64,000 bases of DNA, from assembly GCA_965215265.1 (NCBI GenBank), contig OZ244048.1, positions 4,320,001 through 4,384,000 on the forward strand, written 5' to 3'. Under the pieces are notes generated by a model. It was not told the origin of the DNA and did no database searches. It saw only the letters and a list, made by a program, of their open reading frames with translations. This stretch comes from Candidatus Poribacteria bacterium (GTDB taxonomy: Bacteria; Poribacteria; WGA-4E; WGA-3G). Made by a program: the position numbers and the translations under genes. Below, piece after piece: positions 1 to 64,000 of this stretch; positions within the stretch are counted from its first letter, which is position 1, and each line of letters begins with the position of its first letter.

Positions 1-151
1 CACGCTATGGCACCGGGCTTGTCTATAGTAGAGTTGCGGCTAGATTCGGGAAGCACCGGATATCCTCAAGTACTTGCTCATCATCCCAAATTTTGTATTA
101 AATTCACGTTAATTGATGCCAGAGTTTGTAGGGACGAGATTACCTCTCCGA

Positions 152-1090
152 TTAGTAACCGAGTAGCGCGATACCTTCCCGATAAGTTTGCGCGGAATGT
201 TGTAAGGAGGCGAGTTCATCGTTCGTCAATTCAATTTCAACAATCTGCTCCACGCCGCTTGCACCGAGTTTAATAGGCACGCCGATGTACAGATCATCAA
301 TTCCGAATTGTCCAGTGAGATGTGCCGAACACGGCAGCAAGCGTTTCTTATCCAAAATAATTGCTTCCGCCATCTGTGCTAGTGAGGCCCCTGCGGCATA
401 ATATCCACTCGTCTTCAGCAGATTAACGATTTCAGCACCGCCATCGCGGGTGCGCTGTGCCATTGCCTCAATACGTTCTTCTGCTATTAACTGAGGAATC
501 GGAATCCCATTAACGGTCGTATAACGCGGTAACGGTACCATCGTGTCGCCGTGCCCGCCTAGCACAAGAGCGTGGATATCTTCCACGGATACGCCCAATT
601 CCAACGAGATAAAATAGCGGAACCGTGCTGAGTCCAGCACGCCTGCCTGCCCCACAACCCGATGCGATGGGAAACCGGAAACTTTCCATGCGTGATACGT
701 CATGATATCTAACGGATTCGTTAGCATCATAATGATGCAATCGGGTGAGTGCTTAACGACGTTTTCAGTGACGCTACCAACGATATTAGCATTGGTTTGT
801 AACAGATCTTCGCGTGTCATTCCCGGCTTACGTGGGGAGCCGGATGTTATAATGACTAAATCAGAATCTGCGGTTTCGGCGTAATCCAGGCTGCCATCAA
901 TTGCGGCATCAAACAGCTCTACAGGGGACATCTGCGCCATGTCCAGGGCTTTGCCTTGTGGAACTCCATCAACGATGTCGATCATAACAACATCTGCGAG
1001 TTGTTTTTGCGCGATGAGGAACGCCGCAGTCGCGCCGACGTTGCCTGCTCCAATCACACTAATTTTCTTTCTTGCCACGTTTTCCTCCAT
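152..1090 (-). CDS. mdh: Malate dehydrogenase (LDH-like, NAD-dependent)
   Basis: KISVIGAGNVGAT Rossmann motif, PRKPGMTREDL, NPLD, LDSARF, GGHGD; near icd. The true start may be the GTG at 1078, which follows GGAGG. Confidence 0.95.
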   Translation of the reverse strand: MEENVARKKISVIGAGNVGATAAFLIAQKQLADVVMIDIVDGVPQGKALDMAQMSPVELFDAAIDGSLDYAETADSDLVIITSGSPRKPGMTREDLLQTNANIVGSVTENVVKHSPDCIIMMLTNPLDIMTYHAWKVSGFPSHRVVGQAGVLDSARFRYFISLELGVSVEDIHALVLGGHGDTMVPLPRYTTVNGIPIPQLIAEERIEAMAQRTRDGGAEIVNLLKTSGYYAAGASLAQMAEAIILDKKRLLPCSAHLTGQFGIDDLYIGVPIKLGASGVEQIVEIELTNDELASLQHSAQTYREGIALLGY

Positions 1091-1096
1091 TTCAGA

Positions 1097-1262
1097 TTTT
1101 TCGTATACTGTAGTACCATCAAAAATGATGTACTACAACTCCCGTGTAAATCTTGTGGCAGGTTAGGTATTCTTGTCTCTCTTTTCAGGAGAGACAAGAT
1201 AACCTTATACCTGCCATCTATAGATCAGAGACTTCTTATGTTTAGTTTTTAGATTCAAAAGA
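1097..1262. repeat. Dispersed palindromic element (family 1), half copy with a nested family-2 REP-like hairpin
   Basis: TTTTCGTATACTGTAGTACCATC...GTGTAAATCT arm, then TGGCAGG...CCTGCCA hairpin (1156-1216), then a loop remnant ending TTTAGATTCAAAA; same layout as 59088-59242. Confidence 0.8.
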
Positions 1263-1269
1263 TGCTTGT

Positions 1270-1499
1270 AGTTCACGTATCAGTTCGCGGGCACTCTTAT
1301 TCGGTTCGTCATCAAGTTTCCGCCATAAATTTTGACTTACTGTTCCCAGTCTCTATTCCAAACTTATTAATCAGATATCCAAAATGTTCCTTTCGTGAAA
1401 GTGAACGAAGCTTTAAAAAATCGCATCCCCTCAGCTGTTGCAGAGAGTTCGCGAATTCTATCGTTCTTGAATAGACTCACAGCAGTGTTAAAATCCAAC
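1270..1499 (-). pseudogene. Degraded ORF downstream of the methyltransferase fragment (possible cognate endonuclease remnant)
   Basis: An ATG just after the MTase stop gives MLDFNTAVSLFKNDRIRELSATAEGMRF, then an apparent frameshift and stops; identity inferred from position only. Confidence 0.3.
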
Positions 1500-1503
1500 A
1501 TTC

Positions 1504-2008
1504 TCAATGACTTTCCGTCGGATATCGGGTCGTCCAACCATTTACATTGCTAAAGGTAGCTACGGTTTGGAGTCGGCACTTCTTACTTATCTCCTTTCCG
1601 TACAACAAAACGAAATCTGTTTTTAATCCACCTTTTCTATTATCCTGAAGAATCGATCCAGCAGAATATGCACTCGGATAACATCCAATATATGAAAGCC
1701 CCGTAGCCGCTTCCAATTCATGAAGGTTTTGCCAATGACAAGCAGATCTTGTATTAAAGACGATTGCCAAAAACCCATTTTTTTCTAAGACGCGGGCACA
1801 CTGGTAGAAGATCACCGCTAACTTTTTGTTATAAGCTTGGATATCTTTGCCACGTGCCTTCGCATTTAAAACAACAAGCTCGTCTGCGTAGTTGGAATTA
1901 AGCGATAATATGCTGTTCCACATCTCACTAAGCTCCAAATACGGAATCCTGTCTCCGTGAGGCGGATCTGTTAAAATAACTTTGATTGAGCCTGTTGGAA
2001 TCTCCGCA
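1504..2008 (-). pseudogene. C-terminal fragment of an amino-DNA methyltransferase
   Basis: The frame extends upstream of the ORF call as EIPTGSIKVILTDPPHGDRIPYLELSEMW (DPPH = motif IV-like); the 5' part is missing and the fragment begins at the hairpin at 2009-2070. Confidence 0.75.
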
Positions 2009-2070
2009 GTGGGTGGCAGGTAAAAGGTAATCTTCTCTCATGGACAGAGAAAGAATACCTATCCTGCCAC
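2009..2070. repeat. Family-2 REP-like long hairpin (GTGG/GTAG-led)
   Basis: GTGGGTGGCAGGTAAAAGGTAATCTTCTCT...AGAGAAAGAATACCTATCCTGCCAC; related copies near 1156, 25014, 31497, 37478, 59147 and 29754. Confidence 0.8.
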
Positions 2071-2086
2071 TTTTTTCCCTCCTTGG

Positions 2087-3331
2087 CTAAAAGCTTTCGA
2101 TAATCGCGCTACCAAATTCGGATGTGCGGACCTTCGTCGCATCTTCCATGAGCCGTTCCAAATCATACGTCACCCGTTTTTGAAGGATGGTTTTCTCAAG
2201 GCCAGCGATAATAAGGTTGGCGGCTTCTTGCCACCCTATATGCTCAAGCATCATCACTGCAGAAAGAATGAGAGAACTCGGATTGACTACATCTTGATCT
2301 GCGTATTTGGGTGCGGTGCCGTGTGTCGCTTCAAATAGTGCCACTTCGTCATTCAAGTTCCCGCCAGGTGCCATGCCGATTCCTCCAACTTGTGCAGCAG
2401 CGGCATCAGACAGATAGTCCCCGTTCAGGTTAGGTGTAACGATGACATCGTATTCGTCGGTACGCGTCAAAATCTGCTGCAACATGCTATCAGCGATACG
2501 GTCATTGATGACAATTTTGCCGTCTGGAACTTTTCCATCAAAATTGCTATAGAGTTCATCTTCCGTGATGGTTTTGTCTGCAAATTCTTCTTTGGCGAGC
2601 TCGTATCCCCAGGTGCAGAAGGCACCTTCGGTGAATTTCATGATGTTGCCTTTGTGGACAAAGGTGACGCTCCGACGGTTGTGTTCAATTGCATATTGGA
2701 TGGCCATACGTGCAAGGCGTTTCGTACCAAAGATGCTAATCGGTTTCACACCGACTCCAGAGTCTTCACGGACAGCCACACCCATTTCAGTGCTGAGCAA
2801 TTCAATAAACTTTTTGGCTTCAGGTGTTCCTTGTTCCCATTCAATGCCTGCATAAACGTCCTCAGTATTCTCTCGAAATATGACGACATCCATCTTTTCA
2901 GGATGAGTGACAGGTGCTGGTACGCCTCGGAAATATCGGACGGGCCGGACGCATGCGTAAAGTTCAAGCACTTGGCGCAAGGTTACGTTTAGGCTGCGAA
3001 ATCCACCACCAACGGGTGTTGTCAAAGGTCCTTTCAAAGCGACGCGAAAATATTGAATTGCGTCGAAAGTATCTTGTGGCAGCCACTCGTTGTACTTCTC
3101 TATAGCGTTTTCGCCGGCGTAGACATCAAACCAGACGATCTGTTTTTCGCCACCATAAGCGTTTTGGATGGCGGCATCAACAACACGACGGGTAGTTTTC
3201 ATGATGTCTCTACCGATGCCGTCGCCTTCAATGACAGGAATAATCGGTTTGTGTGGGACAATCCGCTGTCCGTTGTCAATTTCAATTCTTTTGCCTTTTG
3301 TAGGGACTCTTAATTGCTCCAGTTCAATCAC
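2087..3331 (-). CDS. icd: Isocitrate dehydrogenase (NADP, prokaryotic type I)
   Basis: [58 protein letters not shown]. Confidence 0.97.
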
Positions 3332-3450
3332 GGGTGTTCCTCTCTAATATTCTGCTTCAAACTATGGGTGTGATGTTTCGCCGTTAAGCCTGGCGAGCGA
3401 TTTGAATCAAAGTTGTCTTTCTCATCCTGGCGAATAAGAGTATATCTACT

Positions 3451-3534
3451 TTTTCGTATATCTCCGTACCATCAACGTCTATGTTTTGACAACTCGTGTG
3501 TAAATCTCGTCGGAGATTCCTTAGGTTATGATTC
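3451..3534. repeat. Family-1 element, half copy
   Basis: TTTTCGTATATCTCCGTACCATCAACG...CTCGTGTGTAAATCTCGTCGGAG...TTATGATTC, stopping at the central GATTC. Confidence 0.85.
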
Positions 3535-3539
3535 CTCAA

Positions 3540-5096
3540 TTAACCAAACGCGTTAGCTCCTGCCAAGCGGTTGTGTAGGTTAACCACCTCGTTCGTGATA
3601 GTCATATCATCGGTAGCTGCGGGAATGATGTCCGGGTGTGGTGGTATGACCGGTCTGATAATTTTCAGTTGGAGTTGTTCGCGCGCGTCCATCATCCAGC
3701 CAAAACCGCGGAAGATATAGGTAAGTAAGGTCCGGTCAGTTTCATAGATGTCTAATCCCTCTTGTACTGTCCATCCCCCGAAGTCCGTATTAGGCGTGAC
3801 TCGGAGCGGCGGGTCGTTTTCTCTTCCGGGACGAATGATGCCTTGAATGAAAGCGAGCTGGTAAATTCGCTGCATAATCCCTAACCGTTTTTTCTGTCTG
3901 TCGCTGAGTTGGATATCACCGTTATCAATTGCTTCAAGGAGGGGATTCAGATAGATAGCTGGCCTCGGGTCTTGTTGGATTTCATCTGCGCGTCCAGCTG
4001 CGGCGATTTCAGGGTGCCCAAAGGTTGGAAGTGCAACGAGCATCCGTGCCTGAATCGCTTCATCCAATTGAGCAGGATTTAGCGATTCGAGTTGATTCAT
4101 AAATGCAGTCATATCATGAATCGCGCCGAAATGCCTATCTCCATCAAGCGTCATCTGTGAAGCAACGAAGAAATCAGAGACAGCACCGGTATGCAAAGTA
4201 GCAAGGTAGCGTGCGACAACGTTGGATCCGGCGGAGCCGTGGTGTGTCTGTATGATACCCATTCGCTCTAAAATCTTTGCTTCAACAGGATTTGCCTCTC
4301 TTCCTAAGAGGAGACTGTAGGAAGTCTGAAAGGCAGTCTTGCCATTTTTTTGGTGTGCAACGATAAGGTCATTTGCACGCATTGCTAGCACTTGTGGATG
4401 TAGAGCGGGGTTGCTCCGGAGTTGGTGTCGCATGTAGACAGAGACTGTCCCCAAGGCGACATTTTCCATGTGTGTTCCAATAAGTTCAAAAAGCAGCGCA
4501 CCGGAGGTTCTTGTTCCGTTGATTCCTCTCTGCTGGGGGGCACTGAGTTTACGGAGGGTTGAGAAGTGTTGGATGACTGTTTCAGGACCGGCTTCTGGAA
4601 AGGCTTTTACGAATTCAGCAACTTGATTGATGAGTCGCTGTTTACCGTTGACACTATCTCTGCGAATGTCAGTAAACCTATAAAATTTCTTATCTATTAA
4701 TTCTGATAAAATGGATTCTTCATCTACATCGTTAGCAGTCTTTTCAGGTTTTTTGCCGAAGAGCCCCGCAAAAATGACAAACGCTGGACTGAGCTGGTTG
4801 GCGACGATCTCACTTTCCAAAACAGTCCCGCGAATCGTAAAACTACGGATATTCAGCGTGATTTCTGCGTCACCGCACTTAACGGCTGCCTTGTGCAAGG
4901 CAGGATTCGCAAAAACGGTTGTGGATTGTGGCATTGAACTGAAACTAGTCAGCACTGCTGCAATCTGTTCCTCGCCTAATTCTGTCGCTCTGTTCAGGGA
5001 CTCTGTAACGGGGGTGTACGCTGAAGCTTCAGGTAACTCGGACAGGATTTTTCTCACCGTGGTTACCTTTTTCGCCTCTAAGTTCTTATTCAACAT
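3540..5096 (-). CDS. Divergent citrate synthase / citryl-CoA lyase family protein
   Basis: THHGSAGSN, RHFGA, PTFGHP, DPR and TPNTDF match the order of citrate synthase DHx, HGGA, GFGH, DPR and PNVDF; co-oriented upstream of icd and mdh. Confidence 0.65.
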   Translation of the reverse strand: MLNKNLEAKKVTTVRKILSELPEASAYTPVTESLNRATELGEEQIAAVLTSFSSMPQSTTVFANPALHKAAVKCGDAEITLNIRSFTIRGTVLESEIVANQLSPAFVIFAGLFGKKPEKTANDVDEESILSELIDKKFYRFTDIRRDSVNGKQRLINQVAEFVKAFPEAGPETVIQHFSTLRKLSAPQQRGINGTRTSGALLFELIGTHMENVALGTVSVYMRHQLRSNPALHPQVLAMRANDLIVAHQKNGKTAFQTSYSLLLGREANPVEAKILERMGIIQTHHGSAGSNVVARYLATLHTGAVSDFFVASQMTLDGDRHFGAIHDMTAFMNQLESLNPAQLDEAIQARMLVALPTFGHPEIAAAGRADEIQQDPRPAIYLNPLLEAIDNGDIQLSDRQKKRLGIMQRIYQLAFIQGIIRPGRENDPPLRVTPNTDFGGWTVQEGLDIYETDRTLLTYIFRGFGWMMDAREQLQLKIIRPVIPPHPDIIPAATDDMTITNEVVNLHNRLAGANAFG

Positions 5097-5539
5097 GGAA
5101 TCTCCTTCATTGAAAATTTGGTTAGTCCGAATCTATACAAGGACTTTTCTCTGGTGTGCGTGTGCAGTGTGCCTACGGCGCGTGAGGTTCTGATATTCCG
5201 TGTTAAGAAAGTTTGCAGACTTACCATTATTAATGCTTAAATATTTTAACAAAAATTAAATCGAAAGTCAACATAAAAGTTTTTAGTAAGTGAGTTATTT
5301 GTGCAACTAAAATCTGCGATGTGTCTTGTCCACAGTCGCATCCTTGTTTTTTTTCGCGCCTTTCGATATTGAAATTGAAAATTTATTTGCAGAAATTGGA
5401 AATTTGTAGTATCATTTTAAAGAAGGATATTTGATTAAAGGTACTGCGTTTGTCCTTAGGACAGCCCTCTACCCATATCAGAGGTGAGTTGTACGGTGCC
5501 TAGTATTTATTTTTTTGAGATTGATAAGGAGTTAGCAAT

Positions 5540-5824
5540 ATGCGCAATGAAGCATTAGGAATGGTTGAAACCCGCGGACTGATTGGGGCAATTGAAGCCG
5601 CTGACACAATGGTAAAAGCCGCCAACGTGAAATTGATTGGCAAGGAACAGGTAGGTGGTGGTTTTGTCACCGTCATGGTTCGTGGGGATGTCGGGGCGGT
5701 GCAAGCTGCTACAGAAGCAGGCGCGGAAGCGGCAAAATCGGTCGGTGAATTGGTGTCGGTCCATGTCATCCCCCGCCCGCATTCAGATGTGGAAACCATT
5801 CTCGGTGGCACTTCGGAGGAGTAA
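5540..5824 (+). CDS. Bacterial microcompartment shell hexamer protein (BMC-H, EutM/PduA-like)
   Basis: [26 protein letters not shown]...VRGDVGAV...HVIPRPH; AAGGAG RBS. Confidence 0.97.
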
Positions 5825-5956
5825 TTTGAATCGGGCAAGCTTCGGATGCCTCTTGATGCAATGCTGCATGGGTGAAATTTTCGTCAGAGGCTTCTGAGGC
5901 TCCACGCCGGATGAAAACAGAAAAAAAACGCTTCTACCGGAATTTTGGAGGGTTGA

Positions 5957-7396
5957 ATGACACAAATTGACGAGAAACAGATTGAAGAAATTGTTTCACA
6001 AATCTTAACGACGCTGCAACAAGATGGAACTCTCCCTACGGAATCTGGAACACCAAAAAGTGTTAGCACTGCGAGTTCTTCTTCACGCTCGGGGGTCTTC
6101 GCAACGGTAGATGAGGCTATTTCTGCTGCGAAAGAAGCACAAGCAGCCTTAGTCGCGCTTGGATTCGCTAAACGCCGAGAACTGATTGAGGCGATTAAAC
6201 AGGCATCGCTTGACAATGCAAGCCGACTTGCAGAATTTGCCGTACAAGAGACAAAAATGGGCAATCCCCAACACAAAGTGATGAAAAATGAAGGGGCTGT
6301 CACACTATCACCAGGGGTTGAGGATTTGCAATCAGAGGCCGTAACTGGCGATGCGGGGACGCTCTTGATTGAGTACGTCCCGTTCGGGGTTATTAATTCT
6401 ATTACACCCACGACAAATCCTACTTCGACAGTGATTAACCACGCCATTATCATGCTCGCAGCAGGCAACGCCGTTGTGTTTAGCCCGCACCCCAATGCAC
6501 GCGAATGCACCGAAGAGACGATGCATGTTATCAATGAAGCCATTGTGAAAACTGGCGGACCTGCAAATCTATTGACTTCCGTTGTTAATGCCAATCTGCG
6601 AACAGCTAAACAGATTATGGAGCATCATGATATTGCTATGCTCGTCGCAACCGGGGGTCAGAGCGTTGTCAGGGCGGCATTATCAAGCGGGAAGAAGGCG
6701 ATCGCGGCAGGCCCGGGCAATCCACCTGCGATTATTGACGAAACCGCCGACGTTCCGCAAGCCGCCAAGCACGTTATTGCTGGCACCAGTTTTGACAACA
6801 ACCTACTTTGCATTGGCGAAAAAGCACTTTTTGTGATTGAATCGGTAGCGAATGAAACGGTTCGAGAATTAACACGGAACGGTGGGCACCTTCTGGGCGC
6901 GAGTCAACTTGAAGCATTGGAAGCCGTTGTTAACGTGAATGGGGAAGCAAACAAGGAATACATTGGCAAAGACGCAAAGCAGATTCTAGATGCAGCGGGT
7001 ATTACGGCACCTACCCAGACTGTTGCTGTTGTGGTGGAAGTTCCTGCCGACCATGGGTTTGTGCTTAATGAGTACTTGATGCCAATTTTACCGGTGGTTC
7101 GATGCCGGGATTTTGGCGAAGCGCTCAAGGGTGCTGTTACAGCAGAAGGAGGACGGCGGCATACTGCCGTACTCCATACTAACAACACTGAACGTATCAC
7201 ACAGTTTGCAAAGGCGACAGATTGTAACGTTGTCGTTATCAATGCCCCTTCTTACGCCTGTTGTGGGCTGGAAGGCGAAGGATTTTTGGCTATGACTATC
7301 GCCGGACCCACAGGCGAAGGATTTACTCGACCGCGCACCTTTACACGCCAGAGACGGCTAACGCTTGCAAATAATTTGTCGGTACATACATTGTAA
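5957..7396 (+). CDS. CoA-acylating aldehyde dehydrogenase (EutE/PduP-like) with N-terminal encapsulation peptide
   Basis: PFGVINSITPTTNP, ATGG, AGPGNPP, FDNNLLCIGEK (catalytic Cys), GPTGEG; the N-terminus IDEKQIEEIVSQILTTL is followed by a low-complexity linker. Confidence 0.93.
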   Translation: MTQIDEKQIEEIVSQILTTLQQDGTLPTESGTPKSVSTASSSSRSGVFATVDEAISAAKEAQAALVALGFAKRRELIEAIKQASLDNASRLAEFAVQETKMGNPQHKVMKNEGAVTLSPGVEDLQSEAVTGDAGTLLIEYVPFGVINSITPTTNPTSTVINHAIIMLAAGNAVVFSPHPNARECTEETMHVINEAIVKTGGPANLLTSVVNANLRTAKQIMEHHDIAMLVATGGQSVVRAALSSGKKAIAAGPGNPPAIIDETADVPQAAKHVIAGTSFDNNLLCIGEKALFVIESVANETVRELTRNGGHLLGASQLEALEAVVNVNGEANKEYIGKDAKQILDAAGITAPTQTVAVVVEVPADHGFVLNEYLMPILPVVRCRDFGEALKGAVTAEGGRRHTAVLHTNNTERITQFAKATDCNVVVINAPSYACCGLEGEGFLAMTIAGPTGEGFTRPRTFTRQRRLTLANNLSVHTL

Positions 7397-7425
7397 AAAC
7401 AGAACCACATCTTCCACTATATTAC

Positions 7426-7455
7426 CGTAGGGTGAGTCTTGTATCTTGCCCTACG
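7426..7455. repeat. Short GTAG-type REP-like hairpin
   Basis: CGTAGGGTGAG...CTTGCCCTACG; similar hairpins at 12144-12175 and 13720-13747. Confidence 0.6.
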
Positions 7456-7515
7456 TCCTACACTTACTGTGACGTAAATCCATTGAATTGTCCCTACCTT
7501 CTTTTACGAGACTAA

Positions 7516-9552
<2,037 letters not shown>

Positions 9553-9648
9553 CCTGCTGTCAGTTGTCTATATCTGTCTATCATGCTCATATCCTATTTT
9601 TCATCAGGCTGAATCTTCACATTACCGCACCGCGCTTGTAGAGGAAAG

Positions 9649-10032
9649 TTGATGACATTAACAAAAGAATCAATTACAGACATCCTTTTAGAAAAATCTG
9701 ACTATCTTGTCTCAGCGTATCATATTAGGCGGATTGGCTTATTCGGCTCTTATGCCAAAGGCGTATCTACTGAATTTAGTGACGTTGATATCATTGTTGA
9801 ATTTGAAAAACCGTTAGGTTTTAAGTTCATGGAACTCGCCGACTATCTTGAAGAGCTCCTTGGGAAACCGGTGGATCGTCTCACCGAGGGTGCGCTTCAA
9901 GCTATTCGATATCCACACATTGCTCAATCAATTAGGGAGAGTATCATCTATGTCGAAAAGAACGAACCATGTACGATGCGTATGATGAGTGGGAGACATA
10001 TGTGGTGTGGTAGTAGCGGTGGTAATTATTAA
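9649..10032 (+). CDS. Minimal nucleotidyltransferase (MNT, antitoxin-like); HEPN partner apparently lost
   Basis: IGLFGSYAKG...SDVDIIVEF, LEELLGKPVD; ends in IIYVE overlapping ATGTCGAAAAGA (MSKR), then unrelated sequence. Confidence 0.8.
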   Translation: MMTLTKESITDILLEKSDYLVSAYHIRRIGLFGSYAKGVSTEFSDVDIIVEFEKPLGFKFMELADYLEELLGKPVDRLTEGALQAIRYPHIAQSIRESIIYVEKNEPCTMRMMSGRHMWCGSSGGNY

Positions 10033-10120
10033 GAAATCCGCTCCTGCCGACTTTTAGAAACTATCCACCTCTCAGTTTCCTAAGGAACAATTTATTTCTA
10101 TAACTTGTTCCATTATTTCT

Positions 10121-10152
10121 CGTTAAATCGGCAGAGCTCTGCCGATTTAACG
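10121..10152. repeat. Perfect 32-bp palindrome
   Basis: CGTTAAATCGGCAGAGCTCTGCCGATTTAACG. Confidence 0.85.
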
Positions 10153-10768
10153 CAATTTTCTGAAACGGGCACGAAGACGGATACTAATATGAAAGCTAAA
10201 AATCTCTCTGAGCGTATTTCTAACTGCTTTTTTGACTGGTTAGCGTTTCTTGTGGAGTTTTTTATTTCTATATTTTGAGTTGAGGTCTCCGCATTGGTGC
10301 GCGGTTGCGTTTAAAAGGATACATTTTTTCAGGATTAAATCTCCTATTAGCGTTCTATTCCACTTATGGTTTAGTTAAATGAGGGTGTTTCATAACCAGC
10401 GGTTGGAAAATGTTAGGTTAATCCATGAATTAAAATCGCCAATTTGCTGAATTTCTCCCCATACATTTTCTTTTCCTCCGGCCCCCACCGGAGGATTCTT
10501 TTTTAATTTCCCCTTGTCTCCACTTGATATAACTTCCCCTAAACAGATCGTCCGATCTTCATTTCTGCTTGTCGCTTGCAAACGTATCTTGCGAAACCCG
10601 CACAATTTTGATAAATTCTCGTGCCTCACTGAGAATTTTGCCAACTCCTTCCAGATATCCCTAATATTTTTTCAATTTTTCTGAAGAAAAGCAGAAATTT
10701 TCTGCACTTTTCTGAACCTTTTATCGATAATCCGCCCTCTTGTTATCAAATTCAATCGGATTATCGAG

Positions 10769-11260
10769 ATGCATGACGATACAGGAACGCTACGAAGCGA
10801 TGAAGAATTGATTCAACAACTGCAAGCTGGAGATACGAACGTTCTCGGTGAACTGATGAACTGTTACAATCCACAGATATGGGGCATGATTCTCAGCCAA
10901 TCGCGGCGATACAACCGCGAGGATGCAGAAGAGATTCTCCAAAATACGTGGATTGCGGTGTGGAAATACATCGGCAGCTTGCGTGAAGTGAGCAACTTCA
11001 GACCGTGGTTGTAGAAAATTGCCGCCAACGAGTGTACGCGGTATTACAAGACTGCATACCACTCCAAAAGATTGCGGCAGCGTCACACGAATGGACAAGT
11101 CGCGGCAGTGTTTGAGGTAGTCCAAGAGATGGCATCTATTTACGTAGAGGGTGGTTGAGTTGTGAACACAAGGATTTACGGCAACTGAGACGGCAAAGGC
11201 ACGGTGAAGTCTTGGCGTGCTAAGATACGGAAGGAGTGCCGCGCACGTTTGGGTGTGTCG
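10769..11260 (+). pseudogene. ECF sigma factor pseudogene
   Basis: SDEELIQQLQAGD, DAEEILQNTWIAVW, FRPWL*KIAANEC (in-frame TAG at 11012-11014); degraded region-4-like GTVKSWRAKIR near 11200. Confidence 0.75.
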
Positions 11261-11344
11261 CGTCCCTGAAAAACCAGAAATGCTGCGATTCAACCTATTT
11301 ATTGTTGTTTACTTTTATTTTTCTTGACAACTGTTTAAGGAGGA

Positions 11345-11837
11345 ATGTATAATGTTTTCACGGTTTTAATTGTTTTGCTAATAGCGTCTCTACTTCTTGG
11401 GGTAGCTGCTCCTACACAACCTGCAGATGCACAAGCACAAGGATGGGGCGAGGCCGGCAAGTGGCTATGGAGAGGCATAAAGTGGATTGGTGCTGTCATC
11501 GCGGCTAAGGAAATTGAAGATGCTTGGGATGGTGACGATGGCTGTTACGATTCTTGTAGTTGCTGGTTATGCGTCAGATGCTTTTATTTCGGAGACGAGT
11601 GACGATAGCTGTTACGATTCTTGTAGTTGTAGTCCGTCTAGCCCCTGTCATTCAGGATGTGATTGTGAGGAGTCTTATTCCTACACTTGTAATGATTGCG
11701 GTTATAACTGGTCAGGAACGGACTACGATGAATATATGGAGGTTTCTGGTAATCATTCTTGTACTGAAAGTGATTATTCAGATTGGTGCACTTTCTGCGA
11801 GGAAGAGCATTATAACTGTGGTGGGTATGGATGGTGA
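11345..11837 (+). pseudogene. Secreted Cys-rich acidic small protein, frameshifted within a 67-bp-period duplication
   Basis: AAGGAGG RBS, signal peptide, Trp-rich amphipathic segment, Cys-rich C-terminus in a second frame (11487..11837 ORF); removing 67 bp (or 1 bp) joins the two frames. Confidence 0.65.
11532..11629. repeat. 31-bp direct repeat (1 mismatch) flanking a 36-bp unique segment
   Basis: GTGACGAT(G/A)GCTGTTACGATTCTTGTAGTTG at 11532-11562 and 11599-11629. Confidence 0.85.
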
Positions 11838-11840
11838 TCT

Positions 11841-12137
11841 ATGAGATGGTCTTTAACTCTGATTCTTGCTATAGTCTTTGTAATTGGTTTTCTTTTAAGC
11901 CAGTTCACCGATCGTTTTTTTGACAAGTCTATGAGATGGTCTTCAAGATCAAGCCTGATTCTGGCTATACTCTATGTAATTGGTTTTCTTTTAGTCCGGT
12001 TCACCGATCTTTCTTTGTATTGGTTTATTCTACTTGGACTCGTTTGTGCCGGAATAGATATACTGCTAGGTTGGAAACAGGAACACCGGAAGAAGCCCTT
12101 TGACAAGATTCAGCGTGGAGACTTGGATCGTCTCTAA
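11841..12137 (+). CDS. Small membrane protein with an internal duplication
   Basis: MRWS...LILAI.(F/Y)VIGFLL..FTD occurs twice; about three hydrophobic segments; starts 3 bp after the Cys-rich gene. Confidence 0.6.
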   Translation: MRWSLTLILAIVFVIGFLLSQFTDRFFDKSMRWSSRSSLILAILYVIGFLLVRFTDLSLYWFILLGLVCAGIDILLGWKQEHRKKPFDKIQRGDLDRL

Positions 12138-12143
12138 TCTATA

Positions 12144-12175
12144 GTAGGGGACAGGTTCCAAAAACCTGTCCCTAC
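12144..12175. repeat. GTAG-type REP-like hairpin / possible terminator
   Basis: GTAGGGGACAGGTT-CCAAA-AACCTGTCCCTAC. Confidence 0.7.
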
Positions 12176-12414
12176 CGGCACGCTCACATGTCCGCCAATT
12201 GACAAGCCTGTCTATAACTGATAACACGGAGATTTTATTATGTTTACACGCAAACAATTTGTCGCATTAAGTTGTGGTTTCCTACTTCTCGGGAGTGTTG
12301 CACTCTATTTATATCAACAGAATACTCCGGTCCCCGAACCTATTAAGGTTTAAAAAGTCACAAAGCCAACTCAAAGGGCAGCAACCTCTGTGAGAGCACC
12401 CATCCCTGAACACA

Positions 12415-12747
12415 ATGCAGTATCGGAAGACATCAGTGGATTTCCATATCCGCCCCTTTTGGAGTTCTTTTATGAATCGGGTTCCTATTGTGTATTTTGT
12501 AGGTTTTTTTGCGGGTGTGTTTGGTGCTATTACTCGTCAACTTACCAATCACTGGTCCGCTTTTCTTATTTGGGTTTTCCTGGGTTTAGTGATATCGTAT
12601 CTGTTTAATAAGGATGTATTCAGGCTACTCCCACATAACCCTAAACCTGCCCCTAGACCTGCCCGAGGGGCTTATGCGGAATATCTGGCACGCAAACAGG
12701 AGAAGAAAAAGTTGAAAGCGTTGAACCGGCAGCAGAAGAAAAGATGA
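12415..12747 (+). CDS. Small membrane protein with a basic C-terminal tail
   Basis: Two hydrophobic helices followed by a Lys/Arg-rich tail; the start may be the ATG at 12472 after GGAG. Confidence 0.5.
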   Translation: MQYRKTSVDFHIRPFWSSFMNRVPIVYFVGFFAGVFGAITRQLTNHWSAFLIWVFLGLVISYLFNKDVFRLLPHNPKPAPRPARGAYAEYLARKQEKKKLKALNRQQKKR

Positions 12748-12925
12748 AGACGGGTTTGCAAAATATCGGTGACATCTTCGGAGAACCGAGCGCCCTATTC
12801 ATGCGTCTGACATCGGCTTCTTGGTAGCGTCAGCATCTTAACTTTATCAAATTTCCAAGTGAGGAGTTCGCTACCCAAGAGTTGCAGCATCTCTTTGATA
12901 TACCCCAAAAGTAAAGAGATACCTA

Positions 12926-13153
12926 TTTTTGTATACTAGAGCCCCACAACGGCTGATGCATTGTTAATCACTGTGTACATCTCGTCAGAGCCTTTCTAGG
13001 TTATGAATCATAGCATAGAAACGGTAGAGAAACAGCCTGGTTCGTCCAACTTAAGTCTCTTTCTAGGTTATGAATCATAGCATAGAAACCCTCCTACGAG
13101 ATTTATGCAAGGGTTATCAAAACATCAATCAGTATTGGGCTTCAGTATACAAA
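12926..13153. repeat. Family-1 element carrying a repeat-spacer-repeat insertion in its centre
   Basis: Arms TTTTTGTATACTAGAGCCCC...GTACATCTCGTCAGAG and CTCCTACGAGATTTA...GGGCTTCAGTATACAAA; centre duplicated. Confidence 0.85.
12992..13089 (+). CRISPR. Minimal CRISPR-like unit: two identical 31-bp repeats and one 36-bp spacer (orphan, no cas genes in window)
   Basis: CTTTCTAGGTTATGAATCATAGCATAGAAAC at 12992-13022 and 13059-13089; spacer GGTAGAGAAACAGCCTGGTTCGTCCAACTTAAGTCT; repeat ends in GAAAC. Confidence 0.5.
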
Positions 13154-13767
13154 CAGTCATCACTGTACTACAATTATAAAGATTTTTATATGAAAACTCT
13201 TCAGAATCAGGCGTTTATTAGCACTCCAATCCTAAATTTCATGCTACATCCGTTCCTTATAGAGGTTTCTACCACCACCAAAACGCCCACCCCCACTTTT
13301 TGCGCGCAGGAGGAAGCCTCCGCCACTGCTAAATGTGCCAAAAATACAGTAATCCGGCGAGGATACCTAAAATCATGAGTTTCCACCATTCAGAATTCAT
13401 TTTGTTCGCCTTTATAGTAGAATAGAAACCTGCCAGTAACTGGTCGTGCACCAAGTCCTAATCGATCCACTTTTTACTTATTCTTTCGACCTCTTTTGTG
13501 AATTTTACCATCAATATAATACATGGATACGCTCTAATGCTGCAGTGCGATGCCAACTTCCCGCGCGTTGCCTCGGGAGAAATTTAAAGACTATACATAC
13601 CGAAGGCCGCTCCTTATCTTTCATCCCATTAGCAACCCGGCTATTAGTAGAAATAGGCATGCACCCAGGGGCGATGTAAAGGAACTGCAGATGTGTTTCA
13701 TCATTTTCATCGCTGTATTGTAAGGGCGGATGGTTTCATCCGCCCACATGAACTTATAGAAAAGAAA

Positions 13768-14661
13768 TTAGGCGTGCCGGGGCCCCATCGCATAAGCCGG
13801 CTTTTCACCGAATTGCTCAATGAGCCAGCCGCGTAACGGGACATCCTCTTCTGTGGGTACATAACGGCCGTTGTTTCTCACGGCAGCACCGAGCAGCTGC
13901 CTCCGAATCGCGTCGCAACGTTCATAAAGCGGTTCAACCGTCATTTCGTCTTTCGGCCGGATCCATCGATATCCGTAGCCGTAAAAGAGTGCCTTTCGAG
14001 TTAACTGGGAGTGGTTGGGGCTGCGCGAGTGCCAGAGTCGTCTGTCAAACAGGACGGCGGTGCCGGGTTCTACACAGACCGGCATTGCATCTTCAGGGAC
14101 AGCCGTGGCGGTTCCCTCGCGTGGGTCCCGGCTAATCTCGGACTCCGGTACTGGCATATCCGAGAGGTGGCTCCCAGGGCGTATATAGAAATTGCCACGC
14201 CCGGGTTCGGAGACATCTGTGAGGAAATATGCTACCTTCAAGGAGATACGCGGGCGCGGATTGGTTTCCAGCTCAATGTTAAGGCGGCCGCTGTCTTGGT
14301 GCCATTCTAACCATCCTTCACTCTCTTTGGCATCTGCGGCTGCGGGCGGTTTGACATGCATATGCGCGTGGTAGAGATAGATATTCCATCCCAAAATCCC
14401 CCAGACTTTGGGCAACGTTGTCGGCAGGTCTACCAGATCTAGAAGCGCGTCGTCTGCTCCTAAAAAATCTGACCAGCCCCAAGGGTTACCGGGCTTGGCT
14501 CTGCCTGTGGCGATTGCTTTATGGTGAAGGGTATCCACGGCTCGCGTTAGCGCTTCTACCTTTTCTGGGGATAGCGCGTTCGGCACGTACAGGTAACCTT
14601 GTTCTTCAAAATGGGTCTGTTCTTCTTCTGTGAGTAAGTGCTCAAGGCATTCTCCGTTCAT
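13768..14661 (-). CDS. Phytanoyl-CoA dioxygenase family (PhyH) Fe(II)/2OG enzyme
   Basis: FEEQGYL, WHQD, PGSH, GTAVLFDRRLWH facial-triad motifs. Confidence 0.9.
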   Translation of the reverse strand: MNGECLEHLLTEEEQTHFEEQGYLYVPNALSPEKVEALTRAVDTLHHKAIATGRAKPGNPWGWSDFLGADDALLDLVDLPTTLPKVWGILGWNIYLYHAHMHVKPPAAADAKESEGWLEWHQDSGRLNIELETNPRPRISLKVAYFLTDVSEPGRGNFYIRPGSHLSDMPVPESEISRDPREGTATAVPEDAMPVCVEPGTAVLFDRRLWHSRSPNHSQLTRKALFYGYGYRWIRPKDEMTVEPLYERCDAIRRQLLGAAVRNNGRYVPTEEDVPLRGWLIEQFGEKPAYAMGPRHA

Positions 14662-14720
14662 GGTAAATTCTCCTGAGTCGCGGTGTGCGTATGCACGCCG
14701 CGCTGAAAAGATATTGTGTG

Positions 14721-15584
14721 TTATCGCACAAAACGTGCGAGAAATTCACGAGAGCGGCGGAGTCCATCTGACTCTGATTCCCACGTTCGCCAGTAGCGAT
14801 AATCTTCGAGTTCAACACTGACGATGCCATCGAATTCCTCGTCCTCTAAGCGTTGCACGACTTTCAGCCAGTCAACAACGCCATCACCGGGGATGGTATA
14901 GCGCCACCATTCTTCACCGAATCCGCGTGCGCTGCCGAAGCTTGGGCCCAAATTGCCGTGGAGATAGAGTGCTTCTTCGTCGAAGACGGTGTCCTTTCCA
15001 TGGACGTGTTTCACATAAGGTGCAAATTCGTTAAGGGTGCGTAGGTAATCAATCCCGATTCGGACTAGATGAGACGGGTCGTAGTTGAGCCCCAATCCTG
15101 GTGAGGTGCATTCAGCGAACATCGCGCGCCACATTTCGGGTGTGCAGCCGAGTGCCGGATAGGTGGGAGGAGGGCCGGGCCAACCTTCCACAGCGATAGT
15201 GACACCGTTTTCGGCAGCGAACTCAGCGATCGGCGGGATAGTTTCCTTCCAAATATCAAAATTTTTGGCACGACCGAGGCTGGCATCCTCCGGTACAAAA
15301 ACGCAAAACATAATCCGAACGTCGTTTTCTGCAGCAGCTTGGATGGCGTTTTTGGCAGCAGCAGCACCGGATCTCTGTTTAGACTTTTTAACGCTGAGGA
15401 GGTCACTAACCCCTGGTAAATCCGCTGTACCGATGACGAGCCCTGCATCTCTCGCGGTTTTGACAATTTCCGGAGTGACTGCTCCAATATCAACGGCTTC
15501 AAATCCGTTATCCGTGCACCACTGGCAGAAATCGGCAAAGGGTAATTGGCGAGCTGTACCGGGGATGCGTAATCCAATTTTCAT
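14721..15584 (-). CDS. Sugar phosphate isomerase/epimerase (xylose isomerase-like TIM barrel)
   Basis: IAVE, GLNYDPSH, HVHGKD, PGDGVVDW, SVELED. Confidence 0.88.
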   Translation of the reverse strand: MKIGLRIPGTARQLPFADFCQWCTDNGFEAVDIGAVTPEIVKTARDAGLVIGTADLPGVSDLLSVKKSKQRSGAAAAKNAIQAAAENDVRIMFCVFVPEDASLGRAKNFDIWKETIPPIAEFAAENGVTIAVEGWPGPPPTYPALGCTPEMWRAMFAECTSPGLGLNYDPSHLVRIGIDYLRTLNEFAPYVKHVHGKDTVFDEEALYLHGNLGPSFGSARGFGEEWWRYTIPGDGVVDWLKVVQRLEDEEFDGIVSVELEDYRYWRTWESESDGLRRSREFLARFVR

Positions 15585-15596
15585 AATTTTTCCTTT

Positions 15597-16817
15597 CTAA
15601 AATCCCATCAACCCGCAGCAGCGGCGGCAGACCGGCATTGGCCCATCATTACTAACGGACTGTCGGAATTTAATTGCCTTCTGGTTATTCCACATATCCA
15701 GAACCTTATCAGTTTTGATATTGCCGATGGTGTAGTCGTGGTAGTCGCGACAGAGACTCACGTCCCCGTTACTGTCAATCTCCATCGTCATGTAGATGCT
15801 GACACATTGGTTGTACCCAAAAGTCTGCTTATGGTCAGTATAGTATCGCTGGATTTCCCCGCGCGAGTTTAACCTCGGCATCATAATAGGCGGGCACCGT
15901 CGCTGCTTTTCGGCGAGGTTTTCCATCTCCTTAAACCTATCCAGAATGACCCCGTGGTCAAAGTCTTTCCAGGTGCCAATCCATCCATAGTGCGTTTGCG
16001 GTTTGAATCCGAACCGGCTTTCAAAATCCTCTGTGTGTTCTTGTGCAGACTGGGAGTCAATCCACCATGTCAAATAAAAGATCTGCGCGTCGGCATATTG
16101 ACTCGTGAACTTGTAGAGGTCAACCACGACATCAATGTTGTACATCGTAACGCAGCTGAGCGGTATGATGTATGGAAAAGCGAGGTTACGGCGTTGCTTC
16201 TCTGCACTCAGGGTTTCCAATGCAGCTTTGACATCCTTAAAGTTGTCGTACTTAGGCGACACGCCTGGACGTTGCGTGTTATGAATTTCCTCGTTAGGTC
16301 CGTCAACACTGAGGTAAATAATCTTGCAGGTTTCCAAGATATCGTCAGCGCGTTTGGCAATGTTGGTAGCGTTGCTAACAAGAGAGATGGGCATACCCTT
16401 CTCTTTGATATAGTGCATTAATTCAATCAGGCCGGGGTACAGCATCGGTTCGCCGCCCCAGATGTACCAGACAGGTGCCCATCCAGCATCCACAATCTGA
16501 TCGACGAGGTGCTTATAGGTTTCGACGGGGACTTCGCGCTGTTTGAGTTCTTTAAGCGAATGCCCCAACAGGTACCCGTTATCTCCCCATTGTCCGCAGG
16601 AATGGCAACGTAAATTACACATATCTGTAATGCGGAGGCTTACCAGTTGAAGTGGGTCGCCTTTGCCATGCTTTGCACGTAGCGGGTGCCGCAAGTTGAA
16701 ACTCTCTTTTGCCAATTGGTATCGAATCAATTTACGCGAGGTGTCCCAGTCCTCCGATATAGCAGTCGCAAGCTGGTTGACGAGAAACCGGGACGAAATT
16801 CGACTTCGTAGTGCCAT
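15597..16817 (-). CDS. Radical SAM protein with C-terminal SPASM/twitch domain
   Basis: CNLRCHSC, WGGEP, C...GDVSLC...IGNI...CRRCC. Confidence 0.9.
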   Translation of the reverse strand: MALRSRISSRFLVNQLATAISEDWDTSRKLIRYQLAKESFNLRHPLRAKHGKGDPLQLVSLRITDMCNLRCHSCGQWGDNGYLLGHSLKELKQREVPVETYKHLVDQIVDAGWAPVWYIWGGEPMLYPGLIELMHYIKEKGMPISLVSNATNIAKRADDILETCKIIYLSVDGPNEEIHNTQRPGVSPKYDNFKDVKAALETLSAEKQRRNLAFPYIIPLSCVTMYNIDVVVDLYKFTSQYADAQIFYLTWWIDSQSAQEHTEDFESRFGFKPQTHYGWIGTWKDFDHGVILDRFKEMENLAEKQRRCPPIMMPRLNSRGEIQRYYTDHKQTFGYNQCVSIYMTMEIDSNGDVSLCRDYHDYTIGNIKTDKVLDMWNNQKAIKFRQSVSNDGPMPVCRRCCGLMGF

Positions 16818-16845
16818 CTATTCTCCTTTCTTTTCTATTGTGCGG

Positions 16846-17259
16846 CTAAGCATTGTCCTCAGGCTTAATAAGTATCAGGGCTGCCGAGTTCATGCAGTAG
16901 CGTTTACCCGTAGGTGAGGGACCGTCGTTAAAGACGTGCCCGAGGTGTGCATCGCAGCGACTACAGAGGACTTCGGTGCGCGGCATGAAAAAGAGGCTTA
17001 AGTCTCTTTTGGTTTCAATGCTTTCGGGCGAAACGGCTTCCCAAAAGCTGGGCCAGCCGGTTCCCGAATCGTACTTTGTATCTGAAGTAAAGAGCGGATT
17101 TCCACAACAAATGCAGTGGTAAGTCCCGTTTTCTTTACAATTATGGTACTTGCCTGTGAAGGCGCGTTCTGTCCCTTTCTTACGGGTTACTTTGTATTCC
17201 TCAGAAGTGAGTTGTTGTTGCCATTCCTCATCGGATTTAATGATTTTTTCTGCTACCAT
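16846..17259 (-). CDS. msrB: Peptide-methionine (R)-S-oxide reductase
   Basis: GTERAFTG, CICC, KYDSGTGWPSF, HLGHVFNDGP, RYCMNS; start taken at MVAEK after GAGGAG. Confidence 0.95.
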   Translation of the reverse strand: MVAEKIIKSDEEWQQQLTSEEYKVTRKKGTERAFTGKYHNCKENGTYHCICCGNPLFTSDTKYDSGTGWPSFWEAVSPESIETKRDLSLFFMPRTEVLCSRCDAHLGHVFNDGPSPTGKRYCMNSAALILIKPEDNA

Positions 17260-17383
17260 TTTTCGCTCCTCTGACGAACCTGTCGCGTTCGGCCACCGGC
17301 TCCTCATTTTATCAATGCGAATACTATACCAAATTTTGCTAAAAAAGACAAGTGTGATTTTAAGTTGACATAATCTATATTAG

Positions 17384-17756
17384 TTTCGTCTACTGCAGCA
17401 CAACGAAGGCAGTTGTAATGCTAAACCCTAGCACAAATCTCGTCGGAGGGTTCCGATGCTACGAATCTAAACAGAAAAAACCTCCGACGAGATTTACATC
17501 GAAGTCAACAAAAACATAAACTTTTATCGTACTGAAATATACGAAAACACAAATCTCGTTCTTTCGTCTATAGGAGCCCAATAAAGGCTGCTGCTTTTTC
17601 GTATACAGGAGCCCAATGCCAGTTGCCGCTATATTAAATCCTTTACAAATCTCGCCGGAGCCTTCTTATGCTATGAATCTAAACACCAGGCGGCTCCGAC
17701 GAGATTTACACAGTGATTAACAATACATCAGCCTTTATCGGGCTGCAGTAGACGAA
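17384..17756. repeat. Cluster of family-1 elements (full copies 17384-17547 and 17595-17756 plus partial arms between)
   Basis: Repeated TTTCGT(C/A)TA ends, AAATCTCG(T/C)CGGAG and CTCCGACGAGATTT inner motifs, GAATC centres. Confidence 0.85.
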
Positions 17757-18190
17757 CATTCTTGTTCACTCCTTCAGGATGCCTTGTTCTGTTAATCGTG
17801 AAATCAGTGCCGCTTGTGTCCCTGTCCCTTTCGTTGAATTGCAAGCAGCACAAAGCAGTTGCAGGTTCTCTATATGGTTAGTGCCCCCTTTGCTTTGGGG
17901 TGTGATATAGTCTACCGTCAAGTTTCGATAATGGAACGGATATTGACATCCATTGCATTTGCCTTGCTGCCTACCAAATAACTCGGGTTTGTGCGTTTGG
18001 TATCTGGGTAAATGCCGCTGCATCTCTATCTCCTCAGCGGTGTTCGTCCGTTCCGGTGCATCTTTGCGAACAATCACATCTGTCAACGGATTGAATAAAT
18101 TAGCGGCTTGGTTGACCTCATCCGACAGTCGTAGTTTTGTGATGTCCTCCGCATCGGGCGATATGTCTATGCCAACCCATTTCCGATGTA

Positions 18191-18352
18191 TTTGTATATT
18201 TCAGTACATTAACGCCTGATGCTTTGTCAATCACTGTATAAATCTCGCCAGAGGTTATCTATGCTATGATTCAAAACATCGGAACCCTCCGACGAGATTT
18301 GAAAAGGATTTAACATTGCAGCAGCCTTTGTGGTGCTGCAGTATACGAAAAA
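18191..18352. mobile_element. Family-1 element inserted in the MTase-HNH gene, replacing the SAM-binding motif I
   Basis: Sits between ...SSNEGDMV and HRKWVGID; the expected LDPFCG...AAE stretch (present in the paralog at 35817-37406) is absent. Confidence 0.8.
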
Positions 18353-19100
18353 CCATATCGCCTTCATTTGAGGACGCTTTGATGATGCGTTCTAAGAGCG
18401 CGAGGGGCTTCTGCGTCGGATAGCCAGTGTCTTCTTTGCCCTTTACAGGCGGCGTGTCAAGAAACAAGTCCCCGGCGACAACCCCCGGCATCGCAGATAA
18501 ATACTTCTTCCATTGCGGTCTGCCGATTTTACCTTTGGGCCAGTGCAGCAGTCCCGCGGCATCAAGAACTTCACATTTTGCCAGTGGGTCGAGCGCTTCA
18601 TAATTATCTGGCAACAGTGTCTGTGCAGAAGCCGGAAATTTCTTGCGAGCCGGGGGTGCCCATGCCCGACCCGGCGGCGGTTCAATGCCTTTCAAGGGCA
18701 GATACGCTTTGCTGCTGCCTGCTTTTCCACCCGAGAGATCCGCTGTGCCGTATTTACCATGTTTGTCCCGACCGCGAAACGACTTCTGTATATATTCATC
18801 GGCATAAGGAGAATATTGTTGATTCCAAGTTGCCCCCTTGGACTTGATATAGTAGAGAATTCGGTCGGTGTTTACCGCGTAGCGTTTCGCCAACGATTTC
18901 GTCGAGGTCCGCTTCCAAATCACCTCATTCCGAAAGTGATTACTTCCGAACAGCGAGTCCATCACGGCTTTTAGATAATGGCTGGCGGTCGCATCGCAGT
19001 GCAGATATATGCTACCTGTCGGCTTCAAAATACGGTGCATCTCAAACAATCTCACCGCCATGGCTGTCAGGTATATCTTCATCGACGTGTCAAATACGTT

Positions 19101-19261
19101 TTTTGTATACTGGAGCCCAATAAAGGCTGCTGCAATGGACACCCTAGCACAAAACTCGTCGGAGGGTTCTGATGTTTTGATTCATAGCATAGAAAACCTC
19201 CGACGAGATTTACACACGTATTATCACGACATAGGCGGTGATGGTACGGAGATATACGAAA
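19101..19261. mobile_element. Family-1 element, clean 161-bp insertion in the MTase-HNH gene
   Basis: Removing it gives in-frame YQMIQASD-NVFDTSMKIYL; no target duplication visible. Confidence 0.85.
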
Positions 19262-19545
19262 ATCGGATGCCTGAATCATCTGATACAGTTCCTCGTGTTG
19301 GGCAGCGATCTGTCCGTGCCATTCGTCTTTGATGTCCTCGTCTGTCCAGATGTCTTTGAATGCCGCGCCCTCTGCTGGAGAGCCTATCGGTGCTTTCCAC
19401 TGTTTGCCCGATTTAAACGGCGGATCCAGATAAATCAGGTCTATCGTGCCTGAATCCATACCTCGCATAATGTCAAGATTGTCAGCAATAAAAAGCGTTC
19501 TATTCTCAAAGTTCATCGTGTACTCTGTCTAAAATAATACGGTTT

Positions 19546-20745
19546 CTATTTTTTCTTAACCGTCCCGAGAACTCGACACGTCGTTGCAGAAAGAATTTCA
19601 TATTCCACATCGCCCCACACAATCTTGCGTTGGAAGACGGCATACACTGCGTTAATCCCAGCGAGAAAAATTGAAAATGGGGTAGCATAAGAAGTGATGC
19701 GAATGGTATCCTGCATCTTCGGCATTTGGCGTAGCCAGTGCGGCAAATTCAAGCAGAAAATGCGGTAGCTGAATGCCTCCAGAAAAGGGACAAACACAAG
19801 GGGCAGAAGCCCTTTCTGAGAGAATAGAAACGGAAGCGCTCCGAAAACCAGTAGGGCCTTCGGGAGAAATATAACCAGACTCCCCAGCCATTGGATCCAA
19901 AGCCCCATGTGAAACGTCATAATCATCTGTCGGTTTGTGAATTCAACAATCTGGTTCCAACTCCGGTTTGCCGTGCGGGTGACGGCAACACAGTCTGGGA
20001 CAAAATGAACTTTCAGCTTAACGTCTCTGACGGCCCGGGTCGTGTTGAGATCCTCAATCGTTGCGTGCTTCCACCGTTTCAGAAGTTGAGATTTCTCTAG
20101 GAATTCACGACGGAAGGCGTTAGAGCCGCCCCATACCATTGAAAACCGGTGATCCCCTTGTAAACCCATCTGGAAATTTACCCAGATGGCTTCAACAAGG
20201 GAGGCGCAGTTCCACGTCTGTGGGAAATAGAAGCGCCCGCCCACGGTTGCCCCGATTTTTGTGTCCTGCAGCGGTGTGACGAGCAGCGTTAGCCAATCTT
20301 CGCGTATAGCTACATCTGCGTCAACAAAGGCGATGACTTCAACATCATCCGATAAGTTTTCTATGACCGTCAGGAGGTTCTGCACCTTTTGCGACCTGCG
20401 GAGTTTATTGTCAATAATGTTTGGTGCCAACACGACGTGAATATTCGGTGAGGTTTCCGCGAGTTTTTGCAGATGTGGATAGGAGACATCGTACCCAGTG
20501 TGCTCTTTTTGGTGTGTGACAAAGAAAATGTCGTATTCACCCGCGTAATCTTGCTGTAGGAGCCCCTTGACATGTTCGGCGGTGTTATCGTCCCATCCGT
20601 AGTGGGGTGCGATAATAGCCGCTTTTGGCGTATAAACCGGCCAGACCTTTTTTCGTTCACGACGCGAATACACAAACGAGTGGCTAAGCATTAACAGTTG
20701 GATAAGGAGAAAAAAATAAGTGGTTGCAATAATGTATATATGCAT
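19546..20745 (-). CDS. GT2/GT21-like membrane glycosyltransferase (ceramide glucosyltransferase/HpnI-like)
   Basis: LLQQDY, KVQNL, FVDAD, WGGS, IEDL, RQ motif, N- and C-terminal TM segments. Confidence 0.8.
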   Translation of the reverse strand: MHIYIIATTYFFLLIQLLMLSHSFVYSRRERKKVWPVYTPKAAIIAPHYGWDDNTAEHVKGLLQQDYAGEYDIFFVTHQKEHTGYDVSYPHLQKLAETSPNIHVVLAPNIIDNKLRRSQKVQNLLTVIENLSDDVEVIAFVDADVAIREDWLTLLVTPLQDTKIGATVGGRFYFPQTWNCASLVEAIWVNFQMGLQGDHRFSMVWGGSNAFRREFLEKSQLLKRWKHATIEDLNTTRAVRDVKLKVHFVPDCVAVTRTANRSWNQIVEFTNRQMIMTFHMGLWIQWLGSLVIFLPKALLVFGALPFLFSQKGLLPLVFVPFLEAFSYRIFCLNLPHWLRQMPKMQDTIRITSYATPFSIFLAGINAVYAVFQRKIVWGDVEYEILSATTCRVLGTVKKK

Positions 20746-20746
20746 G

Positions 20747-21040
20747 TTTTCGTATACAGGAGCCCCATCATGTTTATGTTTTGTTAACTCCGATGTACAT
20801 CTCGTTTTTTTGTATATCTCCGTACGATCAACGTTTATGTAATAATAACTCGTGTGTAAATCTCGTCGGAGATGACTTAGGGAATGTCTCTAAAAATCAA
20901 AACATCAAAAGGCTCAGCCGAGATGTACATAGGATTTAGCAATAGCTACGCCTTGAGAGGGCTCCAATAGACGAAAAAGCGTTGATGGTTAAGAATTGTC
21001 CCTGCTGGCAGGGACAATTCTTAACGGAGAGATACTAAAA
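20747..21040. repeat. Nested family-1 elements with a 38-bp hairpin inserted in the outer arm
   Basis: Outer arm 20747-20805, inner full copy ~20806-20978, outer arm end GCGTTGATGGT..ACGGAGAGATACTAAAA split by GTTAAGAATTGTCCCTGC-TG-GCAGGGACAATTCTTAAC (20988-21025). Confidence 0.8.
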
Positions 21041-22912
21041 ATCTGAAGAACGAAGTCTTTCAAGAGTGGTTTTCAATTTCGGAATCAAGGGGGCATCGAG
21101 CAAAAAAACGACATGAGGTTCATGCCCAAGGCGCGCGTAGAACCGTGCTGATGTGTTTATTTCTGAACTGGCATCGTCAGACGTTGTTTTCAACGGTGCT
21201 TCCGTGCTGCCAATTTGCAGCGTATAGGTTTGCTGATTCCTTAATCCAACGGTAATCTGTATCTGTGGTGAATTGAAACCGGTTGTCGCAGCATCCGGGA
21301 CAACCGGTAAAAATTCCTCAACTTTCAAATCATCAAGTTCATAGATAATGGCGTTTACTTCGGCATTGTTCGCGTCTGCACGCACAGGCGAGATGAGCCG
21401 CCAATTGGTAGCGAGACGTTGGCATATCAACGAAACATCCTCATATTTTAACTCAAGCCGATTCACATCGTCAATACTGAAGTCGAGAATCTGTTTATTC
21501 CGTAACCATGCAACACCTGTTGCGATTTTGTCTATGAGTGCACGGTTGACAAGGGAAATTTGGACTGTATCGTGCGATTTGACATAGACAGTCTCGCCTT
21601 GGTATCTACCGATAAGTAGCACTGCAGAAGCTTCTTCACCGCGTTGTGTGAAGGAAACCCGTATGCGTGGCGTATCTAAGCCGTATGATGCCAAATTTTT
21701 AACAGGATTGTCGAAAAATTCAACCGCTTTAAGAGAATCTACTCCAAAAAGCAGTTCATCAACGGCGGTTGCATCTGCCTTTATTTGGCTAGACGAATTT
21801 CCGGGTTCCCTCGTTAATAGCCATGTGTCATCATAGTTTTTGACAGAGACAATTTTTTCCATTCCATGTGCCGTAGTTGTACTTTGTAATTGAATCTCAA
21901 ATCGAATTGTGTCAGTGCGTTGAAAGTCTAGGATGCGCTTGTCACGCAAGTCAAAAGCAGTTTTATTGAGTTGCGCGTAGATGTTATCAACAACGGTATA
22001 TACCGAATTTTGATGGATAGGTTTTACATACCGCAGCTGATTTTTATTTCCGGGAACGGGTGAACCGATCTGGAGCCCGAACGTGCCCTCTCTGGCTTTG
22101 AGTATAACCGATAATTGAGGCGGCTGCAACCCATATTTTTCTTTAAGGGTGTATTTCCAATTCTGTCCGTTTATAGTATCATCAGCCTCAAACGTCGAGA
22201 TCTGAAGTGAACTGAGGGCAGAGAAAATTGTCTCAATCTCTTGTATATCTGCTTTTGCAGAAAATGGATGTGTCATTGTCCAAGTATTTCCCGTTTTTTC
22301 ACACCGGAGCGCTTCTGCATTATCATTGACTACCCTTAGTTCCGAAACTGCCTTCGGATTAAATTTCACGGCGGTTTTATCACGGAGATCGGCCGGTGCC
22401 TTCGTCAGATCATCAAGTGCACTAGATTCAATTAGGAAGATGTGAGATTCGGATTTTTCTTTGCAATAGACAGAAAAGTTAATCGCCTTTTTCCCAATGA
22501 GGAAGGTTTTGGGCGAAACTGTCAAGTCTGTCCAGAGGGAAGCTGTGATATTGGGTATATCCAGACCATACTGTTCGAGTTCCTTAACTTCAAGGGTTTG
22601 CTTGATGCGTTTGTTGAGGAAGTTATCCAGCAGCTCGTTAACTTTTTGGTCATCTGCGTCAGCAGGAACGGGTTGGGTCAATTGCCATGCTCCTTCTGTA
22701 TTTTTTGTTAATGTTAACGGCTGATAGGAAGCCTCATCTGCAAATGAGAGACGAATCTGCTGAACGTTTTGCTGCGGTAAGCTGTATACCTGATGAAGTC
22801 GAAGTTTTTCGTCTTCGGCTGCCTTATCCTCTTGTTGCTGAAAAAAAAGGAAATAGGCACCGGCGACGGCGGCTAACAGCACGATAATGATAAACGTAGT
22901 GCGGAAGTTCAT
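21035..22912 (-). CDS. DUF4340 domain-containing membrane-anchored protein
   Basis: N-terminal TM, three repeats with W.L..P...AD / YGLD.P / LRDK; last gene of an ABC permease-GldG-DUF4340 set. Confidence 0.85.
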   Translation of the reverse strand: MNFRTTFIIIVLLAAVAGAYFLFFQQQEDKAAEDEKLRLHQVYSLPQQNVQQIRLSFADEASYQPLTLTKNTEGAWQLTQPVPADADDQKVNELLDNFLNKRIKQTLEVKELEQYGLDIPNITASLWTDLTVSPKTFLIGKKAINFSVYCKEKSESHIFLIESSALDDLTKAPADLRDKTAVKFNPKAVSELRVVNDNAEALRCEKTGNTWTMTHPFSAKADIQEIETIFSALSSLQISTFEADDTINGQNWKYTLKEKYGLQPPQLSVILKAREGTFGLQIGSPVPGNKNQLRYVKPIHQNSVYTVVDNIYAQLNKTAFDLRDKRILDFQRTDTIRFEIQLQSTTTAHGMEKIVSVKNYDDTWLLTREPGNSSSQIKADATAVDELLFGVDSLKAVEFFDNPVKNLASYGLDTPRIRVSFTQRGEEASAVLLIGRYQGETVYVKSHDTVQISLVNRALIDKIATGVAWLRNKQILDFSIDDVNRLELKYEDVSLICQRLATNWRLISPVRADANNAEVNAIIYELDDLKVEEFLPVVPDAATTGFNSPQIQITVGLRNQQTYTLQIGSTEAPLKTTSDDASSEINTSARFYARLGHEPHVVFLLDAPLIPKLKTTLERLRSSDF

Positions 22913-23139
22913 TTTTTTAGTATAGTGCAGCGCGTCAACTTTTTCGTCTATTGGAGCCCTATCAAGGCGTAGCTATTGCTAAATCCTGTGTACATCTCGG
23001 CTGAGCCTTTTGATGTTTTGATTTTTAGAGACATTCCCTAAGTCATCTCCGACGAGATTTACACACGAGTTATCATTACATAGACGTTGATGGTACGGAG
23101 ATATACGAAAAACCTTTGTGGTGCCGCAGTATACGAAAG
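22913..23139. repeat. Family-1 full copy (~22941-23112) nested between the arm stubs of an older copy
   Basis: Near-exact reverse complement of 20806-20978; flanked by TTTTAGTATAGTGCAGC and GCCGCAGTATACGAAAG. Confidence 0.85.
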
Positions 23140-23252
23140 CCTCCATTTGTCTACCGATTCGGTTAGGTAAGTTTGGGCAATATTTCTCTGAGCGTTATGC
23201 TTCAAAGACTACTGGACTTATAGTTCTGTTTATATTTTGGTTTGCAAATGGC

Positions 23253-24908
23253 TCAGCTGCGGCGTTGCCACCAAACAACAAGTCCTGCAATAAATATGAT
23301 TAAGGGAATCAAAAATACCGCGAGTATCTGCACCAAAACGGCCTCTTGTGCCAGCATTGGGCGGAGTGCCAGTTTTTGAAAATCAATTGGACTGATAGCA
23401 ATGAGGTCTTCCTCTAATGTAAGCCAATTGATGACTGCTAGGAACAGAGTGTGGTTTTCAGGTCTTAGAATGCCGATTTGAGGGTAATTTGAAGCAAAGT
23501 CTGAGTCTCCAAAGACAACGATTCGCGGAAGACGATCTTTACCCCAATTCGGATGCCAATCTTTTTGCTCAGCCCCCCCCGCTTTTTTCTCTTCAACGGC
23601 GGCTGCAATCGACACCGGCGGGGGCGTATCGATGCCGGGGTTGTAAGATGGATTTGTGACGACGTTTCTATCAAATTCGGCTTCACCCCAACTGACTCCT
23701 GTTTCTCCAACTGTTTTTGCCAAGGATTTAACACTGAGCCTTACTGGAATGTCTTCGATAGGCGTAACAGAACGTGTACCGCGAAACGGAATCAGTGTGC
23801 CTTGGAGCGCTCGTGTAATTTCATGTTGTTCAAAGTCGGGCAAGATCATAGTAGCACCATAGATGGAAAGGCGGGCCTGGTCTATCACCAAGTCATTTCC
23901 TACCTCAATGCCCCACTTCTGCATGAATTGAATGAGTTCTCTATTTGATGATGTTGCTGGTTCAAAAAGCAAAAGTAATTTTCCATCTCGGGCGAGGTAT
24001 TCAGTGAGCAGGTTTATTTCAACTTGCGTTAAAGCGGTTTTTGGTGCTGCAATGACAAGTACCGCGCAATCTGCAGGGATGCTCGGCTGCAAAAGTGAAG
24101 AGAAGGATAAAACAGCATAATTCTGATTTTCTAACGCCTCTTTCGCGCCACTATACCCTAACGGTGTGAGGTCGTCAATACTCCGTTCTTCATGGCCAGT
24201 GAGGAAATAGATTTTTTTCGTTTCATTCCGGATGAGTTTAAGCAGCGCATTTGTGAATTTCTGTTCGTCTACGGAGGTTACCTTTTCAATTCGGTTCGTT
24301 CCAATGTTTGTTTTTGCAGGTATAGAGGCATTGTTGACAGTTTGCAGGGTTGCAACACTTTCAAAAACGATTGTTCCGTCTCTAACATCATATTTATCAG
24401 CAAGTAGGTTGTCAATATAGGGATTTACAAACGAAACGGTTAGGAATTCGTTCTCGCGTTCATAGAGTGTCAACATGTCTTTGGCGCGTTCAAATTCGAG
24501 TGGACTGTTGGCACTGCCAGTGAAAAATGCTGTTGCATGAATAGGACTGTTGAGAGATTTAAGGACGTTTTTCGTCTGTTCTGACAGCGTATGAAGTTGA
24601 TGCTGGGTTAAATCTTTCCTTTTATCAAACCTTTGTGCGACAATCACATTGATGAAAATGGCGATACCGATAACACCGATGATACTTATCGCGACATTTG
24701 CACCGTAGCGTGCTTGGCGACTGACAAAGAAGCTAGCAAACTCGTTAAATCGTAAGCGTGCAAAAATCGCTAGGGCAGTTAGACAAATGAGAAGGCAGAG
24801 CCAAGCAGCAAGCGTCGCACCGAGTAAAAAACTCGCAATCGCAGTGAAACCGAAAATTAAAGCGATAAGCCCAAGGAGCGGGCCTGCCATGTTCTTACTT
24901 TTTGGCAT
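23253..24908 (-). CDS. GldG-family ABC-type transport auxiliary component
   Basis: RYGAN, DLT...HTLSEQT, IYFLTGHEE, LVIAAP, RIVVFGDSDF, C-terminal TM; the ORF-track start at 24977 lies inside a repeat. Confidence 0.85.
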   Translation of the reverse strand: MPKSKNMAGPLLGLIALIFGFTAIASFLLGATLAAWLCLLICLTALAIFARLRFNEFASFFVSRQARYGANVAISIIGVIGIAIFINVIVAQRFDKRKDLTQHQLHTLSEQTKNVLKSLNSPIHATAFFTGSANSPLEFERAKDMLTLYERENEFLTVSFVNPYIDNLLADKYDVRDGTIVFESVATLQTVNNASIPAKTNIGTNRIEKVTSVDEQKFTNALLKLIRNETKKIYFLTGHEERSIDDLTPLGYSGAKEALENQNYAVLSFSSLLQPSIPADCAVLVIAAPKTALTQVEINLLTEYLARDGKLLLLFEPATSSNRELIQFMQKWGIEVGNDLVIDQARLSIYGATMILPDFEQHEITRALQGTLIPFRGTRSVTPIEDIPVRLSVKSLAKTVGETGVSWGEAEFDRNVVTNPSYNPGIDTPPPVSIAAAVEEKKAGGAEQKDWHPNWGKDRLPRIVVFGDSDFASNYPQIGILRPENHTLFLAVINWLTLEEDLIAISPIDFQKLALRPMLAQEAVLVQILAVFLIPLIIFIAGLVVWWQRRS

Positions 24909-24953
24909 CTTTCTATATCTCTGGACCATCATCGCGTTTGTTTTGATGGCTCG

Positions 24954-25148
24954 TTTTTTCGTATATCTCCGTACCATAAACGCTTATGCTTTGATAGCTC
25001 GTGTGTAAATCTTGGCAGGTTCGGTATTCTTTGTCTGTCCATGAGACAAGATAACCTTTTACCTGCCACCCACTGGGCAAGGTGAATTCCCTTTGCACAG
25101 GATTTAACATAGCAGCAACTGGCATCGGGCTCCTGTAGACAAAAAAAA
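24954..25148. repeat. Composite family-1/family-2 element
   Basis: Nearly identical to 37420-37613. Confidence 0.85.
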
Positions 25149-25167
25149 TCATTCACTATTTGTTCAA

Positions 25168-25893
25168 TTAACGCCATTTAGATGATTCAATTGACTTAAA
25201 AGTTGCGAATAGGCAAACGCTTGTAAAACTGCCATAGTAGACAACATCTTTGAGAACGATAACACCGCGTGCAAAATCGTAATAGTGCTCCGGCAAAGAT
25301 AGATAACTTAAGAATTTTCCGATGGCACCGGCGTGGGTTGAGAGGGCACCGATGACCCACAGCGTTATAAGCAGTCCGAAACTAGTTAGTGCCGCAACGA
25401 GTTGATTTTTGCTCATGGATGACATTAACACGCCTAACGCTAGAAAGGCAGAACCGATCAGGAGCAGACCTAAGTATCCACTGAGGAGTGTGCCGATATC
25501 CATGGGACCGAAACGGCGGGCAAGAAACGGAAAGAACAACGTCAATATAATCATTATGAGCAGCAGCGTCCAACTCGCTAGGAATTTTCCCAAGACGACT
25601 TGTCCATCGGTAATAGGTGAGGTTAGGAGAAGTTCAATTGTGCCAGATTTCCGCTCTTCGGCGAACAGTTTCATCGTTAAGACCGGTGTAAAAAAGAGTA
25701 GAATGACTGCCATATTTCCGAAGAGGGTATTCATAACAGCTATTCCGGAGCCGCCGTTTGTTGCTGCGGAGAGTAGGGCGATAGAAAATAGGAACCCTGA
25801 AATTGCTGTGAAGACAAAGCAGACAAAATAGGCGATAGGTGAAACAAAATAGGTATAGAGCTCTTTTGCACAAACAGCAATAATGTTTTTCAT
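25168..25893 (-). CDS. ABC-2 type transporter permease (GldF-like)
   Basis: KELYTYFVSPIAY, AEERKSGTIELLLTSP, VLGKFLA. Confidence 0.9.
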   Translation of the reverse strand: MKNIIAVCAKELYTYFVSPIAYFVCFVFTAISGFLFSIALLSAATNGGSGIAVMNTLFGNMAVILLFFTPVLTMKLFAEERKSGTIELLLTSPITDGQVVLGKFLASWTLLLIMIILTLFFPFLARRFGPMDIGTLLSGYLGLLLIGSAFLALGVLMSSMSKNQLVAALTSFGLLITLWVIGALSTHAGAIGKFLSYLSLPEHYYDFARGVIVLKDVVYYGSFTSVCLFATFKSIESSKWR

Positions 25894-25901
25894 TTTTTTA
25901 G

Positions 25902-26064
25902 TTTTTTGTATGCAGGTGCCCGATGCCAGTTGCTGCAATGTTAAATCTTGTGTACATCTCGTCGGAGCCGCTTTATGTTTAGAATCGTAGCATAAGAAGC
26001 TCTGAGGAGATGTACATCGGAGTTAACAAAACATAAACATGATGGGGTTCCTGTAGACAAAAAA
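25902..26064. repeat. Family-1 element, full copy
   Basis: TTTTTGTATGCAGGTGCCCGATGCC...GTACATCTCGTCGGAG...GAATC...GAGATGTAC...CCTGTAGACAAAAAA. Confidence 0.85.
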
Positions 26065-26067
26065 TCA

Positions 26068-26775
26068 TTATGCAAACTGCCTTTGGACTTTTCCGACAAA
26101 GAAAGGTCCGAGGGATTCAATGTATTTCGTTGTCTGTTCCGTCTGGCGCATGTCTTGGATAAGGCGTGACAGTGGATATAATTCTGGTCCGACTAACCCG
26201 ATAACGAATTCATTATCGTTGGTATCTAAGCCGAAGCATGCCAAGCGGATGTCACTGGCATATCCACCTGCGGCGTAATTGCGTCCGAGCATGGCGTGTT
26301 CGGCTAAAATTCGTCCGCGCTCACGTGGATCTAGGCGATAGAATTCAGGTTTGCGCCGCAACGGGTACCAAATCGCCCATGGAAATTGTGGGTTTAGAGC
26401 ATTTTGCCGCGGTTTGTTGATGAGCCACTGCTCCAGGTCCGGTTCTCGCCCGGTTGCATAGGTTCTGCCAATCATCGTCATTTCTGGACGATATGAAAGT
26501 GCTAAGAAGTTTGTGGATGCTAAAATCTCACGCACCTTTTTTAAGAGTTTTGTCGGCTCTTCTGCAATAAAGAGGATGCCGATCCCGGTTGGATGGTTCA
26601 AATCTTCGTATAAAACGGCGTTCAAACCGCTTGCCTCAAGTGGTTTAACGACATTCTCTGGTTTTGGACAGTCTTCAAAGACATGGAGTTGGAAAAACAG
26701 TCGCCGGTCAATAACCTGTGGTTTCCCGTCAATTGGGGTGCCGGCTTCTCGAATGTCCAGCGGTTCTGGCCTCAT
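26068..26775 (-). CDS. Chlorite dismutase / coproheme decarboxylase (HemQ-like) family protein
   Basis: WYPLRRKPEFY, EHAMLG, FGLDTNDNEFV, MRQTEQT; start taken at MRPEP. Confidence 0.8.
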   Translation of the reverse strand: MRPEPLDIREAGTPIDGKPQVIDRRLFFQLHVFEDCPKPENVVKPLEASGLNAVLYEDLNHPTGIGILFIAEEPTKLLKKVREILASTNFLALSYRPEMTMIGRTYATGREPDLEQWLINKPRQNALNPQFPWAIWYPLRRKPEFYRLDPRERGRILAEHAMLGRNYAAGGYASDIRLACFGLDTNDNEFVIGLVGPELYPLSRLIQDMRQTEQTTKYIESLGPFFVGKVQRQFA

Positions 26776-26899
26776 AGTTCTTTCTTTTTCAGTATGCATC
26801 TTTTTTGTGTTGCAAGTGGAATTCGCCTTTACAATCGGGTTCAGAAGGTTGAAACAGATGGCAACCCACTGGGAATACCTTATGCCTGCCACCACAGGT

Positions 26900-28462
26900 C
26901 TAATCTTTGTGTGTATAAGAGTCGCGAATCCACTCTTCTAACACCGTGTCGGGATTTTCGACGACTGTTTTTGGAAAATTAAAAGTTGATTGCCCAGTAT
27001 TCTGCTTAATGAGATTCAAGCCGTGCTGATAACTCTCTAGAATTTCATCACAAACTTTCTGGACATCTTGTTCTTGTGCAATTGCACGTTCGTAAATAAG
27101 TGCGGTTGCTTCGTCATCAAACCGGATCTGTAAGTTATGCTCACTGTAGAACTGTGCTTCGTAACGACGTACATGTTCTCGCATGAGGGTTTTTCGGTTA
27201 TAGTCTGTGTCTCCAATTATCCGCTTGAGTTCGGCCGCGGGTTTATCAACGACGGTATCGGTGACAACAAATTCCGTGACTCCGGTGGAGGGTAGTTCAA
27301 ATTTGTAGTCCCGCAAAACCTTCTCACAGACAGTCATTAACGCGCGTGCCCCAGTTTTCTGTTCGATGGCTTTTTCGGCAATGTGGTGCAATCCGTTATC
27401 TGCGAAAAGGACGTTGATACCATAAGCGCGGAAGGCGTTTTCATACTGCCGAATAATAGAGCCTTCGGCGTGTTTCAAAATATGAAAAAGGTCATCGACT
27501 GCGAGCTCGCGACACACAACATGTACGGGGACTCTTCCGATAAATTCAGGTTCGAACCCGTAGTCAATGAAATCCTTCGGTGTTACGTCATCCAAATAAC
27601 GGGCTGCATCATCAGCTTGGCTTACGACGTTTGCATTGAATCCGATTCTACTCTCATGCATCCGTTTCTTGATAATTTTCTCCATGCCGGTGAATGCTCC
27701 GCTGATAATAAACAGAATGTGGCGTGTATTAATAACCTCTTTTTCCACTTTCCCTCGTTTCTGAAATTCCATTGCTGCCTGCATTTGAGAGGCGACATCG
27801 TTGCCACTATGCAAATCAACTTCAGTTTCTTCCATCAATTTCAGCAGACCAATCTGCACGCCGCGGCCGCTTACGTCACGGCCAATAATGTTGGGCGGTG
27901 TTGCGATTTTATCTGCCTCATCCAGGTAGATAATCCCGTATTGTGCCAATTCGAGGTTATCCTCGGCTTGTGCGACGAGTTCTCGAATTAAGTCGTCTAC
28001 GTTTGCCCCGACGTACCCCGTTTCACTGAATCGGGTTGCATCCGCTTTAACAAAGGGGACGCCGATGAGCTTCGCGATGTGGCGTATGAGGTAGGTTTTA
28101 CCAACTCCTGTTGGACCGAGCATGACAATGTTCTGTTTAGAGTAGTCAGCATCGGCGGCTTCCGGATTCTCGTGACACTCCCTGACATGGTTGTAGTGGT
28201 CACATACGGCAATGGCGAGTGCCTTTTTCGCTTCATCCTGTTTGATCACGTACCGGTCCAAGTACTTCTTAATCTCCTTCGGCTTAAGGTCGAATTTCAG
28301 ATCGAAGTTTTTTTTCGGTGAGGGAATGTCTTCTTCTGGTGGTTCAGGTGTAGTTTGTGTTGCGGTTGCATTAATCAAGCGGACGCTGCCCCCGTATTTC
28401 TGATTCACGAAGTCTTGGAATTCTTTTTCAATCTCTTCTGGGGTTGGTATTTTGTTGCTCAT
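26900..28462 (-). CDS. ClpX-like AAA+ ATPase lacking the N-terminal zinc-binding domain
   Basis: GPTGVGKT, ADATRFSETGYVG, YLDEADK, RDVSGRGVQ, IGF loop, PEFIGR, TGARAL. Confidence 0.85.
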   Translation of the reverse strand: MSNKIPTPEEIEKEFQDFVNQKYGGSVRLINATATQTTPEPPEEDIPSPKKNFDLKFDLKPKEIKKYLDRYVIKQDEAKKALAIAVCDHYNHVRECHENPEAADADYSKQNIVMLGPTGVGKTYLIRHIAKLIGVPFVKADATRFSETGYVGANVDDLIRELVAQAEDNLELAQYGIIYLDEADKIATPPNIIGRDVSGRGVQIGLLKLMEETEVDLHSGNDVASQMQAAMEFQKRGKVEKEVINTRHILFIISGAFTGMEKIIKKRMHESRIGFNANVVSQADDAARYLDDVTPKDFIDYGFEPEFIGRVPVHVVCRELAVDDLFHILKHAEGSIIRQYENAFRAYGINVLFADNGLHHIAEKAIEQKTGARALMTVCEKVLRDYKFELPSTGVTEFVVTDTVVDKPAAELKRIIGDTDYNRKTLMREHVRRYEAQFYSEHNLQIRFDDEATALIYERAIAQEQDVQKVCDEILESYQHGLNLIKQNTGQSTFNFPKTVVENPDTVLEEWIRDSYTHKD

Positions 28463-28475
28463 CCATCCATCCTAT

Positions 28476-28630
28476 TTTTAGTATATCTCCGTACCATCAA
28501 GGGTTAGGTTTTGTAAAGTCCTGTGTAAATCTCGTCGGAGGCACCTTAGGCATAGCATAAGATGGCTCCGAGGAGATTTGTGAAGGTTTTAATATAGCAG
28601 CAGCCTTTATGGGGCTGCAGCAGACGAAAA
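28476..28630. repeat. Family-1 element overlapping the 3' end of the metE-like gene
   Basis: The right arm supplies the last codons (FSSAAAP*) of ORF 28607.. Confidence 0.8.
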
Positions 28631-29644
28631 TTCACTGCGAACGATTTCAGTACCAGTTACCATGGCTTTCAGTTTTGCGGCAGCTGCCCAACGTGCTGTT
28701 TGGCTAAATCCACAGTCGGGCGTAATAGCGAGTTTCTCAGGTCGTACGTGGTTTAGTGCTTTGCGGAGCAGTGCTGCGACATCTTCTGGTGTTTCTATGT
28801 AATAGTTTTTGACATCGATAAGTCCCGCGGCGAGTTCCTTATCATTGGGGAAATCGCTCCAGAGCTCAATTTCTGCCATTTCTCGGTTTGCAAATTCGAG
28901 GGCGAGCTGATCGAAATTGGCATCAAGGATATGGGGAAATAGTGGACGATACGAGCGCTTTCCGACTGCCCTACCTCGATAATTGCCGAAACAGATATGC
29001 AGTCCAATTTTAGCGGAAACGCCTTTAAGGGTGTGGTTAAACAGTTTCACGAACTCTTGGGGCCGGTCAGGATAAACGGCGTAAGAAGGTTCGTCTAATT
29101 GGATGAATTCTGCCCCTACTGCCACAAGGTTTCTGAGTTCAGCATTAATAATATTGGCGCATGCGTAAGCCACCTCCAGACGTTCTTTGTAGATGCCACC
29201 AGTCTGAATCCTTCCGGAGAGGGTAAAAGGGCCAGGGCATGTCACTTTGATGGGTTTAGTCGCTTCGGTTTTCGCGAATTCAAATTCGGAAAGAATACCC
29301 AATCCATCGGGTGCGGCAAGTGGGACGGTAGGGTTCCATTTACCGCGCTGATCGTGTCCGTCCGGACCTTGTGTTCTGGGGGCTGGCAGCGGCTCTAAGC
29401 CGATGAGGCGTTCATAGAACCCAAGCACGAAATCTTGCCGGCGCATTTCGCCTTCTGTAATAACGTCGATGCCCGCACGTTCTTGATCCGTGATTGCAAT
29501 GCGTACTGCATCGTTGAAGGTTTCGTCAATATCTGTTTCGCCGAGTTCACCGCGGCCGATTGCTTCCAATGTTACACAAAGCCAACTGGGTGGAGCGTAA
29601 CTACCAATCGTACTCGTGGGTATTAAAATATCCTTGTCTTTCAT
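28607..29644 (-). CDS. Cobalamin-independent methionine synthase II family protein
   Basis: IGSY, QERAGIDVITEGEMRR, IQLDEP, LHICFGN, PDCGF. Confidence 0.9.
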   Translation of the reverse strand: MKDKDILIPTSTIGSYAPPSWLCVTLEAIGRGELGETDIDETFNDAVRIAITDQERAGIDVITEGEMRRQDFVLGFYERLIGLEPLPAPRTQGPDGHDQRGKWNPTVPLAAPDGLGILSEFEFAKTEATKPIKVTCPGPFTLSGRIQTGGIYKERLEVAYACANIINAELRNLVAVGAEFIQLDEPSYAVYPDRPQEFVKLFNHTLKGVSAKIGLHICFGNYRGRAVGKRSYRPLFPHILDANFDQLALEFANREMAEIELWSDFPNDKELAAGLIDVKNYYIETPEDVAALLRKALNHVRPEKLAITPDCGFSQTARWAAAAKLKAMVTGTEIVRSEFSSAAAP

Positions 29645-29652
29645 AAGCCTTC

Positions 29653-29691
29653 TTTTAGTATATTTCAGCACATCAACGGAGATATACAAAA
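29653..29691. repeat. Minimal, internally deleted family-1 element (both ends only)
   Basis: TTTTAGTATATTTCAGCACATCAACGGAGATATACAAAA. Confidence 0.7.
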
Positions 29692-29753
29692 TCTATTTTT
29701 CGCGTGCTTGCAATCTTCAGGTGTAGCCGTATCGTATATGCGTTTGGCTACTC

Positions 29754-29804
29754 TTGACGGGTAAGGTATTGACCTCAGGTCAATACCTTTTCCCGTCAAT
29801 CTAC
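29754..29804. repeat. Family-2-related GTAG-led hairpin
   Basis: TTGACGGGTAAGGTATTGACC-TCA-GGTCAATACCTTTTCCCGTCAA followed by TCTAC (GTAGA on the minus strand). Confidence 0.75.
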
Positions 29805-29807
29805 GAT

Positions 29808-31361
29808 CTAACTTTTGATATTTGCATAAAAGAACGGGGGCATTGTCAGCGCTACTACATCGTCTACACCGGCGGAGATTTCGCGTGCGATAGCTAACGC
29901 ATCGTCAAGATTTTTCGCCCAGTCGACACCTAATCTTTGTGCGACACGGGGCTCCTTCGGCCCCACCAAAATAATCTTTGACAGATATTTGAGTGGGTAG
30001 GTTGCCCAATACCAGACGGTGAAGGGATGGAATCCGTGGTGTGCAAAACGGTTCCGATAGCAATCGATTAAGTATTCGTCAGTGGCATATTTTTCCTGAA
30101 ATTTCTGCTGCATCTCAAAGGGTTCGGTTGTTTCGCTTAGGACTTCCTCATAAAACTGCTTGTAGGCAACGTGATATTCTTCATGAAATACTTCATAAGT
30201 GGGGTTCATGATAATGACGGTGCCACCCCTTTTGATAAGTGGTTTGTTATAGAACCAGTTGAAAACGTAGCCTAAAATATCGCTCACGACAAGCACAGGA
30301 TTAATTCGGGCATCAACGGCGTAAGGGCTCATATCAGGCAGTCCGAAAACAAGTGTACTAAACTGGCGTGGAATGTCTATTGCAAGTTGTTCTTTCATTA
30401 ACGCCAAGGTATTTGGATGAACTTCGTCAATGTCCCCTGCGTTTAGCTGCATCGGTTCATAATCTGTCTGTACACTTTTGAGGATTTGATAGCGCAATGC
30501 TTCGGGTAAAAGGGCTAAGGTTGCCGGGGTGAAGGCTTTCAGTAACCGCTCAGCGAAGTTGCACTGACTGTTCGGTTTGCCGACGTATCGGAGATGAAAA
30601 GGATAGAGTGCGCCGTTCATTGCTGCTTCAAGGACAAAGATTGGTGTCTCTTTCTGGATGAGGCGGCTCATCCTCTCTATACAAGCGTGCATGTGTGAGC
30701 CGTCAGGTTGCATCACGTGCGGGCTATCCGCGGTCATCTGCGGGGAGTGATGTGGGGCGATGGATTTGTAAGTACCGAGCCCGACGGCGACGGATTTGTG
30801 GCCCCCGTTGAGCGGAATTTGAATCATATCGACATAGATGGCTAGATCGCTTTCCAGAACGGCTTTATCCGTTTCGACGATTTCGTCTTCTTCGGTTTCC
30901 CCCACTTGGACTATGTGTTCAACATCTTCAGCATCAAAGTTTCGGAGTTGTTGCGGATAGAACTCGTCCATAATGTTTTTGCCGAGCATGTCAGCCAATT
31001 CGTGTTGCTTCATCTTGCGGTGCAGGGCAACAGCACACATCAGTTGGATGTTCTTTTTTTCAACCCCATAGGCGTACAACATTTTAAGGAGTGTCTCAAT
31101 CATAATTTGACGCATGTCAGGTTTCTTCGTTGCTGGGAACGGTTGACAGTTATCGTCAAATAGGATGAGTACCTTTGAATTGCCGTTCACGAGTGCGCGC
31201 AATGGTGGCATCCCGAGTGGGTTTTCAAAGGCACGCTGTGTGTGTTCACTCAGCGCGGCACGCTTAATGCCGGGCATTGGAGGTTTGGCGTAATATACTT
31301 CCGACGAGTCGGGCAACTTCGCGTTGACAAGATGGTTTCCGAAATAGGTGAAGTATTTCAT
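29808..31361 (-). CDS. Lactate racemase (LarA/DUF2088) N-terminal domain-containing protein
   Basis: FENPLGMPPL, ILFDD, CAVALHRKM, FDAED, NGGHKSVAVG. Confidence 0.75.
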   Translation of the reverse strand: MKYFTYFGNHLVNAKLPDSSEVYYAKPPMPGIKRAALSEHTQRAFENPLGMPPLRALVNGNSKVLILFDDNCQPFPATKKPDMRQIMIETLLKMLYAYGVEKKNIQLMCAVALHRKMKQHELADMLGKNIMDEFYPQQLRNFDAEDVEHIVQVGETEEDEIVETDKAVLESDLAIYVDMIQIPLNGGHKSVAVGLGTYKSIAPHHSPQMTADSPHVMQPDGSHMHACIERMSRLIQKETPIFVLEAAMNGALYPFHLRYVGKPNSQCNFAERLLKAFTPATLALLPEALRYQILKSVQTDYEPMQLNAGDIDEVHPNTLALMKEQLAIDIPRQFSTLVFGLPDMSPYAVDARINPVLVVSDILGYVFNWFYNKPLIKRGGTVIIMNPTYEVFHEEYHVAYKQFYEEVLSETTEPFEMQQKFQEKYATDEYLIDCYRNRFAHHGFHPFTVWYWATYPLKYLSKIILVGPKEPRVAQRLGVDWAKNLDDALAIAREISAGVDDVVALTMPPFFYANIKS

Positions 31362-31368
31362 TCAGCGA

Positions 31369-31628
31369 TTTAGTATATCTCCGTACCATAAACGCTTATG
31401 CTTTGATAGCTCGTGTGTAAATCTCGCCGGAGGTTTCCGATGTTTAGATTCATAGCATCAAAAGTCTCCTACGAGAAAGGAATTGTCCCTGCAAGTGGCA
31501 GGATAGGTATCTTTGTCTGTCCATGAGACAAGATAACCTTTTACCTGCCACCCACTGGGCAGGGTGAATTCCCTTTGCACAGGATTTAACATAGCAGCAA
31601 CTGGCATCGGACTCCTGTAGACAAAAAA
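31369..31628. repeat. Family-1 element with a nested family-2/3 hairpin cassette
   Basis: Reverse complement of 31822-31986, interrupted by AAGGAATTGTCCCTGC...GGCAGG...CCTGCC...GCAGGGTGAATTCCCTT. Confidence 0.85.
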
Positions 31629-31821
31629 TCATTTCAAATTTTAATTTATTTTAGCATAGTTTTTGGAATATTGCAAGTTTTTTCTCGGAAAAAACGGAGC
31701 ATGTCCGTATCAAGTAGGCTCTTTTTTTATATTGTTTGAATCACGGATAGACGTGGGATTTTGGGATTGGTAGGATAATAGGTTGTTTGGTGTCTGATAA
31801 ATTAGAGTCTGGAGATGTGGC

Positions 31822-31986
31822 TTTTTTGGCTACAGGAGCCCGATGCCAGTTGCTGCTATGTTAAATCCTGTGTACATCTCGTCGGAGACTTTTGATGCTA
31901 TGAATCTAAACATCGGAAAACTCCGGCGAGATTTACACACGAGCTATCAAAGCATAAGCGTTTATGGTACGGAGATATACTAAAAA
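31822..31986. repeat. Family-1 element, full copy
   Basis: TTTTTTGGCTACAGGAGCCCGATGCC...GAATC...GGTACGGAGATATACTAAAA. Confidence 0.85.
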
Positions 31987-32015
31987 TGTTACAAAAATGA
32001 CATATTTGATGATTG

Positions 32016-34037
32016 TTATCCGGGCAATAAGCGATATCCGATGCCTGTCATCAGCCCGACGATGATCCAGATGCCGCCGATAAAGCATTCCCCTAAAACA
32101 ATACCTAAAACGAGTGGCCTCAGTTTACGATAATAAGCAACGCCGCCGAATTTGAGCACAATGTATTTCAGCAACCATCCAATAAAAAATGAGCCCCAAA
32201 AGCAGTAAGTCGCGTAGCTAGTCATCATCAAAGAGCCGATCGGATGCAATTTCCACCAGAGGTAGTACTGGCGGAGCCAGAACATTCCAAACATTGCAAT
32301 CCCACCGAAAATAAAGGAGCCGAGTCTCTCCAATTCAATTCCTTTCGGATGCTGTAAAATGCTGGTAAGTCGATTAAACGGGTTTTTCGCGGAAATCATA
32401 TAGGTCCAGTGTTGCAAATTGAGTGCCCCGTGCGTGTAAGCGAGGTCAATTGAAGAATAGTAGGAGATACCTATTGCGAGGACTATGGCTGCAGCTATTG
32501 CGACCAAAAAGGGACGTTGTTTGAGCCGGATCGGTTCTGCCAATTTAAAGTTGTTCATCACGCTCGGCATCAGGATTTCCCGCATATCAAACATCAAAAC
32601 CCGTTCGTATGCGACGAGTGTCCAGCTCGGTGCGTTGACGCGTGAACTGCCGAAAAGCGTAATGAGATACTCCCCGGGCAGGAAGGAGTATAGTACAAAC
32701 AACAAGCCTCCATTGGCAACCATCCATGTCATCACGGTTGTCAATCCGAGGAAGAGTGTCAATATGAAGAGTGCCACCCAGAAACTCATGCCGGCGCTGG
32801 TGCAGATAAGACTGAGTGCGAGTATGCCAAGGATTAATCCAGTAGTTGCCCAGACGTAAGGCAGCGGTTCGGTGTTATCATCCATTGGCTGTCTAGCGAA
32901 CGCTCGTCGAAAGTGCCGCTTGCCGCTCCATAGAATTAGCAAGATGAAAACAAGAAATCCGCCCATCTGCTGATTTTGATGGAAATTCCACTGATTTATT
33001 TTCGATCCGGTTGCGTAGATAAGGACTGTCTCCATCCTCCCCAGTAGAAAGAAAAACCAGAAGCTAAACGAAATCTCAAGCGTGAGTAAGTAAACGACAG
33101 CGATGACAGACGGATAAATAAAGAAATTAACCGAGGGCCACCATGCCAAAGCGGAGAGTGGTTTTTCGGTAAAAAATTTGGCAAGTGGAAAATAAACTGC
33201 CGGACTCGGAATCGCAGGAAAGTAAAGGTGTAACCCCCTCAGGCCATGCAGTATGACCGGTATTGCAAAACCGCACCACATCATAGGTGACTTAAAGAAT
33301 CGGTTTACAAGTGAGCCGCGAGATGGAGACTGAAACATTTCCAACGGTAATTGGACGAGTGGAAAGGTGAAACGTTCGTGTTCTACCCACTGCTTTCTGA
33401 GGAGGACCGTCCAGCAGATAGTGACAAAATAGAAAATGAGTACAAAGGTACTCCAGGCGATGATGGGCTTTACCCAAGCCCTCCAGGGAATACTACTGCT
33501 ATCCGGTAGCTGCTCATAAAAGTAAAAAACGGCTTTCGGGTCAGTGACGACCATCCAATCGGGGAGATGCTGATGAAACAGAGCTGCCCATTCGTTTTCT
33601 GGCGTTGCGAAGTAAAACGGGCTGACTGATAGAGGAATCAGGTATCGCATTAATCCTGAAGAAGGGATGCCTGACGCTACCAGCATCATGCCCCAGATAA
33701 CAAGGAGTTCGGGGCCTTGTAATTCTGCACCGGGTTTCGCCTTTTTGAGAAGTACATTGACTCCCAAGACGAAAATCAGCAGTGTGAAAACCACGGCAAT
33801 GGGGAGGTGATTACCAGCGAGGTAGGTGCCGCCGATAAGGAAGTCGTTGTAAGGGGTGGCAAGGCATTGGCATGTAACGGCAACGAGGCCGATGAGGAAA
33901 CTTCGAGTTGTGAGTCCGGTCATTGCAGGATGGGAGGTTCGTGCATTATTGACGGCGAATCGAGAACGTCGAAATTGAGTAGCGGGAGGAGGTTGCATAG
34001 AGATGCTTTTTTTTAAAGGAATACTTACATTTGGCAC
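32016..34037 (-). CDS. Polytopic membrane protein, DUF6785/DUF6784-like
   Basis: FATPENEW, RKQWVEHERFTFPLVQLP, WWKLHPIG, GIVLGE; paralog of 43240-45180; start uncertain. Confidence 0.75.
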   Translation of the reverse strand: MPNVSIPLKKSISMQPPPATQFRRSRFAVNNARTSHPAMTGLTTRSFLIGLVAVTCQCLATPYNDFLIGGTYLAGNHLPIAVVFTLLIFVLGVNVLLKKAKPGAELQGPELLVIWGMMLVASGIPSSGLMRYLIPLSVSPFYFATPENEWAALFHQHLPDWMVVTDPKAVFYFYEQLPDSSSIPWRAWVKPIIAWSTFVLIFYFVTICWTVLLRKQWVEHERFTFPLVQLPLEMFQSPSRGSLVNRFFKSPMMWCGFAIPVILHGLRGLHLYFPAIPSPAVYFPLAKFFTEKPLSALAWWPSVNFFIYPSVIAVVYLLTLEISFSFWFFFLLGRMETVLIYATGSKINQWNFHQNQQMGGFLVFILLILWSGKRHFRRAFARQPMDDNTEPLPYVWATTGLILGILALSLICTSAGMSFWVALFILTLFLGLTTVMTWMVANGGLLFVLYSFLPGEYLITLFGSSRVNAPSWTLVAYERVLMFDMREILMPSVMNNFKLAEPIRLKQRPFLVAIAAAIVLAIGISYYSSIDLAYTHGALNLQHWTYMISAKNPFNRLTSILQHPKGIELERLGSFIFGGIAMFGMFWLRQYYLWWKLHPIGSLMMTSYATYCFWGSFFIGWLLKYIVLKFGGVAYYRKLRPLVLGIVLGECFIGGIWIIVGLMTGIGYRLLPG

Positions 34038-35286
34038 CGGTGAGGGATGTCAGGCCTATTTAGTCGAGCAGTTTTTAGGAAGCACCCTTTAAAGTTATGA
34101 GTAATTCCTCCGTAAAAAGTTACCATTTGGTAACTTTTTTATAATTTTTGAAACACTTGAGAATCCAGTCACTATAACCATTAATAGCGTTTTTTGATTT
34201 TGCATGATCAAAAGAAACGGAAAGTGTAACAAATTTTGCGGTTCAGGTTAAGGGGCTTATTTTTGCTGGATTTCCAAGATTTAGGAAGTTCTGATATGAA
34301 AATATTGTTTCACTCCCGGACAAATCGTTGAGTTTATTCCTAGGATCTTGAGCCTTTTCCTGTTCCGTTGCCCGCATTTCTTCATCTATTGGAAGTTCAA
34401 CGCGCGTGGGTGGAGTCGTAACCTCTACATGAAATAACAATTCCTGCACCTGTTTGTCGCCATTGTGGCTCTGAGAGTGACTTTTGAAGCGTTGGTAATC
34501 GATAGTAGAACTCAAAGTTGCCTCACCACGAGTAGATAGGACGGAAAGAATTGCGTCAGATGAAAGAATACCCTCGTTGCTGTAACTGACGATGATATGT
34601 TTCGCATCCGCTTTTTCGACTAAATCTGTCAATGCTGAAAGACAACTCGTCTTTGAGCAGTACACCGGTTTTTCTGATTCTCCATAATCACGCAATCCAG
34701 TTTTTCCGTGAATCGACGGGTTATCGTAGCGAGCAATCGTCTCTAACAGGTGGTAATTCGTAATATATTGGCGCGTGTTGTAGGGTGGATCTATGTACAG
34801 TACATCGCACTGAATCTCGTTAATCAGGTCATTGGCAGGTTTGTGATAGACACGATGAGGTAGCGGGGATGGAATAATATTCACGGGTACTAAGGTTAGT
34901 GGTTTGTAAGTGCGGGCATCCCAGTGTTTTAGATAGGCTGCATAGGTTCCGGAGATATTGGCAACTTTCGATGTAGCCTCCAATAAAGGCAATAACAGTA
35001 GATAAAATTCGCTTTCCGTAATTTCGCCAGATTCCCGCCACGTCTCAATTTGTTGACGAATTGCATCAATCTTTTGTCCATTGACATCAGACAGGTACTG
35101 CCGACAGAATTCGTTGTTGCCAGATGGGCAGTACGCGTTGAAGATGAAGCCTTTTTTGCCGGGTAGCCAGTTTAACCAGGCAATAACCTGGTTATAGGCG
35201 GATAAGGAGGTAAACAGGTCAGCATTTCCTACATTGCTAAGGGTATTAATGATTCCGGCGAATTGCGGCTCTTCGTTATTGGCAAT

Positions 35287-35371
35287 TTTCGTATATCTCC
35301 GTACCATCAACGTCTTGGTAATCATAACTCGTGTGTAAATCTCGTCTGAGCCGTTCGATGTATTGTCTCTA
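35287..35371. mobile_element. Family-1 half element inside the D12 MTase
   Basis: Removing it restores QHAF-IANNEEP. Confidence 0.8.
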
Positions 35372-35585
35372 AAAGGCATGTTGAAAAGCAGAGGAAAGTT
35401 CCAATAAATCATTGGTGATAATTTGAAACCCTTGTTTTTTGAAATGTGCGGCGACACTAGCGGTGCCTGCGAAAAGGTCGCAGAACACGCCTTCTTTTGG
35501 AGATTCACCCCGCTGGCGGGGACAAATCCTCAATAACAAGTTTTTCTGTGACAAGGTGTTCAATATAGGTTAATAGGTTCAATTT

Positions 35586-35674
35586 TTTTTGTATATCTCC
35601 GTACCGTCAACGCTTATGTCGTGGGTACTCGTGTGTAAATCTCGTCGGAGGTTATCTATGCTATGATTCATATT
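35586..35674. mobile_element. Family-1 half element in codon 7 of the D12 MTase
   Basis: Removing it restores ATG CGT TAT ATC GGC TGT AAA TTG AAC (MRYIGCKLN). Confidence 0.85.
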
Positions 35675-35816
35675 ACAGCCGATATAACGCATCTTGTATA
35701 GGTGGTTGACAGTACAGGTTGCACAACTTTAACCCTACCTCCTTGTGTATTTCGTTTAGTTAATTAAAACATAAAGCGGCTCATGTTTGCAAGTTAAATA
35801 TGAGTGTAAATCGTTC

Positions 35817-37406
35817 TTAAAAACCAAACGGTAAGGTCGGGATTAAGGGTTTGCCAGTATACGGATTTATCATATCCGGCATTCTCGGTATATTTTGCCT
35901 TTTCTCTTCGAATCGGCTTTCAATGGAGTAGAGTTGGAGGCGCGGAAAAAGATTATTCCCTATCTGGACATTACCGAATTTTGAGAGCTCGTTTTGTGAT
36001 GCTTTGGAGGAGACAGGCTCCAAGGTAATATAGATGCCCATGACGGCATTTTCGCGATGGACAACATGGAGAAAATCACGAAGGTGACTGAGTGAAAACT
36101 TTCCACTTTTGACTTGGGCGAGAACGATTTTGCGGTAGCCGTCTTCTGGGGTTTCAAGTGTATTACCGATTCCATCAATGCCGCTATCCGCTCCACCGCT
36201 TTCGTTAGGAACAAGTCCGGGAATAAGGTTAATTGCCCATATCTCAAAATGCCTACGGTTCTCTTTAGCAAGACGGTGTGCACTCCTAAGGTCCGCGGGA
36301 ATGCCATAGGTTGAGATGTTTCTGCCTGGAAATCGTTGGTTCTTGATAACATCCAAAGCGGAAGGATTGATGTCAATGCCGATCCACTTTCGTTTTAGGA
36401 GATCCGCGGCGACAACGGTTGTGCCACACCCACAGAACGGATCAAGGACAGTATCACCTTCATCCGATGATGAATTGATGATGCGTTCGAGGAGTTCTAT
36501 AGGTTTCTGCGTATTGTATCCGAGACTGGACTTCCCACGAACTGGTGGAATGTCTGTCCAGATGTCCTGCAACGGAACACCTTTCGCTTCACTCAGGTAC
36601 TTTTTGTAATAATACGGACCGCCTTCTCTAAGTTGCACAAGGCGGTTGGATTTAGACATCTGTGTCATGTTTTCTTCACTGAACCGCCAAGCACGCGTGA
36701 TACCTTTAAAGGTATACGGTTTATTGCCACCTGCCTCGTTGGTACAGGGCAGCAGCCGATATAATCCTATTCCGTCTTTATGTTTGTAATGGGATTTAAC
36801 ATACGCAGTATCATAAGGCATGTATTGGATGCGATACTTAGTTTTGTTGGACATGCCGTAAAAAAGGATGGTGTCGTGGTTTCTTCCCATGTGACTTTTG
36901 GCGAGGTTGTGCGTATCTAACCGACGTTTCCAGACAATTTCATTTCGGAAATTGTCTGACCCGAAAATTGTATCCATAACGATTTTGAGATAGTGACTTG
37001 CTGTATCATCACAGTGGAGATAGATACTGCCTGTCGGCTTGAGAAGCCGCTTCATCTCAACTAAGCGGATTGCCATATAACTGATGTATGCCATCATGCC
37101 GCAGTTGCCGAGGATGAGGTGCAACCCGGCGATAGTTTTATGAATTGGTGATGTAACCATGCCGGTAAGTTCATCGACTCGGGCTTGTACCTCGCGGCTC
37201 CAATGCCACGTATCATCAAATGCTTTAAGCGAGGCAGAAGGTGTCTCCTTATTTGCGGCTTCAATCGCGTAAAGTTGATTGAACTTCTGCTTGGAATTGA
37301 AGGGCGGATCGGCGTACATCATATCCACCCAGCTATCCTGCCATTGGTGCATAATCTCCAAATTGTCGCCATAGTAGAGACTGTTGTATTCAGGAATTGT
37401 TAACAT
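35817..37406 (-). CDS. N6/N4 DNA methyltransferase with a C-terminal Mrr-like endonuclease domain (appears intact)
   Basis: GDNLEIM, YADPPFNS, GSIYLHCD, GYNTQKP, LDPFCGCGTT, C-terminal GADSGIDG...AQVKSG; the ORF-track start lies inside a repeat. Confidence 0.9.
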   Translation of the reverse strand: MLTIPEYNSLYYGDNLEIMHQWQDSWVDMMYADPPFNSKQKFNQLYAIEAANKETPSASLKAFDDTWHWSREVQARVDELTGMVTSPIHKTIAGLHLILGNCGMMAYISYMAIRLVEMKRLLKPTGSIYLHCDDTASHYLKIVMDTIFGSDNFRNEIVWKRRLDTHNLAKSHMGRNHDTILFYGMSNKTKYRIQYMPYDTAYVKSHYKHKDGIGLYRLLPCTNEAGGNKPYTFKGITRAWRFSEENMTQMSKSNRLVQLREGGPYYYKKYLSEAKGVPLQDIWTDIPPVRGKSSLGYNTQKPIELLERIINSSSDEGDTVLDPFCGCGTTVVAADLLKRKWIGIDINPSALDVIKNQRFPGRNISTYGIPADLRSAHRLAKENRRHFEIWAINLIPGLVPNESGGADSGIDGIGNTLETPEDGYRKIVLAQVKSGKFSLSHLRDFLHVVHRENAVMGIYITLEPVSSKASQNELSKFGNVQIGNNLFPRLQLYSIESRFEEKRQNIPRMPDMINPYTGKPLIPTLPFGF

Positions 37407-37419
37407 GACAAATTTCCTC

Positions 37420-37613
37420 TTTTTAGTATATCTCCGTACCATAACCACTTATGCTTTGATAGCTCGTGTGTAAATCTTGGCAGGTTCGGTATTCTTTGTC
37501 TGTCCATGAGACAAGATAACCTTTTATCTGCCACCCACTGGGCAGGGTGAATTCCCTTTGTACAGGATTTAACATAGCAGCAATTGGCATCGGGCTCCTG
37601 TAGACAAAAAAAA
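37420..37613. repeat. Composite family-1/family-2 element
   Basis: Nearly identical to 24954-25148. Confidence 0.85.
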
Positions 37614-37619
37614 TCATTA

Positions 37620-38843
37620 TCAACTGCGCAAATCAAAAACGGTTTTGACTGTGCCTGATGTACCCGTGTTGAGCGCGGTATGGATTGCGCGTTTGTAATC
37701 CAGTAACGAAAAGAGTGGACCAACCAGTGGGCGCAATTGTGTTCCCATTTGTTGTAGCAGCTGCATGCCCAGCGTAAACGTATGAATCTGTTCGCCGTTA
37801 TGTGTTTCAAACCCATAGGTGTATGCCCCTTTAACGCGCAACTGTTTATACCAAACCGAATTCCAATCGATGTTTTTCGGGATGCCTGGCATCCCGAGTA
37901 GGATGACTTCTCCACTGGCCCGGGTGAAACGGAGTGCATCGTCTATGGTGATGCTGGATGCGATACAATCAAATGTGACATCTACGCCTCCTAATAAAAC
38001 TTGTTGCCCTAATTCGGGCTGATACGATTCTGCGTTTGTTAATTCACAAAACGCCGCATAACGTCCTTTATTTGGAGTTACTACCTCATCTGCACCAAGT
38101 TCTCGTGCGAATTGCTGCTGGTGTGGATACTTTGCGAAACTGAGGATGCGATTTTGATGCCCAAGCATCCGGAGTGCTGCGACGGTGAGCAATCCGATGC
38201 TTCCGCCGCCGAGTATACAGATATCGTCTGTTGGTTTGAGTTCTGTCTGCAAAATGCCGTGTAGGGCGCAGGCAAATGGTTCCAGTAGCACCGCCACTTC
38301 ATCTGAAATGTCATCTGGCACGAGATGGAGTTGTGATTGATGTGCGACGAGATATTGGCTCCAACCGCCGCCGGTGTCGCGACAATACCCGGTTTGAATG
38401 CCTGCAGAAATGCTGCCTTTTGTGATATTTTCACAATTGGAGAAGTGTGAATCTCGGCACTGATAGCACATAGGCGAAATTTCTCTCGCCTTACACGACA
38501 ATGCAGGTTCGATCACTACCCTTGTCCCGATGGCCATATCTTGCACTGCAGAACCTACCTCGGCAATTTCTCCAATGATTTCGTGTCCAATTACAAAGGG
38601 GAAGGAGGTGAATGGCGAAAAATAGGGACTCCCTTTTGCTGTAATCGTTGCCAAATCAGAGCCACAGATGCCACTGAGTTGGGTTTTTATCTTTACCCAT
38701 TCTGGTGTCGGCAATTGCGGCTCCGGAATATCGACGAGGCGTAGACAAGACAAAGGCGACGTATAGAGGGGTGGCCATCTGCTTCCAAGGAAACGCGTGG
38801 CTAGATAGCGTGGGATGCTTTTCGTGTACTGGATGGCTTGCAC
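37620..38843 (-). CDS. Zinc-binding (MDR) dehydrogenase
   Basis: SGICGSD, GHEIIG, structural Cys cluster, EPFACALH, GGGSIG. Confidence 0.9.
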   Translation of the reverse strand: MQAIQYTKSIPRYLATRFLGSRWPPLYTSPLSCLRLVDIPEPQLPTPEWVKIKTQLSGICGSDLATITAKGSPYFSPFTSFPFVIGHEIIGEIAEVGSAVQDMAIGTRVVIEPALSCKAREISPMCYQCRDSHFSNCENITKGSISAGIQTGYCRDTGGGWSQYLVAHQSQLHLVPDDISDEVAVLLEPFACALHGILQTELKPTDDICILGGGSIGLLTVAALRMLGHQNRILSFAKYPHQQQFARELGADEVVTPNKGRYAAFCELTNAESYQPELGQQVLLGGVDVTFDCIASSITIDDALRFTRASGEVILLGMPGIPKNIDWNSVWYKQLRVKGAYTYGFETHNGEQIHTFTLGMQLLQQMGTQLRPLVGPLFSLLDYKRAIHTALNTGTSGTVKTVFDLRS

Positions 38844-39005
38844 TGCGTTATAGACACCTCTATTGCGTGAGTGACTCCGACGGAGCTCTATCTTCGCGAA
38901 TGACCCATTTGCTCATTGCTTTTTCAATTACCTTAATCAGTTTTTCTTTTTAGTCTCCAAAGAAAGCGCAGAAATCATCAGCCCGGGGACTATCACAGAG
39001 ATGAC

Positions 39006-40202
39006 TTACGCATTTGTCTCATTCTGATAGTACTCCATCAAAATCTTAGCAACTTCAGGACGTGCGATTTCCGGGGGTAACGGTTTGCCCGCAGCGAGTA
39101 GTTCGCGTTGCTTCGTGCCGGAGATGGAGAAATAATCGTCTCCACCGTGCGGACAATCTCGCATCATGACGATTTTATTACACTTGTGGCACCAGACTGT
39201 AAAGTCACCTCGGAAGAGCTGAATATGCAATGCATCTTTAGGAATTTCATGAAATATGTGTTGTGCATCAAAGGGACCGTAATAGTCACCTGCCCCGGCG
39301 TGGTCTCGTCCGACGATGAAGTGTGTGCAACCGCAGTTCTGACGGAACACTGCGTGCAGGAGTGCTTCTCTTGGTCCGGCGTAAAGCATATCAAAACCGT
39401 AGCCGGTAATAGAGACGGTGTTTTCTGGGAAATAGTGTTTTACCATAGCGCGGATGGCAGCATCGCGAACAGCAGCGGGTATATCCCCCGGTTTGAGTTT
39501 ACCGAGGAGCATGTGAATTAAGATGCCGTCGGCGTTGACTTCTTGTTGTGCAATTTTACAGAGTTCTTCATGAGCACGGTGCATCGGGTTGCGGGTCTGG
39601 AAAGCGACGACCTTGTTCCATCCACGCGATGCAATATCTTCGCGAATCTCTACGGCGGTTCGGAATGTATCCGGAAAATCTAAACGGAAATAGGAGTAGT
39701 TCAGCACCTGGATGGGCCCGGATAAGACGTTGTCGCCTACATCTGCATAAGCGGGGACCCCGGGATGTGCAGCGTCTGCGGTGCCAAAAGTCTTCTGGAT
39801 AAGGAATTGTTTCTGTTCTTTTGAGAGTGTCTCAATTGCCGAAACCTTTAAAATCGCCAGCGGTGGATTGCCTTCGACGTTCGCGTCGCGTAGAGCGATT
39901 CGTTCTGCGTTTTTCACTGCGTTAGTGAGTTGTTCTCCTGGAACGATGTTCATCACAGGGACCGGCCAGAAAAGTCCGTTGGGGAGTTTCATATCCGCGG
40001 CGACGCTCGTCGCTTCGGCGATGTTCATGTAGCCTGTGAGCGGTGTAAAGTAACCGGCTGCCAACATAACTGCAGAGGCGGCAGCACCAGAAGAGATGAG
40101 AACTGAGGGGAGGTGTTCTGCCTCTTTTGCCAATTCGTTACGTTGTGCATCGTCCGCGATGTAACGCGGGTCTAAGGTTTCGGCACCATGTGGTTGAATC
40201 AT
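39006..40202 (-). CDS. sat: Sulfate adenylyltransferase
   Basis: AFQTRNPMHRAHE, YAGPREALLHA, FIVGRDHAG, ISGTKQRE. Confidence 0.95.
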   Translation of the reverse strand: MIQPHGAETLDPRYIADDAQRNELAKEAEHLPSVLISSGAAASAVMLAAGYFTPLTGYMNIAEATSVAADMKLPNGLFWPVPVMNIVPGEQLTNAVKNAERIALRDANVEGNPPLAILKVSAIETLSKEQKQFLIQKTFGTADAAHPGVPAYADVGDNVLSGPIQVLNYSYFRLDFPDTFRTAVEIREDIASRGWNKVVAFQTRNPMHRAHEELCKIAQQEVNADGILIHMLLGKLKPGDIPAAVRDAAIRAMVKHYFPENTVSITGYGFDMLYAGPREALLHAVFRQNCGCTHFIVGRDHAGAGDYYGPFDAQHIFHEIPKDALHIQLFRGDFTVWCHKCNKIVMMRDCPHGGDDYFSISGTKQRELLAAGKPLPPEIARPEVAKILMEYYQNETNA

Positions 40203-40284
40203 TAAATTCTCCTTGCGCGAATCTTATATTCGCTCTGTATCATATATCACAAATGTTGTACACTGACGGGAAGGCGTTTCTGTC

Positions 40285-42423
40285 TTAGCGTTCACTTTCA
40301 TCCGAGGCGGCTATCTGCTCAACGGTACAGCCGTTCCAGATCCAATAATTGTGTTTCCTATCCCATTCTTCCTCGGTTCCCACGCGTCGTTTGGGCGTGA
40401 AGATGACTTGTGTGAGGTAACCGTCTGTCACTTCCACTGTATAGACATGCTCAACGAATCCGTGTTTGTCATAAACGATCGGGCGTTCTCCGGGTACTTT
40501 GTCTGAAAGAGTATGTGGGATGTCTACATTGTCGCGACGGATGGTGAATTTTTTAAGAACCGATTTCCTATTTGCTAACAGATTAACTGTATGCACTGCG
40601 TCCTCTGCTGTGCAGAAGGTATTGGTGACGCGATAAGTCCCATTAGGGAGGTCAAGTTTGAAGGCGGCATCTTCCTTTCCCCATACAGCATCCCGAATCA
40701 ATGCGGGCTTGCTTTTTTCCCCATGATATGCTTCATGTGGCGCGCTCGTATCCCAGCCGAATTTACCGTTCTCGTAGACAGTATTAGGGCCAATTGCGTG
40801 GTAATTCTCCGCTGTCTGGGCGTTGTGCGGCTGCATATCAAAACGGATTATAAGGTTGCCGTCTTCTGACTTCTCCCATAGTTCGAGGTTTGGACCTCGC
40901 GCACGTTTTTTTCTAAACAGTTGGAGGTGTTTCGTTTCATGGATGATTTCATAACCGTCCTCCGTAAGTTCTTTCTCTGCCTTTGAGTCGTACCAGGCGA
41001 CAACATAATCTACCGGGATTTTTTCTCTAGCAGTGTTCCGGTTAACCGGGAAGTAATTATAAGCGGATTCGTAGTTTGCAAGATGGACAACATCATTCGC
41101 ATAGACACCGTAGAAAGATGCGGAATGCACGAAGGGTGTAACGTATTCAATCTTTCCTAACGCCTCAGATTTATGCCAATCCTCTGCTCGAATTTCAAAC
41201 ACCGTGTGCGGTTCTATCAGACGTGTGCCTGTGACAAGTTCTTCAATCTCCGGGGCAATGCGTCCATGGTCATAGGCAGTCCTGCCGAAGTGGATTAAGG
41301 TGAAAATAATCAGACAGGCAGTGAGAGTGTAGCGAAAGAGTTTGCCCATATTCGGAATTAACCATGGCACTAACATCAGCAGAATATAGAGGTGGATGCG
41401 ATCGTTAATCCAGCCGCCGTGTCCATAACTCCACGGTGCCCTGATGAACATATAGGTAAATAGGAGTGCAATCAGCAAGAAAGCATCGGTTGGTTTGACC
41501 CACTGCCTTCGGTGAATTCTGTAGCCGAGAGAAATAATAACTGCAACGCCTAAAACTGCAAGTAGGACGTGGTTGACTGGAATATGCCAATCCGTAAAAT
41601 AGACTATCGACTTAATACCCAAGAAGTATTCCCAAATCCATTCCAGGCCCCTATGGTTTCCTTGTTGATACTGTTTCATGCTTTGTAGGTAGTATCCCAT
41701 CAGTACAAAGTACATCGGAATCATGTAGAGCAGGAAGCGTGAAAACGGTTTAAGACTGACAACGAACTGTCGGAGCATCGCAGTGGCACGTTCGCTCCGG
41801 GCCTGCCACGTTTCTGCTAACGCCTTGCCACCCCCGAGTGAGCCAGCCGCGACAGAGATTCCTAACACGACAAGCCCATAAGAGGCGATGTGTGAAAGGT
41901 AGGTGAGCAGCAGCAACACATAGAGGACAGTGAGATGTTTTACCTGCATTTCTTCCTTATGCTTCCACCAAAACCCGAAACTGAAAAAGAAGAAGGAGAT
42001 GCTCAGCGTGAAGTTGTAAAACCCCATGTAAAGGAGGTAGTTATAAGCGAACGGGAATCCAAGCCATGCGAATGTAAAGCCTCGCTTATGAACAGCGTCC
42101 ACAAAATAGAAGAAAGCAATCGGGATCATCCCTATTGCGAGCGTGAGAAAGACCTTTTCAGCAATGACAGGTGGAAACACGTAGAGGAGTAGCGCCAATA
42201 AAATATGAGAGAGCCAGTTCGGGAAAACGGTTATGTTAAGCTGCCATGCGTCCCGAAGTTTGTGGTTTTCGTGTTTGGCGTACTCTGTCAGCACTAAGCC
42301 GTTGTAGACGTGACTCACGCCATCTTGAGAGGGGAAATAGGCAAAGATCCAGATCGGCATGAGATGCAATATCAACAAGACGATGAATAGATGCTTCCAG
42401 GACAAGTTGCTCCAATTGAACAT
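40285..42423 (-). CDS. Polytopic membrane protein, possibly a GT-C-fold glycosyltransferase, with a C-terminal soluble domain
   Basis: FPSQDGVSH, PNW, YMGFYNF, many TM helices. Confidence 0.55.
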   Translation of the reverse strand: MFNWSNLSWKHLFIVLLILHLMPIWIFAYFPSQDGVSHVYNGLVLTEYAKHENHKLRDAWQLNITVFPNWLSHILLALLLYVFPPVIAEKVFLTLAIGMIPIAFFYFVDAVHKRGFTFAWLGFPFAYNYLLYMGFYNFTLSISFFFFSFGFWWKHKEEMQVKHLTVLYVLLLLTYLSHIASYGLVVLGISVAAGSLGGGKALAETWQARSERATAMLRQFVVSLKPFSRFLLYMIPMYFVLMGYYLQSMKQYQQGNHRGLEWIWEYFLGIKSIVYFTDWHIPVNHVLLAVLGVAVIISLGYRIHRRQWVKPTDAFLLIALLFTYMFIRAPWSYGHGGWINDRIHLYILLMLVPWLIPNMGKLFRYTLTACLIIFTLIHFGRTAYDHGRIAPEIEELVTGTRLIEPHTVFEIRAEDWHKSEALGKIEYVTPFVHSASFYGVYANDVVHLANYESAYNYFPVNRNTAREKIPVDYVVAWYDSKAEKELTEDGYEIIHETKHLQLFRKKRARGPNLELWEKSEDGNLIIRFDMQPHNAQTAENYHAIGPNTVYENGKFGWDTSAPHEAYHGEKSKPALIRDAVWGKEDAAFKLDLPNGTYRVTNTFCTAEDAVHTVNLLANRKSVLKKFTIRRDNVDIPHTLSDKVPGERPIVYDKHGFVEHVYTVEVTDGYLTQVIFTPKRRVGTEEEWDRKHNYWIWNGCTVEQIAASDESER

Positions 42424-42445
42424 CTGTTTCCCTCCATTTAGACTC

Positions 42446-43108
42446 TTACAAGGTACCGTTAAAATAGAGACAGTGCTCTGTCAACGGACATTTTTCACAT
42501 AACGGTTTTCGTGCGTTGCAAATTTGTCGCCCAAAATAGATAAGGTTCATGTGGAACGGATATGCCTTCCCTTCAGGAATAATCGGGGGTAACACTTTGT
42601 GGGCTTTCTCTGCACTACAATTTGAAGGGACTAAGCCGAGCCGCTTAGAAATGCGTAGAATATGTGTATCCACCGGGAAGACCTCCCGGCCGCACGCGAA
42701 AGAGAGTGTCACACAGGCGGTTTTAATACCGATGCCTTTGTGTTGACATAGCAGCTCCAAAGCCTCTGTCGTTTCCAGGTCATGGATAAATTCTAGCGCT
42801 AGTTCACCATATTCTGCTTGGAGCCAGACGAGGAAATTTTTTATCGTGCGGCTTTTCTGTTTTCCCAGCCCGGCAATTTTTATCGCATCCTCGACGGTTT
42901 CAACAGGGGCATTCAGCACATCGTCCCACGTCGGAAAACGGTGTCTGAGTTGAACAAAGGCTTTATCACGGTTAATATCTGTCGTGTTCTGCGATAGCAC
43001 GGTTAGCATCAGGCTATCCAGGACGTTTTCATTCCCGGCGCGAGTTGGCACCCCGAGTAACGTCTCTAATGTGTCTGAGACAATTGCTGCTTTCTGTTTT
43101 AATTCCAT
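42446..43108 (-). CDS. Endonuclease III-like HhH-GPD DNA glycosylase
   Basis: LSQNTTD, KGIGIKTA, FPVDTH, CNARKPLCEKCPLTEHC FeS motif. Confidence 0.9.
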   Translation of the reverse strand: MELKQKAAIVSDTLETLLGVPTRAGNENVLDSLMLTVLSQNTTDINRDKAFVQLRHRFPTWDDVLNAPVETVEDAIKIAGLGKQKSRTIKNFLVWLQAEYGELALEFIHDLETTEALELLCQHKGIGIKTACVTLSFACGREVFPVDTHILRISKRLGLVPSNCSAEKAHKVLPPIIPEGKAYPFHMNLIYFGRQICNARKPLCEKCPLTEHCLYFNGTL

Positions 43109-43239
43109 GCTGCAGTAAGAAAAAAAATAGATTTTAATATAGTATACCATGAAGTGGGAAAATGGTAAAGAAAATTTGTGGTGCTTCCCGTTTTATAGGT
43201 GGGCAAAACTGCCTGAATCAGGGTTTTCAGGCGAATCGA

Positions 43240-45180
43240 TTAAAATAGAAAGCGATACATCGGCTTATCAAGCGCAACCGCCAAGAGGCTCCAGAAAGCG
43301 CCGATCACAAATTCACCGAGTACAATGCCGAGAAAGAACGGAATCGCTTTACGGTGTAAACGGAGTCCACCGTACTTGAGTACGAACCATTTAAGGAGCC
43401 AGCCGACAAAGATGGAGCCTACCATCGGATTGATTGCCCAACTGCCTGAGATGGCATAGCCGACGGGATGTAGGTTCCACCAGAGAAACCGCATACGCAT
43501 TGCAGCAAGCAGTAGCGTTAACCCGAATCCGAATGTTGCGAAGCCGATGGCGGGGACATCCGGGGGTGCCGCGTACGTGAGCCATGTTTCTAATCGATTA
43601 AAGGATTCTCGTCCGAATCCGGCGAAACCGCCTTCGGCGTAATACATAGAAAGATATGCCCAAAAGGAACCTAGCGCGCCTAAGGCGGAAGCCAGCATCA
43701 TGAGGAGTGCGAACCGCTTTAATGGGATATTCGCGCCCTCTGCGAGTTTGAATCCTTCTAGTTGATGCGGCATCGCATGCGAACGGTGTGCCCTATTCAG
43801 ACAATAGAGATAGGCGAAGCCGGTTAAGTTTACCGCTCCAAGGCGGCGGATCCCGAATAAGCGCGGTAACATTTCATCTGGGCCGATAAAGTGGAGGTCA
43901 TGTACCGGAGATCCGAGCTCTGCCCGCAGCCGTGCGATCGCAATCGCGATGGCGAACCAGATTAGAAAATAGAGCACAATCACCCAAAACGTCATACCCA
44001 TTTTGAGACAGAAAGCGACGATGAACGCTGCCCCGCCAAGGAGGGCGACGAGTGTGACGCGGTGGGAAACCGGTTCGTCTGGGTGCGGGGACACTACCTG
44101 GCGCACGACCTGCATTAGGTAACGCCGGCTCATCCAGATGGCCAAAACGCAAAGGCCCAAGTAAGCACCATGGGACTGTTCGGCTTCATAAGGAAATCGG
44201 GGTAAACCCCGCCACCCGGCTATCACACCCAGCAGCCGTTCTGCACGCCAAATTAACCAGAATGCCCAACACGAGAAGGAGAGATCAAGTGGAATAAAGA
44301 ACGAAAGCCCCACACCGAAAGGGAACACTCCGAGAGGACTCCACCCGATGCCGTTCCACGGTCTCTCCGTAAAAATCTGCCGCAAATCGTATAGCTTGCC
44401 ACCGAGACTTGGGACAACCGGGAACAGAAAGTTTAGCCCGTTGATGATGTCAATAGAGATGCCAATTGTGAATCCTACCCACATCCACGGTGAACGGAAA
44501 AATCTCGCACGAGACGCGGTCATTTCAAAGGGGAGTTGGATGATCGGGTAACTGAGACGCTCTGACTCTACCCACTGCTTCCGGAAAATTAGACTCAAGC
44601 AGAGCATCACGAGATGAACTGCGACAATGAAGAGCGTCCACCAAAAGATCGCGGGCAACCAGGCAATTAAGTTCGGCTGTTCATAAATGCTTGAAAACCC
44701 GTGATAATAGCCTTCAAGCGCACGTCTATTGCTCACCGCTAACCATTGCGGAATGTGCAGATGAAATAGGTTTATCCAATCATTTTCCGGGGTAGCGAAC
44801 CAGTGCGCGTGCCCGATAATCGGCATTAAAACCAAAAATCTATCGACACCGGCGAGCCCTGCACCGACTGAAATGCAGGTGTAGATGACGAGCAATTCAG
44901 CGCGGTTGAAGGTGAGATGATGATGCAACCGGCGAAAAAGCAGCCCAAAACCGAATAGAATTAAAATCGTGATAACGGCGTTGTAAAATAGGGAGACTTG
45001 CGTTGGGCTTCCACCACCACGGATAATCGAGGCAGATACCCACCAACAGTTCAACGGCACTAAGAGACAGATAAGGAGGATCGCGAATGGCCGAATGCGT
45101 AGGATTTTTCTTTGAACCTTGTTCACCTTCTTTCCAAAGAATAACGAACGTATTCTATCACATTTTTGATCCTGAGACAA
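43240..45180 (-). CDS. Polytopic membrane protein, DUF6785/DUF6784-like
   Basis: FATPENDW, RKQWVESERLSYPIIQLP, WWNLHPVG, GIVLGE; start uncertain. Confidence 0.75.
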   Translation of the reverse strand: MSQDQKCDRIRSLFFGKKVNKVQRKILRIRPFAILLICLLVPLNCWWVSASIIRGGGSPTQVSLFYNAVITILILFGFGLLFRRLHHHLTFNRAELLVIYTCISVGAGLAGVDRFLVLMPIIGHAHWFATPENDWINLFHLHIPQWLAVSNRRALEGYYHGFSSIYEQPNLIAWLPAIFWWTLFIVAVHLVMLCLSLIFRKQWVESERLSYPIIQLPFEMTASRARFFRSPWMWVGFTIGISIDIINGLNFLFPVVPSLGGKLYDLRQIFTERPWNGIGWSPLGVFPFGVGLSFFIPLDLSFSCWAFWLIWRAERLLGVIAGWRGLPRFPYEAEQSHGAYLGLCVLAIWMSRRYLMQVVRQVVSPHPDEPVSHRVTLVALLGGAAFIVAFCLKMGMTFWVIVLYFLIWFAIAIAIARLRAELGSPVHDLHFIGPDEMLPRLFGIRRLGAVNLTGFAYLYCLNRAHRSHAMPHQLEGFKLAEGANIPLKRFALLMMLASALGALGSFWAYLSMYYAEGGFAGFGRESFNRLETWLTYAAPPDVPAIGFATFGFGLTLLLAAMRMRFLWWNLHPVGYAISGSWAINPMVGSIFVGWLLKWFVLKYGGLRLHRKAIPFFLGIVLGEFVIGAFWSLLAVALDKPMYRFLF

Positions 45181-45248
45181 CAGTTTTTTTTGTCTCTCAA
45201 TTCCATCTGATAAGGAGAGTTGCGTTGATACAATCTAAAATGCTTTTT

Positions 45249-46078
45249 TTTCGTGAAAACGGCTTATCTGGCGACGGCTTGTGTTTTGCTCCAAAGTCTC
45301 CAATTCACGAAAAGTTTCACGAGAGGTTTTCATGAGCGTAGACTACCACTGCGTTCATACAATACAAAACCCATTTCTTTCGTGAAACGGCTCATATCGC
45401 AACTTCCTTTGTTTTGCTCCAAAGTCTCCAATTCACGAAAAGTTTCACGAGGGATTTTCGTGAGCGTAGACTACCACTGCGTTCAGAAGATTCGACATGC
45501 GTTTTTTCGTGAAACAGGCTTATCTGGCAGTTTCCTCTGTTTTGGTTGGTGGTATGCAATTCACGAAAAGTTTCACGAGGGATTTTCGTGAGCGTAGACT
45601 ACCACTGCGTTCAGAAGATTCGACATGCGTTTTTTCGTGAAACAGGCTTATCTGGTAGTTTCCTCTGTTTTGGTTGGTGGTATGCAATTCACGAAAAGTT
45701 TCACGAGAGGTTTTCGTGAGCGTAGACTACCACTGCGTTCATAAAATCCAAAGCCGTTTCTTTCGTGAAAACGACTTATCTGGCAGCTTCAGATGTTTTG
45801 CTCCAGAGTCTCCAATTCACGAAAAGTTTCACGAGAGGTTTTCATGAGCGTAGACTACCACTGCGTTCATACGATACAGAATCCGTTCCTTTCGTGAAAC
45901 GGCTCATATCGCAACTTCCTTTGTTTTGCTCCAGAGTCTCCAATTCACGAAAAGTTTCACGAGAGGTTTTCGTGAGCGTAGACTACCACTGCGTTCATAA
46001 ATACAAAGCCGTTTCTTTCGTGAAAACGGGTTATCTGGCAGCTGCCTCTGTTTGACTACAAACTATCCAATTCACGAA
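45249..46078. repeat. Tandem array of 128-bp non-coding units (six complete cores plus a partial seventh)
   Basis: CAATTCACGAAAAGTTTCACGAG..TTTTC(G/A)TGAGCGTAGACTACCACTGCGTTCA at 45301, 45429, 45557, 45685, 45813 and 45941, partial at 46068; isolated fragment at ~46236-46290. Confidence 0.95.
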
Positions 46079-46324
46079 TGGAGGCGGTTATCGCCGAAGC
46101 AGCTTCGGCCCCAAAGTCGTCGCCACTTCGCGCAGACGCGTTTGAAATAAATCTTGATATCCTTATCTATCTGCTTAGGCTCTTAACTTCTCATGATAAA
46201 GTATAGCAGCGTCTCTGCTTTTTTGTCAACGTCTTTTTTCGTGAAAACGGCTCATATCGTAACTTCAGATGTTTGGCTCCAAACCGCAATTCTGGTGGGT
46301 TGCTATAATATAGAGCGTGGTGCT

Positions 46325-49300
46325 TCATACTGTCATCCCTGCGTCGCGATACGTCTGTTCTATGAGTTGAATTTCTTGCGGCGTTAACTCATATAACTGA
46401 TAGACTAAGGTATCTATCTCTTTCTCAAGTGCGTTCACGGCATCGCCGTTGGGTTCTGCCAATATCTGCGCGACGAGGCGTGAGAGTGCGGCTTTCTGTG
46501 CTTCTGTTCTATTGGCTATCGGGACATGTCGCATGTATTGAGCAATGAAACGCAAGCCACCACCTATCCACGGATCGTTAAGGCTCTGAAACTTATATTT
46601 GGCATACCAATCAAAAAGTTGGCTGTTCAAAATTGCAAGCAAAGAGAGATCCTCAGTAGGTAAGATGTAGGTAGTCTGTAAGGAAAAAGCGTTTGCGGTA
46701 TCATAACACGCACGCATAGATGAGCTAATATCCGGATAGATGATCTTCGGCTTTTCGAACGCGTCGTAATAGGCGCACGAACGCAACTCCCAATAGAATT
46801 TTCCCTGGTTATCACGGGGTAAAAGCCGCTCTTTATAGCGTATTAGATGGCGATGGATTGCTGGATAGGTTTTTTCAAAAATCTGTTCGGCTTCAGATTC
46901 GCTTGCTGCGTTTGACCAGGGCCACTGTTTATTGGCACTGCTGGCTATTGCTATCAAGTGCTCGTTTGCTGATACCGCTTTCCATTTTTTGAGATTCCGC
47001 CCTCGCAGTAAAGGTTTTATGAGTTGTGCGCTTTTGGCATCCTCTGCTATTAGCTGCTGACAGAGAGATTCATCTATGATAAATGCTTCATTGTATCCGG
47101 TGAAGATACCAATATAAAGTTGACCTTGTATTGATTCGCTGAATGATGTTCCCGTGTGTTGCAATTTCTGTAGTAGGGCGAGTGTTTCTGTGCGTGCTAA
47201 CGTCCATTCTTCTGAAGACAAATAGGCGAGCTGCATCGGGAATGCCTGCGTTTGAAATGCTTTCCGGACGTTAAATTCCTTTGAAACATGCCTTAGGGTT
47301 GTCGCATGGAGGGTGTGGTTTGGAGTAGGTGGCGACTTTTGAACGAGGAGAATGGATGCATTTACTGCTGCGTCAAAGACGGAAAGGCTGCCGAAATCCA
47401 AAATTGTTTTTAGTGCCATCTCAGCGGTTAGGAATTGGCGTAGTTTTTTTCCGTAGCCGCTGCGCATAAACTTGTTTGTGCAGATGTAGGAGAGTAAACC
47501 ACCTTCTCGTAGTAGTTCGGCTCCGCGTTTGTAGAAGTAGACGCTGATGTCTGCCATGCCCGTAAAGAAATCACCAAATTGTGTTTTCAAGGTAGGTTTG
47601 AGATGGTGAATTTTGTGGTGTCGGATGTAGGGTGGATTGCCGATGACGATGTGAAAGCCGTGGTGGATGCCGAACATCCATGCGGGTTCAAAGAAATCGG
47701 CGACGGCGTTCTGGTTGTATGGATTCCAGTCTGCGATTTTCTGTGCCTCTTCTACGCTGGCTGTTAGCTTTTGCTGACGAATTGCATACGCTTTCTCGAG
47801 TTTTTCTTGGAGTTGGTTGCGCGCCTCCTTTTTTGGCAGCTGCGCAATCTGTTGGGATATCCGGCTTTGCTCCTGCACCGTCCACTGTTCCGACTGTGTT
47901 CTTAGCGCGAGTGCCAATTTTTCACGGCACTTTTCCTCTTTTCGCATCGCCTCAAGTTTTTGCCGACGGGTGCTGCCGGAGAAGTGTTTGGCGCGGATGA
48001 CTTCAATGTCGTTGCGGAGTTGTTGGATGGTGTCTGTTTCCAGCAAGCGCTGAAAATCCGTTTCTTTTGCCCCCTTCAAGCCGATGAGGGTGTTTGCGGC
48101 AACGAACTTCGTCTCCAAGTTGGGGAGGGGTCTGATGCCGTAGTTGTCGTCAGGGTTCTGGTTGGGTATCTGCTCGATGATGAGAGAGATGAAAAAACGG
48201 AGTTTGGCTATTGTGACGGCGATGGGTTGTATATCTATGCCGTAGAGGGAGTTTTGGATGAGGTAGAGTTTGCGTCCGTAGTCGTTGTAGTGATTCGCCT
48301 TGGAGAAAACTGCCTCAATTGCCTGCTTTGCGCTTTCTCGGCTTTGGACGTCTGGTATGTTCTCAGCTTGTTGAAGTTGTCGCTGTTTCCAGTTTTGATT
48401 CTGCGGATCGAGTTTTCGGAGGATGAGCACGAGTTTATTGAGGATGCCCATAGCGAAAGCCCCGGAGCCGACGGCTGGATCTATGACTTTGAGTTCGTTT
48501 ATCGCCTGAATGAGGGGTTGAATTTCCTCTGGATGAATGAGGTGATGTGCGTCTTCATCAATGTTGCCTTGGGAATCGTAAGCGAGGAGGTCTTCGCGGA
48601 GGCGTTCCTCAAGGTATTGTGTGTCGCCGTCGTAGGGTTTGACGTTTTGGATGAGATAGGCGCTGAGTGCCTCGTCTACCATGTGTTCAACGATTTGGCG
48701 GGGTGTGTAGTAAGAGCCTGTGGCTTTGCGTGCGGTGGATTGCGTTTCAGGGTTATAGGTGCCGAGCAGGTTTTCAAACACTTGTCCGAGGAGCTCTGGA
48801 TCGAGCGCGACTTCTTGTTCAATGGGTGTGTTTTCCTCGACAGTAAACTTATAGTGAGCGAAGAGAGGAAAGAGTCCGTGTGTTTCGTCAAAGAAGAGTT
48901 TTGCGGGGACGTGTAATTTTTGCCGAACCGTTTTGTTATCAGAGAAACAGTCTATTCGGACACCGCCGTCGCCGGTTGCCTCAAAGGTATCCAAGCAGTC
49001 AAATAAGCCGCCGTTGACAAATGGGACGTGCTTTAGGTGTTGAAGGAAGGTTTGGGGTGATTGCAGCAAGTCAGCATAGCGATATTTGCTTGAATCGCGA
49101 TGGCTCCTGTTATCGTGTGTGCTAAAGGTGCGTTGATTTATGGGTGTGTTGAGAGTAGCAAAGAATAGATTTTGGAGGATGGCTTGGTAGTAGTCGGATG
49201 TGTCGGGGTTAAAGTTTTTGAGGTGTGCGTGCAGGCTGTTTTCTGTCGTGGCGTTCGGCAGAAGACTTAACGTCTGTAAGGGGGGGGGTATTCAGACTGT

Positions 49301-50232
49301 TGGTTGTTTTGCAGGCTTACCTGCCTATTCTGTTCAGATTCTTCAGACAGCTCGTTGTTTTGCGTGCCCGCCTGCTCTTTCTGCTCGGAATCTTCAAAAA
49401 GCCACTCGGGGACAAGCCCTTTTTCTTTCAAGAACCATATAAAGAGCAGCCGCGTGATGAGCCGGATGATGTGTGCTTCGGAACCCAACGGATTCAGCTC
49501 GGCTGTCGGGAACTTCGCTTCCCTCACTGCCCACTCGAACCAGTTGAACAACCTTCCGTAGAACTGCTTGTTGAGCGCTTCGGTGTTGAGTTTCGCTAGC
49601 CAGGCGGATAGCAGCCCCTCGAAGTTTTTCTGTTTCTTATTTGCGTCAATCCACTTCACGCATTCTGTTAGTGACAGCTCAGAGAGGATATCCAGATGCG
49701 CACGGTGCGGCGCCTCAAGACGAATATCCTTGATGAGTGTCACTTGCTGGAGAACATCGCGCCCTGGGTGGTGCGCGTGTGGACGGCGTCCCACAAAACC
49801 GAGGGTTAGCCGGGTTGACACACGAAATAACACCACCGTCGGAACAATCAGACGCTTGTTGATTTCTCGCGTCAATTCTGCGTACGCACCGCGGGAGTAG
49901 GTTTTCTCTTTTAGTTCTACCGCGAAGAAAAAGAAACTTTCCGCATCGTTTCCTTCAAAGAGTTCTAACCGCTGTTGCGTTTCGCCATCTATTTCTGCGT
50001 CTGTGAGTTGGAAGATGAAGTGTATCGAGGCTGCGTGGTTTCGGAGGGCTTGTTCTGTTTGGGTGTTTCGGTTGAATGCGGGGAAAGTCTCTATAAAGTC
50101 GCCGGCTGTTCCAGAGAATGCTTCTGTCAAATCGCTGCGGTAGCCGAGCGTGGCGAGCAGGTTTTTCGCAGTTTGTAAAAAGGGGCCAGTGCATATTGCA
50201 GCGAGAGCCTCTCTGATGTGTTCTTTGTTCAT
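46325..50232 (-). pseudogene. Type IIG (Eco57I-like) restriction-modification enzyme split by a frameshift at a C9 tract (possibly phase-variable)
   Basis: IRLITRLLFIWFLKEK in the 5' ORF; SDYYQAILQNLFFATLN, VPFVNGGLF, TGSYYTP, DPAVGSGAF, VIGNPPY and a TaqI_C-like end in the shifted frame; G9 at 49280-49288. Confidence 0.85.
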
Positions 50233-50709
50233 GCGTTTGCTCCTCTGGGGCCATGCGGTTGAGGGACGAGGCTGGGCTTTGTGAGTTTATTGTGCATGCG
50301 GTTGTCTCCTCTGATAAGCAGGTTTTCAACATTGTCAGGCAGATTTTTATGGTGTTCACATTAATATATCATATTTTAAAAAAAATTGTAAGAGAAATGT
50401 GGGGCATCTGATTTAGCGGCACTTTTTTTGTGAGTTGCGGGTGGGGGCGATGGCGGAGTCTGTGTATGAGAAAAGCTATGAGTCCGCGCGGCGCAAGAGA
50501 GCTGCGAAAAAGGCGACGCGAACCCTCGGACAACGAGGAGCCGGAGGTCGCAGCAACAGAAACACAAAAAACTTCAGTTTCATCTCTTCCAAGCCGTTCA
50601 AGCGCTAAAAAAGGCGAATTTGGTCACGACATGTAAAAATTCATAGAAATGCAACAATTCTGTCAAAAAAGTAAAAAAGTTTCGGTTTAGGTTAAACTAA
50701 ACATATTTG

Positions 50710-50737
50710 TTGACAAATTCACGCGAAGCCGTATAAT
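50710..50737 (+). promoter_or_regulatory. Consensus sigma70 promoter
   Basis: TTGACA-16 bp-TATAAT upstream of ORF 50870. Confidence 0.7.
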
Positions 50738-50869
50738 TAAAGTTACCGACCAAGGGTGTCAGTTTCTTTTTGGGCGAGGGCCGATATTCTTTTTATTCAA
50801 ACACCGGAACGGAGATTTTTGTCGTGTCCTGACGGCAGGCTCCCGATCATCACAAAGGTCTCAAAAACG

Positions 50870-52483
50870 ATGCCTCTGAGCAATAGAAAAAAAATTGTTA
50901 TAATCAGTCTAATCGCATTTATTGGAATTATTATTTTGCTGTCTATTATTTATCATCGTACGTCGCTTTGGAAACCGGAGCAGCAGCTTATCACGCTACT
51001 CCCAGAAAATCCTGTGGGTTATGTGAGTTTCAAAGAAGTTGAAGGGTTCGTCCAAACGTTTACCGGCAGCGAATTCGGGCAGCAGATGTCAGAAATTCCG
51101 CTTATTGCTAAAATTAAGACGCAACTTTGGTGGAGGCAGCTCGTCGATCAGAAGCAGCTATGGGAATATGAGATGGGTGGCAAGCTCGACCTCCAAGCAG
51201 TGAAGGCATATTTCGGCGAAGAAACCATTCTCGCGCTGTACCGACGCGACGAAGAAATTACATTCCTCTTGATTAGCGCGCTCGGCGCGACGGAGAAATT
51301 GGCTATTGAAGCGATGACGGCGACTGACGCGATTAACCCGAAATACAGACGCACCCGAACCGAACACGCGGGTTTCACAATTAATACAATTACGGGGTAC
51401 CCGCGTGATTTTAGCTACGCCTTTATCGGAAAAATCGGCATTTTGAGCCTCAGTTACCCCTTGCTCACGGAGGTGCTTGATATCTACATGGGCAAAAAAC
51501 AGCATTTCCTTCAGCAGCATCCGATGCAGGAAACTATTCAGAGAGACTATGGTCGTGACAAGAGTACTGTTTACATGGATATTCCACGCCTACTCACCTC
51601 ATTTGTCAAGACGAACGAACGTTTGCTGCATTTTGTTGAACAAGTTCATCCGCTATTGGGTAAAACGGAATTCTGGACTTTGGGGAACCGGTATGAGGAT
51701 GGCATAATTCTGTCACGTCATCGTGTTCGCAATCAGACAAAGGAAGGCGCAAATGTCAGTACGTTCCCTCAGCTGCATCCGGGTATCAGTGCACTTCTCC
51801 CGGAAAGAACTGCCTTGGTCACCGCTGTTCCACTCTCATCTCAGATAGAGACGTTTGTTCCCAATCTTGATTTATCCGAGTACTTAGGTGCGGAATTGGT
51901 GCTCGGGTTAATCGCCGCGGAAGCAGAGCAGCTGTCCGTTGTGCCTTCGGTCATTCTGCTGGCTCCTGTTAAAGCCGCGGGGGGGTTGAGAGCCGAATTG
52001 GAAAACCTGAAGGCGCGAAAAATCTCTATTGCGGGGCAACCGCTTCAATTCCTCGCGCCGCAGGACTACCGGGGTACGCGCCTCCATCCGTTCCAACTGC
52101 GCTTTAATTTTTTGTTGGCACTCACAGGAGGCTATGCTGTTGTCAAGGATTACCTTGTGTTCAGCACCACGCTCGCTAGTTTGAAATCTGTGGTGGATGC
52201 GAGCTTAGCGCCAACTCCGACATTAACCGATGCGGTGCTTAACACGAAGGCCGGTTCGATGCAGACTTTTGTTCAGCCGCATCTCTTTGTTCCGGAATTG
52301 AAGCGATTTTTGGTGATGGTTACGTTGCTGACCTCGCTATCCGGTCAGGATTCGGATGCTGAACTGATTGAGCAGTTCCAAGAGAATCTGTTTCCGCTGG
52401 AGGCGCTCGGTCCAATTTCTGCTGAGGTGCGGCGCACGGAGGACGGTGTGGATATCGAATTTCGGATTGTTTTGGAAGAGTAA
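50870..52483 (+). CDS. Membrane-anchored hypothetical protein (DUF3352-like)
   Basis: N-terminal TM after MPLSNRKK, LLPENP, SYAFIG, YAVVKDYLVFS; family call tentative. Confidence 0.6.
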   Translation: MPLSNRKKIVIISLIAFIGIIILLSIIYHRTSLWKPEQQLITLLPENPVGYVSFKEVEGFVQTFTGSEFGQQMSEIPLIAKIKTQLWWRQLVDQKQLWEYEMGGKLDLQAVKAYFGEETILALYRRDEEITFLLISALGATEKLAIEAMTATDAINPKYRRTRTEHAGFTINTITGYPRDFSYAFIGKIGILSLSYPLLTEVLDIYMGKKQHFLQQHPMQETIQRDYGRDKSTVYMDIPRLLTSFVKTNERLLHFVEQVHPLLGKTEFWTLGNRYEDGIILSRHRVRNQTKEGANVSTFPQLHPGISALLPERTALVTAVPLSSQIETFVPNLDLSEYLGAELVLGLIAAEAEQLSVVPSVILLAPVKAAGGLRAELENLKARKISIAGQPLQFLAPQDYRGTRLHPFQLRFNFLLALTGGYAVVKDYLVFSTTLASLKSVVDASLAPTPTLTDAVLNTKAGSMQTFVQPHLFVPELKRFLVMVTLLTSLSGQDSDAELIEQFQENLFPLEALGPISAEVRRTEDGVDIEFRIVLEE

Positions 52484-52506
52484 GCGTGTAATGTTGGAAC
52501 TCACGC

Positions 52507-52780
52507 TTTCGTATATTTCAGCCCGACACAAATTGCTGAAATGAACACCCTAGCATAAATTTCGTTCTTTCGTCTATAGGAGCCCCATAAAGGCGTTTGT
52601 TATGTAAAATCCTGTGAAAACCTCGCCAGAGCCATCTGGTGCTATGCCTAAGAAGTCCCCGACGAGATGTGCACAGTGATTGACAACGCCTGATGCGTTG
52701 ATGGGCTCCAGTATACAAAAAGACGAGATTTACACCCGAGCCATCAAGGCATAGGCATTGACGGTACGGAGATATATAAC
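52507..52780. repeat. Nested family-1 elements (inner full copy ~52568-52720 between outer arms)
   Basis: Outer arm ends AAATTTCGTT, inner TTTCGTCTATAGGAGCCC...CAGTATACAAAAA, then GACGAGATTTACAC...GTACGGAGATATA. Confidence 0.85.
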
Positions 52781-52789
52781 AGAAAAGAG

Positions 52790-53878
52790 ATGCTGAGATT
52801 TGCACAGATTGCCCGTTTTCATGGAGTAGGCGCTCGATTTGAGCTCACCAAATGTCCCATTCCTTTTCTGGGGGCTCATTCCGTTTTAATACAGGTACGG
52901 TTGGCGGCAGTCTGTGGTTCTGACCTGCACACAATTAGCGGAAGACGCGCCGCGGTCTTACCGTGTGTGCTTGGACACGAAGTCGTCGGAACCGTTGCAG
53001 CGCCTACACAAGTACGCGCTGCAGATGGAGCACCCTTAGGCATAGGCGAGCGAGTGACATGGAGCCTCACGGCATCATGTGGGACATGTTTATATTGTGT
53101 GGCGAGAAATCTCCCGCAAAAATGCGAGCGGTTGTTCAAATATGGGCATGCACAAGACAACGGTGCAGGTGCATTGAGCGGCGGTTTTGCGACACATATT
53201 CTGCTTCGACCGGGGACAACGATTTATCGCATCCCTGATACGGTAACGGATGCCGAGGCGGTTTCTGCGAATTGTGCGCTTTCTACCGTTATCAATGGAC
53301 TTGATGCCATCGGAATGCAATCAAGCACGACGGCTGTGGTGCATGGGGCAGGCATGTTGGGTATCTATGCAGTCTGCTATCTACGTGAGCAGTCATATCA
53401 GACTGTGGCGGTTGTGGATAAAAATGCCGCGCGTTTGCAAATCGCTGAGCAGTTTGGAGCTACACATACCTTTAATATGGACACGGTTTCGGCGGCAGAA
53501 ATCGGGAACGTCTTGAAACAACACACGGATGGGCAGGGCGTTGAGCTTGCGGTGGAAGTGAGCGGTGCGCCGTCCGCGCTCCCGGCGCTTGTTGATTGGT
53601 TGACGACCGGCGGGAAGTGTCTCACACTCGGCTACGTTTATCCGGAGGCAGAAGTCTCGCTCGACGCGCACCAATTGGTCACAAAATGTTTAACGCTCCG
53701 CGGTTTCCATAACTATCATCCGGAGGCGGTTGGTAAGGCAGTTCGATTTTTAGCGCGAACGCGGGAGCGTTATCCGTTCGCGGCGCTTGTTGGTAAGATA
53801 TATCCGTTATCTGAAATTGATAGCGCGGTTGTTCATGCAATGCGACAAGAGGCTATCCGCATCGCGATTCAACCGTAG
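52790..53878 (+). CDS. Zinc-binding alcohol dehydrogenase (HpnZ-like / phosphonate-catabolism-associated type)
   Basis: VCGSDLH, LGHEVVG, CGTCLYC...C, ANCALST, GAGMLG, HNYHP. Confidence 0.85.
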   Translation: MLRFAQIARFHGVGARFELTKCPIPFLGAHSVLIQVRLAAVCGSDLHTISGRRAAVLPCVLGHEVVGTVAAPTQVRAADGAPLGIGERVTWSLTASCGTCLYCVARNLPQKCERLFKYGHAQDNGAGALSGGFATHILLRPGTTIYRIPDTVTDAEAVSANCALSTVINGLDAIGMQSSTTAVVHGAGMLGIYAVCYLREQSYQTVAVVDKNAARLQIAEQFGATHTFNMDTVSAAEIGNVLKQHTDGQGVELAVEVSGAPSALPALVDWLTTGGKCLTLGYVYPEAEVSLDAHQLVTKCLTLRGFHNYHPEAVGKAVRFLARTRERYPFAALVGKIYPLSEIDSAVVHAMRQEAIRIAIQP

Positions 53879-53921
53879 GGGCCCTTTTTTTACTCAAATC
53901 TGAAAATAGATTGGCTACAAA

Positions 53922-54011
53922 CTTTGAGAACCAATACATCAGGAGCCTCCGACGAGATTTACACACGAGCTGTCAATACCTAAGCGTTGATGGTACGGAG
54001 ATATACAAAAA
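53922..54011. repeat. Family-1 element, half copy
   Basis: ...GGAGCCTCCGACGAGATTTACACACGAG...GTTGATGGTACGGAGATATACAAAA. Confidence 0.85.
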
Positions 54012-54030
54012 TAGAATGGATTGATAGACA

Positions 54031-55083
54031 ATGAACTCAAAAATAGGAATTGGCATAATTAGTTTTGCGCACGGACATGCGAACGCCTACTGTAACCAGA
54101 TGAGAACGTTTGACGATGCGGTCCTCGTAACATGTTGGGACGATAACGTTGAACGCGGGGAGGCTGCAGCGACGCAATTCGGCATGCCTTTCTCTCCACA
54201 CCTCGAAGATGTCATAAATCATCCTGAGATTCACGGCGTTATTGTAACGTGTGAAACCAATCGGCATGCGGATATGGTTGAGGCAGCAGCATCCGCAGGG
54301 AAGCACATCCTCTGCCAAAAACCGATGGCACTGACCTTGGCTGATTGCGACAGGATTGAGGTAGCTGTACAGAAATCCGGCGTTAAGTTCATGATGGGCT
54401 ACCAGATGCGGCGCGACCCGGCGAACATTGCAATGAAGGAACTGATTGAGAGTGGAGTGTTGGGGAAAATTGGGGTGTTGCGCCGCCGACACTGTATAGA
54501 TGCGCTCTTTAGCGAAGCTTTCGTGACTGGACGCAGCCGCTGGCATATTGACCCGGAAAAGAACATGGGGATGTTCATGGACGATGCCTCCCACGCGACA
54601 GATTTCATCCATTGGATGCTCGGTAAACCGACCAGCGTTATTGCCGAGATTGATAATATCTTAACTGATGTAGCACCTGATGATACCGGGCTGGCGGTCT
54701 ATCGGTTTGAGAGCGGCGCAATGGCGATTCTACTGAATACATCCGTGACGCTGGCTGGTGAAAATACGACTGAGATTTACGGAGACGAAGGCGTTGTGAT
54801 TCAGAACTATGGCGACGGTCCTTCGTGTAATCTTCCGCGTCCAGCGGATGCTGTTGCTCTCAAGTTGTGTACGCGCGCGGAACCGTCGTGGAAAGATCTG
54901 GGGATTCCAATTCCGAAGAGTCACGGTGAGCGAATTGCGGCAGTCCCACGTCCGTTTATTGACTGTTTGAAGAACAACACGGAGCCCGATGTTACGGTAG
55001 CGGATGGGCGTGTTTCGGTAGAGATGGTTCTCGGCGCGTATCGTTCGGCACAAGCGGGGACGCGCGTTGTGTTTCCGTTGTAA
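54031..55083 (+). CDS. Gfo/Idh/MocA family oxidoreductase
   Basis: IGIISFAHGH, GKHILCQKPMA, GMFMDDASH. Confidence 0.9.
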   Translation: MNSKIGIGIISFAHGHANAYCNQMRTFDDAVLVTCWDDNVERGEAAATQFGMPFSPHLEDVINHPEIHGVIVTCETNRHADMVEAAASAGKHILCQKPMALTLADCDRIEVAVQKSGVKFMMGYQMRRDPANIAMKELIESGVLGKIGVLRRRHCIDALFSEAFVTGRSRWHIDPEKNMGMFMDDASHATDFIHWMLGKPTSVIAEIDNILTDVAPDDTGLAVYRFESGAMAILLNTSVTLAGENTTEIYGDEGVVIQNYGDGPSCNLPRPADAVALKLCTRAEPSWKDLGIPIPKSHGERIAAVPRPFIDCLKNNTEPDVTVADGRVSVEMVLGAYRSAQAGTRVVFPL

Positions 55084-55101
55084 ACCTTTAATTTGACTAT
55101 T

Positions 55102-55836
55102 TTATGGGCTGTTGCGGCGCATAATGCTGAGAATCTGTCCGGTCATGCCGGTTGCAGTGGGTTGCGCGGCAAGGAAGAGGGCAGCTGCGACAACTTGTTC
55201 TGGCTCCTTCCACGGATCGCTTTGGGCCCGGAAAGTGCCCGCGTTCTCCCACGCCGGTTTTGATAATTCTGTTTTCACGGGGCCAGGGATGAGCACATTG
55301 GCAATGATGCCATCTGTCCATACTTCTTCTGCAATTGCTTGGGTTAAGCCATGCAACGCGGCTTTAGAGGCGCAATAGATGCTGAGGTCTGCGTGTCCAA
55401 CTTGTCCCATGCCGGATCCGACGTTGATAATGTTACCACTTCCTTGCTGTTTCATAATGGGCAATGCGGCACGGCAGCAGTGCACAACGCCCATGACATT
55501 GATCTGCCAAGTCTGTTGCCACTGTTCATCTGTTGTCTCTAAAAACGTCCCGCGCGGATTGACTCCTGCGTTATTGACGAGAATGTCTATCCGTCCAAAA
55601 CGTTCAACCGTTTTCTGAATCAGATTCTCCACCTCGTCCGGAATCTGCACATCGGTTGGTACTGCAAAGGCTTCGCCAGACTTGTCTCTTATCGTGTTGA
55701 CGACCTGGGTGAGTTGGGCGTTGCTGCGTGCGGCGATGACGACGTTCGCGCCCGCTGCAGCGTAAGCGATAGCAATGGCTTTACCGATACCTCTACCGCC
55801 GCCGGTGATGATGGCAATTTTGTCTTGGAGCTGCAT
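55102..55836 (-). CDS. Short-chain dehydrogenase/reductase
   Basis: TGGGRGIG, NNAG, YCASK. Confidence 0.92.
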   Translation of the reverse strand: MQLQDKIAIITGGGRGIGKAIAIAYAAAGANVVIAARSNAQLTQVVNTIRDKSGEAFAVPTDVQIPDEVENLIQKTVERFGRIDILVNNAGVNPRGTFLETTDEQWQQTWQINVMGVVHCCRAALPIMKQQGSGNIINVGSGMGQVGHADLSIYCASKAALHGLTQAIAEEVWTDGIIANVLIPGPVKTELSKPAWENAGTFRAQSDPWKEPEQVVAAALFLAAQPTATGMTGQILSIMRRNSP

Positions 55837-55848
55837 AGATGCTTCCTT

Positions 55849-56670
55849 TTACGAATTGGAGCGGTGCCATATATTAACAAGCCGTGCTAGCTGTGCCCGG
55901 CTTGTCTTGAGTTTCCGTTCTAAGTCTTTCGCGAGTACTGTGAGGAGGTCTGTGCCGCTTTCTCGGGCGGATTCTACCTGTTGTTTGAGTTGATAGATAC
56001 GGCCTGCCTTAAGGCGATTCATCTGTAATTGCAATTCACTTGTCGCCCGGTTAAGCCGGTGCAATTCAGCTTGCAGTCGCTTGCGCTTTTCCGCTATTGC
56101 TTCCTCGCTATTTTCTGCTATATCTATCTCCCCAAGGCTTAACCGTTCTAAAGTTTGGATATCCTTTTCATGGTATGCCCGGTTAATGAGGGGCATCAAT
56201 TGCTTTCGCTGCTGCTGTTCTTCCGTATCTTCGGCCTTGTCAGGATGGTACTGCTTTGCGAGTTTACGGTAGAGGGTTTGCAGCTGCTTGGCTTTTTCGT
56301 TTGGAAGTTCTGCCTGCTGATGCGCCTGCGGTGATTCTTCTGCATCTCCGTCCTCGACGACACGGGCACGATTTGCCCGGAAACAGGATTCGACACGCTC
56401 CTCAATCTCTTCTTGACTCACTTTTTCTCGGATAAGTTGTAAACGGAGCCGATACTCTTTTGTCTCAAGTTCAACTTTATCGAGTTCAAGGTAGTAGTGC
56501 CCGATATGAGCATTATACCTTTGCTGAAAGGAGTCAACTTCAGCTTCGAGGTGTTGAACAGTCAAGGTGAGTCCCGCTACCTGTCCACGTTTTTCTTCAA
56601 TAACTTGAAGTAGACGGTAAGTCTCCTTTTCATTTGCGTTATTGATATAAACTAAGGTGTCGGGTTTCAT
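55849..56670 (-). CDS. Coiled-coil protein with an internal J-domain
   Basis: LYRKLAKQYHPD...INRAY; start taken at MKPDTL. Confidence 0.75.
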   Translation of the reverse strand: MKPDTLVYINNANEKETYRLLQVIEEKRGQVAGLTLTVQHLEAEVDSFQQRYNAHIGHYYLELDKVELETKEYRLRLQLIREKVSQEEIEERVESCFRANRARVVEDGDAEESPQAHQQAELPNEKAKQLQTLYRKLAKQYHPDKAEDTEEQQQRKQLMPLINRAYHEKDIQTLERLSLGEIDIAENSEEAIAEKRKRLQAELHRLNRATSELQLQMNRLKAGRIYQLKQQVESARESGTDLLTVLAKDLERKLKTSRAQLARLVNIWHRSNS

Positions 56671-56754
56671 AAGTCTGCTCTTCGGTTTCATACAGTGGCA
56701 AGCGTAGAGACTGCACATACTGGATTCAGCAAAGCGCATGCCACAAGCTGAAAG

Positions 56755-57120
56755 CTACTGTTTCCGATAGGTGATCCGTCCGCGTGTCAGATCGTACGGT
56801 GATAATTCCACGGTTACTTTATCGCCTGGCAGAATTTTGATAAAGAATTTACGCATTCTACCGGAAATATGGGCAAGAATCTGATGCTTATTGTCCAATT
56901 CTACACGGAACATGGCATTAGGTAAAGGTTCTACAACGACTCCTTCCACTTCAATTTTATTCTTTTGAGTGGTGGGCCGTGAACTATCTTGGCCTGGATT
57001 CTCGGTATTTTCTGTGAGGTTGCGTACCTTTTTCTTTTTCTGTGGCTTCCGTTTGGGACGGCTGGGGTTCGCGTAGCGCGTTCCCGACTTTCGCTTATTT
57101 CCTGAGGGTCTACGGTTCAC
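56755..57120 (-). CDS. infA: Translation initiation factor IF-1 with a ~50-aa basic N-terminal extension
   Basis: [35 protein letters not shown]...[21 protein letters not shown]; AAGGAG before the GTG. Confidence 0.92.
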
Positions 57121-57138
57121 AATAATAGTTCTCCTTCT

Positions 57139-57933
57139 TTAGGATTCTCCTTCAAGACTGAAGTGTTTTCCTCTTTCATTAACAAGTTTTTTAAAATAAT
57201 CTATGGCAAATTGAAGTTGCCTCTCTGCCTCTGCATTGCTGGTATTTGTTGAAACCAGATCGACGGGCATCGCTGCTCCGTCTACATCGCGGAGTGCAAC
57301 ATAAGCTTTTAAATAGACGTTTGGGTGGCGTTCCATCACGGTTTGCATAAGTGGTGAAACCTCCGCTTCAAACATACTGACATAGACACGCGCGGTGCAA
57401 ATTTCTGCGCGATACCGTTCGGCAATTAAAGGTTGAATGTGTGTCTCAAAGATTGCCTTCATTTCTCTGGGTGGACCGGGCATTAGCATGAGAGTAGACT
57501 GTTTGTGCGTGATACGAATGCAGGGTGCCCATCCTGCGGGGTTTTGAAAGACCTCGGCTGTTTCCGGCACAGTTGCCATTTTCATCAAGGCTTCACTGAG
57601 CAATTCATTTTCTGACATCTGTCTCCGTTCCCGGAAAGCTGCGACGGTTTTCTCACTGATGACGGTTTTGCGGCCGGTAAGTTTCGCGACAACATCGACT
57701 GTCATATCGTCCGGGGTTGGTCCGAGTCCCCCTGTTGTGAGGATAAGTGCAGTTTTGCGTTCAATGGCATCCGACAAAGCCTCGTGCATTTCATCAAAAT
57801 TATCGCGAAGCATGGTGACGCGTCTTAATTCGCCGCCTTGTTGAAGAATCTGCTGGGCAATCCAATGGGCGTTAGTGTCCTGAATTTGCCCGAGTACCAA
57901 TTCTGTGCCTATTGAAAATAGTTCGATTGCCAA
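57139..57933 (-). CDS. CinA-like molybdopterin-binding domain protein
   Basis: IGTELVLGQIQDTN, TGGLGPTPDDMT, NPAGWAP, MPGPPREM. Confidence 0.85.
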   Translation of the reverse strand: MAIELFSIGTELVLGQIQDTNAHWIAQQILQQGGELRRVTMLRDNFDEMHEALSDAIERKTALILTTGGLGPTPDDMTVDVVAKLTGRKTVISEKTVAAFRERRQMSENELLSEALMKMATVPETAEVFQNPAGWAPCIRITHKQSTLMLMPGPPREMKAIFETHIQPLIAERYRAEICTARVYVSMFEAEVSPLMQTVMERHPNVYLKAYVALRDVDGAAMPVDLVSTNTSNAEAERQLQFAIDYFKKLVNERGKHFSLEGES

Positions 57934-57981
57934 TTCATCCTCCTTACCCCTTTATCCGATACGGGGCACTTGTCGTGTTTG

Positions 57982-59034
57982 CTACAAGACGTTTTTGAGA
58001 AACTCAAACGCGCCTATACCGTGGAAGCTATGCCCGGCATCAAATAATTCACAGCCCAATTTGTCGTGTGCCCCGAAACGTGTAAAGATTGCTTCCGCAC
58101 TATTCACTGCCAAACGTGTGGCTTCAATTGGGAATATCGTATCTTGTATGCCAGACTCAACAAATAGAGCCCGCGGTGCAATGAGTCCAGCAATATCGTA
58201 CATCTCTGCGTATTTTAGCACACCGGGTATATAATTGTCCATACAATGACTGAGGCTGAGGAGGCTATCCCGGAATGTATTGAAATAGCCGCTCACAACA
58301 GCAGCTTTGAAACGTTGGTCAAGCGCTGCGGCGAAGAAGGTTGTTGTACCCCCGCCGGAGATGCCCATAACACCGACGCGATTGATGTCTATCTCAGGAC
58401 GTGTGGCCAAATAGTCAATCGCACGCATGGCATCATAGACTCGCCATCCTATCATAGTCTGTCCGAGTAATAAGGCTGCACCTGCACTCGGTTGGCAGGA
58501 GGAGTGCGCAGCGCCCTTCTGCCGAGCGTTGCTATCGCGGCGATGCCCAAATCCGAACTGTTCAATCGCAAAAACAGCGTAGCCGTGTTCAACGCATTGA
58601 AGAGCAAAATCGTTCTGGTACCCGCCATATTCGGGACGCATTGAGCCATCTTCCTCTATTCCTACGATGTCGTCTACGCCCCGTCCGTGTCCTGCCAAAC
58701 AGAGTATTATTGGACTCGGTGCAGAAAAATTTCTGGGAAAAAGGAGATATCCGAACACATCCATGTCTGGGCGGCTCTGAAACTGCACCGTTTCACGGAT
58801 ATAGACAGGGAATTCGCGCGAATCCAGAACCTCCTGTCGTAAGTCGCATCTCTTCTTCGGAAAACCACCAACTAATTCGACAAGTTTTGCACGCAACTCC
58901 TGTTGCCACGCTTCTGCCTCAGCCACAGTAGTCGCCTGAAATGCTAATTGACGAGATGTCTCATCATATAATTGGTGGGAAAATGCTAAAGTATCCCTCT
59001 TCTGTTTTGTATGCATCGTTCTGTCTTCAAACAC
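57982..59034 (-). CDS. Alpha/beta hydrolase family protein
   Basis: GHG, GISGGG nucleophile elbow, IAPRAL, GH; start uncertain. Confidence 0.85.
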   Translation of the reverse strand: MFEDRTMHTKQKRDTLAFSHQLYDETSRQLAFQATTVAEAEAWQQELRAKLVELVGGFPKKRCDLRQEVLDSREFPVYIRETVQFQSRPDMDVFGYLLFPRNFSAPSPIILCLAGHGRGVDDIVGIEEDGSMRPEYGGYQNDFALQCVEHGYAVFAIEQFGFGHRRDSNARQKGAAHSSCQPSAGAALLLGQTMIGWRVYDAMRAIDYLATRPEIDINRVGVMGISGGGTTTFFAAALDQRFKAAVVSGYFNTFRDSLLSLSHCMDNYIPGVLKYAEMYDIAGLIAPRALFVESGIQDTIFPIEATRLAVNSAEAIFTRFGAHDKLGCELFDAGHSFHGIGAFEFLKNVL

Positions 59035-59049
59035 TATTCCATTTTGAGC

Positions 59050-59420
59050 TTAGTTGATGAGCTCTCTAAAAACTATTAAAATACCAATTTTTAGTATATC
59101 TCCGTACCATAAACGCTTATGCTTTGATAGTTCGTGTGTAAATCTTGGCAGGTTCGGTATGCTTTGTCTGTCCATGAGACAAGATTACCTTATCCTGCCA
59201 ATCTATAGATCGTCGGAGTTTTCCGATGTTTAGATTCATAAAGTAGGAGGATTACAATACCACATACAAGAAGCGGTCATAGTGCACCTATTACTAGACC
59301 GGCTATAATTGAAGGCAGCCAATCAATCCTAGCGTCGAAGTTAACAGCCCGGTATATCCAAGAAATGACGCAGGTCAGAATAAAGGTGAAAGCAAAACTT
59401 ATTTTGTAAACTTCCTACAT
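59050..59420 (-). pseudogene. Small membrane protein pseudogene interrupted by a composite element
   Basis: M*EVYKISFAFTFILTCVISW...IGAL*PLLVCGIVILLL [element] IGILIVFRELIN*. Confidence 0.5.
59088..59242. repeat. Family-1 half element with a nested family-2 hairpin
   Basis: Arm...GTAAATCT-TGGCAGG...CCTGCCA-ATCTATAGAT-CGTCGGAG...TTTAGATTCATAAA. Confidence 0.85.
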
Positions 59421-59447
59421 GCTCGTAAATTTCTGAAAATTGCTTTT

Positions 59448-60710
59448 TTATCTGTTCAGCAGATTCAGAACCAAACCAGTGGCCATTTTGGGATAAAAAT
59501 AGGTAGACTTCTGTGGCATTGTTTGCCCAGCCATTGCTACATCGAGCACTTGAGAGACTGGGGTAGGATTCATGAGGAGCGCGACGCGTCCTGCTTGTCC
59601 TTTAACTGATGCGACAGCCTCTGCTGCATCCACCGTGTAACTGACATACTCCGGGACTGTTTCAACGCCAAAGTGCTTGTCTATGAGGTTATCGTGAAGG
59701 AGCGTTACATCCAACCGGTCGTATTGCTTGATATCAGTATCCAATCTTGGAATTAATAAACGATAAGAATCGTCCGGGGTATACAGTCCAAATGCAGGTT
59801 GTACCCCGCGTTGTGCCGCCAGGTTTTCCATGAGTGCCGTGAGATTTTCTATTTTTTGAACGTCGAACGATTCAGGGAGCTTCGCAACAACGTGTGCTAT
59901 TTTGTGCGGACTGAGCCCTTGGATAATACGATGAATTGCGAGCACTGCCAAGCCGGGGGATTCCATTCTGACGAGGTTCATCATCATGTAGCCGTAGCCT
60001 GTTAGTTGCGGTGAGCGTGCGTGCATCTCCTGTCGGAAAGCGAGGGCAGTTTCGTAGCGATGATGTCCATCTGCAATAAGGAGCGATTTTGTGGAGAAAA
60101 GCGTTTGGATTTGGCGCGTGGCTTGTGTCATCTGCCACAATTGGTGTGTACTGCCGAATGCCTCATCTATGCTAACAATAGGCGGTGTTCCATCTGTGAA
60201 GGCTTCCATTATACGTTCAATATCGCCTTGTGTGTCAGAATAGAGGAGGAAAATAGGGCTCAAATTCGCGTGGGATGCTCGCATCAGGTTGAGCCTGTCT
60301 GCCTTGGGGGCTGCGTGTGTTTTTTCATGCGGATAGATGACCTTGTTTTCAAAAGGTTCTAATTTGACTTGTGCGATGAGGGCGCGGCGGGTATAAGTGA
60401 TACCGTCCGGGGCTGTGAAGGTTTGTTCATAGATGTAGTAGCTCGGGACCTGGTCTGGGACGAGCGTCCTGTTCGCCATCCACGTGTTCATTAGTGCAGT
60501 AGCGCGTGTGTACTGGTTATCGGTTTCGGTATCCGTTTCCCGTGGTTGGCTCAAAATCAAGCGAATAATGTTAGCAGGGTGTTGTTTCTCTAAGGCGAGC
60601 CGTTCTTGGACGTTGATAACATCATAAGGGGGTGCGATGACATCGGCGATGTCCTCTACCTTTTCCGTATTGTAGCGTAGCCCACGAAAGGGCATCACTG
60701 CTGTCTCCAT
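59448..60710 (-). CDS. DUF1015 domain-containing protein
   Basis: PFRGLRY, APPYDVI, PHEKT, IADGHHRYETA, MPQKSTYFYPK. Confidence 0.92.
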   Translation of the reverse strand: METAVMPFRGLRYNTEKVEDIADVIAPPYDVINVQERLALEKQHPANIIRLILSQPRETDTETDNQYTRATALMNTWMANRTLVPDQVPSYYIYEQTFTAPDGITYTRRALIAQVKLEPFENKVIYPHEKTHAAPKADRLNLMRASHANLSPIFLLYSDTQGDIERIMEAFTDGTPPIVSIDEAFGSTHQLWQMTQATRQIQTLFSTKSLLIADGHHRYETALAFRQEMHARSPQLTGYGYMMMNLVRMESPGLAVLAIHRIIQGLSPHKIAHVVAKLPESFDVQKIENLTALMENLAAQRGVQPAFGLYTPDDSYRLLIPRLDTDIKQYDRLDVTLLHDNLIDKHFGVETVPEYVSYTVDAAEAVASVKGQAGRVALLMNPTPVSQVLDVAMAGQTMPQKSTYFYPKMATGLVLNLLNR

Positions 60711-60753
60711 TCTTTTCCGCCTTCTCCTTTGTGGTGTTTTTCGAGATTAATTT

Positions 60754-61686
60754 CTATTTATCCCAGAGTCTTGTGCTAAAATAGCGTTCGCCTAAATCGT
60801 TAAAGACTGTAACGATAAGGCCTTCCTGAATGCGTTGAGCGACTTTATAAGCCCCGTAGAGGTAGCCTCCAGAAGATTGTCCGACGAACCAGCCCCTTCG
60901 TGCGAGCCGGCTGCACATCTCATGCGCATCTTCAATTGTAGCGTCAATTCTGCTGTCAATGATAGTTTCGTCAAGAATTTCTGGCACAATATCCTCAGGG
61001 TGTCCTAACGGTTTGAGTCCTTCGATACCGGGAAACGCCTCAGGTGAAATGGAGCAGACGTGAATATCCGCGTTATACGTTTTGAGTCGTCGTCCGACAC
61101 CGGTGATGGTCCCGCCAGTGCCGACACCTGCGACGAAGTGAGTGACTTTGCCGTTCGTCTGTTCCCAGATTTCAACGCCAGTGGTTTCATAATGTGCGCG
61201 CCAATTATTCTCATTTTCATATTGTGATTTAAAAAAATACTTATCAGGTGCAGCTTCGTAACGTCGAGTTACCTCACGGAGTGCCTCATCGTAACCGAGG
61301 ATTGCATCCGTATAAATAATTTGTGCGCCGTGCGAATGAATACGTTTTTTGCGTTCCTCACTCGCGTTATCCGGTATGACCAGCTCCACGTTGTAACCGA
61401 GTGCTGCGCCAATCATCGCATAAGCGATGCCTGCATTGCCTGAACTAGAATCTAAAATGATCTTTTCGCGTGTGAGTTCACCGGATGTAATCGCCTCGGT
61501 CAGCATCCGTAAAACCGGCCGGTCTTTGATGGAGCCTCCGGGGTTATAGGTTTCGACTTTGGCGTAGATATGAACATTGGGCAATTCGTCTGCAAAAAGA
61601 TCTATTTTGGCAAGTGGTGTGTGCCCAATTAGTTGAAGTAGTGGGTATTCTGAAAGATTCACCATCGGAATAATGCTATTGCTCAT
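60754..61686 (-). CDS. PLP-dependent cysteine synthase family protein
   Basis: IGHTPL, NPGGSIKDR, SSSGNAG, GVGTGGT, D.GERYFS. Confidence 0.92.
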   Translation of the reverse strand: MSNSIIPMVNLSEYPLLQLIGHTPLAKIDLFADELPNVHIYAKVETYNPGGSIKDRPVLRMLTEAITSGELTREKIILDSSSGNAGIAYAMIGAALGYNVELVIPDNASEERKKRIHSHGAQIIYTDAILGYDEALREVTRRYEAAPDKYFFKSQYENENNWRAHYETTGVEIWEQTNGKVTHFVAGVGTGGTITGVGRRLKTYNADIHVCSISPEAFPGIEGLKPLGHPEDIVPEILDETIIDSRIDATIEDAHEMCSRLARRGWFVGQSSGGYLYGAYKVAQRIQEGLIVTVFNDLGERYFSTRLWDK

Positions 61687-61737
61687 CTGTTTTGGATGTA
61701 CCGAACATCCGTGCTTACAATGTAGATTAAATAAACC

Positions 61738-62349
61738 TCAACGCCTCACAATTCGCTCGTGAAGCAGCCGCGTTATATAAGTCTTCGCTGCATTGCCTGT
61801 TAATTTTCCATTGAGAATATCTCTTACCTCAAATTCAGCGAGGCGGACTGTTGGATTGAGCCCATGTCGTGTAGGTAGCCAGTCCCGAAACGTGTCAAAA
61901 AAAGCCCGCTGGGCGGCTCGCCCATTCGTGTAAGGAAAGTCAGCTGTTGCCCGTCTAAACCGCGCGGGTCCCTTCGCAAGCGCTTGTACATGATATTTGC
62001 GACAAAACTGCCTATATTTTTTTAGTTCATAAGCTTGTGGTAGATGCGCCGGATAAAACCGTAAAGTCTGTTCCCGATATTTTGTGAAATGTTGCAGCTC
62101 ATCAAATTCAAAGATAAAATGATGGGGTTCTGGAAAATAGGCATCGGGAATCAGGTAACCGTCTGCTTTCGCTGTTGTGCCTTCCCAATCTCCTTTTAGT
62201 GATGTGTAAATTTCTATAATATTATCGTAAATATCGCCAAAATGCTCACGAGTGGGTTTATTGCGTAGCCATTCAAATTGTGCACGTTTTTCAGCAGCCG
62301 TTTCCAAGCTGGCTTCTACCAATGAGATAATACCTACCTCTAACCGCAT
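61738..62349 (-). CDS. Hypothetical protein, possibly PD-(D/E)xK-like nuclease fold
   Basis: PDAY...FEFDELQHF, RAAQRAFFDTFRD; fold assignment is inference. Confidence 0.55.
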   Translation of the reverse strand: MRLEVGIISLVEASLETAAEKRAQFEWLRNKPTREHFGDIYDNIIEIYTSLKGDWEGTTAKADGYLIPDAYFPEPHHFIFEFDELQHFTKYREQTLRFYPAHLPQAYELKKYRQFCRKYHVQALAKGPARFRRATADFPYTNGRAAQRAFFDTFRDWLPTRHGLNPTVRLAEFEVRDILNGKLTGNAAKTYITRLLHERIVRR

Positions 62350-62404
62350 TTGTTCAGCCTATGCGCCCATTGGGCGTGTGTTTTGCGGCACGTCCGTTTA
62401 TGCA

Positions 62405-63211
62405 TTACACTGGTGCAACGTCTAAATTTTTCAGAGACTCTTTGGTAACTGACCCAATTAAGCTCGCGAGATAGTCCCGGTCGCGTTGCAAAGCCTCCAG
62501 TTTGTTATCCCCATGTACAAACTCTACCTCTAGGTATCCATCGTATCCTACCTCTCCGAGGATATCGACGATTCGTGCATAATCGACGAGCCCGTCTGCA
62601 ATGGGGCATGCTTTTCCGTATTGATCAAAGTTTTGGGCATGGACGTTGACAATATGCGATGCGAGTTTTTGTGCGGCAGTATGGGGTTCGTCTGCATCTC
62701 CGCGCGCGAGTGGTTGATAATATGTCCGGAGCGCTGGAACATTGACACCTTCAATCGTTTCTAGGATGGTTGCGACACTGTCCGTGAAGTGGTTGTTGTG
62801 CATTTCTAAACCTAGTCTCATGTTCCGAAAATTCGCCCACTGTGCCATGCTGACTAATCGAAAGAGGATTAGGCGTTTATCTGAGGGCGCAATAGATGCA
62901 GATGCACCGCCACCAGACCAGATTCTCAAGAGAGCGGTACCTAACCCCTGCGCGATTTTAAACGCCTCTTCAAAATGTTTCTGGTAGAGATGCATCATAG
63001 GGCTAACGTAAGAACCGTATGCCGAGATGGCTAACCCCCTTTGAGCGGCGGCGTTTCTAATTTTTTCGACATGAGCCGCATCGTACTCCGCAGGCATGTG
63101 AGGTGGCTTGCCCCAAACCTCAATCCCATCAAAACCGTAATCCGCTGCGATGTCTATGACCTCTTCCAGCGGTTTTTCTTGAAAGGCGATACTGCATAAA
63201 CCCAATTTCAT
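62405..63211 (-). CDS. Sugar phosphate isomerase/epimerase (TIM barrel)
   Basis: GFDGIEVWG, LEMH, VHAQN, GYDGYLEVEF. Confidence 0.85.
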   Translation of the reverse strand: MKLGLCSIAFQEKPLEEVIDIAADYGFDGIEVWGKPPHMPAEYDAAHVEKIRNAAAQRGLAISAYGSYVSPMMHLYQKHFEEAFKIAQGLGTALLRIWSGGGASASIAPSDKRLILFRLVSMAQWANFRNMRLGLEMHNNHFTDSVATILETIEGVNVPALRTYYQPLARGDADEPHTAAQKLASHIVNVHAQNFDQYGKACPIADGLVDYARIVDILGEVGYDGYLEVEFVHGDNKLEALQRDRDYLASLIGSVTKESLKNLDVAPV

Positions 63212-63299
63212 TTGTACTCCTCGCTCCTATCTGTCTATATGAAAAGTATACCATAAGTGCAAACGGATTGCAAGAAAAATTTCCCATTTCTCTTTAGAC

Positions 63300-63328
63300 T
63301 TGACACTTGTTTGCATATCTGTTATACT
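63300..63328 (+). promoter_or_regulatory. Sigma70-type promoter for modA
   Basis: TTGACA-17 bp-TATACT with an extended TG. Confidence 0.65.
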
Positions 63329-63364
63329 TTTTGAGAAGCAAAATCAGTAGAATATTAGATAATT

Positions 63365-64000
63365 ATGTGGATTAAGTTTCAGATATTAGTTATCCTTCTG
63401 CTCATATTGGCTGCACTTTTAGGGTGCTCACAGCCAAACGGATTAACAGTCTTCAGTGCGATGAGTTTGACAGATGTGCTCACCGAAATCGGTGAACAGT
63501 TTAGGATGGCACATCAGGTTAAGGTTTATTTTAATTTCGCTGCATCCTCAACGCTTCAACGTCAACTTGAGAAAGGTGCATCGGCAGATGTTTTTATTTC
63601 AGCGAGCCCGCGGCAGGTTATGGCACTTGAAACGCTCGGCATCCTTGTTAAAAATAGCCGTCGCGATATCCTGTCCAATCAATTAGTGCTGGTGTCTCAT
63701 GAATCTTCTGCGTTATCCGTCAAGTACAATAATTCTGACAAGGACATCGTTAATACTTTAGTGGATAAATCGATTTTACGAATAGCGATTGGGCAACCTG
63801 ACGTTGTCCCTGCTGGTACTTACGGAAAAGAGGCATTAACTTACTTAGACGTGTGGGATGCCATCCAGTCCAAGTTGATTTTCGGTGCAGATGTCCGTGC
63901 GACGCTCGCCTATGTCACTGCTGGAAATGTTGATGCAGCTATTGTCTATCAGACTGACGCAACATTGATGCGAAACGTCAAAGTACTGTATCAATTTCCG
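63365..64000 (+). CDS. modA: Molybdate ABC transporter substrate-binding lipoprotein (runs off the window end)
   Basis: Read manually: lipobox LLGC, VFSAMSLTDV, FNFAASSTLQRQLEKGASADVFISA, AIGQPDVVPAGTYG, DVRATLAYV. Confidence 0.9.
   Translation, partial: MWIKFQILVILLLILAALLGCSQPNGLTVFSAMSLTDVLTEIGEQFRMAHQVKVYFNFAASSTLQRQLEKGASADVFISASPRQVMALETLGILVKNSRRDILSNQLVLVSHESSALSVKYNNSDKDIVNTLVDKSILRIAIGQPDVVPAGTYGKEALTYLDVWDAIQSKLIFGADVRATLAYVTAGNVDAAIVYQTDATLMRNVKVLYQFP

Follow-up and report, generated by a model that had tools for sequence, protein, structure and literature searches.

The centre of a hairpin element in a Poribacteria genome raises the question of how a 31-bp sequence came to stand twice, in exact copies, around a short segment of DNA that is absent from the consensus of the element family. 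A first reading of the locus, made from the sequence alone, had taken this arrangement for a CRISPR-style spacer integration. The window analysed here (genome G000, contig C1, positions 4320001-4384000; 64,000 nt) is one part of a single-contig 4.83-Mb genome. Coordinates below are those of the genome unless they are marked as window positions, and the principal features are collected in the table.

The 31-mer CTTTCTAGGTTATGAATCATAGCATAGAAAC has exactly two copies in the 4.83-Mb genome, both in the focal unit and separated by 36 nt, and no third copy was found in the genome even when 6 mismatches were allowed. The resulting repeat-insert-repeat occupies the middle of an inverted-repeat element of 226 bp, whose 94-nt arms are 72% complementary; a half-copy of the left arm, 99% identical, is located at 268198-268287. 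The boundaries of the unit are ambiguous, because the insert matches its genomic source (see below) as C + 36 + C, 38 nt in all. Given these two shared Cs at the insert edges, the duplication and the insert can be read as 31+36, 30+37 or 29+38, and the 30+37 reading fits the unit as well as the 31/36 split does. A formal alternative description of the same structure is a 67-bp unit present in 1.46 copies.

Coordinates of the focal mini-array, of related features and of the host CRISPR arrays
Feature	Position	Strand	Details
Hairpin (MITE-like) element copy bearing the insertion	window 12928..13153	.	inverted arms 12928-13021 / 13060-13153
Element left arm	window 12928..12991	.	ends ...ATCTCGTCAGAGC at the left integration junction
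Pseudo-repeat copy 1 (palindromic apex of the element)	window 12992..13022	+	exact 31-mer, two genome copies only
Spacer-like insert	window 13023..13058	+	exact copy of genome 3743468-3743503, sense strand of the 1117-aa ORF
Pseudo-repeat copy 2	window 13059..13089	+	exact duplicate of copy 1
Element right arm	window 13090..13153	.	begins CCTCCTACGAGAT at the right integration junction
Second mini-array, same geometry	window 11532..11629	+	36-nt insert between 31-nt copies (1 mismatch); shifts the frame of a small Cys-rich ORF
Comparison copy of the hairpin family	window 19101..19261	.	single centre
CR1	genome 524241-535579		170 repeats, 30 nt (CTTTTAATCGCACCAATTTGGAATCGAAAC); spacers 33-40 nt, plus one of 73
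CR2	genome 622351-624111		27 repeats, 30 nt; spacers 35-39 nt
CR3	genome 1463250-1468071		65 repeats, 36 nt; spacers 35-43 nt
Mini-array with self-derived insert	genome 3283305		37/37 match, source 3581264-3581300
Mini-array with self-derived insert	genome 4190754		35/35 match
Mini-array with self-derived insert	genome 4458115		36 nt, 1 mismatch
Mini-array with self-derived insert	genome 2606130		35 nt, 2 mismatches
Mini-array with self-derived insert	genome 2364330		multi-copy source
One of five CR4 spacers, self-derived			leader-oriented case

Sequencing runs from other studies hold the locus. Run X5 shares 0.94 of the words sampled from the stretch, and run X9 contains a 97-nt contig identical to window 12992-13088, so that we regard the focal structure as real. 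In run X8, one 112-nt contig joins window 12991 to 13059, skipping 67 nt; only 29 letters lie on one side, 31 letters fit both, and an assembly at k=31 could collapse an exact 31-nt repeat. A 52-nt query for the empty site, comprising the second repeat and the start of the right arm, had no match in metagenome contigs, and relatives share only the gene downstream of the focal locus, at 73-83% identity. No clean empty-site allele of the locus was obtained from metagenome contigs, other runs or relatives at ~80% identity.

The insert could be traced to its origin. Together with one C on each side, it is identical at 38 of 38 positions to genome 3743467-3743504, on the same strand, inside an ORF of 1117 aa (L008:6722-10075) without a Pfam family; the source gene lies ~590 kb from the insert, and the source segment is internal to the gene. 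The corresponding segment of a 1153-aa paralogue of this ORF differs at 6 positions, and in relatives the segment is 85-100% identical. Because the paralogue and the relatives hold the segment, it is ancestral in the gene, which makes the gene the source and the element the recipient.

The recipient belongs to a family of 449 merged BLAST intervals that cover ~47 kb, or ~1% of the genome. The stem pattern recovers 132 complete centres, of which 125 measure 18-50 nt and only 3 contain a repeat-insert-repeat, and the family consensus centre lacks the 36-nt insert. What the sequence-only reading had called a loop is itself palindromic and prolongs the hairpin to a 3-nt tip, so that this label required refinement; this palindromic apex spans 30-31 bp, and on either strand its border reads GGAG[G/C] followed by [G/C]TTTC. 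The claim of that reading that a 31-bp sequence is exactly duplicated around 36 bp held, as did its claim that other full copies are single-looped, exemplified by the comparison copy in the table. The possibility that the 36-mer is a remnant of an insertion sequence or of adjacent sequence, which would have refuted the proposal, is excluded by its exact identity with a distant coding segment. The existence of other copies with duplicated centres was also confirmed: besides the focal unit, units lie in the centres at 2322504 and 926414, and a fourth, at 4311497 and counted with them, adjoins the right arm; those at 555347 and 1680511 are insertions in arms, at one homologous site.

The family resembles MITE-like palindromic repeats in being short (~160-170 bp), non-coding and multi-copy, with long inverted arms and no ORF. 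It differs from them in that its arms also form tandem multimers, and the likeness is drawn without evidence of target-site duplications or of a transposase. These multimers are arranged head-to-tail in 3-4 copies with a period of ~61 nt (247114-247279, 4232168-4232376, 1494067-1494238 and 2721093-2721268), an arrangement uncommon among MITEs. Some hairpin copies (1177867, 1854137, 4536602 and 2179770) contain in their centres a second, different small palindromic repeat, with the core AGGTATTCTT..TCTCTCC..GGAGAGA. The hairpin family was not seen by stem pattern in 111 relatives, and a long-centred search of these gave only chance matches to coding sequences; as far as the stem-pattern search goes, the element is likely to be lineage-specific. 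No Rfam family was found at the element, the only match in window 11000-20000 being sub-threshold and a chance one.

The host encodes enzymes that could account for such a structure. Directly upstream of CR1 lies a type I-B locus (cas8b1, cas7, cas5b, cas3, cas4, cas1b and cas2), a block that is itself preceded by cas6 (506998) and csm genes. The CR3 module is I-G-like, with a Cas4/Cas1g fusion, and contains the second cas1-cas2 pair (1468327-1470222). The two cas1 and two cas2 genes of the genome are all in CRISPR loci, and the genome-wide search, in which only these two cas1 genes were found, revealed no solo Cas1 or casposon. The CR1 spacers (n=169) are 36 nt long in 62 cases, 37 nt in 39 and 38 nt in 33, with a mode of 36. 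The geometry of the focal unit, which is 3.8 Mb from the cas genes, fits the I-B arrays (30-31 duplication, 36-37 insert) and not CR3. Nevertheless, the focal unit fails the criteria of a canonical array, given that its repeat is only 17/30 like that of CR1 and that no leader adjoins it; by BLAST, leader copies are present only at 524150, 4319778, 4751219 and 24063, none of them beside the focal unit.

Several observations on the canonical repeats and their surroundings are recorded here. Two more small CR1-type arrays, at 23910-24111 and 4751058-4751285, contain 3 repeats each, some of them degenerate, and each has its own leader copy. The CR1 repeat is widespread in the bacterial family, with array matches in 47 of 60 genomes (family-level genomes G001-G127). 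At the CR2 end, a ~40-nt multi-copy sequence (CAGTTTTGAAGCG...CACTTAGA) adjoins a 365-aa ORF (624623-624666). More copies of this sequence are found at 2944880, 972728, 2119330, 71918 and 3265863, including one between 27-nt duplicates at 3265837, and it may conceivably represent the end of an IS-type element.

The focal unit is not the only structure of its kind in the genome. Scanning for exact direct repeats 30-250 nt apart, we kept only pairs with unlike flanks, thereby excluding tandem repeats and arrays; this filter left 83 of the 615 exact repeat pairs. There were 20 isolated exact duplicates of 28-32 nt, and in 14 of them the two copies are separated by 34-39 nt (36 nt in 6 cases and 37 nt in 5); an exact 31-nt duplicate with a period of 67 nt is therefore not a matter of chance. 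In other duplicate-length classes, the gaps are spread thinly and evenly over 5-207 nt, and the scan found no isolated duplicates of 33-37 nt, the size of the CR3 repeat, with 35-43-nt gaps anywhere in the genome. Adding 926414, which the flank filter had dropped, to the 14 units from the scan gives 15 exact mini-arrays (hereafter, minis). Their periods are 65 (1), 66 (5), 67 (8) and 68 (1), as a 30-bp stagger combined with spacers of 35-38 bp would produce; the apparent duplicates of 31-32 nt are expected, because one flanking base can be identical by chance. A mismatch-tolerant scan yielded 8 more, diverged candidates, including the second mini-array in the window (table), for a total of ~23, and the inserts of different minis are unrelated to one another.

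Two candidates were dropped from this set: 2179770, which belongs to another small repeat family, and 3265837, where the geometry does not fit, the duplicate being 27 nt long and the insert, which derives from a multi-copy sequence, 40-44 nt. As a separate observation, 3283207-3283402 contains two independent minis side by side, 2 nt apart and with different pseudo-repeats, the second of which has the 37/37 self-derived insert.

For the 15 exact minis, both junctions were read on the strand that would be attacked, yielding 30 junctions. The consensus has AG[G/C] immediately before the junction and GTTT immediately after it: position -3 is A in 19 cases, position -2 is G in 17, position -1 is G or C in 25 and position +1 is G in 18, followed by T at +2, +3 and +4 in 17, 16 and 14 cases, respectively. 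Counting G and C together, 22 of the 30 junctions have one of them as first base. Several of the sites are homologous copies of one element, and these are not independent in the motif and similarity counts. In CR1, the canonical junctions are TAGC followed by CTTTT at one repeat end and a junction followed by GTTTCG at the other; the CR2 equivalents are TAGC followed by GTTGC and a junction followed by GTTTAC. The focal junctions, GAGC followed by CTTTC on the top strand and GGAGG followed by GTTTC on the bottom strand, resemble the CR1 repeat ends and leader-repeat junction. Across its length, the focal apex matches the CR1 repeat at 17 of 30 positions, concentrated at the terminal CTTT... 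and ...GAAAC (p ~0.01 versus random 30-mers), and the 8 nt that close the pseudo-repeat, ATAGAAAC, agree with the final 8 of the CR1 repeat, ATCGAAAC, at all positions but one. More generally, similarity to some canonical repeat is significant at p < 0.05 for 7 of the 15 pseudo-repeats and absent at that level from the other 8.

The hairpin family accounts for 4 to 6 of the 15 exact minis, or 4 of 15 by BLAST annotation (binomial 1e-5), and the palindromic apex is very likely an integration hot spot. It makes a good target because it is of repeat length, is two-fold symmetric and has borders like the canonical repeat ends and leader-repeat junction.

Comparison with uninterrupted sites shows that the inserts of minis are secondary to the sites they occupy. 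At window 11532, in-script removal of 67 nt (repeat plus spacer) fuses two broken frames into an ORF of ~142 aa that encodes a Cys-rich protein with a signal peptide. Mini 4190754 amounts to 66 extra nt when set against the paralogous repeat units beside it in the same gene, which have one copy of the motif, and at the 459481 locus a same-genus relative has one repeat-like copy. At locus 1590856, where a gene disruption is predicted, relatives match only the first 250 nt. The minis inside long open frames have a period of 66 and, for that reason, stay in frame.

A further array, located just outside the window, bears on how the integrase chooses its sites. CR4 (4319418-4319861, minus strand; L020 and L022) lies 140-583 nt before the window start. 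Its leader duplicates that of CR1 with 97.6% identity over 85 nt and is abutted by six exact copies of the 29-nt CCTTCAAAGCCCCTCGCTTGGCAGGTTAG with spacers of 36-38 nt; beyond these repeats are a 225-aa gene without a family and then three true CR1 repeats (4318526-4318691). The 29-mer is single-copy in 3 of 111 family genomes, with 2-3 mismatches, and in two of those three relatives it immediately precedes the start codon of the orthologous gene. From its single-copy state in relatives it follows that an unrelated 5' UTR became a repeat under the action of the leader. CR4 thus provides independent evidence of a leader-and-ruler mode of action by the integrase, one able to establish arrays on foreign sequence.

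Minis 4311497, 4331532 (window 11532) and 4332992 (window 12992, the focal unit) are all within 13.2 kb of the CR4 leader, 3 seen versus 0.13 expected for 23 by hand arithmetic, a comparison made post hoc. Off-target integration might be locally biased toward the vicinity of a leader, a possibility that shares this post hoc character.

The minis and CR4 differ from the canonical arrays in the origin of their inserts. Self-derived inserts were identified in 6 of 23 minis and 1 of 5 CR4 spacers, whereas none of the 259 canonical spacers (CR1, CR2 and CR3) matches the rest of the genome over its full length; their best match outside the arrays is 32 of 37 nt. At the source, CC is present at -3,-2 in 4 of 6 self-derived cases (CCC, CCA, CCA and CCG, the last being the leader-oriented CR4 case). 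CCN is a PAM of some type I-B systems. The focal source is flanked by CTC (TCG or ATC on the other side) and one other self-derived source by ATC, so that the PAM test failed for the focal event, which shows CTC and not CCN. The PAM of canonical CR1 and CR2 remains undetermined, because no outside protospacer was found: the CR1 array had no match in phage and plasmid collections, the spacer common to CR1 and CR2 had none in viral contigs, and comparison of the CR1 array with 60 family genomes returned only repeat-to-repeat matches, which swamped the listing and left no protospacer readable. The self-derived inserts might reflect naive, partly PAM-guided sampling of self DNA, a tentative inference. 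In this view, their excess at minis would be expected, since self spacers would survive only where they are unused. In the region 3910388-3910706, hairpins (CCTGCTGCAGCACACACTGCAGCAGG) between small genes partly match CR1 and CR2 spacers; possibly, they belong to a resident relative of a mobile element that those spacers target.

Taken with the inferred activity and identity of the enzyme, these results make it very likely (probability about 0.88) that the focal structure is a natural off-target ('neo-CRISPR') spacer integration by the host type I-B Cas4-Cas1b-Cas2. The proposed course of events begins with a 36-38-bp chromosomal gene fragment (3743467-3743504), which would have been captured as a prespacer. 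Two strand transfers ~30 bp apart, at the borders of the apex, would then have joined this fragment to the element; the anatomy of this step is shown and the enzyme is inferred. Finally, gap filling would have duplicated the apex to give repeat-spacer-repeat, of which the duplication itself is shown.

The CRISPR-style integration put forward in the sequence-only reading is thus supported, with cas1 and cas2 present as two modules, and the comparison on which it depended, that of host repeat and spacer lengths, was passed (I-B repeats of 30 nt, spacers of 33-40 nt, mode 36). Its suggestion that the loop mimics the host repeat held in part, resting on the 17/30 match together with the right length and two-fold symmetry. 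Its idea that the family could seed mini-arrays across the genome is supported by their recurrence, and the accompanying idea that the elements carry guides is without RNA evidence. The look for a PAM that it proposed showed CTC at the focal source and not CCN.

The product of the focal integration is most likely a neutral scar that does not work as a guide, a judgement made without RNA data. It rests on the lack of a leader, on a pseudo-repeat unlike the true repeat and on a self-target flanked by CTC versus mostly CCN elsewhere. Promoter and terminator scans at the unit gave no more than shuffles give, and no promoter-like site was seen upstream. Processing of the unit is nonetheless not excluded and remains a possibility, because its last 8 nt differ from the 5' handle region of CR1 at only one base.

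A bolder extension of this reading is conceivable, in which the lineage-specific palindromic element spreads ready-made proto-repeats, and transposition together with CRISPR adaptation makes new arrays, some of them transcribed and processed into guides against host genes, for regulation, or into new immune loci. In its favour, every apex presents the I-B integrase with a two-fold-symmetric target of 30 bp, and the six-repeat CR4 on a 5' UTR shows that such births can grow. We consider this extension unlikely, with expression and guide function both hypothetical.

The attribution to the I-B enzyme can also be questioned, in that another integrase, including the I-G-like module in place of I-B, or an unknown tiny mobile insert that generates ~30-bp duplications might have produced the unit. 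A second cas1-cas2 pair does exist, and the enzyme lacks experimental identification. Against the I-G-like module, its array has 36-nt repeats and 35-43-nt spacers, and there are no isolated duplicates of 33-37 nt with such gaps. Against a tiny mobile insert, the inserts are mutually unrelated and so are not one mobile sequence. Against any other integrase, both cas1 genes of the genome are in CRISPR loci, with neither a solo Cas1 nor a casposon in addition. This explanation is thus very unlikely.

Another view takes the focal unit for a selected working guide, transcribed and processed, which regulates or polices the 1117-aa gene or its paralogue. The single difference between ATAGAAAC and ATCGAAAC and the perfect match to the target speak for it. 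However, the unit has no leader and no promoter-like site beyond what shuffles give, most minis are at unrelated places, including genes that they break, as accidents would be, and a perfect self-target in the presence of an active I-B effector would be lethal unless unused. We regard this interpretation as very improbable.

Slippage, that is, local tandem duplication of a native 67-bp unit without any insertion, is all but excluded. The structure is formally writable in this way, as 1.46 copies of such a unit, but the 36-mer interrupts an element architecture that is single-centred in 125 of 132 copies, it exactly copies a distant coding segment, and slippage leaves unexplained the geometry shared by 14 of 20 isolated duplicates (28-32-nt repeat, 34-39-nt gap). 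An assembly artefact can be practically ruled out as well: short exact repeats can mis-assemble, but the genome is one 4.83-Mb contig, and runs X5 (0.94 of sampled words) and X9 (97-nt contig) hold the stretch.

The mechanism favoured here, off-target integration by Cas1-Cas2, is itself already known, from over-expression in E. coli and from experiments with Pyrococcus furiosus proteins in vitro. In E. coli, neo-CRISPR loci arise from non-canonical integration (Nivala, Shipman and Church 2018, Nat Microbiol, as described in the citing works 10.1101/148544, PMC7054753 and PMC6546382). There, as inferred for the focal locus, Cas1-Cas2 places DNA of spacer size at a non-CRISPR site, a segment of repeat size is duplicated in the process, and the resulting unit could seed an array. 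The E. coli events, however, come from over-expressed type I-E Cas1-Cas2 in the laboratory, whereas those described here are natural, with the I-B geometry of 30/36-37; moreover, ~23 events are fixed in one genome, many with self-derived inserts, a mobile palindrome serves as a hot spot, and one case is a leader-driven array of six repeats. For P. furiosus Cas1-Cas2 in vitro, full-site integration was observed at non-CRISPR sites with G/C 30 bp apart and a few repeat-like positions (PMC6698737). The minis are alike in the G/C that comes first at 22 of 30 junctions and in duplications of ~30 bp. They are unlike the P. furiosus products, which were obtained on plasmids in vitro, in being genomic and in showing a flanking AG[G/C] preference that resembles the leader end TAGC. 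Cas1-Cas2 also integrates next to cruciform-forming inverted repeats in vitro.

Evidence for such events in nature has been limited. One of the citing preprints reports only 'circumstantial evidence' of neo-CRISPR in two other species (10.1101/148544), and within the literature text we searched, natural off-target integration is described on circumstantial evidence only. Off-target acquisition has been proposed for isolated arrays, as one of three listed origins (Shmakov et al. 2020, CRISPR J, per 10.64898/2026.04.27.721218). The isolated or orphan arrays of Shmakov et al. 2020 reportedly lie far from cas genes and start at repeat-like sequences. Units of the focal type are likewise far from cas genes, but those arrays were found by array finders, whereas the minis are mostly single-spacer units with non-canonical 'repeats' that such tools would discard. 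Mini-arrays in cas loci, which are repeat-like and give regulatory cr-like RNAs (10.1101/2023.03.03.530964), have a similar layout of two repeat-like units around one spacer. They differ from the focal unit in lying within cas loci, in consisting of true repeat-like sequences and in matching cas promoters partially; the focal unit is 3.8 Mb from cas genes, has a duplicate that is not a repeat and matches a non-cas gene perfectly. Within the literature text searched, what appears to be new, in our estimation likely so, is the natural scale of ~23 events per genome, the type I-B site logo, the self-spacer excess, the gene disruptions, the mobile-palindrome hot spot and the six-repeat array derived from a 5' UTR with a single-copy precursor in relatives.

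Collectively, the ~23 fixed events with their sharp 30/36-37 signature constitute a natural integration-site logo for the type I-B integrase. The self-spacer excess at harmless sites exposes a self-sampling that selection removes from real arrays, and the genes that were frameshifted or lengthened by 22 codons represent a visible cost of adaptation. CR4 amounts to a natural leader-plus-ruler experiment, the single-copy precursor of which is kept in relatives. If the bolder reading were true, unlikely as we hold it to be, the genome would be a natural record of CRISPR repeats diversifying de novo. The link with a mobile palindrome suggests a way in which repeats arise and disperse, and so bears on the question of CRISPR repeat diversity, and the focal insertion records how new CRISPR arrays can start.

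What the first reader, a model, noticed from the sequence alone, without database searches (positions are those of the whole stretch)
45249..46290. 128-bp tandem array of structured units beside the type IIG RM gene
Seen: the period is exactly 128 bp five times (127 for the last), so it is not a coding repeat. Each unit has a near-invariant ~57-bp core, a ~20-bp variable segment, a fixed TTTCGTGAAA and a ~42-bp variable segment. TTTCGTGAA pairs with TTCACGAAA around the long variable segment. The core holds two more stems, TCACGAG/TTCGTGA and GAGCGTAG/CTGCGTTC, whose mismatches are G-U compatible on the + strand. Variable segments recur out of order (units 2 and 6 alike, 3 and 4 alike). There are up to four TCACGA/TCGTGA motifs per unit. 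Inference: either a processed multi-unit ncRNA (compare type III antitoxin repeats or other guide arrays) or a protein-binding/decoy array. The variable parts are homologous to each other, so this is not a CRISPR.
Basis: partly seen in the sequence, partly recalled or inferred. Interest (0 to 1): 0.7.

Follow-up and report, generated by a model that had tools for sequence, protein, structure and literature searches.

The report
Tandemly amplified small interspersed repeat element
The 128-bp array is real, but each unit is an 88-bp inverted-repeat-bounded element that lies scattered through this and related genomes, here multiplied head-to-tail behind a multi-copy restriction-modification gene, so it is most likely an ordinary repeat family and not a guide or antitoxin RNA array.

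Summary
In detail: TRF finds window 45221-46078, period 128, 6.7 copies. The core is 97% identical between units, against about 70% for the variable parts.

Each unit is an 88/89-bp element bounded by TTCACGAAA...TTTCGTGAA, plus a ~40-bp linker. The unit family gives 35 hits at 13 loci in this genome. A covariance model found 67 solitary, dispersed 88-nt relatives in five genomes of a sister genus. Their ends are conserved and their interiors vary freely. In 26 of 29 of those loci the double-TTCACG end faces a neighbouring gene's start.

Tandem arrays were found only in this genome, always in the 3' flank of a ~4.3-kb segment present in six mosaic copies. That segment carries a type IIG RM gene split by a poly-C tract. 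In the window, the array arrived inside a 5.64-kb insertion that a same-genus genome lacks.

No family or feature that would make it something else was found:
- no Rfam family;
- no promoter-like site inside units;
- no covariation within the genome;
- no toxin among the four neighbouring proteins scanned;
- no Y1 transposase in the genome.

Best reading: a new BOX/BIME/MITE-like repeat family with a tandemly amplified module. Any function is probably in cis. Whether it is transcribed is untested.

The parts
45246..46078 (+). Tandem array: six full units of 127-128 bp, plus a seventh cut off after AATTCACGAA at 46078. Strand '+' is the orientation of the unit model, not a shown transcript.
   Evidence: TRF, the repeat finder, nhmmer with the unit HMM, unit listing.
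45302..45390 (+). First copy of the 88/89-bp inverted-repeat-bounded element inside a unit (AATTCACGAAAAG ... TTTCGTGAAA). It recurs every 128 bp, at 45430, 45558, 45686, 45814 and 45942. This is the part homologous to the dispersed family in the sister genus.
   Evidence: The terminal helix is paired in 98.5% of cells.
45391..45429 (+). Linkers occur in a few recurring types.
   Evidence: 73% mean identity.
45194..45245 (.). Native intergenic flank and left junction of the insertion. Window 45221-45243 resembles a unit tail (TGCGTTGATACAATCTAAAATGC) but aligns to the same-genus genome.
45245..50883 (.). 5.64-kb insertion relative to same-genus genome G001. It holds the array, the gene remnant, the RM gene, its promoter region and about 440 bp more.
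   Evidence: In G001 the orthologues of the two flanking genes lie 97 bp apart.
46079..46233 (-). Internally deleted remnant of a ~0.8-kb gene present in about 20 copies (257 aa, no Pfam or NCBIfam family). It carries a strong promoter-like site, TTGACA-18-TATACT, that points into the array on the minus strand.
   Evidence: Present in copies A, B, C and G, absent in D and E.
46234..46324 (+). Terminal diverged unit, which is the 3' flank of the RM gene. It starts like a unit (TTTTTTCGTGAAAACGGCTCATATCG) and then diverges. It contains the AT-rich palindrome CTATAATATAG.
   Evidence: Conserved at all six copies.
46325..49069 (-). 914-aa ORF: the methyltransferase and target-recognition part of a type IIG RM enzyme.
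   Evidence: Pfam Eco57I, TaqI_C, N6_Mtase. PADLOC REase_MTase_IIG at 5e-93, covering only profile positions 402-1245 of 1247.
49280..49288 (-). Homopolymer tract (G9 on the + strand, C9 on the gene strand) that separates the two ORFs of the RM gene. The gene would be in frame at C10 or C7.
49267..50232 (-). 321-aa ORF: the N-terminal part of the same RM gene.
   Evidence: Relatives have single ORFs of 1185-1248 aa.
43240..45180 (-). DUF6785/DUF6784 gene. Its start faces the left end of the array. It is native and not part of the insertion.
   Evidence: Pfam; 92% identical orthologue in G001.

Best explanation
The 128-bp unit is a composite. It consists of an 88/89-bp element closed by a 9-bp inverted repeat (TTCACGAAA ... 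TTTCGTGAA), plus a ~40-bp linker.

The 88-bp element belongs to a small interspersed repeat family of this bacterial family. By the titles of the RM gene's nearest relatives these are Poribacteria-like MAGs, which is an inference. In a sister genus the element occurs only as solitary dispersed copies. They are always about 88 nt long, with conserved ends and a freely varying interior. They lie in intergenic DNA, with the end that carries two direct TTCACG motifs facing the start of the adjacent gene.

In this genome one copy lay in the 3' flank of a type IIG RM gene. When that ~4.3-kb gene segment spread to six loci, the element went with it. Element plus linker were then multiplied head-to-tail to between 1 and 6.7 copies. 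The likely route is unequal recombination or slippage between the near-invariant cores (inferred).

Shown here: the composition of the unit, its dispersal, its link to the RM paralogues, and the insertion. Inferred: the conserved termini are the working part. They are either sites for a sequence-specific protein or a 9-10-bp terminal helix once transcribed. Any effect is therefore in cis on neighbouring genes (attenuation, insulation or transcript stability), as in BOX, BIME and Correia-type repeats. It is not a trans-acting guide or antitoxin RNA.
For: Dispersal in this genome. nhmmer gives 35 unit hits at 13 loci. Of these, 26 lie at the six RM copies (A 8, B 5, G 5, C 4, D 2, E 2) and 9 lie at seven other loci. 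All six full RM copies carry at least one unit at the same end.

Insertion. In G001 the two flanking genes are adjacent. Window 45245-50883 replaces about 55 bp there. The solitary unit at genome position 2669367 sits in a ~330-bp insertion, where G001 has 27 bp between the flanks.

Family beyond this genome:
- Model R1, built from the 89-nt module, hits 6 of 60 other same-family genomes full length, 5 of 27 in genus g5.
- Model R2 finds 67 dispersed matches in five g5 genomes: 11, 29, 16, 4 and 7.
- A 20-nt end motif occurs 25, 15 and 10 times in three of those genomes, against 0 for the reversed control. All but one listed place coincide with 88-nt elements.
- 44 elements from both genera align colinearly in 91 columns.
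- The terminal helix pairs in 98.5% of cells, G-C in g5 against A-U here at two pairs.

Orientation and gene context. The left-flanking ORF is on the opposite strand in 26 of the 29 g5 loci that have one, out of 30 examined. Right-flanking ORFs split 13 to 14. 24 of 26 left ORFs have Pfam hits, of unrelated functions.

Nothing else fits. No Rfam family matches. No promoter-like site lies inside units. ORFs across the array have no Pfam family.
Against: - The core is 97.4% identical between units at different loci, while the RM paralogues beside them differ at dS 0.07-0.25. This argues for constraint or very local gene conversion, more than a passive repeat needs.
- The strong orientation rule in the sister genus, and termini kept while interiors drift, also suggest a host function.
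- No cognate transposase was found, no target-site duplication was identified, and no Y1 transposase is in the genome. Mobility is therefore unproven.
- The + strand folds better than the - strand: -81 kcal/mol at z -2.9 against -53.4 at z -1.2 for two units. It is the more stable strand in 25 of 30 and 13 of 15 elements.
- No transcript data exist.
- The G-C to A-U changes amount to a single lineage split, so they cannot separate base pairing from co-evolving protein sites.
Confidence: 0.6

Rival explanations
1. The array is transcribed from the + strand as a multi-unit structured non-coding RNA. Each 88-nt module folds into a closed stem-loop, and the linkers are single-stranded variable parts. 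The transcript is processed into unit RNAs that act on the RM gene (antisense) or in trans.
For: - Two units on the + strand fold at -81 kcal/mol, z -2.9, with 0 of 200 shuffles as good. The - strand gives -53.4 kcal/mol, z -1.2, with 23 of 200.
- The extended inner hairpin is -19.7 kcal/mol on + and -6.6 on -, because of G-U pairs.
- The G to A variant in units 1 and 5 falls on a bulge of that model.
- In the two-genus alignment, pair 38/50 is U-G in 30 elements and C-G in 13. This suits only the + strand.
- In copy A a native promoter-like site (CTGATA-16-TACAAT, preceded by TG) points into the array.
Against: - No promoter-like site lies inside units, and the left flanks differ between copies.
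- There is no covariation within the genome.
- In the sister genus, z-scores are equal on both strands (-2.4 against -2.26) and the interior alone is not structured (-0.59 and -0.53). The asymmetry there is therefore compositional.
- No Rfam family matches.
- No terminator-like site lies on the + strand within units.
Confidence: 0.12
2. The array is a row of weak terminators or attenuators on the gene (minus) strand. It insulates the downstream gene from read-through out of the RM gene and out of the promoter carried by the inserted gene remnant.
For: - 11 terminator-like sites were found against 1.9 expected. 9 are on the minus strand, and 8 of those lie inside units.
- The remnant at 46079-46233 carries TTGACA-18-TATACT (11 of 12 matches) pointing into the array.
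- The four copies with the remnant (A, B, C, G) have 2 to 6.7 units. The two without it (D, E) have one.
- BIMEs are reported to act as transcriptional attenuators (PMC3049150, passages read).
Against: - The minus-strand hairpins are weak, -5.9 to -9.6 kcal/mol, against -21.8 for a native bidirectional terminator of this genome. Their U tracts are poor.
- The four remnant-bearing copies share ancestry, so the correlation counts as one event.
- In 12 of 29 sister-genus loci the element lies between divergent genes, where nothing needs terminating.
Confidence: 0.15
3. The conserved TTCACG-type motifs are binding sites for a sequence-specific protein. The array is then a multi-site platform beside the RM paralogues: a regulator, an architectural or centromere-like site, or an anchor for recombination.
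For: - Across two genera only the three motif copies are near-invariant, two direct at one end and one inverted at the other, while the interior varies.
- Units here carry a fourth copy.
- Placement next to gene starts depends on orientation.
- The RM paralogues are mosaics, with 100%-identical blocks shared between different pairs. Flanking homology may therefore matter.
Against: - The motif pairs do not occur outside unit loci in this genome. TTCACGA-N5-TTCACGA has 0 of 13 hits outside, and TTCACGA-N3-60-TCGTGAA has 0 of 22. No regulon is visible.
- No candidate protein is encoded in the repeated segment.
- In the sister genus the neighbouring genes are unrelated, and none of the 26 left neighbours examined is an RM gene.
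Confidence: 0.13

Closest known systems
BOX elements of Streptococcus pneumoniae (boxA-boxB(n)-boxC)
   Same: Both are small, modular intergenic repeats in which an internal module is repeated in tandem a variable number of times. Both are predicted to form stem-loops if transcribed. Both change copy number between loci. (PMC3049150, passages read.)
   Different: The unit here is 128 bp, an 88-bp element plus linker. There is no sequence relation to BOX. Tandem forms were found only behind one paralogous gene family. There are far fewer loci (13). No insertion sequence with like ends is known.
REP/BIME clusters of enterobacteria
   Same: Both have imperfect palindromes in alternating orientation, arranged in tandem mosaics in intergenic DNA, with reported attenuator effects (PMC3049150, passages read; other details recalled).
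   Different: No RAYT/Y1 transposase is in the genome. There are tens of copies, not hundreds. The palindromic motif is not dispersed on its own.
Correia/NEMIS-type MITEs of Neisseria
   Same: Both are about 100-bp elements with terminal inverted repeats in intergenic DNA close to genes. Correia elements have reported effects through promoters and RNase III cleavage when co-transcribed (PMC3049150, passages read; PMC2229807 and PMC10969869 seen as search listings only).
   Different: No target-site duplication and no transposase was identified here. The interiors of old copies drift while the ends are kept. Tandem amplification with a linker is not a Correia feature (recalled).
CRISPR arrays
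   Same: Both alternate conserved and variable segments with a fixed period.
   Different: The variable parts here are homologous to one another and fall into a few recurring types. The 'repeat' would be 88 bp. The same element occurs solitary and dispersed. No cas-like hit appeared among the four neighbours scanned.
Type III toxin-antitoxin repeat arrays (ToxI and relatives)
   Same: Both are tandem direct repeats of a potentially structured unit near a defence gene.
   Different: ToxI-type repeats are about 36 nt and lie directly upstream of a toxin endoribonuclease gene on the same strand (recalled). Here the units are 128 bp. No such toxin was found among the four neighbours scanned. The element is a dispersed repeat.

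Membership tests
CRISPR array | Unique, mutually unrelated spacers between identical repeats | tested here: not met
   The variable segments are 73% identical on average and recur as a few types across loci.
CRISPR array | Associated cas genes, or a leader | tested here: not met
   PADLOC and Pfam scans of the neighbours gave only type IIG RM, DUF6785 and housekeeping families. Only the window neighbours were scanned, not the whole genome.
Type III toxin-antitoxin (ToxIN-like) | Toxin endoribonuclease gene directly downstream of the repeats on the same strand | tested here: not met
   Downstream on the + strand is the antisense of the RM gene. Downstream on the - strand is a DUF6785 gene here, and different genes at the other five loci.
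Type III toxin-antitoxin (ToxIN-like) | Short repeat unit (tens of nt) processed into antitoxin RNAs | not testable with these tools
   The unit is 128 bp. Processing needs RNA data, and no RNA run holds the stretch.
REP/BIME | Cognate RAYT (Y1 transposase) in the genome | tested here: not met
   PF01797 gave 0 matches in the single-contig genome (95% complete). The control search hit 6 of 14 reference genomes.
REP/BIME | Short palindrome dispersed in high copy number | tested here: not met
   TCACGA-N3-12-TCGTGA has 18 hits, only 2 outside unit loci. There are 35 unit hits in all.
MITE | Terminal inverted repeats | tested here: met
   The 9-bp terminal complement is paired in 98.5% of cells over 44 elements from two genera.
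MITE | Small, non-coding, multi-copy and dispersed | tested here: met
   The elements are 88 nt. There are 13 loci here and 4-29 copies in five sister-genus genomes.
MITE | Target-site duplication, and an autonomous element with the same ends | tested here: inconclusive
   No duplication is evident at the two empty-site comparisons. End-motif occurrences coincide with 88-nt elements, so no longer element was seen. An empty-site search in the sister genus was not resolved.
BOX-like modular repeat | Composite element with an internal module in a variable tandem number | tested here: met
   There are 1 to 6.7 units at six loci, and mosaic contexts at the solitary loci.
Any Rfam RNA family | Match to a curated covariance model | tested here: not met
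   cmscan of 44000-47500 on both strands at E<=10 gave 5 weak hits. None overlaps the units.

The most novel reading that the evidence does not exclude
The 88-bp element is a host-kept, orientation-dependent cis module of this bacterial family, with conserved ends that face gene starts. In this genome its tandem arrays serve as the conserved downstream homology anchor for gene conversion among six phase-variable type IIG RM paralogues. That would be a cassette-like system for diversifying restriction specificity, comparable in logic to pilin cassette systems.
Probability: 0.12. Interest if true: 0.7.

Novelty: new member of a known kind. Interest (0 to 1): 0.35.

Why it matters
If the reading is right, the array is not a new RNA-guided or antitoxin system. 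It is an undescribed small repeat family of sponge-associated (Poribacteria-like) bacteria, caught in an unusual tandem form.

Its value is as a marker and possible substrate of genome plasticity. It travels with a six-copy, mosaic, homopolymer-switched type IIG RM gene family, and that family also marks a chromosomal rearrangement relative to the sister genome.

Two features are not expected of dead repeats. The sister-genus elements follow a strict orientation rule, and their ends are kept while their interiors drift. These are cheap to test with a reporter.

Tried and rejected
- **Rfam:** an E-value scan found nothing on the units.
- **BLAST of two units against relatives:** 0 of 40 relatives matched. 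The family later became visible only with a covariance model.
- **Exact-core scans:** Genome contigs gave 0 and viral contigs gave 0. Metagenome contigs gave 17 stretches, all matching only the seed (nhmmer covered at most 33 model positions, best E 5e-4), so these are chance.
- **Arrays behind RM relatives:** 9 relatives in other genomes were checked and none has an array. Two have coding TPR repeats downstream.
- **RNA evidence:** no RNA holder is listed.
- **Read laying on contigs of 4 runs from 4 studies:** contigs run from the left flank into unit 1 (to 45272-45292, 0-1 mismatches) and break there. The junction is therefore present in those runs, but copy number, strand and poly-C state cannot be read. 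A one-base deletion at 49280 in two runs cannot be told apart from the C8 paralogues.
- **TCACGA as an avoided RM target:** O/E is 1.06, so it is not avoided.
- **REP/RAYT:** no Y1 transposase.
- **parS-like reading of the half-sites:** only 6 scattered matches to the consensus at up to 2 mismatches, with no cluster. The consensus was recalled from memory.
- **Replichore bias:** the cumulative GC skew is too irregular to place an origin or terminus.
- **Coding potential of the array:** the 112-aa and 96-aa ORFs have no Pfam family.
- **First reading of the solitary loci:** I first read the unit as a 3'-UTR element of the gene on its right. The sister-genus data showed that the consistent neighbour is the gene start on the left.
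- **Empty sites in the sister genus:** intergenic DNA was too diverged for BLAST.

Full report
**1. The observation**

Tandem Repeats Finder reports a single array at 45221-46078, with period 128, 6.7 copies and 85% matches. The repeat finder puts the copies in register with spacings of 128 five times, then 127, then 221.

It has a near-invariant core (AATTCACGAAAAGTTTCACGAGRGRTTTTCGTGAGCGTAGACTACCACTGCGTTCA), a variable tail, a fixed TTTCGTGAAA and a long variable segment. Over 12 full units from four loci, mean pairwise identity is 97.4% in the core, 73% in the variable segment and 69% in the tail. Units 2 and 6, and units 3 and 4, are indeed alike.

Two corrections concern what counts as array:
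- Window 45221-45245 is native flank.
- Window 46079-46233 is an unrelated insertion.

**2. The array belongs to a multi-copy segment**

Searching the window's own genome (one contig, 4.83 Mb, 48% G+C) shows that window 46230 to about 50440 is present six times at 91-97% identity, plus one partial copy. Every full copy carries units at the same end: 6.7, about 3, about 2, 1, 1 and about 3.5. nhmmer with a unit profile finds 35 hits at 13 loci. 26 of them lie at the six copies and 9 lie at seven other loci.

The segment encodes a 321-aa and a 914-aa ORF on the minus strand. The larger is a type IIG enzyme by Pfam (Eco57I, TaqI_C) and PADLOC, but it covers only profile positions 402-1245. The two ORFs are halves of one gene split at a poly-C tract, C9 in three copies and C8 in three. 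C10 or C7 would be in frame. Relatives have single ORFs of 1185-1248 aa without such a tract.

The downstream frame evolves at dN/dS 0.18-0.32, so these are not dead genes. The copies are mosaics of one another.

**3. The array came in with an insertion**

In a genome of the same genus (G001), the orthologues of the DUF6785 gene (92% identical) and of the 575-aa gene at 50756 lie 97 bp apart. Window 45245-50883 (5.64 kb) replaces about 55 bp there.

The left junction falls exactly at a unit start. It abuts 23 native bases that resemble a unit tail.

G001 has three intact tandem copies of the RM gene, no unit and no array. A solitary unit at genome position 2669367 likewise sits in a ~330-bp insertion between convergent genes.

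**4. The unit is an old dispersed element plus a linker**

BLAST found the unit in none of 40 relatives, and exact-core scans of public collections found only chance seeds.

A covariance model of the 89-nt module from TTCACGAAAAG to TTTCGTGAA changed this. It gave full-length hits in 6 of 60 other genomes of the family, 5 of 27 in genus g5. A model rebuilt from those hits found 67 dispersed, solitary, 88-nt matches in five g5 genomes.

Their ends are conserved (TTCACGGAGG-CTTCACGGAG ... CTCCGTGAAA) and their interiors vary. The end motif occurs essentially only in such elements. A MAFFT alignment of 30 g5 elements and 14 elements from this genome is colinear in 91 columns.

Only in this genome was it found in tandem.

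**5. Structure and strand**

Across the two genera the terminal helix is paired in 98.5% of cells, with G-C changing to A-U at two pairs. No shuffle in 500 reaches the observed score. But this is one lineage split. It is equally expected of inverted binding sites that co-evolve with a protein.

The inner GAGCGTAG/CTGCGTTC stem is paired in 71.8% of cells.

The + strand folds better. In g5, however, the z-scores against shuffles are the same on both strands, and the interior alone is not structured. The asymmetry is therefore largely base composition.

No promoter-like site lies within units. Terminator-like sites are enriched on the minus strand (9 of 11, against 1.9 expected), but the hairpins are weak. 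No RNA run holds the region.

**6. Placement**

With the element written in the + orientation, the nearest left ORF is on the opposite strand in 26 of 29 g5 loci. One of the 30 loci had no left ORF. The right ORFs split 13 to 14. Co-directional '--' arrangements outnumber '++' by 12 to 1.

24 of 26 left ORFs are real genes by Pfam, and their functions are unrelated. Some loci are orthologous between genomes, so the count overstates independence.

The same arrangement holds in this genome at copy A (the DUF6785 start at 45180 faces the array). At ORF level it also holds at copies B, D and G and at four solitary loci. Two solitary loci do not follow it.

**7. Verdict**

The finding is a real and unusually tidy array.

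It works most like BOX, BIME or Correia-type repeats (PMC3049150, passages read). It meets none of the tested defining features of CRISPR, type III antitoxin arrays or REP/RAYT.

Three things remain unexplained:
- why the core and termini are so well kept;
- why placement is orientation-specific;
- which strand, if any, is transcribed.

A literature search for Poribacteria together with miniature inverted-repeat elements returned no paper. A search for Poribacteria, restriction-modification and repeats returned general sponge-symbiont genomics only, seen as listings.

Noticed in passing
window 46230-50440, and genome copies at 433031-437311, 1720340-1724512, 2335555-2339774, 3870257-3874474, 4197818-4202030: There are six dispersed copies of a type IIG RM gene, all split at the same poly-C tract (C8 or C9; in frame at C7 or C10). 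The copies are mosaic (100%-identical blocks shared between different pairs), with dN/dS of 0.18-0.32. This looks like a recombining, possibly phase-variable family of restriction specificities. Copy E has a different 3' (target-recognition) end.
   Followed up: partly
G001:C1:2307083-2317429 (locus L052): The same-genus genome has three intact tandem copies (1185, 1185 and 1200 aa) of the RM gene, with no poly-C tract and no 128-bp unit. In L013, L014 and L052 the gene is preceded by a conserved ORF of about 920-980 aa ending ...EFELVTWL.... The dispersed copies here lack it.
   Followed up: partly
genome 438098-441000 and 1724527-1727700, against G001 3950860-3960482: The array-side flank of RM copy B and the promoter-side flank of RM copy C lie about 2 kb apart in G001. 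This suggests a chromosomal rearrangement by recombination between RM copies.
   Followed up: no
window 46079-46233; full copy at genome 1733348-1734193: A ~0.8-kb unit is present about 20 times in the genome. It encodes a 257-aa protein with no Pfam or NCBIfam family and has its own strong promoter-like site. The window holds an internally deleted copy.
   Followed up: partly
genome 1719686-1719732, 2340033-2340126, 4202650-4202696, and about 20 other places: A ~45-bp dispersed repeat (…GTCACTTACCCCGATTTTTTTGAAGGTTTGTCGTGAAAGG…) lies left of the arrays of copies C, D and G. It contains one CGTGAAA motif like the element's end. A similar CACTTAC…GAAA stretch lies left of two sister-genus elements (L066, L067).
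   Followed up: no
window 50710-50737 (+): A near-consensus promoter-like site, TTGACA-16-TATAAT, lies inside the right end of the 5.64-kb insertion. It contains AATTCACGCGAAG, which matches the element's end motif at 11 of 13 positions. The transcript is unknown. It points towards the 575-aa gene.
   Followed up: no
whole genome: GRCGYC (GACGTC at O/E 0.05, GACGCC at 0.13, GGCGCC at 0.22) and CATATG (0.17) are strongly under-represented. This suggests active or past restriction systems with those targets.
   Followed up: no
G001, whole genome: The DUF6785/DUF6784 protein has about 18 paralogues in the same-genus genome (20 matches). One sister-genus 88-nt element (L092) also lies upstream of a DUF6785 gene.
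   Followed up: no
genome 1343923-1344103 and 2669259-2669450: Two solitary units share about 110 bp of further upstream sequence. At four loci (1344111, 2996892, 2997269, 4438345) the unit is cut after TTTTCGTGAG and continues into a shared stretch, TTCACACATCGTGCACAGACATCAC. The family is therefore mosaic with other repeats.
   Followed up: no
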